Source: Candidatus Bathyarchaeia archaeon
GTDB taxonomy: Archaea; Thermoproteota; Bathyarchaeia; Bathyarchaeales; Bathycorpusculaceae
Assembly: GCA_050010515.1 (NCBI GenBank)
Contig: JBEKKX010000019.1
Location: 1-43,952, forward strand
Direction: 5' to 3'
Length of the DNA stretch: 43,952 nucleotides
This document shows positions 1 through 43,952 of this stretch, piece after piece (the stretch's first letter is position 1; every line of letters begins with the position of its first letter). The notes beneath the pieces are model-generated. The model was not told the DNA's origin. It worked only from the letters and a program-made list of their open reading frames with translations, and made no database searches. The translations under genes and the position numbers were made by a program.

Positions 1-188
1 TATACAAGCGAATGCTACCTACACACAGTAAAGAAAAGGAACTAAGATAGATAGAATAGCTCTTATTAAAATTGCAAAGACCGTATATCATTATGTATCA
101 GATAGTAAGAAGTTTCTACCCTCGTTATGTGTTGAAGTAGGCGGTTGTTTTGTTCATATATAAACAAACTCACCATGGTTACTTGCCA

Positions 189-389
189 TCAGCATTCACC
201 ATTACTCAGTATAAGCGGCACGGCCACAAACAAAGACACTATAACCCCCACAATACCAACAACAGCAGCTGCCGTAGCAATGTTTGAACTATGCATCCGA
301 TCCAGCGAATAAAGCCCAACAAGCATAACAGTAAGAAAGAAAACCAACAAAGCAACCGCAAACACATCCTTAACTTTTTGTTTGCTCAT
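189..389 (-). CDS. small two-TM membrane protein
   Basis: 66 aa ORF with two hydrophobic stretches and an ATG start. Confidence 0.55.
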   Translation of the reverse strand: MSKQKVKDVFAVALLVFFLTVMLVGLYSLDRMHSSNIATAAAVVGIVGVIVSLFVAVPLILSNGEC

Positions 390-1105
390 TGTGCATCATC
401 AGCAATGATTATTCATACTCTGCAGAGCTTTTTCAGCGCGCTATCGCTGTTGCTTGCCGTTGTTATTTGCAGGATTCGAAATAACTGGTTTCTTTCAAAT
501 CGTTTTTCTTTCTTTTTTCTTTTGTCTCTATCTTTCCCCAAGTTTTCACTTCTAATTGTTTTTAGATATGGTCAACATAAGCTCCTGAAGACACATTCTG
601 CTTTTCAGGGTATTCCAAGTTAGATTTTTGCGGTTTTTTGCTTCTATTTTTTTGCATATATTGCTGCATTATTTCATGTCTCCTTTGTCAGTTTTGAAGT
701 TTTCAACTTCTTCTAAGCTGAGAGATTATTAATCGATTTTCCAGATTTACACTCAAATCTTTACCAAATTCTTGCCAGATAACCACCAACTCTTAGAAAG
801 AGAACAAAATAGACTACGACGTCAAGTACAATGACCCGATTAAGAAAGCGTCAAGCGATAGAGCGTTTTGAGGTACCAATCAATTAGAAAAGCGGAAGCA
901 GGTAACAACTAACAATTAATCTAACCCGAGGGTTTCAAACGCGGGTTCAAACCTATACGGACCCGCTCCCATCTGAGTTCCTCACAGCCTAAATTCTAAA
1001 TTTGGCAAGGAGAACATTTCTCTCTTAAGGACAAGCCCTGTGGGATTTACACCCATATAAGGGTCTTCTGCTTTGTATTGAAATATGAACGGAGGAAGAA
1101 ACAAG

Positions 1106-2515
1106 ATGACGGACATTCGCAAGGAAACAGATAGCCTCGGCGAAGTAGATGTTGCTGCCGACAAACTCTGGGGCGCCCAAACCCAACGCTCGCTGGAGCA
1201 CTTCAGCATTGGCAAGGACCTAATCCCACGTGAGATGATTACCGCGTACGCCCTCCTAAAGAAAGCTGCGGCCAACGCAAACCACGCGGGCAAGCGGCTC
1301 GACGACCAGCGCCACAAACTCATCGTTCAAGTCTGTGACGAGATCCTCGTAGGCCAGCATCATGACATGTTTCCGTTGCACGTGTGGATGACGGGCAGCG
1401 GCACACAGTTCAACATGAACGTGAACGAGGTAATCTCCAATCGCTGCTGCCAGCTCGCCGGCACGCCGCTAGGAAGCAAGACACCAGTTCACCCCAATGA
1501 TCACGTCAACATGGCACAGTCATCGAACGACTCGTTTCCATCTGCAATGTGCATCGCGGCGGCGGTCAATGTGAAGGAGAAGCTGATTCCCGCGGTGAAG
1601 GCACTTCACGACGCGATTGCGGCGAAGGCCGAGCAGTGGGAAGACATTATCAAGATCGGCCGTACCCACATGCAGGACGCAACACCAATAACGCTCGGAC
1701 AGGAATGGTCGGGGTATGCGGGCATGCTCGCGGACAATCTCGAGAGGATTGAAAATGCACTGCAGGGTGTCTACCGCCTCGCGCTCGGAGGTACAGCAGT
1801 GGGCACTGGCATCAATTCGGCGCCAGGCTTCGGCGAAACGGCTGCCGCTGAAATCGCCAAGCTCACGGGTCTGCCGTTCGTAAGCGCGCAAAACAAGTTC
1901 ACAGTGCAGGGTGCGCATGATGATCTGGTGCAGCTCTCTGGCACGTTACGCACATTGGCCGTGTCACTCTATAAGATAGCTAACGACATTCGGCTGATGT
2001 CCTGTGGTCCGCGGGCAGGCTTCGCAGAGCTGGTGATTCCAGAAAACGAGCCGGGCTCGTCAATTATGCCAGGCAAGGTAAACCCGACCCAGGCTGAGGC
2101 GCTGACGATGGTAGCCGTCCAAGTGATGGCAAACGATGTTGCCGTGGGCTTCGGGGGCGCTGGCGGTTATCTCGAAATGAACGTCTATAAGCCTCTAATT
2201 ATCTTCAACGTGACCCACTCAATCACGATCATGGCCGACGGGTGCACAAACTTCCGCAAGTTCCTCATCGAAGGAACCCAACCGAACCTGAAGAGGATTA
2301 AGGAGTACGTGGACCGTTCACTGATGCTTGTGACAGCACTCGCACCGGTCATAGGCTACGACAAAGCGTCAAAGATCGCGCACTACGCAATGGACAATGA
2401 CCTTACGTTGAAAGCGGCTGCACTAAAGCTGGGCTTCGTGAAGGAGGATGAGTTCGACCGCATCGTCAATCCAGCGAAAATGGTCAAACCGTACGTCGCA
2501 ACCGACAAGCAATAA
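1106..2515 (+). CDS. fumC: class II fumarate hydratase
   Basis: [13 protein letters not shown] signature, [31 protein letters not shown]; ATG at 1106 follows GGAGG at 1091-1095. Confidence 0.96.
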
Positions 2516-3008
2516 CAGTTCAAGCAAATCCTTTACTAGCAGAATATTCAATCATTTCGTAGTGGCACCTACTTTTTAGGAAAGGTATTGATATGAACAG
2601 TACCAATAAGCGTGGAGTAGAGTTACTTCGGGATCCTTCCCTCAATAAGTCGACAAGGTTTACCGAAGTGCTCGTCAAGCCGACATGGTGGATTCATCCG
2701 TCAGCACGTCTACAAGCCGGAGTACAGGCAGGAATACCGTATGAGCAGTAAAACTCAACAAAGCCACCGAGTCCAAACATCTAATCCACCTAAACCCACT
2801 ATTGGCAACATGGAAACTACAGGCACTGGTAGAATTTGATAAGACAAGCGGTATGATGATCTTCACTAAACAGTAGATGCACGCTTGGGCTCAAATCCCT
2901 CTACACTTAGATTTCTTTAAGTTAGAAACTGTTGTCACTGCACGCGCCAGATTTGTTAAGTAAAAGTTTTTAAGTGCTGGCAATTAAGAATTTTTAGGGT
3001 GATACGAA

Positions 3009-3167
3009 ATGTCTAGTGAAATGGAGAAAATTAAGAAAAAGTTTGACGAGCTTGAAGCGACTGTAAAAAAGCATACTTCTTCAGCGGAGCATGCGGACAA
3101 GAAAAGGCTTGAAGATTTAGATGCCCGATTGAAGGCTTTAGAGGAAAAAGTCAAAAAGAAACTGTGA
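3009..3167 (+). CDS. 52 aa coiled-coil small protein (not in ORF track)
   Basis: MSSEMEKIKKKFDELEATVKKHTSSAEHADKKRLEDLDARLKALEEKVKKKL; GGTGA SD-like motif upstream; T-rich tract downstream. Confidence 0.7.
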   Translation: MSSEMEKIKKKFDELEATVKKHTSSAEHADKKRLEDLDARLKALEEKVKKKL

Positions 3168-3266
3168 TTCTCTTAAAGCAGCTTTGTTTTTTCTCTCAAG
3201 TCCTTTTTTTCTTGTATGCGATTTAATTCTTGAAGTGGGATGACTGCAATTTCTGTAAGTTTTGTT

Positions 3267-3965
3267 TTATAATCCAGCGAGGAGCACGGCGATTATACCA
3301 GTTAAGAATATGCCGTCGAAGGTGCCTGCTCCGCCGATGCTAGCAACTTGCGCGCCGAGCTTCGGGATCTTTCGAAGATTCGAGAGGTCAGCGCCTATGA
3401 GTGATCCAAGTACACCTGACACATAAGCGATTGTTATTGGGTGTGCTGGTGAAAGAATTATTGCGGCTACTGCTGCAGCTATTGGCGGAATGAACATTGG
3501 AGTAGTTATTCCTACGCCTTTTACTGGTCGGGCTACTAAATGCGTTACCAGTGCAACGGCTAATACGCCTATGAAGCTGAGGAAAATCATTGAAGACGCC
3601 GATTTGATAAGCAAGTAAATGCAGACGGCAGTTGGTATTAAGGCTCCTCCAACATTAACTGCGACTAACGTGACGGCTTCTCCATACTCAACCTGAGGGA
3701 TCCGATAGGTCATGCCGAACCAGCTTACAGATTCTTCTCGGATAACGGGCACGTTGGCTTTCAGTTTTAGCAATGGAATGTTGATGAAGCTTCCAATCAA
3801 GGTTGCGGCTAAAAGCAGCAAGATGGTAACAGGGGTGAAGCCGACATTTTCGAAGGCAATGCTGATGGCTCCAAAAAAAACTAGGGCAACCACAGCAAAC
3901 AATAAAGCTAGCAGGATCGCGAAGAATAGATAACTATGGTGGACGTAAATTGTTTTCCTGCTCAT
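3267..3965 (-). CDS. DUF1614-type membrane protein
   Basis: GSFINIP, AVNVGGALIP, LIGADL and SIGGAGTFDGIFLTG motifs. Confidence 0.88.
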   Translation of the reverse strand: MSRKTIYVHHSYLFFAILLALLFAVVALVFFGAISIAFENVGFTPVTILLLLAATLIGSFINIPLLKLKANVPVIREESVSWFGMTYRIPQVEYGEAVTLVAVNVGGALIPTAVCIYLLIKSASSMIFLSFIGVLAVALVTHLVARPVKGVGITTPMFIPPIAAAVAAIILSPAHPITIAYVSGVLGSLIGADLSNLRKIPKLGAQVASIGGAGTFDGIFLTGIIAVLLAGL

Positions 3966-4268
3966 ACGTTCTCAGCTTACTGCGCTATTTTTCAAGATTA
4001 GTTTTAAAGATGCGCTTTATTTATGTTACCTATCAAAACATCTTGTCTCGCTCAAAAAATGCGTGCTACTCTGCATCAATTGTTAACTCTTAAGCTTAAT
4101 CAAATCATCCCCGTAACACCTCTGAAGCATTGAATACTTTTTCTCGGACATTTACCGCACAAGCAATAAGTAGTGTGAAACCAAACTTTGAGAGTGAAAC
4201 CAATTGGCTCTAATTCTGAGAAACTAATAAATTAATCTCTACCGTAACTGAATGTCGGGGTATCAAAT

Positions 4269-5561
4269 TTGGTTACTGAAAAAGTAACGCATTTTCACGG
4301 ATGCCAAGTGGCAACCACTAATTCAGTGAAACAGCACAAACTGAGGAAGCTCATAGCGTGGCTATCAGACAAAGAGGGAAGGGGAATGGAGTTCATCTCG
4401 CTCTATATACCTCGGGAGAAATCAATAGATGAGATAGTCGCAAACCTCAAGTGTGAGTCTGATTCTGTTGCCATGAAATCTGAGAACGCTAGGGACGTTA
4501 GGGATCGCCTTCAAGACGCCCTTAAGAATGTGATCCAGCGTCTAAAGCTGCAGAAGGAAATTCCAGAGAATGGGCTTGCGATATTTGCTGGAACTTTCGT
4601 CGCGAACGAGGCGGAAAGCGAAGTTTTACACGTCGAAGAACTCGTCCCACCAGAACCGATTACCGCCTATCTTTACGAGGTTGACGACCATTTCCGGTTA
4701 GAGCCGCTAAGGGAAATGCTGAGAGACCAAAGAGTTGTGGGGCTCGTCGCCATGGATTCAAAGGAGGCTAGCTTCGGGATACTCAACGGTGAACGCCTCG
4801 AATTAATCGAAAATATCACGTCGGGGATTCCAGGAAAGACTGTGAAGGGCGGGCAGAGCCAAAGGAGGTACGAAAGAGAACGCGACATGGAAGTCACATA
4901 CTTTTTCCACAGGGTTGCGGAGCATGCAACAAAGGCATTTCTCGAGAACCATAAAGTTACGGCGTTGATAGTTGGAGGGCCGGGCCAAACGAAACAGGAT
5001 TTCTTAAAGGGTGATTACCTTCATTATGAGCTAAAGAATGCGCTTCTGAGCATAGTTGATACGCAATCCGCCGGCAGAGAAGCGGTGAAAGAGGTGCTTG
5101 GCAAATCATTTGAGACACTGAAGAATATGTGTGCGCCAGAGGAGAAGATGATCGTGCAGCGCCTTCTGGCAGATATGGGCAAACAAGACGGTTTGGCTAT
5201 TTACGGACTAGATTCAGTGTTGAACGCGCTTAAGAATGGTGAAGTGGAAGTCGCACTGGTGACAGATAATACAGATATGATTGAAATTGTTGTAATGTGT
5301 AAAAGATGCGAACTATCAAGGGCGAAGATAGTGGATAAGGAAAAGAAGGTTCAAACTGTACAGGAAATGATATCGAGCCCATGCGAGAAGTGCAGCGCGG
5401 TTGAATACGAGGTGGAGGAGAAGGACATAATAGATGTCTTAGAGGATGTGGCTTCACAGACAGACGCAAGGGTTGAGGTGATATCTACAGAGTCGGAAGA
5501 AAAAGCAAAGCTTACAGCTTTGGGAGGCTTTGCCGCTCTCTTGAGATACAGACCTGGATAA
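4269..5561 (+). CDS. peptide chain release factor aRF1/eRF1 family, divergent paralog
   Basis: GGQS motif (GKTVKGGQSQRRYER), ISLYIP, PENGLAIF, VGGPG, CxxC...CxxC minidomain, C-terminal GGFAALLRY. Confidence 0.92.
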   Translation: MVTEKVTHFHGCQVATTNSVKQHKLRKLIAWLSDKEGRGMEFISLYIPREKSIDEIVANLKCESDSVAMKSENARDVRDRLQDALKNVIQRLKLQKEIPENGLAIFAGTFVANEAESEVLHVEELVPPEPITAYLYEVDDHFRLEPLREMLRDQRVVGLVAMDSKEASFGILNGERLELIENITSGIPGKTVKGGQSQRRYERERDMEVTYFFHRVAEHATKAFLENHKVTALIVGGPGQTKQDFLKGDYLHYELKNALLSIVDTQSAGREAVKEVLGKSFETLKNMCAPEEKMIVQRLLADMGKQDGLAIYGLDSVLNALKNGEVEVALVTDNTDMIEIVVMCKRCELSRAKIVDKEKKVQTVQEMISSPCEKCSAVEYEVEEKDIIDVLEDVASQTDARVEVISTESEEKAKLTALGGFAALLRYRPG

Positions 5562-5745
5562 AGTGGAATGAGAATCGCGAGAACCTTTTCTGGGCGTTTT
5601 ATCTGGGAGCATTTAACTCCGAAACGTGGTCAAAGTTTTGAGATCGATCGATAGGAATACGAGTTTATCCGGGAGTCTGGAGAGCTCCTCGCAGGCCAAG
5701 TCCATAGACAAGTTTTATAATGGTGTTTGCCTTAATCATCGAAAC

Positions 5746-6036
5746 ATGAAAATGGCTCTCGAAAGAAAAGTTCTTGTCATAAAAGTTGCTGGGGAAATGC
5801 TATTCTTATTTGGTCTTCTCGCGTGGGGTGATGGAGTATTGATTCAGTTTACTTATCCCATGGTGCTGGCTATGCCCGTGTCGCATTTACTTCTCTGGAT
5901 GAGAACAGACACCTTCACTATATTGTCCTTTCTAGTAAGCGCTCTCGGATTCTTCATGTGGAGACTATCCGCTGAACTAATCAAGTTTGAGAAAGACAAA
6001 GCGTCCGATAAGTCGTCTGGCGCATCGAACGTATAA
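5746..6036 (+). CDS. hypothetical two-TM membrane protein
   Basis: hydrophobic ORF; the in-frame ATG at 5746 is more plausible than the GTG at 5626. Confidence 0.55.
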   Translation: MKMALERKVLVIKVAGEMLFLFGLLAWGDGVLIQFTYPMVLAMPVSHLLLWMRTDTFTILSFLVSALGFFMWRLSAELIKFEKDKASDKSSGASNV

Positions 6037-6097
6037 AGCCTTGTGCAGCACCGATAGAAAAGCTAATTTTTACTATGCTTGCATGTATTTATGAGAA

Positions 6098-6325
6098 TTA
6101 GTTTTGGATTGAGCAGCTGCATCGTAGTCCAAAAGCTAAATACAGCAAGCCGCTGGCTATCGCTATTATTCCAAGCACACTTGCTAGGTAAATTATATTC
6201 GACTTTCCAGCAACTTTGACAAGAAAGTCAATCAAGAACAAACCTACGGGAATCTGGCGTGAAAGACTTTTACGGAAGGAGAAAAGCGCCCATATTTGGT
6301 TGAACTTAGTTGCGTCTGACGCCAC
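6098..6325 (-). CDS. hypothetical membrane protein, possibly a fragment
   Basis: 75 aa ORF with a hydrophobic C-terminal half; weak start. Confidence 0.3.
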   Translation of the reverse strand: MASDATKFNQIWALFSFRKSLSRQIPVGLFLIDFLVKVAGKSNIIYLASVLGIIAIASGLLYLAFGLRCSCSIQN

Positions 6326-6506
6326 GGTAATTCTTAGCAGTTTTCCTCAACAAATAACAAAACACTCAAACTGACTTTTCAAACATAAATCTATATGCGG
6401 GTTATTAGCACATAGAAAAAAGAGAATATGAACCCTTAATTGATGCTCCGATTATGCTCTCTTGTAATGGACACAGACGTTTTTGGCGCACCCTTAAAAA
6501 AGTGGT

Positions 6507-6674
6507 CTATTCTTCTTCTTTCTTCCAGTCTTTGTCTTTCTTCCAGTCTTTATCCATCCATTTAGGGTTCATCCAATGCATTTTCGGCATCCATTCCTTT
6601 GAAACTTCCATTAGAGCCTCGTTTATTTCCACTTCAAGGGTTATTTTCAATTTTCCCTTCTTTTCTTCACTCAT
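6507..6674 (-). CDS. 55 aa small protein with Trp/Met-rich repeats (not in ORF track)
   Basis: MSEEKKGKLKITLEVEINEALMEVSKEWMPKMHWMNPKWMDKDWKKDKDWKKEEE; strong SD GGAGGTGA just upstream. Confidence 0.75.
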   Translation of the reverse strand: MSEEKKGKLKITLEVEINEALMEVSKEWMPKMHWMNPKWMDKDWKKDKDWKKEEE

Positions 6675-6901
6675 CTATTTCACCTCCTTCAATTTTTGAG
6701 GGGCGCGCCTCGTTTAAAGCTCAATAGCCGTATCTGCATCGTAGTCAATTTACCTGACGCTTAGAGATCCTGTTAAAAGTAGCAAACTCCGTTTCTTGGG
6801 GGCTGAATATAGCATATGTCAAAAGTGAAAATTAAGTCTATTCCTAACAATATTAATGGACCTTTAGGAGCAGTCCTTCGCTAAGCTTTAATGTTAAGTA
6901 G

Positions 6902-6915
6902 TTATACATGTATAA
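6902..6915. promoter_or_regulatory. perfect palindrome TTATACATGTATAA, probable toxin-antitoxin autorepression operator
   Basis: 14-bp palindrome ending 2 nt before the antitoxin ATG. Confidence 0.6.
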
Positions 6916-6917
6916 TC

Positions 6918-7124
6918 ATGAACGTAAAGGCGAAAGTTAAGTGTTGGGGGAATTCGCTGGGTATTGTGCTGCCGAAAAAATTGGTCGAGGAAGAAGGGCT
7001 CAAGGAAGGAGAAGAAGTCGAAGTAACAGTAAGAAAAGTGTCTGATGTGCGTAGTCTTAGAGGCAAATATCCTTTCAAGGACCTGCAGCATGAGAAAGAC
7101 GAAATGAAACGCGGCTGGGAATGA
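6918..7124 (+). CDS. vapB: AbrB/MazE-family antitoxin
   Basis: KCWGNSLGIVLPK...EGLKEGEEVEV AbrB fold; directly upstream of a PIN gene. Confidence 0.88.
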   Translation: MNVKAKVKCWGNSLGIVLPKKLVEEEGLKEGEEVEVTVRKVSDVRSLRGKYPFKDLQHEKDEMKRGWE

Positions 7125-7125
7125 T

Positions 7126-7509
7126 TTGCGGAAAACTACAAGGTTCTTCTATGATAGCTATGCTGTTCTGGCATACCTTAGTGATAACCCAAGATACAGG
7201 TCTTTCTTTGAAGAAAATGACGGTTTTTTAACGAGGCTCAATTTACTGGAAATATATTACCGTACTCTTGAGGTTCACGGAGCGAAAGCCGCCTCTCAAG
7301 TAGTTAAAGTGTTTGCCAAATATGTTATGGACTTTGGAGTAGCTGACATTGAAGGTTCACTGAAACTTCGGTTGAAGCTAAAGAAAAATGGCCGCGACAT
7401 ATCTTACGCTGATGCCCTTGGATACTTTCTTGCACTAAAGTCTAACGTGAAATTTCTGACTGGAGATATATTGTTCAAAGGATTAGAAGGCGTTGAATTC
7501 GTCGTCTAA
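7126..7509 (+). CDS. vapC: PIN-domain toxin
   Basis: FYDSYA, LEIYY, SYADA and LTGD acidic PIN motifs. Confidence 0.88.
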   Translation: MRKTTRFFYDSYAVLAYLSDNPRYRSFFEENDGFLTRLNLLEIYYRTLEVHGAKAASQVVKVFAKYVMDFGVADIEGSLKLRLKLKKNGRDISYADALGYFLALKSNVKFLTGDILFKGLEGVEFVV

Positions 7510-7610
7510 ACCAAGCTTTCTCCAGTAAGCAAAAAGTTGGGGGTTCAAATTCCATCAGACCCATCTTCACAATATAACATTTTATAAGCACACTACGCCA
7601 TTCTCAAGTT

Positions 7611-8633
7611 ATGAAATCAGCTATTTTCATGAATGGCAGAAAGTTTGATGAATCAGAATTCAGTTCTGAAGAAGAGTTTGAGAAGATAGTGAAAGAACAC
7701 TTCAAGACTCTTTTTGGAGCAAAAACTGTTTACTTCGACATCAAAAGCAAGATTGGCTCTAAAACTTTGGGGTCTGCCATTCCAGATGGCTTCTTGCTTG
7801 ATTTCAAGGATGAAGAAAGTCCAGATTTTTATCTTGTAGAAGTAGAACTTCAAAAACATGACTTCTACAGGCATATCTTTCCGCAGATCACAAAGTTTTT
7901 CGCATTTTTCAATAACTCCGTAAGCAGGAACAGACTAGTTGAAAGACTATTTTCTTACGTAAAATCAAATTCAGAGTTGGAACAAGAGTTCAAGAAATAT
8001 CTTGGTTACAAAGAAATTTACAAAGCGCTAAAAGACATCATTGAAAACAGCCAAAACATACTACTAGTAATAGACGATAACAAGCCAGAGATGCAGGAAG
8101 TGTTTGAAACTTACACTGACACTTGGGACAAAATGGTAAAGGTAGAGATTCTAAAACAGTACACGGCAGACGAGAAAACAATATTCACCATGAACCCCGA
8201 TTTTGAGGAAATTGATTTCCCAGAGAAACCTCCATCTGAAGAAGACACAACTCCAGATGTTCCAGAGAACAGAACAAATGAGCCTCCCAAGGATATTAAC
8301 GAAGATATAATGAGCGCTTACAACAAAATTAAAACAGCAATGACGATTCTTAACCCCAAAATAATAACAAACCCGACAAAAGCATACGTGTCATTCAAAT
8401 TCAACCGTAACTTTGCATATATGCTAATCAAAAAGGCAAAGATGCACATTGTGATAATGCTACCCTACGCTGTTGGAAGTAGCTTAATTCACAAACACAG
8501 GCTACATCAACTCTCGGAAAGGGTTCAGAAATTTTGGAATGGCCCATGCTTTCAAGTGACTTTAGATAATTCTGATAATATAGAGGAAATTATTACAGCG
8601 CTTAAAGAGGCTTACAAAAAACAAATCTCATAA
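7611..8633 (+). CDS. putative PD-(D/E)xK-like nuclease with DUF5655-like C-terminal domain
   Basis: E-x-E-F-E helix, IPDGFLLD...YLVEVEL core, acidic linker, C-terminal KAYVSFK...FAY...FW domain. Confidence 0.6.
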   Translation: MKSAIFMNGRKFDESEFSSEEEFEKIVKEHFKTLFGAKTVYFDIKSKIGSKTLGSAIPDGFLLDFKDEESPDFYLVEVELQKHDFYRHIFPQITKFFAFFNNSVSRNRLVERLFSYVKSNSELEQEFKKYLGYKEIYKALKDIIENSQNILLVIDDNKPEMQEVFETYTDTWDKMVKVEILKQYTADEKTIFTMNPDFEEIDFPEKPPSEEDTTPDVPENRTNEPPKDINEDIMSAYNKIKTAMTILNPKIITNPTKAYVSFKFNRNFAYMLIKKAKMHIVIMLPYAVGSSLIHKHRLHQLSERVQKFWNGPCFQVTLDNSDNIEEIITALKEAYKKQIS

Positions 8634-8689
8634 AATGTATAATTAGACAAGTTATGAACAAAAAATAGTATCATTAGCCAAAGATAATC

Positions 8690-9748
8690 CTATAATTTAT
8701 AGCTAGGCTGCTGTTGTGAGATGCAGTGAATTGCCCCAAACCCACATATCAAGTCAACACAATTTACGCCCACGACTTTCCTTTTCGGGAATAGCTCTTG
8801 CAGAATAGATAACGCTATTTTGTCGTTTTCTGATTCGAAGGTTGGTACTAAAACTGTTTGGTTTCCTATGTAGAAGTTTGTGTAGGTTGCGGGGAGTCTT
8901 TTTTTGTTGCACTCGACCTTTCCGGGCATTGGCAGGTTGACAATGTTTAGTTTCTTGCCATCTTGATCGGTGGATTGGCACAGTATTTCATAATTTTTTC
9001 TTAAGACATCTGCATTCTCATCGTTGCCTTCTTCATAAGCGCACACAACTGTTGTCGGGTTAACAAAACGTGCAATATCGTCCACATGACCGTCGGTGTC
9101 ATCTCCAGCGATGCCGCTTTTCAACCAAATTATGTGAGAGACGCCCAGATAGTCTTGTAAGAATTTCTCGATTTTTTCTTTGCTAAGATGAGGATTTCTG
9201 TTCTTGTTTAATAGACACTGTTCAGTTGTGAGCAGGGTTCCTTTTCCATTGACATCTATTGATCCGCCTTCAAGAACGATGCCTGGTTCAAAACAGTTCA
9301 AGCGCATCTCGTGGTTTATTATGTGAGCGATCTGCCTGTCTTTCAAAAGTTCTTCGTATTTTTCTCCCCAAGAATTAAAAATCCAGTGCACCATTGCTAA
9401 CTCTTGATTTCTGTTCCTGACAAATATCGGACCGTAATCTCTAAACCACACGTCAGCGTAATCAAATTCAAAAAAACGGATTCTCTTTAAATCAATCTCT
9501 TTTTTTACAAACAAACTTGTTATCTTTTTCTTCATGGCCTCATCTTTCACAAAAAGATTAACGTATTCATCTTTATGGAGTAGCTTCACGATTTTAATGT
9601 AAGTTTCCTCGACTTTCTCGACGCCGGATGTAAAGGTTGTAGGGTCATGTGGCCATGCTAACCAGACTGCCTCATGCTTACACCATTCTGCGGGCATGCA
9701 GTATCCAAGTTCGCGGGGCGTCTTGTTTAAAGTATTTTCAATCTTCAT
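8690..9748 (-). CDS. aguA: agmatine deiminase
   Basis: MPAEW, WLAWPH, WFRDYGP, LEGGSIDVNG, DDTDGHVDD, GAIHCISQQQP. Confidence 0.95.
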   Translation of the reverse strand: MKIENTLNKTPRELGYCMPAEWCKHEAVWLAWPHDPTTFTSGVEKVEETYIKIVKLLHKDEYVNLFVKDEAMKKKITSLFVKKEIDLKRIRFFEFDYADVWFRDYGPIFVRNRNQELAMVHWIFNSWGEKYEELLKDRQIAHIINHEMRLNCFEPGIVLEGGSIDVNGKGTLLTTEQCLLNKNRNPHLSKEKIEKFLQDYLGVSHIIWLKSGIAGDDTDGHVDDIARFVNPTTVVCAYEEGNDENADVLRKNYEILCQSTDQDGKKLNIVNLPMPGKVECNKKRLPATYTNFYIGNQTVLVPTFESENDKIALSILQELFPKRKVVGVNCVDLICGFGAIHCISQQQPSYKL

Positions 9749-10665
9749 TATTGTGCCCCAGAATTATTTTCGGTTAATGAATTGTATGTGTCTGGTCGCC
9801 GATTTTTAAGGAAACCCCAGCCTTCTTGGATTTCTTTGTTTTTACTAAGATCCACCTCGACAACTAGTACTTCCTCATTCGTGTCGCTGGCTTCTTTGAG
9901 CACTTTCCCAAAGGAGTCACATACGAATGAACCGCCCCAAAACTTTAGTTGCCCTTCCTCGCCTACCCTATTCACAGCAGCAACATGTACTCCATTCACT
10001 ATGGCGTGGGCACGTTGCACTGTTTTCCAAGCATCATGCCAGTCCCCGTCAGATGAAGTATAACCTTTAATCCATCCAATCGCTGTAGGATAAAATATGA
10101 TTTCTGCGCCCTTTAGCGCGTTAATTCTGGCAGGTTCAGGAAACCATTGGTCATAGCAGATAAGTACCCCTACACGTGCGTACTGGGTTTTGTGCACAGA
10201 GTAACCTGAGTCGCCTGCTTCAAAATAGTTTTTTTCGTAGAAAAACGGGTCATTTGGTATGTGTACTTTGCGGTAGGCGCCTAAAATTTTTCCGTTTGCA
10301 TCAATTATGACCGCTGAGTTGTAGTATTTTCCGTTTGAATGTTTTTCAAATATAGGCGCAATTATAACTATCTTGTTCTTTTTCGCCAGTTCTGAGAAAG
10401 CTCTTGTGGATTCTCCGGGAACTGTTTCAGCTAAGTTACTGACGTCCTGTTTTTTTTCTTGTGGAAAATATTTGGTTCTATACAGTTCTTGGAGGCAGAC
10501 AATTTGTGCCCCCTTTCGTGAGGCTTCTTCGATTCTTTCTATAGTTTTTGCCATGTTGCTGGCTATGTCATCTGAAACAGTCGCTTGAATAAGCCCAATA
10601 CTGACTTTTTTTCTTTTTTCCTCTGCTCCGAAAGCGTTTGGGTTGGTGATGTCAGCAGATATCAT
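9748..10665 (-). CDS. aguB: N-carbamoylputrescine amidase (nitrilase family)
   Basis: LQEL, YRKVHIP, ICYDQWFPE triad, YPTAIGW; translationally coupled to aguA. Confidence 0.93.
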   Translation of the reverse strand: MISADITNPNAFGAEEKRKKVSIGLIQATVSDDIASNMAKTIERIEEASRKGAQIVCLQELYRTKYFPQEKKQDVSNLAETVPGESTRAFSELAKKNKIVIIAPIFEKHSNGKYYNSAVIIDANGKILGAYRKVHIPNDPFFYEKNYFEAGDSGYSVHKTQYARVGVLICYDQWFPEPARINALKGAEIIFYPTAIGWIKGYTSSDGDWHDAWKTVQRAHAIVNGVHVAAVNRVGEEGQLKFWGGSFVCDSFGKVLKEASDTNEEVLVVEVDLSKNKEIQEGWGFLKNRRPDTYNSLTENNSGAQ

Positions 10666-10841
10666 TGTCTTTCCTTAATTGCAATTATGTTAGATGCTGG
10701 TCGTAATAACTTTTCTGAATCAAAAGTCGAAAAAACACGGCAGATTGCACAAATTTTTTTCTAATTTTTGGGCGAAATTTATACGGTAATTTTTGATATA
10801 GATTCACTATTCACAACACCTTTACAAAAAACCTAACAGGA

Positions 10842-10865
10842 TACCTGCCGCGGTAGCGGCAGGTA
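10842..10865. repeat. perfect 10-bp GC-rich inverted repeat
   Basis: TACCTGCCGC-GGTA-GCGGCAGGTA in the divergent aguB/lrp intergenic region. Confidence 0.7.
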
Positions 10866-11010
10866 ATTCACTTTTCAAATGTCCTGAAATTTCAGGTTTT
10901 TTTATAATAAAAAATAAATAATTAATTTCGTGTCGCCTGTTGGTACTTATGAGGAAGTGAGGGAAAAGTTTCATAAGTTGTTCTTCTTATAAATAGTCGG
11001 GGGGTATTGG

Positions 11011-11469
11011 ATGCTTTCAACAAGCTTGGATGATTTGGACAAGCGTATACTTAAGCTGTTGCAATTTAATGGCCGGCTTTCGTTTGCAGAACTTAGCCGT
11101 GAACTAGATGTCGCTGAAGCCACGGTTAGATTTCGAGTTAACCGACTTGTAAGCAACGGTGTCATCACTCGATTTGCAGCATTGCTTGATCCAGCTAAAG
11201 TTGGTATGAAAGTGAGCGGAGCAATCTTGCTCAAAATTGATCCAGCCTATCTGGAAGAAGCTTGCAAGCAACTAGTTTCATTTAGCGAAACACAGTACTT
11301 GTTTCAAAGCACCGGCGAATACGACGTGGTTTCGGTAATTGTTGCCCGAGACATGGAACACCTTAATAACTTGATTAAAAAGACCAAGATTATTCCAGGT
11401 GTAAAAGATGCACGGGTATCAGTTACAACGAGGTTTTTGAAATTCGATCCGGGCATCATCATGTTATAA
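11011..11469 (+). CDS. Lrp/AsnC transcriptional regulator
   Basis: LDDLDKRIL...GRLSFAELSRELDVAEATVRFRV HTH; TGEYD RAM domain. Confidence 0.93.
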   Translation: MLSTSLDDLDKRILKLLQFNGRLSFAELSRELDVAEATVRFRVNRLVSNGVITRFAALLDPAKVGMKVSGAILLKIDPAYLEEACKQLVSFSETQYLFQSTGEYDVVSVIVARDMEHLNNLIKKTKIIPGVKDARVSVTTRFLKFDPGIIML

Positions 11470-11644
11470 TCAAGTTTGGTAAAGTCAACCGTTTTCAGGT
11501 TTTCTATCTTGCTGAATCAGCAAGAAATTTTCTCTAAATCATAGTTTTCCGCAAGGTTAATACGTAAAGCTATGTCAACTATCGCAGTAAAGAGCTTAAT
11601 CCTAAGGGATAAGTAATCGCTTTAAAAACCAAGCTTAACTTCAG

Positions 11645-12208
11645 GTGAAATTAGTGAAAGAGAACACTGGTCAGAATAAATATGAGAAATGTAAAAATTC
11701 AGAGGCAAAACTCAATTCACATGATCCGACAACATTGTCGCTCATAAGTCTCGACGAAACTGACAGAATAATAATGCAGATACTTCAAGATGATTTCCCC
11801 ATTGTGCAAGAACCCTGGCTCGAAATAAGCAACAGACTTAACATCAGTGAAGGCGAAGTTATATCGCGTTTAAAGCGCCTCATTGAAGCAGGCACCATCG
11901 TAAAGATAGGGCCAGTCTTTGATGCTTCAAGAATCGGTTTAAAGGCAGCTACTTTAGTCGCAATGAGGGTACCAAAAAACAAAGTGAATGATGTTGCTCG
12001 CGTCATAAACGAATATGATAACGTTTCCCACAATTACGAACGTGAGGACGAATATAACGTATGGTTTACTCTTGCTGCGTCAAGCAATAGCGAATTAGCC
12101 ATGATACTGGATGAGATTAAGCAAAAAACAGGCATGAAAGACCTTGATGTACTTGACTTGCCTACAATTCGTCGCTTTAAGATAAACGTACATTTCCAAC
12201 TGACCTAA
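11645..12208 (+). CDS. ahbA: siroheme decarboxylase alpha subunit
   Basis: LQDDFP, TLVAMRVP, VSHNYER, YNVWFT; operon context. Confidence 0.9.
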   Translation: MKLVKENTGQNKYEKCKNSEAKLNSHDPTTLSLISLDETDRIIMQILQDDFPIVQEPWLEISNRLNISEGEVISRLKRLIEAGTIVKIGPVFDASRIGLKAATLVAMRVPKNKVNDVARVINEYDNVSHNYEREDEYNVWFTLAASSNSELAMILDEIKQKTGMKDLDVLDLPTIRRFKINVHFQLT

Positions 12209-12221
12209 ACAAGCTTTTAAG

Positions 12222-12761
12222 GTGAGAAAAATGGATGAAATTGACCATAAACTTTTAGCTGGCATGGAAAAAGGCATTACTTTGACAACCGAGCCTTTCA
12301 ACGAGATTGCCCTCCAGCTAGGAATCACACCGAAAGAAGTCGTCACTCGCTTATGTAAGCTTAAAGATAAAGGCGTAATCAGGCGATTTGGCGCTTCAAT
12401 AAAACCTAACAACATTGGTTTCTCGGCAAATGCCCTTGTAGCCTGGAAGGTGCCTGGAAACCGCGTTCAAGAAATAGGAATTTATTTGTCAAAATATCAA
12501 GAAATCTCACACTGCTACGAGCGCAAAACTATCAATGGAAGATGGGACTACAATCTCTACACAGTTATACATGGAAGAGAACGAGAAGTTCTTCAACGTA
12601 TGGTTAAGAAAATCTCAGAGGGAATCGCAATAAACGAATACAAAATACTGTACAGCACAAGAGACCTAAAAAGAAATATCAGCCTTGGCAGCTCCACTGT
12701 GCTTCCAGCAAAAGCCCCTTCAATGCTGTCTGAAAATTTCCAGGAGATGAACGATCCTTGA
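12222..12761 (+). CDS. ahbB: siroheme decarboxylase beta subunit
   Basis: GVIRRFGA, NALVAWKVP, SHCYER, WDYNLYTVIH. Confidence 0.9.
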   Translation: MRKMDEIDHKLLAGMEKGITLTTEPFNEIALQLGITPKEVVTRLCKLKDKGVIRRFGASIKPNNIGFSANALVAWKVPGNRVQEIGIYLSKYQEISHCYERKTINGRWDYNLYTVIHGREREVLQRMVKKISEGIAINEYKILYSTRDLKRNISLGSSTVLPAKAPSMLSENFQEMNDP

Positions 12762-13906
12762 TTAACATTACAAAACTTTGGTGTGGCACTCCAGGTTCGA
12801 TGGATCACTTACGGTATGGCTCTGCAACTCACCAAAGACCAGTTGTTGTTTGGAACACAACACGACGTTGTAACCTCAATTGCTTACATTGCTATTCGAG
12901 GTCCGAGAATAAAGTATACCTTAACGAATTAACCACGGATGAAGCTAAGGCTTTTGTGAAAGACATAGCAGAGTTCGGTGTTAACGTGCTGTTGTTTTCC
13001 GGCGGAGAACCCCTGCTTAGACACGACCTTTTTGAAGTTGCACGTTTCGCTTCCGACGAAGGCTTAAGAGCAGTGTTATCTACAAACGGCACACTAATTA
13101 CAGAGAGCATAGCAGGGCAATTAAAAAATGCAGGTTTTTCCTACGTGGGAATTAGTTTAGATGGCATAGGTGAAACTAACAACAGGTTTAGAGGCAAAAA
13201 AGAAGCTTTCGAGTTGGCAGTTGAAGGAATTCGAAACTGCCTTAAAGCAGAGGTTAAAACGGGCTTACGCTTTACCGTCACTAAATATAATTTCAAAGAT
13301 CTTCCTGAAATTTTCGAACTCATTGAAGCTGAAGGAATCCCTCGAGTCTGCTTATATCACTTAGCATACGTGGGGCGGGGAACCGAAATTACAAATGATG
13401 ATCTAACGCATGAACAGACAAGGGAGTTCATGGATTACGTTTTAAAGAAAGCCGAGACTTTCCACAAGAAAGCCTTAAACACCGAAATCTTAACCGTTGA
13501 TAACCATGCGGATGCAGCCTATTTGTACCTTAAACTGAAAGAAAAGGACCCGAAAAAAGCAGAAGAAGCGCTCCAGCTTCTAAAGGTAAATGGCGGAAAC
13601 AGCTCGGGCACAGGGATAGCATGCGTTGATTTTAATGGTTATGTGCATCCGGATCAATTCTGGCAGCATTACTCACTAGGTAATATCCGAACACGCAAAT
13701 TCAGCCAAATCTGGGCAGACAACTCTGAACCGTTGCTTCAAGCTCTCAGGAACAGAAAAATTCATCTCCACGGAAAATGTACAGAATGCCGATTTCTTGA
13801 TATCTGTAACGGCAACCTCAGAGTTAGAGCGGAAGCAGTTTATGGAGATACATGGGCACCTGACCCTGCCTGCTACTTAACACCGCAAGAAATAAAGCGC
13901 GATTAA
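12758..13906 (+). CDS. ahbC: radical SAM Fe-coproporphyrin III synthase (NirJ1-like)
   Basis: RPVVVWNTTRRCNLNCLHC, TVDNHAD, GGNSSG, HPDQFW, SPASM cysteines, DPACYL. Confidence 0.9.
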   Translation: MINITKLWCGTPGSMDHLRYGSATHQRPVVVWNTTRRCNLNCLHCYSRSENKVYLNELTTDEAKAFVKDIAEFGVNVLLFSGGEPLLRHDLFEVARFASDEGLRAVLSTNGTLITESIAGQLKNAGFSYVGISLDGIGETNNRFRGKKEAFELAVEGIRNCLKAEVKTGLRFTVTKYNFKDLPEIFELIEAEGIPRVCLYHLAYVGRGTEITNDDLTHEQTREFMDYVLKKAETFHKKALNTEILTVDNHADAAYLYLKLKEKDPKKAEEALQLLKVNGGNSSGTGIACVDFNGYVHPDQFWQHYSLGNIRTRKFSQIWADNSEPLLQALRNRKIHLHGKCTECRFLDICNGNLRVRAEAVYGDTWAPDPACYLTPQEIKRD

Positions 13907-13919
13907 GAAGGCAAACAGC

Positions 13920-14981
13920 ATGAACGCAGCCGACAAATCACGCTCATCCGAAACGCAAGAAGTTGCACCTAGAGTTATAGCTTGGGAATCCACTCGTGCC
14001 TGCAATTTTGCATGTGTTCACTGTAGGGCTGAAGCACAAAAAGAGCCTGATCCAAAACAACTCACAACCCAAGAAGCACTAAATTTAGTAGATCAAATCG
14101 CCGCGTTATGCAAGCCAATCTTCATTATAAGTGGCGGTGACCCTCTCCAGAGAAAAGACATCTTCGGAATCGCCTCATACGCTTCCAGCTTAGGTTTACG
14201 AGTGGTTATGTCTCCAAGCGGCAGCAACCTGACAGCAGGCACCTTTGAAAAAATGAAGGCAGCAAGCGTAAAGATGATTTCACTTAGCCTTGACGGTTCG
14301 AGCCCTGAAATTCATGATAATTTCAGGCAGGTGCCTGGCGCTTTCAATTTAGCTATAAAAAACATGTCAATGGCTCGTCAAAGCGGATTTGCTTTTCGCG
14401 TTAACACAACTGTCACCCAGCATAACCTCAATGACCTCTTCAATATTCAAAAGGTAGCTGCTGAAATGGGCGCCCGTGAATGGGACGTCTTCATGCTGGT
14501 GCCGACGGGTCGCGGAAAGGTAAAGATGGAAATAACGCTAGACCAATACGAGGAGACCCTCCAGTCTATCTATAAAGCAAGCCTCACATCGCCTATTCCA
14601 ATCAAAATGACCTGTGCACCTCAATACATGAGAGTTATCGCTGAGCGGCAAAAAGAACCCCGCCAGCCTCACACAGGTGGCAGAGGATGCATGGCTGGCA
14701 ACGGTTTTTGCTTTATCTCTCACGTCGGAGAAGTCTTCGGCTGCGGCTTTCTTCCAATTTCAGCCGGCGACATTCGGCAACAGAAATTTAAGCAAATCTA
14801 TCAGCAATCTTCATTGTTCGTTCAGCTACGGAATCACGAATCGCTGAAAGGGAAATGTGGCAGGTGTGAGTATAAGGCGTTGTGTGGTGGTTGTCGTGCA
14901 AGGGCATTATCCATACATAAAGACTACTTAGAAGAAGAACCGTACTGCATTTACAAACCCAAAAATTTTAAGCAGCAGTGA
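13920..14981 (+). CDS. ahbD: radical SAM heme b synthase (NirJ2-like)
   Basis: AWESTRACNFACVHCRA, FMLVPTGRG, TCAPQY, GCMAG, CGRC...CGGCRARA, EPYC. Confidence 0.9.
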   Translation: MNAADKSRSSETQEVAPRVIAWESTRACNFACVHCRAEAQKEPDPKQLTTQEALNLVDQIAALCKPIFIISGGDPLQRKDIFGIASYASSLGLRVVMSPSGSNLTAGTFEKMKAASVKMISLSLDGSSPEIHDNFRQVPGAFNLAIKNMSMARQSGFAFRVNTTVTQHNLNDLFNIQKVAAEMGAREWDVFMLVPTGRGKVKMEITLDQYEETLQSIYKASLTSPIPIKMTCAPQYMRVIAERQKEPRQPHTGGRGCMAGNGFCFISHVGEVFGCGFLPISAGDIRQQKFKQIYQQSSLFVQLRNHESLKGKCGRCEYKALCGGCRARALSIHKDYLEEEPYCIYKPKNFKQQ

Positions 14982-15040
14982 ACCTGTGGGCTAGAAGTCA
15001 AGTCAATGGATGAAAATGTCTGTTAATTAAGAGCAAATGC

Positions 15041-15340
15041 TTAATTTCGGCTTACTTTTTTGGTTTGTCTGAGTGAATAGTCAAAGAACTTTTCAGTGGT
15101 ATCTTCAGAGGTCCATTCTGAGCGAATTCTAGTTTTCTTTTCAGCCTTACGCAATTCAGAAAGCAGCATGCGATTTAAGTCTCTGGCGCTTTCACCTTTG
15201 AATTCAGCATTGACTTCGAACCCGTCAGCGGTTGGTTTGATGGAGCCGTTGTTGCCAATCATTCGTTCTAACACAGCTTTTATAGCTGACGGGCTGGCAC
15301 TGCTTACTCTTGCAGATAGCTTGAATATTTTCTCGGACAC
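15041..15340 (-). CDS. hypothetical protein
   Basis: 99 aa protein-like ORF co-oriented with the tautomerase. Confidence 0.65.
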   Translation of the reverse strand: MSEKIFKLSARVSSASPSAIKAVLERMIGNNGSIKPTADGFEVNAEFKGESARDLNRMLLSELRKAEKKTRIRSEWTSEDTTEKFFDYSLRQTKKVSRN

Positions 15341-15371
15341 TAATTGTCAGTCCTTTGCTTTAGTTTGGGGT

Positions 15372-15566
15372 TTAACGGTTTGCGTGTATTTCTGAATGCA
15401 ATTGTCCACCCGTTGCCCAATTGCTCTTTGGCGCTTCATAAATAACGATCTCGACTGCTTCCTTGGGAACTCCTAAGTCTTCAAAAACTTTCGTTATCCC
15501 TTCGACTGTTTTCTTCTTGTTCTCAGGGCTCATGCCCTCCCAAACAGAAACTTGAACTATTGGCAT
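15372..15566 (-). CDS. 4-oxalocrotonate tautomerase family protein
   Basis: N-terminal Pro (MPIVQV), NWATGG; GAGGT SD. Confidence 0.9.
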   Translation of the reverse strand: MPIVQVSVWEGMSPENKKKTVEGITKVFEDLGVPKEAVEIVIYEAPKSNWATGGQLHSEIHANR

Positions 15567-15803
15567 TTCATTTTTACCTCAATTAACACATTCTTCGTTT
15601 CCCTAATTAATGTATTCTCAATGGCACTTGAAGCTGGAACCTGGTGCTGTGCAACCACGACAACATCATTAAATCTTGCAAATTAAAGGTTGATTGCTTC
15701 TGTTATAAGCTGCTCAATTAGGCTGAGATGTGCGGATTTAATTGAAGCAGGGAAAAATAGTTGGAAGAGCCGTTTTGGTGCCTTAACGCTAAGCTTTCAA
15801 AAC

Positions 15804-16892
15804 CTAAGTGGATAAATACGTTAAACTTTTGCCGCCATCAGCCGTAATTTGAATGGTATCCTCAATTTTTACGCCTCCAATGCCTTTGACTGGCAAAATT
15901 GAGTGACCTATAGCCAACGTCCAGTTTTCTTTTATCTCCAACTGCACATGGCTAAAGTAGTGACTTGGGTGAGGCCACTCCTCAAATTCTAAACCAACCC
16001 CGTGCACTGGTCCTGGAATCCAAACATCACCATAACCTTTAGCGGTGAAAGCTTCTGTGAACGCTTTAGTAACGTTTCCGACCAGCCAGCCTGGTTTTAT
16101 GTTGGAGATGATGCTTTGCTGTACTTGGCTGTATGCTTGTATGAGTTCATTTTGCTTTTGTGATGCTTCCCCGCAGACAACGGTTCTAGCGCAGTCTGAA
16201 GAGTACATGTCAACAACCGGGTGCACATCAACCACGACGAGGTCGCCGTTCTCAATTTTGCGCTTTGACGCTCCGCCGTGCAAGTAAATAGAGTGTGGTC
16301 CGCTGTCTACAAAAGTGCTTGATCCGTAACGCATTGCACCAGCCCGCCGCATGGCATATTCGGCTTCTGCTGCAACCTCAATCTCCGTGACGCCTGGCTT
16401 GACAGCGGCGATGGCTGCGGTTACGCCTTTGCTTGCTGCTTCAGCAGCTTTTTTCATAGCTTCAATTTCTTCCGAATCCTTGGCATAGCGTAATGGCATT
16501 AGGATTTCTTCGTTTTCGATTACTTTCATTTTAGGGTTTGACTTTAGGAACTTGTAAACTAAAAAGCCTGGATTCGAATGAGTGCAAAAACCAACTTTCT
16601 TTTCTGCAACGTTGTGTTGCTTGACTAGTTGAAAGAAGTTTTGCATTAGCTGTGCAGGCGTACGCCAGCCTCGGACATCCTTGATTCCTGAAGCTTTAGC
16701 TGCAGCCTCTACTTCCTCATCAAAAACAATTATTGTTGGTTCGCCTTCTTGCGGAAGAAACAGCCTAGCAACATTTCGCATGTCACCCGTTAGGTAATAA
16801 TAGTTTTCTCTGCTTGTAACTTGCAGTGCTGCAACTTCCTGCTGAACCATTAATTCTTGTGCTTTTTTACGGCGCATCTCAAAACGATTCAT
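15804..16892 (-). CDS. M24 (Xaa-Pro peptidase/creatinase) family hydrolase
   Basis: ENYYYLTG, KDSEEIE, YSSDCART, HGVGL, GVKIEDT. Confidence 0.88.
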   Translation of the reverse strand: MNRFEMRRKKAQELMVQQEVAALQVTSRENYYYLTGDMRNVARLFLPQEGEPTIIVFDEEVEAAAKASGIKDVRGWRTPAQLMQNFFQLVKQHNVAEKKVGFCTHSNPGFLVYKFLKSNPKMKVIENEEILMPLRYAKDSEEIEAMKKAAEAASKGVTAAIAAVKPGVTEIEVAAEAEYAMRRAGAMRYGSSTFVDSGPHSIYLHGGASKRKIENGDLVVVDVHPVVDMYSSDCARTVVCGEASQKQNELIQAYSQVQQSIISNIKPGWLVGNVTKAFTEAFTAKGYGDVWIPGPVHGVGLEFEEWPHPSHYFSHVQLEIKENWTLAIGHSILPVKGIGGVKIEDTIQITADGGKSLTYLST

Positions 16893-17007
16893 AGCCTCAA
16901 CCTCACTTCGTTATTTTTCTTATTTGCGGACTCTTATCAATGTAGTGCAATTGGCAAACCTTAAATTAGCGCTTGCTTAATCGTGAATTTAAAGAGAATG
17001 ATGATTC

Positions 17008-17394
17008 TTGCAGCAAGCAAATACGCAACAACCTGTTTCCAAGCCTAAAAGAGCAACATTAGCCTTTGCATTATCTCTGGCGGGAGCTTTGGTGATTTTA
17101 GCTCAGGGCTTAGTAAGAATCTTGCGCGGCGAAGTCATCACATTTCTCGGATCGGACGAAATTCGGCGGAGAATTCTAGTAGGATTAGCATTAGACATAG
17201 TCGGTGCAATCGCTATTGTATTTGCTGTTTTGATAATAATTGGGGCATACTTTATTTATAATCCGGGAACAGAAGTCATTGGAGGCGTAGTCGTCTTAAT
17301 CTTTTCAGCGCTAAGCATCATAGCAGGCGGCGGCTGGTTAATTGGCTTAATCCTTGGCATAATAGGCGGCGTCATCTGTCTAATAAAAAAATAA
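17008..17394 (+). CDS. hypothetical multi-TM membrane protein
   Basis: about four Gly-rich hydrophobic helices. Confidence 0.7.
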   Translation: MQQANTQQPVSKPKRATLAFALSLAGALVILAQGLVRILRGEVITFLGSDEIRRRILVGLALDIVGAIAIVFAVLIIIGAYFIYNPGTEVIGGVVVLIFSALSIIAGGGWLIGLILGIIGGVICLIKK

Positions 17395-17459
17395 CTAAAC
17401 AAACAAACGTAATTGCATATGTTTAGACGAGAGAAGAAATCCGCAAACGAATCAGCGAA

Positions 17460-17666
17460 TTGGTAGCAAAATTCAGGGAGAAAGGCGCTCTAAGCCCAGA
17501 AAAAGCTATGACTCCGGAAGAGTTAGGGCTTCCGCCGAGATTCAAAGATGCAATGCAGAGGCGTTTAGGCAGAACAGGAATTTTCGTTGAAGTTAACGGA
17601 AAATATTATCTTTCAGAACAACGGCTAAAAGAGGTTCAAGAAAGAATTTCCTCTCGAAGATTTTGA
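17460..17666 (+). CDS. small hypothetical protein, possibly winged helix; 5' end may be frameshifted
   Basis: KFREKGALSPEKAMTPEELGLP...GKYYLSE; the frame is open upstream to 17427 without an ATG. Confidence 0.6.
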   Translation: MVAKFREKGALSPEKAMTPEELGLPPRFKDAMQRRLGRTGIFVEVNGKYYLSEQRLKEVQERISSRRF

Positions 17667-17759
17667 TAACTACTTTTGCGCTTAAAGTTTGTCACTCTTT
17701 AAATATAGAAACCTATTTTCATATTCCAGCAATAAACTAAAACTCTAGGCGAAACTTGG

Positions 17760-18782
17760 ATGGAAAGAAAAGATTACCTCGAAACTCCAATCAAGCACAT
17801 AAAAATAAACAGTGTACTAACCGTTGACCAGTTAATGCAGGAATTCAAAAATTCAGGCTCCTTAGGCGCTGGACGCTTAGCTACGGCATGCGATATCTAT
17901 GAGAAAATGCTCAAAGACAAAGGCTGCACCATCTTTTTGGCGCTTTCAGGCGCTGTTGTACCCGCTGGAATGCGCACGTTAATCACTGACTTGATAAGAA
18001 AAAGGTTCGTGGACGTGATTGTCAGTACAGGAGCATGCATGGTTCATGACGCCATCGAAGCCGTAGGCGGGCATCATTACAAAGGAAGCTGGGCAGTGAA
18101 TGACAATGAACTTTACAAGTATCATGTTTTCCGTATTTACGATATTTTTGTTCCCGAAGAAGACTTCGTTAAATTGGACTTCAAGTTGTCAGAAATGTAC
18201 GATGACATCGCATTAGAACACAAAGGAGAAAGTTTAGCTTCAAACGAGTTTTCCTGGGAAATCGGCAAGCGACTAACCGACCCAAACTCCATACTGCGAG
18301 CGGCGTACGAAGAGAACGTTCCAATTTTTATCCCAGCCGTGCGTGACTCAGAATTTGGCTTCATCCATTGGCTTCACGCGTCCCAGAAAAACCCCAAGCC
18401 TGTGCTTCAGGTTGACGCTTTCAAGGATGTGCCAACTATTTGCGGCATCAGTGCGAAATCACCCAAAAATGGCATGATAGTAATCGGTGGCGGAGTACCA
18501 CGCAACACCATCCAATCATCCGTATTAGCCTCTAAGAAAGGCTTAGATTATGCTGTGGTAATCACCCTAGACCGACCTGAAACAGGAGGTTTATCTGGCT
18601 CAACGTTGGAGGAGACGGTAAGTTGGGGAAAAATGAAAGGCGAAGCAGACCACGTAATGGTTATCGGCGAAGCATTGATGGTTTTCCCCTTTCTCGTTGC
18701 TTCCGTAACCGAACGGTTAGGCGAAAGCTTCAAGCGCAACCCTTTTTCACAGCTTGAAAAAACAGCAAGCAAAGGAAGCTAA
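17760..18782 (+). CDS. dys: deoxyhypusine synthase family protein
   Basis: IVSTGA, PAVRDSEFG, GGGVPRN, GGLSGSTLEETVSWGK with the catalytic Lys. Confidence 0.92.
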   Translation: MERKDYLETPIKHIKINSVLTVDQLMQEFKNSGSLGAGRLATACDIYEKMLKDKGCTIFLALSGAVVPAGMRTLITDLIRKRFVDVIVSTGACMVHDAIEAVGGHHYKGSWAVNDNELYKYHVFRIYDIFVPEEDFVKLDFKLSEMYDDIALEHKGESLASNEFSWEIGKRLTDPNSILRAAYEENVPIFIPAVRDSEFGFIHWLHASQKNPKPVLQVDAFKDVPTICGISAKSPKNGMIVIGGGVPRNTIQSSVLASKKGLDYAVVITLDRPETGGLSGSTLEETVSWGKMKGEADHVMVIGEALMVFPFLVASVTERLGESFKRNPFSQLEKTASKGS

Positions 18783-18786
18783 AACC

Positions 18787-19008
18787 ATGAGCGACAACGA
18801 TGCTGGAAAATACTGCGGCAACTGCGACAGCCACAACTCATACGATTATCCCAACAAAATTTTCTGTTCAACCCGCCATGCTCAAAACAAAAACCCGATT
18901 GTTGATACCCTGTGGCACTGCAGTGACTGGAGTAAGGTCAGTCAAGAATGCTACTGCGTCCGGGAAGCCTTAAAGAAGGAAAACGCTGGCGAAGCGGCGC
19001 AACATTAA
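18787..19008 (+). CDS. small Cys-rich (putative Zn/Fe-binding) protein
   Basis: CGNCDSH...C...HC...CYC; ATG 4 nt after the dys stop. Confidence 0.7.
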   Translation: MSDNDAGKYCGNCDSHNSYDYPNKIFCSTRHAQNKNPIVDTLWHCSDWSKVSQECYCVREALKKENAGEAAQH

Positions 19009-19046
19009 AGTTATAATAGTGAAGCATGTTTTGATGTTTGCACCGA

Positions 19047-19119
19047 AGCCCGGTGGTGTAGCGGTCAAGCATAGGGGCCTCTGGAGCCCTCGACGAGAGT
19101 TCGAATCTCTCCCGGGCTA
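19047..19119 (+). tRNA. tRNA-Gln(CTG), intronless, CCA not encoded
   Basis: AGCCCGG/CCGGGCT acceptor stem with A1-U72, anticodon arm GGGGC-CTCTGGA-GCCCT, T-loop GTTCGAATC. Confidence 0.96.
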
Positions 19120-19424
19120 CTTTGGATTTTTCGTTCCTTCTTATGAGAAAATCGTTAAGTTACGTTCTTTAGCGTGCATAGGCGGTTAGGCAGGGGCTTC
19201 CGTTTATATCATCTGTCTAAACAGGTAGCGAGCAATTTTTGGTTAATGACTGCATTTTTTAATGCGGTCGCTTCTTCTTTTTGGGTTTATGCGTCTTTTG
19301 GCTTTTTTAGGATGGATAATAAGAAAGGGGCCTGTTAGCTGGGAACAAATGCATGTTGTTCTTTCAGTTTGTATCATTGGAAGGAAGGATTTTTCGAGGT
19401 TTAGCCATTTTCTGTTGGCTGGGT

Positions 19425-19853
19425 TTATGGGCAACATTTGCCTTTTGGGATAGGGTGTCCATGGGGGCATTTTCTTGGATGGTTAAGTTGTGTGCATAGG
19501 GCATCCATGAATTCTTCGTCCATGTGGTGTTCCATGCCGCAAACGCTTTTTTCTTGGATGTCTGTTTTTAGCGCTTCTTTCATCAATACTTCAGTCAGCC
19601 TGTGGGCGCGGATAATTCTTTTGGCTATTTTTCTTCCCTTTTCGGTAAGTTCGATGCCCTGTCTTGCCCTGTAAATTACGTAGCCTTCTTTTTCTAATTT
19701 CTTAAGCATTTCTAAGGCGCTTGGCGCTGCTATTCCTAGGTGATCTGCCACCCACGTGAGGTGGGCTAATTTTTCGCCTCTTTCTTCTGATATCCAAAGT
19801 GCTTCTAGGTATTCTTCAACGCTTTCGGAGGTTGGCATGAGTTGTGTTCTCAT
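19425..19853 (-). CDS. mntR: DtxR/MntR family metal-dependent regulator
   Basis: EEYLEAL, HRLTE, CGMEHH, PRKCPHGHPIP. Confidence 0.92.
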   Translation of the reverse strand: MRTQLMPTSESVEEYLEALWISEERGEKLAHLTWVADHLGIAAPSALEMLKKLEKEGYVIYRARQGIELTEKGRKIAKRIIRAHRLTEVLMKEALKTDIQEKSVCGMEHHMDEEFMDALCTQLNHPRKCPHGHPIPKGKCCP

Positions 19854-19919
19854 TAGTTAATTGTTGATTTTGGATATAAGTTTTGAAGTTTAAGCGTTTG
19901 TTGTGTATGGAGGAAATGA

Positions 19920-19970
19920 TTTAGGTTTGCCTAAACGTTAATATAGCCTGTGTTATTTAGGTTGACCTAA
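19920..19970. promoter_or_regulatory. two DtxR/MntR-type operator palindromes
   Basis: TTTAGGTTTGCCTAAA (19920-19935) and TTAGGTTGACCTAA (19957-19970) between the divergent regulator and transporter. Confidence 0.85.
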
Positions 19971-20015
19971 GTGTTTGCGCGGTTTGACCTGCAACTTTAA
20001 ACAAGAGGTGTCAAC

Positions 20016-21200
20016 ATGAATTCCAAAGTAGGCGACTGGCTTAGAAACTTCGGTCCAGCTTGGATCGTAATGATAGCAGACATAGACATAGCCTCAATTA
20101 TAACCGCACTGCAATCCGGCGCAAGCTACGGCTACAGAATGGCATTTATTCTTCTTTTATTGATCTTTCCCCTCTTCATTATCCAGGATGCAGCGGGCAG
20201 GCTAGGAACGTGCGCAGGGCTTGGACTAGGAGAGGCAACCAGAAAACAATTCGGAAGCCGCAAAGCAATATTCGCCGCTATCCCCATGGGCATAAGCGAT
20301 TTCCTCGAGTACCTAGCCGAATACGCGGGCATGGCCATTGGCCTGTACTTACTTGGCTTTCCTATCCTTCTTGGGCTTATACTAATTTTCTTGATCCACA
20401 CAGCTGTGGTGGTTGGCAAGCAGTACCGTAAAGCAGAGATGGTGCTCATACCCTTAAGCTTCATGTTAGTCGCAGCTATAGTAGCATCCGCATTCATATT
20501 TCCCATCAACCTGAAAGAATTCATATCGGTAGGACTCTCCCCATTACAGCCATACACTAAACCATCCTTTGACTTCCTCCTCGCAGCCAGCGTAGGCGCA
20601 GTAATTATGCCATGGATGCTCTACTATCATTCTGGCGCCGATGCCCGCAGAAAGAAACAGCCAAAGGACCTTAAGAACGAACGCATCGAAACGCTCCTCG
20701 GAGCTATAGTATCAGAGGTTCTAATGGTCATACTGATTTTTCCAGGAATACGTCTTTCCAACGGAGGCAGCGTGATCAGTGCGTTAGCCCTGTCAAAAGT
20801 GCTCTCATTCTTTGGACCGTATGCAACGCCCATTATGGGAGCGTTGTTCCTCTTCGCAGGATTTCTTGCACTTATCGTTATATCTCTTGGCTCAGCCTGG
20901 GGCGTCCTTGAAGCAACAGGCAAAACATCACAAACCTCCTTCATAACAGTGTACCTGCTGGAAAGTCTTCCAGCCATAATCCTTGTAGCCACAATAACAG
21001 GTTACATCAAACTCATGCTAAGTCTAATGGTTATCTATCCAATAGTGATCATACCTTCTCTGTACTTCCTGGGGAAACTTGTCTCAGATAAAAAAGTGAT
21101 GAACGGATACCACTACAACAAATACGAAATAGCAGCCTTCGTTATAGCATCAATCATGATTGTAGCGGGCGGAATCCTCGGCTTGTCCTCTCTGCTCTGA
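20016..21200 (+). CDS. mntH: NRAMP-family divalent metal transporter
   Basis: FGPAWIVMIAD, GASYGY, IQDAAGRLG, AEYAG, VGAVIMP; about 11 TM segments. Confidence 0.88.
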   Translation: MNSKVGDWLRNFGPAWIVMIADIDIASIITALQSGASYGYRMAFILLLLIFPLFIIQDAAGRLGTCAGLGLGEATRKQFGSRKAIFAAIPMGISDFLEYLAEYAGMAIGLYLLGFPILLGLILIFLIHTAVVVGKQYRKAEMVLIPLSFMLVAAIVASAFIFPINLKEFISVGLSPLQPYTKPSFDFLLAASVGAVIMPWMLYYHSGADARRKKQPKDLKNERIETLLGAIVSEVLMVILIFPGIRLSNGGSVISALALSKVLSFFGPYATPIMGALFLFAGFLALIVISLGSAWGVLEATGKTSQTSFITVYLLESLPAIILVATITGYIKLMLSLMVIYPIVIIPSLYFLGKLVSDKKVMNGYHYNKYEIAAFVIASIMIVAGGILGLSSLL

Positions 21201-21382
21201 AAACTCGCCTTTGCTTGCAATCAAACGTGAACAGCGGTTAAGCGTCACGCAGTACGACACATAGCACGGCAGTGAGAAAATGACGAGTTGCAATCAATAA
21301 TAGCGATTCATAAAAGATTACTACTTCAACAAACATTTTTGTTTGGATTAACGGTTTGTACATGAGCTTGTGAGATGGCTAA

Positions 21383-22564
21383 GTGTTGAGAAAAATATCT
21401 TTTATCTTAAGTTTGTGTCTTTTGTTATCGGTTTCTTTAATGTTGCCAGGATTTGTTGTGGCTCAGACGGCGAGCGGTGCTGGCAATCAATCTCCTTCGC
21501 CGTCGAGCCCAAGCGGTCAAGTGCCTGCCCCGACAGTATCATTCAGCAATAGCCCAAGGCAGGGTACTGGTGACTTGATTAACCTCGCCGTATCAGTTCA
21601 GCAGAGACCTGTTTGCGGAACCACTTGGAGCGCGCACAAGACAAATTTGCCCCTTATAGGTGCAGGTGGACAGCCAACAGGTGGCACAGTGTTAAGTGAA
21701 GGTTTTCAAGGTGAAATAGGAACGACTGTTGCCAATGTCTCAAGCGACTTAGAGATTAATCTCGGCTCCACTAACTCGCCAGCAGGTGCTCCTAACCTTC
21801 AGCTTCCAGGGATGTTCATAGATACACCGTACGGCAGTATCCCGGTAAGCTTCTGCGACGCCAGCTCCTTTAACGTGCAGGTCGGCAACGTAACCTACGT
21901 TAACGGTTTACCCACCGCGACAAACACCATTACCTTCAACGATATTGCCCTCCCAACCTATGGCCAAGGCTCATCCTCAATCACGTTTGTGATAGCCCAA
22001 ACCGTCATAGCAAACTGGACTAACATGATAATCAAAATTGGCGTTTACGCCGACCTCTCAAACATGACGCTTTATCTACCAGACGGAACAGAACTTCCCC
22101 AAGGCACCGATTTCTCCTTTAACCTAATGTACCAAATCGACATGAACAACGCAGTACCCAACAACCCAGTTGATTATCCACCATCAGACATAACCCCGAC
22201 AAGCGTATTCTTCGCAATCAACAGTACATCAGGAACACAAGTAACGATCGCAGACATGAATCTTGGAGACACATACACCGAAATCCAAGGCACCAACCAA
22301 CTTGCAGATAAAACGCCAACAATATATTTCTCGCAATCGCTAGCTCCAACTTGGGCGGTCAACTGCTTCCAAAGCTTTCCCAACCTGACTTACGGCGTAA
22401 CCACGGCTATCCAAAGCGACCCAACAATCACCGTACAGCACAATGCAGTTTCCGCAGGCGGGATCTCAATTAGCAATTTGATACTTTATGCTGCAATCGT
22501 TGGAGGCGTAGCTTCGGTTGCTGTTGTGGGAACTGTTATTTTTGTTAGACGAAGAAAACGATAG
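21383..22564 (+). CDS. secreted, C-terminally membrane-anchored surface (glyco)protein
   Basis: signal peptide, S/P/G-rich linker, many N-x-S/T sequons, C-terminal TM followed by RRRKR. Confidence 0.8.
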   Translation: MLRKISFILSLCLLLSVSLMLPGFVVAQTASGAGNQSPSPSSPSGQVPAPTVSFSNSPRQGTGDLINLAVSVQQRPVCGTTWSAHKTNLPLIGAGGQPTGGTVLSEGFQGEIGTTVANVSSDLEINLGSTNSPAGAPNLQLPGMFIDTPYGSIPVSFCDASSFNVQVGNVTYVNGLPTATNTITFNDIALPTYGQGSSSITFVIAQTVIANWTNMIIKIGVYADLSNMTLYLPDGTELPQGTDFSFNLMYQIDMNNAVPNNPVDYPPSDITPTSVFFAINSTSGTQVTIADMNLGDTYTEIQGTNQLADKTPTIYFSQSLAPTWAVNCFQSFPNLTYGVTTAIQSDPTITVQHNAVSAGGISISNLILYAAIVGGVASVAVVGTVIFVRRRKR

Positions 22565-22583
22565 GTGGCATGCTCCCACCTAT
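22561..22583 (+). terminator. stem-loop overlapping the stop codon of the surface protein
   Basis: ATAGGTGG-CATGCTC-CCACCTAT. Confidence 0.5.
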
Positions 22584-22962
22584 GAATGGCGTGGGCTTTA
22601 ATGCTTCACTGTTACTCCTTTTGAAGTAACTTTGCAGGCTTCAGATTCTGTAATTCATGATTATCCGCAAGTTGTCCATTGTTGAGTTGATTATTGGAGC
22701 AAAATTTTACTTTGATATTTTTACTATAATGTTATAGTTTATTTTAACAATAAAAAATCCTTGGGTGAAGTTCTCTTCGGATCCTCTTACTTATGCAATC
22801 GCTTGGTGCTCAAGCTTATAGTTTAACCGTTTAAAGGTAGTTAAACAACTACTCATCAGTGCAAAATAGGCGCAAGTGGCTTGAAAAGCCAAGCAACATG
22901 TTAAAGAAACAAAATTTTTTTAGGTATAGATATTAACCTTGCTTACTTTTATTTAGGAAGAC

Positions 22963-23382
22963 TTGATTAAAATGAGTGTTAGGCTGCAAATTTTCGAGCA
23001 TAACAGTAAGGATGATAATCCTTTTCGAAGAAACTTTCGCTTCGCTGTTGTTGACTTCAGTAAGTCTCAGAGTTACCCCTCAAACTTCGTTTGCATGTTA
23101 CCGTTAAAATTAGGGGTGGGAAAACCAGATAGCGTTTTCTTGAAGGTTTATGGGAATAGAAGTTTAGAACAAGCTAGAATATTGTTAACTGGAGCTTTGA
23201 AGGCCGAAAATGACGCTGAAATCAAAGCTGAAATTGAAAGAAGACTGAAACTGCTTGATCCTGCACAGGCAGCGCAAATCAAGTGCAGTTCTTGCGGCAA
23301 ACTTTTTCAGCCTCAAAGAATAAGACGGTATAAAAAAAATTTTTGCCAAGTTTGCATGAGAAAAAGGTACGGAAACCGATAA
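22963..23382 (+). CDS. hypothetical protein with C-terminal Zn ribbon
   Basis: CSSC...CQVC at the C-terminus. Confidence 0.75.
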   Translation: MIKMSVRLQIFEHNSKDDNPFRRNFRFAVVDFSKSQSYPSNFVCMLPLKLGVGKPDSVFLKVYGNRSLEQARILLTGALKAENDAEIKAEIERRLKLLDPAQAAQIKCSSCGKLFQPQRIRRYKKNFCQVCMRKRYGNR

Positions 23383-23520
23383 GTTACTCTCGTTTTTGGG
23401 TAGCCTCTTTAGTGGTCTGAGACAGGGTTAACTTTAGAATTTTGATATTAACATTTTATTTATTAAAATTAGCCCATATTGCTCGAACGTATACCCATTT
23501 AACATTTGGCAAAACCAAAC

Positions 23521-23775
23521 TTAATCTTTTGATTCAATCATTCCGTTTGGGTGCTTTCCCATCCAGTCCAAGGCGAAGGCTTCGGCTTTAGTCTTCTTGG
23601 AGAACTCGGGCGAGATTTTTTTACTCTCAGCTTCATCTGTTTGCTCTCCAGCAAAGAGCACTACATGGTAGTTTTCACTGAATGCTTTTTTGGAAACAAT
23701 GAGAGTTTGCCCTGTGTTTTCGTTAACATAGCCGCCTTGATTGCTTATTTTCTTCCACCCTTTAATGATCTTCAA
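23521..23775 (-). CDS. hypothetical protein
   Basis: 84 aa protein-like ORF with TTG start. Confidence 0.7.
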   Translation of the reverse strand: MKIIKGWKKISNQGGYVNENTGQTLIVSKKAFSENYHVVLFAGEQTDEAESKKISPEFSKKTKAEAFALDWMGKHPNGMIESKD

Positions 23776-23857
23776 TTATTCGCCTTCTTGTAAGCCTATT
23801 ACAAGCTTTCATGCCATTAGAAATAGAAGTTAAAGTAAATAAAAGGCGTTTAGGCTA

Positions 23858-24052
23858 CTATCTTCGTCGTGCCCACGCCTGTTTTGGCTCAAAATTAGCG
23901 TGTGTATTTGCCGTTTTTAGGGGCTGATTGGTTAAGTGTTTGGAAAAGCAAGCTTTGCAGTAAACTGGCTTGCCTGGAGTAGGCTTGAAAGGCACAGTGG
24001 CAATTTGATTGCAAGAAGTACATTTTACCTCATAAACATTCCTTTGAGACAT
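23858..24052 (-). CDS. CxxC-x17-CxxC zinc-ribbon protein
   Basis: CTSCNQIATVPFKPTPGKPVYCKAC; SD GAGGTGA. Confidence 0.88.
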   Translation of the reverse strand: MSQRNVYEVKCTSCNQIATVPFKPTPGKPVYCKACFSKHLTNQPLKTANTHANFEPKQAWARRR

Positions 24053-24119
24053 TATTTCACCTCGTTTATCCTACAGTAAGAAAAATTTAGCCTTAGAATT
24101 CGGGAATCTTGATTATGAA

Positions 24120-24260
24120 TTATGCCTTTTCGCCTTTTTTCTTGTTATCTGCAAAGCTTTTCTTTGATGCTTTCTTTCTATATACACAATTTAGCCGTAC
24201 AGAAGACTTACATCTGCGACAGTTCTTAACTAAACCCGCTCTTAATTGGCACATTTTCAT
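24120..24260 (-). CDS. 46 aa basic four-Cys microprotein (not in ORF track)
   Basis: MKMCQLRAGLVKNCRRCKSSVRLNCVYRKKASKKSFADNKKKGEKA; GAGGT SD; co-oriented upstream of the zinc-ribbon gene. Confidence 0.6.
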   Translation of the reverse strand: MKMCQLRAGLVKNCRRCKSSVRLNCVYRKKASKKSFADNKKKGEKA

Positions 24261-24609
24261 TTACCTCAATATTTTTTTGAAAAGAATCAGTTATGCGAAA
24301 GGGTAAGCCCAAGAGGATAAGAGAAACTCTTCAACCTATGAATTCTCTCGCCATGCTTATAAAGCCATGCCACGAAAAAATGCTTTTTTAAAATGATAAA
24401 AAGTTTTGCGGTAAATTTAACAAACGTAAAATAAACCATAGAAAACCGTTTTGTATCTTAGCTATGCTAATATAGTTCTACAAACCTTTTTGTGTAAGGA
24501 TTAGGATTCTTTAGGGGAAGAGTTAGATCGGCTATTCGCAAGTTTACTTTTTCTCCAAATTGTTCTGATTATATTTTCGGGCACAAACCGAAAGAAAGGG
24601 TGCAAGAAA

Positions 24610-24915
24610 ATGGGTAAAAGGAAAATTACAAATGAGGGCAACCTTGAAAGGATGGTTATACCTTCCTCAAATGACGTATTAGGCGTAGCCGTAAAGATGC
24701 TTGGCGCCGAAAGAATCATGGTTAAATGCCAAGATGGCAAAGAACGATTATGTCGAGTTCGTGGGAAACTAAAAAGGCGTGTATGGATTCGAGAAGGAGA
24801 CATCGTTTTGATTTCACCTTGGGATTTTCAGAAAGAAACCAGAGGAGACATCTTCTGGCGTTACCGTAAAAACCAGTCAGATTGGCTCAGAGACCACAAT
24901 TATCTCACAATGTAA
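24610..24915 (+). CDS. eif1a: translation initiation factor aIF-1A
   Basis: KMLGAERIMVKCQDGKERLCRVRGKLKRRVWIREGD...PWDFQ...RGDIFWRY. Confidence 0.93.
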   Translation: MGKRKITNEGNLERMVIPSSNDVLGVAVKMLGAERIMVKCQDGKERLCRVRGKLKRRVWIREGDIVLISPWDFQKETRGDIFWRYRKNQSDWLRDHNYLTM

Positions 24916-24932
24916 GCAAAGAGGCAAAAAAT

Positions 24933-25109
24933 ATAATCTTAAAATGTTCAGAATGCGGAAATACTTTCAAAATCAATGATGTTAAAGATGGCGAGATAGT
25001 TGCCTGCCCGATTTGTGAAGCTGACTATAAAGTGGTAGTTAAAGGTGGAAAAGTTCGGTTAGAAGAGTACGTGTATGAAACCGAAGATTTAGGTGAATTA
25101 TCAAAATAA
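24933..25109 (+). CDS. LysW-like zinc-ribbon protein; start uncertain (possible ATA)
   Basis: CSEC...GEIVACPIC and acidic tail EDLGE-LSK resembling LysW EDWGE. Confidence 0.7.
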   Translation: MILKCSECGNTFKINDVKDGEIVACPICEADYKVVVKGGKVRLEEYVYETEDLGELSK

Positions 25110-25157
25110 CGTTTACTTTGGGCATTAATTTTTATTTTTAATCAAAAACAAACTGGG

Positions 25158-25436
25158 TTAACTTGCTAATTCAACCCGTGTACCTATCGCTTGACCAGGA
25201 ACTCCATGCGGGAACTTTACTCGGACCATACCGTTTCTTCCGTGGGGACCCATAATTCTTCCAACAAACTTGTTGTTGCCGCTTGTCCAAGTTACTTTTT
25301 GTCCCACGAGTTTGCCCGCCAAAGATGCAGTATCAACCGTTTCAAATTCAATTAAGCATTCTCTTGATGTTTGTGCTTTTGGACCTGTTCTGTAATTAAC
25401 TATTCTTCCGTGTACTATTTGACTCAAAATATTCAC
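25158..25436 (-). CDS. rpl35ae: 50S ribosomal protein L35Ae
   Basis: GRIVNYRTG...LVGQKVTW...GRIMGPHGRNGMVRVKFPHGVPGQAIG. Confidence 0.9.
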   Translation of the reverse strand: MNILSQIVHGRIVNYRTGPKAQTSRECLIEFETVDTASLAGKLVGQKVTWTSGNNKFVGRIMGPHGRNGMVRVKFPHGVPGQAIGTRVELAS

Positions 25437-25483
25437 CGCTTCGCTTCCCGTGTTAAGGTATACTAGCTTTTAAAGCTGCACTA

Positions 25484-25729
25484 TTATGTTTGGATGATGA
25501 CGCCGATTTTTTGAACCGCTAATTCTAGTAAATTTACCGCTTCTTGAACTTTCGTTATTTCTTTTTCTATGGTTCCGTCTTTGTCTTTTAAACCAATACT
25601 TGTGCCGCAAACGCTGCATTGAATAGTTTCTCCTCGCTTCAGTTGTAGGAGGGTCGCTTTGTTTTCATTATTGCATTTTAGGCAATGTACAGTGATACCC
25701 CATAAATCTACGTTAACCATTGTTATCAT
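25484..25729 (-). CDS. small Zn-ribbon protein with helical tail
   Basis: CLKC...CSVC. Confidence 0.7.
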   Translation of the reverse strand: MITMVNVDLWGITVHCLKCNNENKATLLQLKRGETIQCSVCGTSIGLKDKDGTIEKEITKVQEAVNLLELAVQKIGVIIQT

Positions 25730-25736
25730 GTATTGA

Positions 25737-25925
25737 TTAAGATGTATCTGCTCTAAAATATTGCGATAAAGTTTTCCGGTCAGCTGTTAGGAGACTGCAG
25801 GCGGCTATTGCTTGTACCATAGCGTTACTGTTTTCCTTTTGATTTTTCGGTATCTTTGAGTACTTGCTTAGAAATTGCAGTCTCCATTTCTGCCATTTTT
25901 GACGCGGCATCATGCCCCATGTCAA
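25737..25925 (-). CDS. hypothetical small protein
   Basis: 62 aa ORF co-oriented with its neighbours. Confidence 0.4.
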   Translation of the reverse strand: MTWGMMPRQKWQKWRLQFLSKYSKIPKNQKENSNAMVQAIAACSLLTADRKTLSQYFRADTS

Positions 25926-26017
25926 AAAACCAAGTGAGAAACCTCATAAAATGAGATACCGAATTTTGTTTTTCGAGGGCCTTTGTTTACTTAGTTTGTT
26001 TTAAGCAATAGTATCTT

Positions 26018-26938
26018 TTAGTTGGGCACATGTTTCTTTAAAAAGCCAACTTTCGAAGATAGCAGGGGCAAGAGTTTCTCGACTGCAATGAACGCGATTG
26101 TGGCGTAGGCGATTCCACCTAAGACGTCCGTAAAAAAGTGTTCGCCAAGGTAGACTGCGCTAAACCAGGTTCCAACAGGAATCGATAACACTGGAAGCGC
26201 TTTCCATCTCCAAATTTTGAACGAGAAAAGAAAGACCAGCCAAGGCAAAGCTGAATGCATACTGGGAAATGCAGCGTATGCATTTGGGCTTAAAAGATCA
26301 AACAATGCCTTGTAAACAGGAAGACGTAGGCTAGCATCAACTGACCCAGTTAAGATTCGGGTAACGTCTGGAACCGCAATCCATGGAGGCGCGACAGGGT
26401 AAAAGAGGAAAGTTATCAATGCACTGTACGTTAATACGCCGAAGGCAACGGTGTATTTCCAGTAGTTCTTAGGACTTTTTTTCCACACAATATAAGCAAA
26501 GACGGTTGGTACAAAAAAATATATGCCGTAGAAAAAGGCTCCTATGTAATTTAAAATAGGCAGCTTTAACGTTTCTTGAAGAACGAGGCTGGGAACTTGA
26601 CCGAACAATTGCACATCCAAATTGTATGGTCCTGTATTAAGGCTGTACTGTGAGACAGTGCCTATGAAACTATACATAACTTCATAAGAGACAAACACCG
26701 TAACGAATGGAAGCCAATCTTTTAAGGCACGCCAGGTCCGTTCATTATACGTACAGTAAATTAGGATGCCTAAAACTAGAAATTCAGGCCCTGGAATAAT
26801 TTTGTATTCCACGCAGAAGATAGCTACAGCTACTATGTATATTAATAAGAAAAGAAGAGAGAAGAAACGCGACGAGTGATAATCAAAATTTTTTAATGCA
26901 GACTTGAATTTGTCGTCTTCTTTTTGTTTTTTAACCAT
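26018..26938 (-). CDS. PAP2-superfamily membrane protein, Aur1/Ipt1 (inositol phosphorylceramide synthase)-like
   Basis: YPVAPPW, AAFPSMH, YLGEHFFTDVLGG. Confidence 0.85.
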   Translation of the reverse strand: MVKKQKEDDKFKSALKNFDYHSSRFFSLLFLLIYIVAVAIFCVEYKIIPGPEFLVLGILIYCTYNERTWRALKDWLPFVTVFVSYEVMYSFIGTVSQYSLNTGPYNLDVQLFGQVPSLVLQETLKLPILNYIGAFFYGIYFFVPTVFAYIVWKKSPKNYWKYTVAFGVLTYSALITFLFYPVAPPWIAVPDVTRILTGSVDASLRLPVYKALFDLLSPNAYAAFPSMHSALPWLVFLFSFKIWRWKALPVLSIPVGTWFSAVYLGEHFFTDVLGGIAYATIAFIAVEKLLPLLSSKVGFLKKHVPN

Positions 26939-27372
26939 TATGTAATCGTTACCAGCAAATTAGCTTGTATGTTTCTTTTTAAATGCTTTTTCCCAATTCC
27001 ACCCCTAAAAAACAAAATACTTAGACAAATGATGGGTTAAAACCAAACAGGCTCTTTAATTAGCCATTTCGCGGGTATGCAGCTGCATTTTTCAGCGTTA
27101 GCCGCCGTCTAAGTAGGGGTATACTTTTTTGCTCGGTCACTTAGGTAGCAAAAAGACGGTGGAGAAGAGGGTAGGTTATTTTTAGATAGTGAAGCAAGTC
27201 TAAAAAATGAGGCGCCGGCAGGGTAGCGCAATTTGTTCAAGAAATTTTTCTATCAATTGAAGTATCCCTCTTTGTCAGGCAATCTAGGAAACGGACTCCT
27301 TCAAGCAGCTATGAGGGGCAAAGTAGGCTTTAGTTGACCATTTGCTGCGCATTAAAGAGTGCAGACAAAAAT

Positions 27373-28008
27373 TTAGGCTGGCATCAAATAACTTGAGTTG
27401 CCGTAATAAGCAACGTTTCTAGCCACGGTTCCAGCTACATGTGAGCTTTGGCAAAGCTTGCTGATATTTGTCATAAGCTGATAAGAAGCCTTCAACGCTA
27501 AGTTCAAGTCGTTGTTTGTTAAGAATTTTGCTTCTATGTTAAGCGCTGTTCCTTGAATGTTTGCGGCTATTTGGATGCCGCCGTCTTCCGTGATCCACTT
27601 TAAGGTGACGCCTTGATTATTTTCTGACATGCCTAGCCAACGTAGCAAACCAAACCATTTGCCTTTAAGCGCCAAGATTAGTTGTTGCGTCATAAGGTCT
27701 GATGGAAGGAAAGTCTGAATCAGCGGCGTTGTTGGTTCTTCTTTGCGTGCTTGGTTAAGTTTTAGTTCAGTTATCTTTGGAGTGACCCTGTAGCCTTCGG
27801 GTCCTTTTTTCACAATGCCCTCTTGCTCCAGTCGGACAAGTATGCGAGAGAGCGTTTCCGGATGCAGTCCTGTTCTTCGTTTTAACCCGTCGAATGTGAA
27901 TATGGCTAAATCTTCCGTTTCTATTAGCGCCAATACGTCAGCATCGCGTTCGCTAAGGGAGTAGTCGGCTGGAAGGCTTTGCCAATTAACATTCAGAAGA
28001 GGTATCAT
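27373..28008 (-). CDS. winged-helix domain protein
   Basis: FDGLKRRTGLHPETLSRILVRLEQEGIV...YRVT. Confidence 0.75.
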   Translation of the reverse strand: MIPLLNVNWQSLPADYSLSERDADVLALIETEDLAIFTFDGLKRRTGLHPETLSRILVRLEQEGIVKKGPEGYRVTPKITELKLNQARKEEPTTPLIQTFLPSDLMTQQLILALKGKWFGLLRWLGMSENNQGVTLKWITEDGGIQIAANIQGTALNIEAKFLTNNDLNLALKASYQLMTNISKLCQSSHVAGTVARNVAYYGNSSYLMPA

Positions 28009-28104
28009 TGTTCTAATGTTTGGTTAAGGCGTCGCTTTTGAATGTTATCCCATCTTTGCAAGAAAAGCAACGTTCAATATTGTTTGATACTTTAGTTAAC
28101 CTAA

Positions 28105-28321
28105 TTTTCAGCCATTTTCCCTATGTACTCAAATATCCATTTATCACATGTGCTTTGTCCATTGAAACGCGTGCTGATAAAGGATATGTCCCAGGCATAT
28201 CTGCCGTAACGTTCAAAATCGTATGCGACTTTCATGTAAGAGTTTATGATACTTTGCTGAATCTAGCTTTCAAGTCTTTCGTTGCTAGCTTAACTGTCGT
28301 CGAATCCAGAAACTCAGGCAA
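28105..28321 (-). pseudogene. fused relic of a pstB 5' end and an internal phoU fragment
   Basis: 28105-28250 matches 31982-32127 (phoU, 2 mismatches in 146 bp); 28251-28309 matches 33078-33136 (pstB 5' end, 7 mismatches in 59 bp). Confidence 0.85.
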
Positions 28322-28336
28322 AATCAGAGATAAAAT

Positions 28337-29434
28337 TTAGACTGAAATTTCCTCAGTTAAACCCGCTTCAGGATACACGAAGAGATGAGCCTTTTCAAGG
28401 GGATAATTTATTGTGACTTCTTCGCCGATTTCAACCCATTTTTCTGCTAATGAAGGCCTGTTTATTACCAACCGGTCTCCATTTTCAAGCCTAATTTCAT
28501 AACGAACCAGAGTTCCTTCAAAAGTAACCTTTTCAATTTTTCCAAGTAACCCGTTTTCAGTTGTGTCGTGTCCTTTTTTCATTTCGCAGGTTTCAGGTCT
28601 TATAGCTAAAACTATTCTTTCGCCTTGCTTTATGCCTGGATTTATGGCTTTAACTTTTAATCCCTCCCGTAACTCTACTTCAGAATATCCATCTGTCTGA
28701 GTGATGTAGCCTTCCAAAAAGTTGGATTCGCCAATAAAATGTGCAACAAACAAGCTATTTGGATCCATATAAAGTTCCTGCGGCGTTCCAATCTGCACGA
28801 TTTTCCCTTTCTTCATAACCGCAATCCTGTCTGAAATGGACATCGCTTCCGCCTGATCATGAGTAACATGTATAGCTGTTAGTTTGAGATCTTTTGTCAT
28901 TCTTCTGATTTCATATCGTATTTCGTTTCTTACTTTAGCATCCAACTGACCAAGGGGTTCATCTAAAAGCAAGGTTTTGGCGCCTGCAGCCAACGCGCGG
29001 GCAACGGCTATTCTTTGCATCATGCCGCCGCTTAGCTCGCTTGGGTAAGCGTCTAATCGTTCATCAAGTTTTACCAGTTCAAGAACTTCATGCCCAATCG
29101 TGTCAGCTTCTTTAGCATCGTAATTTTTAACTTTTGGTCCATAAAGAACGTTGCCCCAAGCAGTCATATGCGGAAACAACGCGAAAGTTTGGAAAACAAA
29201 GCCGATGTCTCGGTCTTCAGGAGGAACCTTATCAACGCGTTTATCCTCGATGTAGATTTCACCGCTGTCAGGCTCAATTAGTCCCGCTATAAGCCGCAGA
29301 AGCGTTGTTTTTCCACATCCGCTTGGTCCAAGCAGAGCGAAGTATTCTTGGTCGTGTATCGTTAAGCTAATGTTGTCTAATGCATAGATTTTTCCGTACT
29401 TTTTGGTTACGTTTACGATTCGGACATTAGGCAT
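28337..29434 (-). CDS. ABC transporter ATP-binding subunit (PotA/FbpC/CysA-like, TOBE domain)
   Basis: [29 protein letters not shown]-terminal AIRPE. Confidence 0.93.
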   Translation of the reverse strand: MPNVRIVNVTKKYGKIYALDNISLTIHDQEYFALLGPSGCGKTTLLRLIAGLIEPDSGEIYIEDKRVDKVPPEDRDIGFVFQTFALFPHMTAWGNVLYGPKVKNYDAKEADTIGHEVLELVKLDERLDAYPSELSGGMMQRIAVARALAAGAKTLLLDEPLGQLDAKVRNEIRYEIRRMTKDLKLTAIHVTHDQAEAMSISDRIAVMKKGKIVQIGTPQELYMDPNSLFVAHFIGESNFLEGYITQTDGYSEVELREGLKVKAINPGIKQGERIVLAIRPETCEMKKGHDTTENGLLGKIEKVTFEGTLVRYEIRLENGDRLVINRPSLAEKWVEIGEEVTINYPLEKAHLFVYPEAGLTEEISV

Positions 29435-29486
29435 AAGTTAACTCTCCCTTTTGAAAACCGTTTTATTGCTTTTATTAGTTATCATT

Positions 29487-31256
29487 CTAAACCTTTCCTT
29501 TTCGAGTTAAAAGTCTCAAAGCTAGCAATATTATGAAGCTGAACAGTATCAAGAAGCCGCATGCTAGACCAACTGTTAGCGCGTTGACTCCCGGGATTGG
29601 CGGTGTGACGCCTCTAAGAGAATTAACCCAGTTAACAAGCAGTACAGGCGCCGTCTGCAGTTTTGTAGATACAGCTAAAGTTGCGCCTGTTTCGCTTACA
29701 CTTCTCGTAAAAACAATTATTGCGCCAGAAAGAATCGAGTACTTTGTAAGCGGCAACACAATTGACCTGAAAACAGTGAAGGGTTTAGCGCCTAAGGTTT
29801 TGGCTGCTTCCTCCATGTCCAAGCTTATTCGCTCTATCGCCGCCGACATTGACCTGACAAAGTATGGATAAGTAATTGCCAAGTGTGCAAAGACCAATAA
29901 AAGAAATTCAGGCATGCCTGCGATTCCTTGCCAGAAAAACTTCAGTGAGATTCCTAAAGCGATGGATGGCACTATTATCGGGACGTTAATTAGCGTGTCA
30001 AGGATTGTTGAGGGCAATTTGCCGAATGTTTTACGCGCAATCAGTATCGCCATAGGTATGCCGAGGATGATTCCTAAAACTGTTACTATAGCGGCTAAGC
30101 CATATGAGAGAAGTAGGCTTTGCCAAAAACTTGACCATATTCCTGAACCAGTGAAAGCTTGAATTAAAGTGGTTCCGGTAGCGATTGCTTGAAAAGCTGG
30201 CAGCGCCACGAAAAGTGAAGGAATCAACACTATCACTATGAAAACCAACAATGCAAGGCTGTTACGTGTGGCAGCTGGTTTTTGGTAGCTTAATTTCTTT
30301 TCCAAAACTGGCAAGCCATGACCAAAGGGCAGCTTTATTCTGGTTCCTAAGATTTGTATTAAACCGAAAATAGTTAGTGAAACAGCAATTAAAATTAAGC
30401 TTGTAAAGACTGTTGCTCCTTCATAAGTGGCTTGAGGAATTAAACCATTTTTAAATTGATTGCTTAAGGTTTGGAGGAAGACTGGCCCATTCAAGAAGGC
30501 TCCTGCTACAATAAAGGTGGCTCCTGTTTCTGAAAGAGACCTAGCAAATGCGAGCGAGAACGCTGCAATTAATGAGGGCTTAATAATGGGAAAAGTCACT
30601 GTTCTTGAAGCTGTTAACGGTGGAGCACCAAGAGTTCTTGAAGCACGTTCGTACTCCATCTTATAATCGAGCAATGAGCCTACAATAACTCGGACGACAA
30701 CTGGTAATGAAAACGTAAACTGCAAAAGCATAACAAGAAGCCAGCCCGGAGAAACAAGCGACGAACCAAATAGTGCCGATATTCCCCCGCTTGAACTCCA
30801 AAACAGCAAAAGCGAATAACCCAAGGCGGCTGTTGGCACAACGAAGGGAATGTCCGCCAAAGTGTCAAGAACACTTAGCCACCTCGATTTTCCTCTCGTG
30901 ATAAACCAAGCCAATGGAACGCCGGCGATTAGATCCAATGCGGAAACAGTCAACGCTATTATGAAGGAGTTTTTAATTGAGCTTAGAGCTGTATTCATTA
31001 AGGCGGGTTGGTCAATGACGTTTTGAACTGTCCCGATTTTTATCAATATGCCAATTATGGGCGGAATAAGAATTATTGCAAAAAAGACGATGATTGCGGA
31101 AAGGTAGAGGGAGTACTTTAAAGGTTTTTTAGAAGACAATGCGTTGAGTGTGTTCCACAGTTTGCTAAGCACGGTACTGCTCCCGTTTTTAAGCCGCGTT
31201 TTGCTTAAGGGAACGTTAATTAATTGTTCAAGTATATTAGTTGTTACTTTAAACAC
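29487..31256 (-). CDS. ABC transporter permease with two fused permease domains
   Basis: two EAA loops (YERASRTLGA, MEEAAKTLGA), each followed by RS(L/V)SETGAT; start uncertain. Confidence 0.9.
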   Translation of the reverse strand: MFKVTTNILEQLINVPLSKTRLKNGSSTVLSKLWNTLNALSSKKPLKYSLYLSAIIVFFAIILIPPIIGILIKIGTVQNVIDQPALMNTALSSIKNSFIIALTVSALDLIAGVPLAWFITRGKSRWLSVLDTLADIPFVVPTAALGYSLLLFWSSSGGISALFGSSLVSPGWLLVMLLQFTFSLPVVVRVIVGSLLDYKMEYERASRTLGAPPLTASRTVTFPIIKPSLIAAFSLAFARSLSETGATFIVAGAFLNGPVFLQTLSNQFKNGLIPQATYEGATVFTSLILIAVSLTIFGLIQILGTRIKLPFGHGLPVLEKKLSYQKPAATRNSLALLVFIVIVLIPSLFVALPAFQAIATGTTLIQAFTGSGIWSSFWQSLLLSYGLAAIVTVLGIILGIPMAILIARKTFGKLPSTILDTLINVPIIVPSIALGISLKFFWQGIAGMPEFLLLVFAHLAITYPYFVRSMSAAIERISLDMEEAAKTLGAKPFTVFRSIVLPLTKYSILSGAIIVFTRSVSETGATLAVSTKLQTAPVLLVNWVNSLRGVTPPIPGVNALTVGLACGFLILFSFIILLALRLLTRKGKV

Positions 31257-31362
31257 GCTTTTTTTCCATAGTTTTTCGATAAAGTATATAGTTCAATGCT
31301 AAAACAACTAAATTATAGAGGGGCGTGGCTTTTTCAGCGTTAATAGTGACGGAATCTATCAA

Positions 31363-31601
31363 TTTTAAACTCTGGCTGCTCAATTTTTAGGTAATGCGTT
31401 TTGCAAGAGAGGTTGTTTTCTTGCTTATTCGCTAAATTAGAGCCAGTTTTGGTCAGGAAAATGATTTACAATGTATTACCTAACAGGTAACACAGAAAAT
31501 AATCAAAAATGGCAAAATAAAGCTCCTTTACAGCTAAGAAGCAAAAATAACGCCTTACCAAAAAACATATTACCTAAAAATTAAGCAGTTAGGGTTAAAA
31601 A
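31363..31601. mobile_element. MITE-like element with ~40-bp imperfect terminal inverted repeats
   Basis: core 31376-31402 versus 31562-31588 matches 24/27 as an inverted repeat and extends imperfectly to about 40 bp; AT-rich non-coding interior. Confidence 0.5.
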
Positions 31602-31713
31602 ATAAAAACAGTGTATTTTGTTGATTTAGTAGGGGGCAATGTTTGTCATTGAGAGGGTAATCAACTGAATAATTGCCTCACTTTTGCCTGACCTTTAATT
31701 TTTGTTTTGATTG

Positions 31714-32367
31714 TTATCTTAAGGTTACTTTTTCGCCGGTTGCAATGTAGACTACGGCTTCCATTATGTGGTTCGCGTGATCCGCAATACGTTCAAGATA
31801 TCTTACTACGAGCGTACTTGAGACGGTGCACTCGTTTGTGATGCCTGCCTCCTTCACAAGTTTGCCCAGATACTCAAGGTACATGTCATCCACTCCTTGC
31901 TCGTTTTTAGTCATTTTCTTAACGAGTTCCGTATCTAGGCTTTTAAGGGAGTTAATGCTTATCGTGACCATTTGTAGAACTTTTTCAGCCATTTTCTCTA
32001 TGTACTCAAAGATCCATTTATCACATGTGCTTTGTCCATTGAAACGCGTGCTGATAAAGGATATGTCCCAGGCATATCTGCCGTAACGTTCAAAATCGTA
32101 TGCGACTTTCATGTAAGAGTTTATGATTCGTAAGTCAGAAGCTACAGGCTGATATTTAACTATCAAACTAAAAGCTTTTTCCTCAACCTCAACAGTATTA
32201 CCTACGAGAATTTCGGAGAGTTCATGCACATCGTTGGAGGTGTCTTTACCTTCAAGAAATCCTCTTACTGATCTTGCCACGGCTTTCTCGGCGACTTTCC
32301 CCATCTTGTAAACCATTGTTGTTAATTCTTCTAAGCCTTTATCTAACAGTCTTTGCATAATGTTCAC
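31714..32367 (-). CDS. phoU: phosphate signalling protein PhoU
   Basis: YQPVASDLR, DFERYGRYA, YLERIADHA. Confidence 0.92.
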   Translation of the reverse strand: MNIMQRLLDKGLEELTTMVYKMGKVAEKAVARSVRGFLEGKDTSNDVHELSEILVGNTVEVEEKAFSLIVKYQPVASDLRIINSYMKVAYDFERYGRYAWDISFISTRFNGQSTCDKWIFEYIEKMAEKVLQMVTISINSLKSLDTELVKKMTKNEQGVDDMYLEYLGKLVKEAGITNECTVSSTLVVRYLERIADHANHIMEAVVYIATGEKVTLR

Positions 32368-32368
32368 T

Positions 32369-33154
32369 TTACCCGAACTTTCCAGTTATGTATTTTTCTG
32401 TTAACTCACTTTTTGGGTTCTCAAATACTTCGGAAGTTGTGTCGAACTCTATAAGCTGACCTAGATACATGAAAGCGGTGAAATCCGAAACACGAGCAGC
32501 CTGCTGCATATTATGCGTCACAATTATAATCGTAAACTCCTTCTTAAGCGCAACAATTGACTCTTCAATTTTAGCGGTGGCGATAGGGTCAAGAGCGGAG
32601 CAGGGCTCATCCATTAGAATAACTTCTGGCTCAACCGCAAGAGTTCGTGCTATGCATAGTCTCTGCTGTTGTCCCCCAGACAAGTTAACTCCCGATTTCT
32701 TGAGATCATCTTTGACTTCGTCCCAGAGGAAAGCCATCCGAAGACTTCTCTCTGCCACGCTGTCAAGCGTCTCTTTGTTTCTTACACCAGCGAGTTTCAA
32801 GCCTGCTATCGCATTATCGTATATAGACATTGTTGGAAAGGGATTGGCCTTCTGGAAGACCATGCCTATTCTTCTGCGGATTGCAACTGGATCAACTTGT
32901 GGAGAATAGATGTTTACTCCATCTAAAATGACCTCTCCTTCGACTTTTGCATTTGGAGTCAATTCGTGAATTCGGTTGAGGCATCTTATCAATGTAGTTT
33001 TTCCACATCCGGAAGGACCCATAATAGCAGTTACCCTATTTTCAGGGAAGTTTAAGTTGATCCCATTCAGAACCTGGACTTTGCCAAATCTAGCTTTCAA
33101 GTCTTTCGTTGCCAGCTTTACTGTCGATAAATCCAGGTTTTTATGTTTACTTAT
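32369..33154 (-). CDS. pstB: phosphate ABC transporter ATPase; start probably upstream of 33100 (ATA at 33154 or CTG at 33136)
   Basis: [59 protein letters not shown]. Confidence 0.95.
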
Positions 33155-33214
33155 TTTTAACTGCCCCTCCTAACATGATTTTGTAGTTGGCCCATTGAAT
33201 TTTAATATTTACCA

Positions 33215-34090
33215 CTATAATTCCATCCTTCTTCCTGTTAAATTTCTTCCCATTGTAAGCTTGACCAAAAGATTCAACGCGAGCATAATGAGTATTAGAA
33301 CTAAAGCTGCTCCCCACGCCTGAGTTTGCCAAGATGCATACGGAGAAGTGCCGTAGTTGTAGATGAGAATTGTTAATGAGGCTGTTGGCTGAAATAAACT
33401 TGTTGCAAAGTGCTCGCTTGTGGCCGCTGTCAATAATAATGGAGCTGTCTCTCCTGTTGCACGTGCCACAGCCAACAGTATGCCAGTTAAGAGCCCATTT
33501 TTCCCTGTGCTTATAACGACTCTGAGCACGGTTTTCCATCTTGGGATTCCAAGAGCCATCGAGGCTTCTCTCAAAGTCATTGGGACAAGCTTCAGAGATT
33601 CACCTGTTGTCCTTGCAATAATGGGAATCATTACTAAACTTAAAGCGACACCGCCTGCAAAAGCAGAAAATTGTTTGGTAGTCAATACAATTACAATGAA
33701 AATGAACAGTCCTAACACCATTGAAGGAAATCCAGTAAGCACATCGTTCATAAAACTTGAAACTGTGGAAAGCTGAGATGTAGACCATTCTGAAAAAAAG
33801 ATGCCTGCTCCAACACCAATTGGTACCGAGATAAGGGCAGCTAAACCCACCATTGTAAAAGAACCGACTAGTGCATTAGCTATTCCTCCGCCGGGAACAT
33901 TCGGCGCAGTCGGCAAATGAGTTAAGAAGCCTATATTTATGGCTGACCCCCCTCGTATGAAAACGTCTCCGAGAATGAATATTAGGGGTATTACGGCTAG
34001 AACCACAGCTACTAGCACTAATATGGTCATTAACTTGTCAACGATTTTTCGCCAGAGCGAAATACTCGCGGGCAGATTAGATTTTGTCAT
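33215..34090 (-). CDS. pstA: phosphate ABC transporter permease
   Basis: GGIANALVG, LREASMALG, ARATGETAPLL, AWGAALVL. Confidence 0.94.
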   Translation of the reverse strand: MTKSNLPASISLWRKIVDKLMTILVLVAVVLAVIPLIFILGDVFIRGGSAINIGFLTHLPTAPNVPGGGIANALVGSFTMVGLAALISVPIGVGAGIFFSEWSTSQLSTVSSFMNDVLTGFPSMVLGLFIFIVIVLTTKQFSAFAGGVALSLVMIPIIARTTGESLKLVPMTLREASMALGIPRWKTVLRVVISTGKNGLLTGILLAVARATGETAPLLLTAATSEHFATSLFQPTASLTILIYNYGTSPYASWQTQAWGAALVLILIMLALNLLVKLTMGRNLTGRRMEL

Positions 34091-34105
34091 ATCCGCAACT
34101 GCCTC

Positions 34106-35035
34106 TCAAACTTTAACCTGTGTTCCACGAGTCATCCTCCAGAGCAGAAGTCGGGCAAAAACGTTAATTAATAAAGCCACAAGAAACAGAATTAGTCCTA
34201 TTTCAATTATGGCGGATTCATAAAGTCCTGAAGACTCGCCGAATTCATTTGCTATTAGCGAAGATAAAGTGTAACCCGGCGAAAACAAATTTGCAGTAAT
34301 TGTAGGAATGTTGCCGATCACCATGGTGACAGCCATTGTTTCGCCGACTGCACGTCCCAGCCCCAAAATGAACGCACCAAATATACCCGACCGGGCATAG
34401 GGCAAGACGCTTTTCTGCGTGACTTCCCATTCTGTAGCGCCAAGCGAGTACATAGCTTCACGCTGACTATTTGGAACCGCATTCAAAACATCTCTAGAAA
34501 CTGCAGATATTGTTGGAATAATCATTATGGCTAATATGACTCCAGCAGTAAAAAAATTAAATCCATAAGGAGTTCCCGAGAATAATGGGATGAAACCAAG
34601 AGAATTATGTAGGGGCTTTTCCACATAATCACGCAATAACGGAGCCAGGATTAATATCCCCCATAAACCGTAAATAACACTGGGCACAGCCGCTAGGAGA
34701 TCAACTATTGTTCCTAATAGATAACCAAAGGTTTGATGGCTTTTTAGCTTCTCTGAGATAAAGATAGCTACTCCCAAGCTAATTGGGAGTCCTATGATAA
34801 TGGCAATTGCTGATGTTAACAATGTTCCATAAATAAACGGCAAAGCACCAAGTACATCCTTACTTGGGTCCCACTTTGATCCAATCAAAAAGGCTGGTCC
34901 GAATTTGTATATTGAGGGGGCTGCACCCAGATAAAGTTCAACTGCAAGTGCAACAAGAAGACCTATAATGAATAAAGCTGCAGCGGCAAGAAGGATTTTT
35001 AATATTGTGTCTCCTCTTAACAGTTTGAATCGCAA
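34106..35035 (-). CDS. pstC: phosphate ABC transporter permease
   Basis: LAAVPSVIYGLWG, MIIPTI, LGRAVGETMAV, IANEFGE. Confidence 0.94.
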   Translation of the reverse strand: MRFKLLRGDTILKILLAAAALFIIGLLVALAVELYLGAAPSIYKFGPAFLIGSKWDPSKDVLGALPFIYGTLLTSAIAIIIGLPISLGVAIFISEKLKSHQTFGYLLGTIVDLLAAVPSVIYGLWGILILAPLLRDYVEKPLHNSLGFIPLFSGTPYGFNFFTAGVILAIMIIPTISAVSRDVLNAVPNSQREAMYSLGATEWEVTQKSVLPYARSGIFGAFILGLGRAVGETMAVTMVIGNIPTITANLFSPGYTLSSLIANEFGESSGLYESAIIEIGLILFLVALLINVFARLLLWRMTRGTQVKV

Positions 35036-35099
35036 TTTTGCGTCCTCAGTATTTTTTCGTTAGCATGAAAAAAGATGGGGCGGAATAACCCATTAAATC

Positions 35100-36275
35100 C
35101 TAGCTTATTGGCGTTCCGTTGTAGGTTATCAACTTGAGTGTTGCATCGTCAACGGTGACTATGTTAGCTGGCAATGGAACGTAGCCTAACCCTTTTCCTA
35201 ATGATTGACCTGAGTTCACAATCCATGAAAGGAAGTTGACGGTAGCAGCACTTTCAGCATAACTGCGGCTGTTATAATTCTGTTCTTGATATACCAGAGC
35301 GTAAGTCATGGTCACAATTGGGTAGGCAGTAGTGGCTGCTGTATCGTTGAATATGTTGTTGACTATAGAGACACTTGTCCATGCAGCATTTCCCGCTGGA
35401 AGACCAACAGCGGCTCCTGCTTGAAGCGCGGCTGCTATGTTTGTCACGCTAGCTAGGATATAGTTGCCTGCTGCGTTTTGAACGGTGCCATAGTAAAGTG
35501 AGCTTTGACCTGTGTTTTCAAGTATATAGGCAATTTCAAGCGGACCGATCGCGCCATTGGTTTCAGAAATGGCTGCTGCTACACCAGCATTTTTGGGAGC
35601 CGCTATTTGAGCTGGAGCGGTTGGCCAAGCTGGAGAAGTACTTGGCTTTCCAACCTGTGATGCCCAGGTACTGCTTGAATCATATAAGAAATTGGTGAAG
35701 GCGAACATGGTTCCGCTTCCGTCTGAGCGGTGAACTGTGGTTATTAACGTATTAGGCAAAGGTATGGTTGGATTTAGAGCTGTGATTTTGGGATCATTCC
35801 ACTTCGTTATGGTTCCTAAGAAAATGTCAGCGAGAACTGCGCCTGTGAATTTGAGGCCATCCTGACAAACTGTACCGTTAGCAAGCTTTAAGTTATATGC
35901 TGGTACGACTGCGCTGGCGGATATTGGTATGGTTAGAGCGGTTGTGCCTGAGGGAAGTGCTGCGTACTGTGTCGCCGTCATTGGTGCATCCGATTCGCCG
36001 AAATCTACTAATTGCTTTGTAAAATCAGTAATTCCGGTACCGCTTCCAACGGGATTGTAGTTAACTGTTATTTGGGGTTCGGCTGATCCGTAGGCTCCTT
36101 GCCAAACAGTCATTAACGGGTAGACAAGTGTACCTCCTGCTCCGTTTACTGTTGCTGCCGCTAGTGTTGAAGTAGACTTCTTTGCGGGAGTTGATAAGTA
36201 TATGTAAGCGAAGACTCCTCCTATGATGATAACGATTACAACAATTGCTGCTATAATTATATACGTATTTTTCAT
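35100..36275 (-). CDS. pstS: phosphate ABC transporter substrate-binding protein
   Basis: GAGGT, GSGTG, FGESD, VHRSDGSGT, YPI; N-terminal membrane anchor. Confidence 0.93.
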   Translation of the reverse strand: MKNTYIIIAAIVVIVIIIGGVFAYIYLSTPAKKSTSTLAAATVNGAGGTLVYPLMTVWQGAYGSAEPQITVNYNPVGSGTGITDFTKQLVDFGESDAPMTATQYAALPSGTTALTIPISASAVVPAYNLKLANGTVCQDGLKFTGAVLADIFLGTITKWNDPKITALNPTIPLPNTLITTVHRSDGSGTMFAFTNFLYDSSSTWASQVGKPSTSPAWPTAPAQIAAPKNAGVAAAISETNGAIGPLEIAYILENTGQSSLYYGTVQNAAGNYILASVTNIAAALQAGAAVGLPAGNAAWTSVSIVNNIFNDTAATTAYPIVTMTYALVYQEQNYNSRSYAESAATVNFLSWIVNSGQSLGKGLGYVPLPANIVTVDDATLKLITYNGTPIS

Positions 36276-36329
36276 TTTTTTACACTTCAATAAAGCACTA
36301 TTTAGTGCTTTATTATATGAGTGTGCTCT

Positions 36330-36352
36330 CCATAAACACCATAGACTATATA
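36330..36352. promoter_or_regulatory. putative Pho-box-like motif, copy 1
   Basis: CCATAAA-N4-ATAGACTATATA upstream of pstS; recurs at 36759-36781. Confidence 0.55.
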
Positions 36353-36437
36353 TAAAATCAAAACACGTATGTATAATAACGTAATATTATATAACGACAG
36401 AGAAATCTAAACATAAAATGCATAAAAATGCTTAGAT

Positions 36438-36578
36438 GTGACAATTGCAAAGACAACAGAAAACAAGGAACAAAGAAAATTCCAATTTACAAGTGGATCT
36501 ACATTTCTTCTTTCACTGCCAAATCAACGGATAACGCAAAATCAGCTTAGAGGGCGAGCCTGCACCAGAACCATTTAA
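36438..36578 (+). pseudogene. truncated N-terminus of a second AbrB-PhoU regulator
   Basis: translates as ENKEQRKFQFTSGSTFLLSLPNQRITQNQLR, which aligns to QNEEQRKLQVTGGSTFILSLPKDWAIRNELK of the gene at 36820. Confidence 0.8.
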
Positions 36579-36691
36579 GTTATTGATAGGGGCTGTGGAT
36601 CGGTTTGTGATAGGTAAGCGTATGTTGCTACTGTGCCTATTATTGTGGCGATGGCAAATATTGCGATTATAGCTGTATATTTAGGTCTCAT
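36575..36691 (-). pseudogene. truncated N-terminus (membrane anchor only) of a probable solute-binding protein
   Basis: MRPKYTAIIAIFAIATIIGTVATYAYLSQTDPQPLSIT-stop, resembling the PstS anchor (…FAYIYLS). Confidence 0.6.
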
Positions 36692-36758
36692 ATTTTTAGA
36701 TACTCGTTTTTTTATAACTAAAAAAGCAAGAATTTTATATAGTAAATTTAGTAAATAT

Positions 36759-36781
36759 CCATAAAATTTATAGTCTATATA
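36759..36781. promoter_or_regulatory. putative Pho-box-like motif, copy 2
   Basis: CCATAAA-N4-ATAGTCTATATA upstream of the regulator and of the truncated binding-protein gene. Confidence 0.55.
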
Positions 36782-36819
36782 GATATAACTAATATATTGA
36801 TGCACCATAAAAAAGTAAC

Positions 36820-37881
36820 TTGGCGTCAAACGTGACTAAAGAAGTTGAAAAGCAAAACGAAGAACAACGCAAACTTCAGGTGACAGGCGGATCAACATTC
36901 ATACTCTCATTACCCAAAGATTGGGCGATTCGAAATGAGCTTAAAAGAGGAAGTTCAATGGTGGTCCGCGAGGAAGACGATGGATCCCTCTCAATCGCGC
37001 CTTCAAAATTTGTAAAAAAAGAAAAGCAAGATGAAGCCTACATCAAGGCATCGTTAAACGATAACCCTGACGCCGTTATGAGAACAGCAATTTCCGCCTA
37101 TTTAGACGGCTTCAACATTCTACACATTAGAGCGCAAGGACAAAAAGTGCTCTCCTCAAAACTTCGAAATCACCTCAAAAATTTTGCCAGACACTACTTG
37201 GTTGGAACAGAAATCGTAATTGACACCCCAACCGAATTGACTCTGCAGGTTCTGCTTAATTATCCTGAACTCACGGTTCAAAATGCACTCAGCCGAATGT
37301 CAATAATCGCCTCATCCATGCATAAAGAAGCTATGGCTTCATTAAAGAAGCTGGATTATTCAGCTGCAAAATCGGTTATTGAAACTGACCGTGAAGTAAA
37401 CCGCTTTGGCCTGTACATAGTGCGTCTGCTGAAGCTGGCGGTTTCAAACCCGAGAATCGTCAAAGAAATCGGATTAAACAACCAGAAAGACTGTTTGGGT
37501 TATAGGCTAATAGCGAAATCCGTTGAGAGAACCGCTGATCACGCAACCAAAATCGCTGAAAATACACTCCAGTTAAAAGAGCTTGTAAATGATGACCTTT
37601 TACAAAAAATGGACCTGTTAAGCAGTTTGGCTAACTCAATGTTTGAGAGCTCTATGGACGCATTGTTTAGGCACGACTTTAACTTGGCTGAGAGCGTAAT
37701 TGAAAAGATAAGCCAAGTGCATAAATTAGAGAAGGACACAGTTCTTAACTTGCAAAATGCCAAGATCGAAGAGATCGTTAACTTGCGACTAGTGATTGAG
37801 AGTGTGCGGCGAACAGCGGAGTATGCCAGTGACATTTCTGAAGTTGTGCTAAACTTAAATGTAGACTCAGTTCTGGGCTAG
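36820..37881 (+). CDS. archaeal phosphate uptake regulator (N-terminal AbrB domain plus PhoU repeats)
   Basis: RKLQVTGGSTFILSLPKDW, ETDREVNRF, ERTADHA, RRTAEYASDISE. Confidence 0.92.
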   Translation: MASNVTKEVEKQNEEQRKLQVTGGSTFILSLPKDWAIRNELKRGSSMVVREEDDGSLSIAPSKFVKKEKQDEAYIKASLNDNPDAVMRTAISAYLDGFNILHIRAQGQKVLSSKLRNHLKNFARHYLVGTEIVIDTPTELTLQVLLNYPELTVQNALSRMSIIASSMHKEAMASLKKLDYSAAKSVIETDREVNRFGLYIVRLLKLAVSNPRIVKEIGLNNQKDCLGYRLIAKSVERTADHATKIAENTLQLKELVNDDLLQKMDLLSSLANSMFESSMDALFRHDFNLAESVIEKISQVHKLEKDTVLNLQNAKIEEIVNLRLVIESVRRTAEYASDISEVVLNLNVDSVLG

Positions 37882-38209
37882 TTTTTTTAATGTCCTTTTT
37901 TCTTGACGCTCGGTTAAGAATGCTATCTCTGCATTTAAATGAATGAATAATAACGGTTAAGTTTGGCTGTTTAGGTTGAAGATAGCATTTGCCCTTTAAA
38001 GGTAATGATTGAATGGGGCTTCACCTATTTGGACAAAGTTTGATGGCAGAAAGCATAGGCTAATCTTGATGCCAAGTCTTGGTCCGCCTTAAATTTTACA
38101 TGTTTTATTCGTTTTTTTCTCCTATTTTTCGATTTTAAGAAAATAAAGTGATATATGCCTGCTCTGTCTCTCATCCATTTAGTGACGTGCTAAGTTAAGC
38201 TATTTCGGT

Positions 38210-38383
38210 TTATTGAAAGGCTTCAAAGAAGCAGATTACATCGGGGCTTTGATTTATGCTGTAATTGTCAATCAGGTGGGCTGTTCCGTCTGGGCAGTAG
38301 ACTTTGTCGCCTTTTAAAGTTTTTTTGTATCGTACACTGCATTCCTTAAGCATTGAGCAGCCATCGCAATCTCTTGAGAGCAT
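38210..38383 (-). CDS. 57 aa Cys-rich microprotein (not in ORF track)
   Basis: MLSRDCDGCSMLKECSVRYKKTLKGDKVYCPDGTAHLIDNYSINQSPDVICFFEAFQ; SD GAGGTGA. Confidence 0.7.
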   Translation of the reverse strand: MLSRDCDGCSMLKECSVRYKKTLKGDKVYCPDGTAHLIDNYSINQSPDVICFFEAFQ

Positions 38384-38540
38384 TCTTTTTTCACCTCACA
38401 TTTCAAAGTAGAAATTATGTTGAGGCTCCTATAGAGATTCTCTTCATAATCTATATAGAAATAATACAGAAGATTAATTCATCAAAAACTATAAGAAACC
38501 TTTAAGAAATAAGGAACCATTCTCAAGAGCCAGAGACAGC

Positions 38541-39200
38541 TTGATGAACGAAAACGGATTGAAAGTAAAAGGCATCTTCTTAGACTTAGACGGCACAATA
38601 GTTGACTCCAAAGAAGCCTACATAGAAGCAGCAAGAATAGCATTCGAAGCCTGCGGACAAAAACCGCCAGGAGGGAAGGCTGCCTTTGAGATTCCTAGAA
38701 GGCTCGAAAAAGGTCTCACAATCAGCGATATCATAAAGGGTGACTCTAAAAAATTCCTAAGCATATACTTTGAAACTTACTACTCAATCACCCTAGAAAA
38801 AACCAAGCTTATACCTAACGTTTCAGCAACACTTGAAACCTTATCGGCAAAAACTAAACTCGGCCTAATAACCATGCGGCGTGTCCCAAAACAAGCCATA
38901 ATAAAAGAGCTAGAGTGCTTTGGCATATCAAAATATTTCACTCATGTTGTAACCGCGCTGGATACTTCTAAGCCTAAGCCTTCGCCTGAAGCATTAATTG
39001 CATGTGTCCAAGCCCTAGATGTTGAAATATGCGACTGCATCATCGCAGGAGACTCGGTTAACGACGTGCGCGCTGGGAAAGCCGCAGGCGCCAGAACTGT
39101 AGCAGTTTTATCTGGGCTTTTTCAATGCGAAGAGCTTATCAAAGAATGCCCAGATTTGATTTTAAACGATGTTAATGCACTTCCAAAGTTTATCAAATAA
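38541..39200 (+). CDS. HAD-superfamily phosphatase (PGP/PpaX-like)
   Basis: DLDGTIVD, KPKPSP, GDSVND motifs. Confidence 0.9.
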   Translation: MMNENGLKVKGIFLDLDGTIVDSKEAYIEAARIAFEACGQKPPGGKAAFEIPRRLEKGLTISDIIKGDSKKFLSIYFETYYSITLEKTKLIPNVSATLETLSAKTKLGLITMRRVPKQAIIKELECFGISKYFTHVVTALDTSKPKPSPEALIACVQALDVEICDCIIAGDSVNDVRAGKAAGARTVAVLSGLFQCEELIKECPDLILNDVNALPKFIK

Positions 39201-39335
39201 TTCTATTGCATATATCAGAATTTGAAATATTGCTAGAACCCGACTTACTCAGTTATATATCGCCGAAAAAATAAAGTTTAATTAAAAGCTTGATCTTTAA
39301 TCAATATTGGAGAGGGCTTCGGAGCGGGAATCAGT

Positions 39336-39950
39336 ATGAACTTTGTTGAATTGATGATAGGGGAGAAATTGAAAGAAGCGGATTCGGCTCTTGATGTTAT
39401 GGGGTCAGACCGCAAAGTTTTGCAGGTTGCTTGCCAGGACTTTACGAATTTTCTTAAATTTCATTGGGATTTGATGGGGAAAGAGGCAAGCCAATGTGAA
39501 CTAGTTGAAAGGTTGGAGAACATTTTCAAGGAAGATTCATCGGAGCTAGACGCGTTCTTAACTGTTTGGATTGGCATCTGGTTCAAAAAATGGAAGGAAC
39601 GAGTCAGGCTTCTCATAGGCGACCAGAACGCTAGCAGGTGGAATAAAGTTTCAAAAACTCTCGCTAACGCTGAACCACTATGGAAGAGAATTGAGCAAAA
39701 GCAAGAACTCCAAGAGATCATAGTCTCTACGTTGGTTAAAAACGGGGAAATCTGTGGAACCGAAATCTTATCTGAAAATCTATTAAAGATGGAGCTTGGA
39801 GAAAACTGCGTTCAAAACCTAAGCGACAGAGAAAGAATTTTTACGGTAGTTAATGAGGCGTTGAGGAAAGCTCGTGAGATGGCGCAAAGTAAAGGTCCAC
39901 TAATCTTTGTCAAGATAGACAAAGGCTACTATAACTCAGGAACCGAGTAA
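39336..39950 (+). CDS. hypothetical helical protein
   Basis: 204 aa ORF with ATG start. Confidence 0.75.
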   Translation: MNFVELMIGEKLKEADSALDVMGSDRKVLQVACQDFTNFLKFHWDLMGKEASQCELVERLENIFKEDSSELDAFLTVWIGIWFKKWKERVRLLIGDQNASRWNKVSKTLANAEPLWKRIEQKQELQEIIVSTLVKNGEICGTEILSENLLKMELGENCVQNLSDRERIFTVVNEALRKAREMAQSKGPLIFVKIDKGYYNSGTE

Positions 39951-40016
39951 GCGTTCTGCTTACTTCTTAGTTTTTTATAAAGCAGATTTATTAGCTATCA
40001 GCATTACTGTTTTTTC

Positions 40017-40574
40017 ATGGCTCGTTTTGTCGTTTTCCTTCGGGCGATTAACGTCGGCGGCTACACTGTCACCAAGGCAAAGTTGCAAGAAGCCTTCATC
40101 TGCTTAGGATACCAAAACGTTTCGACACACAAACAAAGCGGCAATGTAATCCTCGAAACCGACGAGGCAAATCCAAAAGAAATTAAGAGAAAAGTAGAGA
40201 ACAAACTTCGTGAGTTGTTGGGCTACGATGTGGCAGCATTTGTGCGCACAATCCCACAGCTCAAAGCAATAGTTAATCTTGAACCCTTCAACGGCTATGA
40301 TAAAGAAGGGACTAGTTTTCTGGTAACGTTTCTTGCTGATGTGCACTTGGAGTTTCCCCTCAAGTTGCCACTAACTATTCCGAAATCGACGGCGCAAATA
40401 ATTTCAGTGAAGGACGGCGAGGTTTTCAGTGTGACTCATGGTGGCGGTGAGGGAGGGCTACCTAACCCTTTTCTTGAAGCGAAGCTAAAATTGAAGGCGA
40501 CCACCCGAAACATGAACACAATTGCTGAAATAGTGGAAAAGTTCCCTGAAAGAGAGGCGAAGGAAAAAAGCTAA
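40017..40574 (+). CDS. DUF1697 family protein
   Basis: FLRAINVGG, QSGNV, ATTRNMNT. Confidence 0.88.
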   Translation: MARFVVFLRAINVGGYTVTKAKLQEAFICLGYQNVSTHKQSGNVILETDEANPKEIKRKVENKLRELLGYDVAAFVRTIPQLKAIVNLEPFNGYDKEGTSFLVTFLADVHLEFPLKLPLTIPKSTAQIISVKDGEVFSVTHGGGEGGLPNPFLEAKLKLKATTRNMNTIAEIVEKFPEREAKEKS

Positions 40575-40653
40575 GAAAAAGTTTGGCAGAAACTGCTTGA
40601 GATTCTTTCTTAGCAACGAATAAAATTAATAATAAAGTGATAGAACTTGAGGA

Positions 40654-40842
40654 TTAGACGACTCTTACTCTTTGGAGAGTCTTTCTCATCCAAGTATAAT
40701 GTCGGATGGTTGTGGTTTCTCCGTAACCGCAAGCTGCGCAACGCTTATGGCGTACGTGGTATGCGCGTCTTCCGCAGCGCCTGCATTTTATGTGGACGGT
40801 TTGGCCTTGGCGTTTGCCCATTGATGGTGTGCCTTTTCCCAT
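40654..40842 (-). CDS. rpl37e: 50S ribosomal protein L37e
   Basis: [11 protein letters not shown]...[13 protein letters not shown]...CAACGYG. Confidence 0.95.
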
Positions 40843-40847
40843 GGCGG

Positions 40848-41075
40848 TCACCTGGGTGAGGGTGAAATAAGGACTACGTTGTCTCCTCGGACGATTATTA
40901 GTCCCAGTCTCTTTTGGTTTTCAATGTTTGTTGTGTCTTCTGTTTCTTCTAGAACTAGGTTTAGGTGCTGGTCGAAACCCTTCAGTCTTCCCCTGAGGCT
41001 TTTTCCGCCTTTCAATCGTACAAGTACGATTTTGCTGAGGTTTTGTTCAAGGATTTCGGTTGTCATTTCGCTCAT
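40848..41075 (-). CDS. lsm: Sm-like (Lsm) RNA-binding protein
   Basis: [16 protein letters not shown]...[12 protein letters not shown]; conserved archaeal lsm-rpl37e pairing. Confidence 0.95.
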
Positions 41076-41543
41076 TTTGGAATCCTCATGTATCTTTATC
41101 TCTTTTATACTTGAACTCTCCACATTTAAACCTTATCTAGCATGAGTTGGGTTCTTTTAGCTGGCTTAGGTTAAGTTAGCTTTCTATGCGGAAGCGGTTC
41201 TTGGTGTGGATTGGTTTAGAAGCGATATTTAGCTGGTGCTTTTAGTCCAAGTAGTTCTAGTTATGCTTTTAACATTGTTATTTCAATTGTAAATAGTACC
41301 CCCTCCCTCCCATTTCTGAAAAGTTTGTTTTGGGTTGATTTTTTGGTTTAGGGTTTGTTTTGGGGTTAGGTTGTGGTGGAAAAGGGTGAAATTCGGTAAA
41401 AAAGTGGAAAAAGGTCCCCGGGGTGGATGCGGGTAAGTGGTTGGATAAAATCTTCAAAAGACCGCCATTTCATAAAAAGCGGCTGCATGATGTAAGAGCA
41501 AAGTTAAATTTAACGCCTGCAGTGACTTACAGAGAGAAACAGT

Positions 41544-42047
41544 ATGCCCACAAAGCAGCGAAGATACCCCATAAAAGCGAAAGAGGCAAAACAAGTTCTA
41601 ACCGAAGCCCAAGCAAAAGTGAAACTTGACCTAGACGCGCTTTTCGGCGCTAAAGCAAACGTTGAAGTTGTTGAATCCGAAGTAGGCTCAATTTACCTTA
41701 TTGGCGGAAAACCATTGCTCTTCAAGGCGGGCGACAAGGTTCTGCCCACGCTGCTCTTCAGCGAGTTCACCGCGAAGGCGCCAAAAATAGTTGTTGACAT
41801 GGGCGCTGTCCCTTATGTTTGCAAGGGCGCAGACGTTATGGCTCCAGGCATAGTGCGCATTGAAGGAGAATTTGGCAAAGGCGACCTGGTGCTTGTGGTA
41901 GATGTGAAGTTTGGCAAAGCCCTGGCGCTGGGCGAGAGCCTCATGGACGCGGAAGCCGCCAAAGCCACCAAGAAAGGACCTGTAGTTAAAACGCTGCATT
42001 ATGTTAGCGACAAAATATGGGATTACACCAAATCATTAACCGACTAA
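41544..42047 (+). CDS. PUA-domain RNA-binding protein (Tma20/MCT-1-like)
   Basis: PTL...VVDMGAVPYVCKGADVMAPGIV...HYVSDKIW. Confidence 0.92.
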   Translation: MPTKQRRYPIKAKEAKQVLTEAQAKVKLDLDALFGAKANVEVVESEVGSIYLIGGKPLLFKAGDKVLPTLLFSEFTAKAPKIVVDMGAVPYVCKGADVMAPGIVRIEGEFGKGDLVLVVDVKFGKALALGESLMDAEAAKATKKGPVVKTLHYVSDKIWDYTKSLTD

Positions 42048-42116
42048 ATCAGCACTATTCTTTTTTGTAGGAAGTTTTAAGAGTGTAGTACTTTCATATT
42101 ACTGTAAGGATTCGAA

Positions 42117-42344
42117 ATGCAGAAAACTGTTAAGGTTACAAGAAAAGGGCAGACTACTATTCCCGCGAAAATTCGAGAACAGTTAGGCATAAAGGAAGGA
42201 GACGAGTTGGCAGTCGAAGCCATCGGCAACCAAGTAGTTTTCAAGCCAATACCCAAATTGGAGGACATGTGTGGAATTTTTGCTGGGGAAGTAGACATCG
42301 CTGAAATTAAGAAAGAAATTGATAAGATGCGTGAGGAATATTAG
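42117..42344 (+). CDS. vapB: AbrB/MazE-family antitoxin
   Basis: KVTRKGQTTIPAKIREQLGIKEGD. Confidence 0.9.
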   Translation: MQKTVKVTRKGQTTIPAKIREQLGIKEGDELAVEAIGNQVVFKPIPKLEDMCGIFAGEVDIAEIKKEIDKMREEY

Positions 42345-42347
42345 TTT

Positions 42348-42746
42348 TTGAAGGAAGTGCTTGATAGCCGTTTTCTTTTAGAATTCTTTTACTTTCAAGA
42401 TCCAACAATTCAACAAAAGGCTAATCTAAAAATGAAGAATTTAACGCAAAATGCCAATGGAATCATTCCAACAATAGTTATTCTTGAAACAATCCAGTTT
42501 ATCCACTCACGAAGAGGCAAAGCCACCGCGGAGAGAGTCTATTTAGCCATTAACTCAAGCGGATTAAAGATAGAGGGCTTAAGTTCTACCATCGCCAAAG
42601 AAGCAGGCATTCTCAAAAGCACCCACACAAACGTCCCCATAGGCGATTGCATCATCGCCGCCACCGCCATCAAAAACCAAGCAAAAATAATTTCAGACGA
42701 CCCACACTTCGATTCAATAAAAGAAACCAAACGAACCTGGCTATAA
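42348..42746 (+). CDS. vapC: PIN-domain toxin
   Basis: VLDS, ILE, IGDCIIAATA, SDDPHF. Confidence 0.9.
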   Translation: MKEVLDSRFLLEFFYFQDPTIQQKANLKMKNLTQNANGIIPTIVILETIQFIHSRRGKATAERVYLAINSSGLKIEGLSSTIAKEAGILKSTHTNVPIGDCIIAATAIKNQAKIISDDPHFDSIKETKRTWL

Positions 42747-43097
42747 ACACAAACCGAAACCTTGTTTTGCCTAGTTGGCTCCTAAGCGGGCTGGCACTAA
42801 AAAATTTTTGAGCCGTTCTGTAACAGTTTCAAGTTTATTTGGTTGAACAGAGTTTGTTTCAGGCTTTGTTTATATGTCACGCATCAACATTGAAACTAGT
42901 CACTCAAAAACATAGAAACCTGTCACAGTAGACCAGCCAAACAGCCACCTCGCCCCCAAACAACAAAAACTCTAAACCAATCTTCATATAAAGCCAAAGA
43001 CAAAGCTCCTTGCCCTGCGGTGTTTTTTCAGCTAAAATTATACAAACTTATATACTTAAGATTCTTTTAGGATATAGTACTAGCAGGAAGAGCATAA

Positions 43098-43385
43098 ATG
43101 AACCAATTAAACTATGAACATGAACCTCGATTAGATACTATTTTAATGGTAGAAAAAGCCATAAAAGACTGCGGTGAATACTCAACAAAAAAAGAACTAC
43201 TTAAAAGCTTGCCCAGAAAAATACAATACCAAACATTCGTGCGAATACTAAATTATCTGGAAAGCTCAAACAAGATTGTAATATCTAACAGGCGAATCAT
43301 TTGGGTATTTCCAGATAACCCTAAATTGAAAAAACTACTAGAAACAAGCATAAAGTTAGACAAGGTTTTAGATGAGACCCAATAG
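43098..43385 (+). CDS. hypothetical winged-helix-like protein
   Basis: PRLDTILMVE...ELLKSLPRKIQYQTFVRILNYLESSNKI. Confidence 0.7.
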   Translation: MNQLNYEHEPRLDTILMVEKAIKDCGEYSTKKELLKSLPRKIQYQTFVRILNYLESSNKIVISNRRIIWVFPDNPKLKKLLETSIKLDKVLDETQ

Positions 43386-43559
43386 AGAAGGGAACCGTTA
43401 GCTTAGTTGTATCCAAACGGATTTTTAGAAAAGAAGAAAGAGATTTAGTAACCCGTTTTTGGCTATAGTTGCTAATGATTTATTGGGCTTTGACGTATCC
43501 TGTGTGTTTTTAATGTTCTCCTTGCTCCTCCAGTTAAGCATTACTCATGCTTTTTTCTT

Positions 43560-43952
<393 letters not shown>

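Follow-up and report, generated by a model that had tools for sequence, protein, structure and literature searches.

A second aRF1 of Nitrososphaerota type in a Bathyarchaeia family that lacks all three stop-codon-reading motifs

Why would an archaeon keep, beside a complete release factor aRF1, a second one from which every stop-codon-reading motif has been lost? The question is raised by a gene in the window, which is the whole 43,952-nucleotide stretch of Bathyarchaeia DNA analysed here and derives from a genome that is 98.5% complete. The ORF (positions 4269..5561, + strand) opens with TTG, closes with TAA and encodes 430 amino acids; we refer to its product as the paralog (PAR). The protein matches the Pfam models eRF1_1, eRF1_2 and eRF1_3 with E-values of 7e-13, 1e-34 and 5e-18, and it scores 375 bits with the aRF1 model TIGR03676, for which the cut-off is 234.7. 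When an AlphaFold2 model (mean pLDDT 84.9) was submitted to Foldseek, the top structural matches were the aRF1 4af1 and eRF1 chains, and the fold proved closer to aRF1/eRF1 than to Balon or pelota. With three eRF1 domains and the eRF1 fold, the protein belongs to the aRF1/eRF1 superfamily. The same genome carries a canonical aRF1 (NIKS, YRCDSRF, GGQ) on contig C54, pelota on contig C44, a single aEF1A that scores above cut-off, and one protein of the NFACT-R (Rqc2) type. The window gene is thus a second, accessory member of the aRF1 family, as a preliminary description of this DNA had proposed; that description had named a canonical NIKS-containing copy elsewhere in the genome as the check on its proposal, and the gene on C54 is such a copy.

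Motifs were compared with those of the genome's own canonical aRF1 and of 116 canonical aRF1s, and the paralog clade was represented by 86 distinct intact ORFs, as low as 52% identical to the window copy. The three domains fold alike in paralogs and canonical proteins (TIGR03676; structures 4af1, 3agk and 3vmf), which also share the GG-loop region, Zn minidomain and C-tail. They differ in that the GTS Thr, NIKS and the YxCxxxF Cys are missing from the paralog, which has Q, S or E as the third loop residue within its clade, bears an extra conserved N-terminal extension and is of foreign origin, a second copy in addition to the aRF1 of the host. The N domain (residues 17-150; 4317..4718, + strand; Pfam eRF1_1) retains the eRF1 N fold, with a TMt of 0.85 and an rmsd of 2.7 against the eRF1 N domain 2llx in Foldseek, and its decoding motifs are gone. 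The equivalent of the GTS loop reads GRGMEF (residues 37-42; 4377..4394, + strand), with M40 where the canonical residue is Thr; this Thr is found in 7/86 paralogs versus 116/116 canonical copies. At the NIKS loop, VAMKS (residues 67-71) replaces canonical ASNIKS and is followed by ENARDVR (72-78), inside which lies a 3-residue insertion, the whole (4467..4502, + strand) forming a hypervariable tip. No paralog among the 86 has NIK in register (an off-register NIK string occurs in 5), versus 114 of the 116 canonical proteins. The equivalent of YxCxxxF is YEVDDHF (residues 136-142; 4674..4694, + strand), with V138 instead of the Cys, which is present in 0/86 paralogs and in 116/116 canonical copies. 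The alignment thus bears out the three alterations that the preliminary description had read in the window gene, and across the clade the losses are not due to chance. Judged by the Thr, NIKS and Cys decoding motifs, the paralog falls outside the functional class-1 release factors.

The remainder of the protein has been kept. The M domain (residues 151-288; 4719..5132, + strand), matched by eRF1_2 with 120.2 bits, is its best-conserved portion and contains the GGQ tripeptide (GGC GGG CAG; residues 194-196; 4848..4856, + strand) inside the loop KGG[Q/S]SQRRYERE. The C domain (residues 289-430; 5133..5558, + strand; Pfam eRF1_3) holds the CxxC...CxxC Zn minidomain (C344, C347, C372 and C375; bases 5298-5393, + strand) and the C-terminal tail GGFAALLRY (residues 419-427; bases 5523-5549, + strand). 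Both had been described as retained; they are, and across the paralogs there is little or no variation in the four Cys and in the tail. The paralog-specific N-terminal extension (residues 1-16; 4269..4316, + strand) follows the pattern HF..CQ.AT, with F9 in 93% and C12 in 99% of the 86 sequences, and canonical aRF1s have no residues there. Its codon-position entropies (0.77/0.60/1.22) indicate that the extension is coding, and 79 of 85 sequences have TTG, ATG or GTG as the aligned start codon. The structural model has low confidence at this end of the protein, residues 1-14 having a pLDDT below 50.

Trees place the paralog clade inside the Nitrososphaerota aRF1s on a long stem branch (0.76-0.77), whereas the canonical aRF1 on C54 groups with Bathyarchaeia copies, and uniting the paralog with the host's own aRF1 in one clade is rejected (AU test, p 0.011). 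Nitrososphaerota aRF1s, the apparent donor lineage, are 45-50% identical to the paralog, compared with 38% for the host's own aRF1, and share with it ..DDHF.LEPLREMLR.. and a ..LRYR tail. Because it is nested within this group, the paralog is, as judged from sequence, a xenolog from Nitrososphaerota and no local duplicate; it is not the organism's vertically inherited single aRF1. The Nitrososphaerota proteins themselves retain the motifs (NIK in 79/81, with YIKS in 2; Cys, Thr and GGQ in 81/81), and many contain inteins. Of 120 species genomes in the genus, 76 carry the paralog; it also occurs in a few sister genera and was absent from all other families sampled. Of the 44 genus genomes without a paralog at this level, 40 have the canonical copy only and 4 gave no match, so that the paralog is dispensable. 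In five genomes the paralog alone was found with the aRF1 model. The gene that neighbours canonical aRF1 is absent too from the three of these paralog-only genomes that are more than 90% complete, and in one paralog-only genome, G000, the canonical aRF1 region falls at contig ends; a second flank query for the canonical locus found no match in any genome and was thus uninformative. The missing canonical copy is therefore read as an assembly gap, and the possibility that the paralog serves as the only release factor of a genome was rejected.

All 41 paralog pairs with dS of at most 2 have a dN/dS of 0.10-0.20, compared with 0.03-0.08 for canonical aRF1. Each domain is well below 1, with the lowest values in the M domain (0.05-0.21) and values of 0.05-0.31 in the N domain. 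These ratios imply purifying selection and not decay, and the relaxed selection that the preliminary description had named as grounds for abandoning its view is not observed.

Upstream of the gene, a TATA-like box, AATAAATTAAT (4226..4236, + strand), lies about 35-45 nt from the start codon and may act as a promoter, and a Shine-Dalgarno-like GGGGT of putative function (4257..4261, + strand) lies 8 nt before the TTG. Across 21 paralog loci, an A/T-rich "ATAAAT" block occurs at a similar upstream distance in many, and GGTG or AGGTG at the position equivalent to GGGGT in most. A small soil metatranscriptome yielded a single 170-nt contig with 2 differences to the paralog, which may be DNA carry-over and is no more than a hint of expression. 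Some features of the locus to which the preliminary description gave weight are local. The direct repeat GTGAAACCAA has two exact copies outside the conserved gene (4175-4184 and 4194-4203, + strand) and no third exact copy anywhere in the window; there is one copy in the closest relative (L010) and none in 19 other paralog upstream regions, so that the idea of dedicated regulation through this repeat fails for want of conservation. Nor is an island-like character of the region supported, since GC is 0.45-0.48 over the paralog gene and 0.426 genome-wide, and the gene has housekeeping neighbours and no adjoining tRNA. The VapC RNase that was thought to be linked to the paralog corresponds to a PIN-like ORF (7126-7509) scoring 21.7 bits, below the Pfam cut-off of 23.6, which lies next to a MazE/AbrB-like ORF (6891-7124). 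A PIN homologue occurs near the paralog in just 2 of 21 loci, and these loci contain no conserved operon partner, the contexts being subclade-specific (fumarate-lyase; tRNA-intron endonuclease with an IF-2B-family gene; MarC). The VapC proximity and the upstream repeat are local accidents. PADLOC returned no defence-system match for the paralog or for the PIN/MazE pair, and membership of the paralog in a defence system was rejected.

Since every stop-reading part has been lost and the gene is nevertheless kept under selection, the action of the paralog on ribosomes probably involves no reading of a stop codon. We propose, with a probability of roughly 0.4, that it is a codon-independent A-site factor, probably for peptide release or ribosome rescue. 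An ancestor of this Bathyarchaeia family acquired a Nitrososphaerota-type aRF1 sideways, and the acquired protein then shed all of its stop-reading elements while retaining its M domain with the GG-loop, its Zn minidomain and its C-terminal tail. The product would join aRF1 and pelota as the third A-site factor of their family. Expressed from its own promoter, the paralog would be carried to the ribosome by the cell's single aEF1A in the manner of aRF1 and pelota, both of which are aEF1A-delivered (Saito 2010, Kobayashi 2010/2012, as cited in PMC10901736). It would enter A sites that hold no stop codon, for example those of stalled, truncated-mRNA or otherwise unproductive ribosomes, and its GG[Q/S] loop would reach into the peptidyl-transferase centre, so that the nascent chain could be released and the ribosome become recyclable. 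A predicted complex of the paralog with the genome's aEF1A, in a run without controls, scored 0.00, which counts neither for nor against binding. There is precedent for such a history in that paralogs of release factors have been recruited to rescue repeatedly (PMC6514570). A point against rescue is that no conserved neighbour in the 21 loci points to a rescue pathway.

A point against release comes from the loop itself. The preliminary description had called GGQ intact, which is correct for the window gene but not for the clade, where 52 of the 86 paralogs have Ser as the third loop residue, 33 have Gln and 1 has Glu. The Q/S state changes at least 4 times on the paralog tree, and one Q-form and one S-form share 92% identity. 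To our knowledge the Gln of GGQ is otherwise universal among catalytic release factors; in mutant work on bacterial release factors, a Ser form is reported to be still capable of hydrolysis. It may be argued from GGS or GGE in 53/86 and from the repeated flips that the Gln side chain is not required, and that the paralog, with or without aEF1A, sits in the A site and peptidyl-transferase centre without hydrolytic activity, where it parks or protects ribosomes, helps to split them, or competes with aRF1 or tRNA. We regard this main rival as possible, and as models for it we would tentatively name hibernation of the Balon type, splitting of the pelota type, or regulation by an inactive protein of the kind of the second Methanosarcina aRF1. 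Balon, which is related to aeRF1 and has neither NIKS nor GGQ, occupies the A site and binds EF-Tu irrespective of mRNA (PMC10901736), and aRF1 needs no more than its M and C domains to sit on a 50S subunit (PMC10516650).

These models may be compared with the paralog one by one. Pelota (Dom34) is an aRF1-family A-site factor that, as proposed for the paralog, works without stop reading and is delivered by aEF1A, and its M and C domains are homologous, but its N domain is Sm-like where that of the paralog has the eRF1-type fold; TIGR00111 (pelota) gives 77.8 bits on the paralog, over the M and C domains only, against a cut-off of 177.65, and the protein is therefore not a pelota. Balon/Rv2629 is also aeRF1-derived and without NIKS, binds the A site independently of mRNA (PMC10901736), and is among the structural matches of the paralog (Foldseek, E ~1e-18). 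Balon has an HP motif and a beta-hairpin insertion, and NF052289 (Balon) gives 37.9 bits on the paralog against a cut-off of 320, which excludes the paralog from that family. Both pelota and Balon have lost the entire GGQ loop, whereas in the paralogs GG (G194 and G195) and 10 flanking residues are invariant, as is KGGxSQRRYERE around the variable third residue, and no part of the protein is under stronger constraint than the M domain. The second Methanosarcina aRF1 (aRF1-2), compared here by its description, resembles the paralog in being an extra aRF1 with no known function beside an omnipotent copy. It is described as a lineage-specific duplication in Pyl-using methanogens, in contrast to the paralog, which is a xenolog and whose genome has no Pyl genes. 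Of the two aRF1 copies in M. barkeri, one was reportedly found inactive by Alkalaeva in 2009. The other reads all three stops in vitro (PMC12626013), and Table S9 of that paper, which lists archaeal genomes with two aRF1 copies, may already include these Bathyarchaeia.

If the paralog does release peptides, the ribosome need not be intact. After splitting by pelota and ABCE1, the M and C domains might bind the 50S-peptidyl-tRNA complex and free the chain; we consider this unlikely, and we are equally doubtful of its corollary, that the paralog is the archaeal counterpart of Vms1/ANKZF1 in ribosome quality control. The distribution of conserved residues is in keeping with such a role, since of the positions invariant in canonical aRF1s the paralogs retain 27/32 in the M domain and 10/18 in the C domain (2/18 being lost), and just 10 of the 39 N-domain positions that are at least 95% conserved, with 14/39 lost. 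An Rqc2/NEMF-type protein is encoded in the host genome, and Pfam's models for baeRF and acVLRF1 match the M domain as well. However, these matches of 44-48 bits (PF18854, 47.5; PF18859, 44.4) are far below the 120 bits of eRF1_2 over the same stretch, and NF041024 gives 39.7 bits against a cut-off of 125, so that the paralog does not belong to the baeRF/VLRF1 family; the N domain is constrained (dN/dS 0.05-0.31) and bears a conserved extension, and the aEF1A-binding tail has been kept although it would be unnecessary on a free 50S subunit.

The preliminary description had left a choice between codon independence and a shifted codon specificity, and the NIKS region favours the first, the codon-reading head being not just altered but unconstrained throughout the clade. 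This region (64-78) exists in 80 distinct versions among the 86 paralogs, with lengths of 6-15 residues, whereas the 116 canonical copies have 27 versions, every one of 13 residues; entropy at the paralogs' tip is high at all three codon positions. Had the specificity merely changed, to a sense codon, to one stop in a special context or to a rare signal, the reading head should be conserved among orthologues, and we consider such a change quite improbable. Vertebrate mtRF1 is a release factor with changed codon specificity, and in the paralog the altered elements are exactly the three that set this specificity, the GG loop and tail are retained, and YEVD[D/N]HF and E[F/L]ISLY are fairly conserved inside the clade. 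On the other hand, the host uses all three stops (its 872 long ORFs end in TAA 484, in TGA 195 and in TAG 193 times), as do the paralog genes themselves (TAA 52, TAG 17, TGA 17), and an altered genetic code was rejected on these grounds. PylS (N- and C-terminal domains), PylB and PylD were all below cut-off in the 98.5% complete genome, and Aragorn, run without intron search, reported no tRNA with a CTA anticodon and none of another suppressor type. A Pyl-linked second aRF1 would co-occur with pylS, pylB, pylD and tRNA-Pyl, which is not the case here, and this link was also rejected.

Finally, that the gene is a functionless duplicate heading for decay, as a dN 2-6x that of the canonical copy, two broken copies (G009, with 2 TAG; G472, with TGA and TAA) and the 44 of 120 genus genomes without a paralog at this level might suggest, is very improbable in view of a dN/dS of 0.10-0.20 in every pair, 86 distinct intact ORFs down to 52% identity, an invariant loop, Zn Cys and tail, and a conserved N-terminal extension and start codon.

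The proposal of a codon-independent release or rescue factor leaves one matter unexplained, because purifying selection on the N domain, its own conserved residues and the extension imply a specific role. The rapid diversification of the decoding tip and the toggling between Gln and Ser form the pattern expected from an arms race. It is conceivable, although we would not bet on it, that the paralog is the core of an undescribed archaeal rescue pathway that frees ribosomes jammed by ribotoxins or by factors from viruses or competitors. Such factors would target the A site or the normal aRF1, a supposition that is no less speculative, and the paralog might then be, by analogy and with the same reserve, an archaeal counterpart of bacterial rescue of the PrfH/ArfB type. 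ArfB/ICT1, PrfH and mtRF1 resemble the paralog in function only; they keep the catalytic loop, have lost or changed codon reading and serve rescue or odd signals, as described in PMC6514570 and PMC3418547. They have the unrelated bacterial release-factor fold, and the catalytic ones keep the Gln, unlike many paralogs.

No tmRNA, ArfA or ArfB is known from archaea. The sole known archaeal route for stalled ribosomes is that of pelota and ABCE1, a route that by itself leaves the nascent chain attached. The paralog is widespread, selected and stop-blind, and it keeps the arm that enters the peptidyl-transferase centre. This makes it a concrete candidate for the releasing activity that is missing; should it release no peptides, it would be a candidate archaeal A-site factor for hibernation or regulation. 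The natural polymorphism between GGQ and GGS at 92% identity provides a ready-made experiment on the purpose of a universally conserved Gln. More generally, this history shows that a core translation factor can move between archaeal classes and persist beside the resident copy.

The gene at 4269-5561 on the forward strand is an open reading frame of 430 codons with a TTG start. In profile searches its product matched all three Pfam eRF1 domains and scored 375 bits on the NCBIfam aRF1 model (cut-off 234.7), falling far under the cut-offs of the pelota, Balon/Rv2629 and VLRF1 models. An AlphaFold2 model from a 93-row alignment (mean pLDDT 84.9) had aRF1 4af1 and eRF1 chains as its top structural matches, with Balon and pelota placed below these, and its N domain resembles that of eRF1 (2llx, TMt 0.85). 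Database proteins 83-92% identical to the product bear Bathyarchaeia names. The 430-residue reading is favored over the 417-residue database gene call because an N-terminal extension of about 16 residues (HF..CQ.AT), common to these paralogs, shows coding periodicity and because 79 of 85 sequences have TTG, ATG or GTG where the start codons align. A TATA-like block lies upstream in many of the 21 paralog loci read, and GGTG in most.

The preliminary description had proposed an accessory release factor, and an ordinary aRF1 (TASNIKS, YRCDSRF, GGQ), 38% identical to the paralog, is indeed encoded on contig C54 of the same assembly (66 contigs, 2.38 Mb, GC 0.426, completeness 98.5%). Alignment of the two proteins bears out the altered motifs that had been reported. 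The Thr of the GTS loop is replaced by M40, NIKS by AMKS followed by a 3-residue insertion, and the Cys of YxCxxxF by V138; the catalytic GGQ (GGC GGG CAG, 4848-4856, forward strand), the CxxC...CxxC minidomain and the tail GGFAALLRY are retained. We extended the comparison to 86 distinct paralogs and to canonical aRF1s from Nitrososphaerota (81) and Bathyarchaeia (35). Among positions conserved in at least 95% of canonical sequences, the paralogs keep 10 and have lost 14 of 39 in the N domain, keep 27 and have lost 4 of 32 in the M domain, and keep 10 and have lost 2 of 18 in the C domain. The region around NIKS exists in 80 versions among the 86 paralogs, 6-15 residues long and varying at all three codon positions, whereas 27 versions, identical in length, account for all 116 canonical copies. 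A decoding head that is dismantled and variable, joined to a frozen M domain and GG loop, a largely kept C domain and a near-invariant tail, fits a factor that acts in the A site independently of stop codons. Such a protein would still enter the A site and would reach the peptidyl-transferase center without asking for a stop codon. We favor, with a probability of about 0.4, a factor that releases peptide from 70S ribosomes, or rescues them, whatever the codon.

The catalytic loop itself is polymorphic. Both glycines and their flanks (K-GG-x-SQRRYERE) are invariant across the 86 paralogs, and the loop reads GGS in 52, GGQ in 33 and GGE in 1, so that the earlier statement that GGQ is intact is correct for this gene and fails for the clade. 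With Nitrososphaerota as the root of the tree, every basal paralog clade has Q, and the loop must have changed state no fewer than four times. The present gene falls in a small Q group (KTVKGGQ) lying within S forms (KSGKGGS), and an S-type copy shares 92% identity with it. Each switch between Q and S takes two base changes (CAR to TCR); Thr/Val changes linked to it suggest that a short tract recombined or that the loop as a whole was selected. In the two-copy genomes in which both paralogs were read (n=7), the two have the same loop type, and none pairs Q with S. Two residues after the Q/S site, all paralogs have Q198, which only 4% of the canonical sequences share. Going by mutant studies of bacterial RFs, a Ser form may still be able to hydrolyse. 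The loop Gln is evidently dispensable in this clade, which favors the main rival, a non-hydrolytic occupant of the ribosome resembling Balon, as portrayed in part of PMC10901736, or the second Methanosarcina aRF1; we regard this as possible and rather doubtful. Unlikely, in our estimate, is a variant in which the paralog acts on split 50S subunits, a reading prompted by the Sulfolobus 50S-aRF1 structure described in PMC10516650, where order is limited to the M and C domains.

A shifted codon specificity is improbable, given the variability of the decoding head. In this genome, profile searches found no PylS, PylB or PylD above cut-off, Aragorn without intron search gave no tRNA of the suppressor type, and the stops ending 872 long reading frames are TAA (484), TGA (195) and TAG (193); the paralog is therefore an extra factor in an organism that uses the standard code. 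The same Aragorn run reported only 37 tRNAs, two with four-base "anticodons" (ataa, ccgg) that are probably intron artefacts. The genome also encodes pelota (contig C44), one aEF1A above cut-off and one Rqc2/NEMF-type protein.

Decay of the copy, which had been raised as a possible refutation, is very improbable in view of its dN/dS. By the Nei-Gojobori method, applied to 17 paralogs and to the canonical copies from their own genomes (41 pairs with dS <=2), whole-gene values were 0.10-0.20 for the paralogs and 0.03-0.08 for the canonical copies. The paralog values by domain were 0.05-0.31 (N), 0.05-0.21 (M) and 0.06-0.28 (C), the canonical domains yielding dN only. The paralog evolves faster than the canonical copy, yet is clearly under constraint.

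A search of 120 species genomes of the genus with the paralog gave copies 53-93% identical to it in 76, the canonical match of roughly 38% alone in 40 and nothing in 4; eight genomes have two matches at the paralog level, which may reflect redundancy within metagenome-assembled genomes. Among 401 Bathyarchaeia genomes sampled, 30 have paralog-level matches, 28 of them in the family of this organism (four genera) and two in a single genus of another family, where one copy is broken by two stops; the remaining families sampled have none. Sampling 401 genomes from across the phylum yielded none outside the family. Broken paralogs lie at G009:C280:1244-2492 and G472:C6:51807-52967 (genome, contig, positions), one with two in-frame TAG and the other with TGA plus TAA, and several further copies are truncated at about residue 310-337. 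A search with the aRF1 model found the paralog without a canonical copy in five genomes. Replacement of the canonical factor was considered and set aside in favor of assembly gaps, since in three of the five, each more than 90% complete, the gene adjoining canonical aRF1 is missing too. In the present assembly canonical aRF1 and its usual neighbor both lie at contig ends (the starts of C54 and C4), three relatives that are otherwise fairly complete lack the pair, and the region seems hard to assemble.

Across 21 loci the paralog has no conserved neighbor, and its subclades sit among housekeeping genes. Three suggestions about its setting did not hold: a PIN homologue, recalling the nearby VapC, recurs at only 2 of the 21 loci; the upstream GTGAAACCAA pair, proposed as dedicated regulation, is exact only in the window; and composition around the supposedly island-like gene is ordinary. 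A class-II fumarase/aspartase-type lyase gene (1085-2515, forward strand), the upstream neighbor at 3 of 21 loci, has a GC content of about 0.55 (genome, 0.426) and may be foreign. A DUF5655 protein (7611-8633, forward strand), encoded directly after a MazE-like/PIN-like pair (6891-7509), gave a hit to PDC-S18, a candidate defence family in PADLOC (E 1.5e-10). At locus L021 of genome G021, an apparent tRNA gene 3' end (GGTTCAATTCCC...CGCCA) about 90 nt upstream of the paralog could be an integration site.

Among 1.84 billion proteins, the nearest non-self representatives share 45-50% identity with the paralog and are aRF1s with canonical motifs, many of them intein-bearing; Nitrososphaerota is the name given to one cluster, and species-genome relatives of the representative P0124 are Nitrososphaerales/Thaumarchaeota MAGs. 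The preliminary description had looked to a tree with aRF1s for placement. In a 96-row tree 17 paralogs form a single clade (SH-aLRT 100) within a starred 25-row clade that includes these representatives, while the genus's 21 canonical copies nest among aRF1s of the order's other families; the paralog stem is long (0.77), which carries a risk of long-branch artefacts. In a 111-row tree with named sequences added, 28 paralogs fall in a starred 41-row clade with Nitrososphaerales aRF1s, inside a 78-row Nitrososphaerota clade (100) and apart from the Bathyarchaeia clade (98). Joining paralogs and Bathyarchaeia aRF1s by constraint cost 71.4 log-likelihood units (AU p 0.011), in quick trees and with the tested group named after the tree was seen. 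Even so, xenology is the best reading of the paralog's origin. Many Nitrososphaerota-type aRF1s (P0121-P0134) contain one or two inteins, at exact sites just before the YxCxxxF Cys and just after GGQ. Two Nitrososphaerota aRF1s (L110 and L123, one labelled Ca. Methylarchaceae) have YIKS for NIKS and keep Cys, Thr and GGQ. In the canonical aRF1s of the genus (L002, L026-L045) the GTS-loop region reads G[S/N]HTEL genus-wide, beside the conserved Thr; the order's other families have GRGTEL.

NIKS, YxCxxxF and GGQ are described as universal in a/eRF1, with ciliates and, for Thr in place of the YxCxxxF Cys, some Crenarchaeota as exceptions, in the relevant part of PMC2613156. Two aRF1 copies occur in 4.3% of archaeal genomes sampled (n = 81) according to a portion of PMC12626013 that does not discuss motifs, and an excerpt of PMC6514570 presents RF paralogs as factors for rescue that conflicts have shaped. 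Several metagenome representatives are also odd (P0203, P0242, P0252, P0139, P0172, P0179, P0157): one clade is without NIKS and mostly without the Cys, others keep NIKS with a GGW or GGF loop, and P0157, labelled as from a bacterium, has no clean NIKS and a GGE loop. Published work may understate how common divergent aRF1 paralogs are. In literature searches on aRF1 paralogs, pyrrolysine, Bathyarchaeia, ribosome rescue and archaeo-eukaryotic release factors we found no description of the present clade, and therefore count the paralog as a new form within a known release-factor family.
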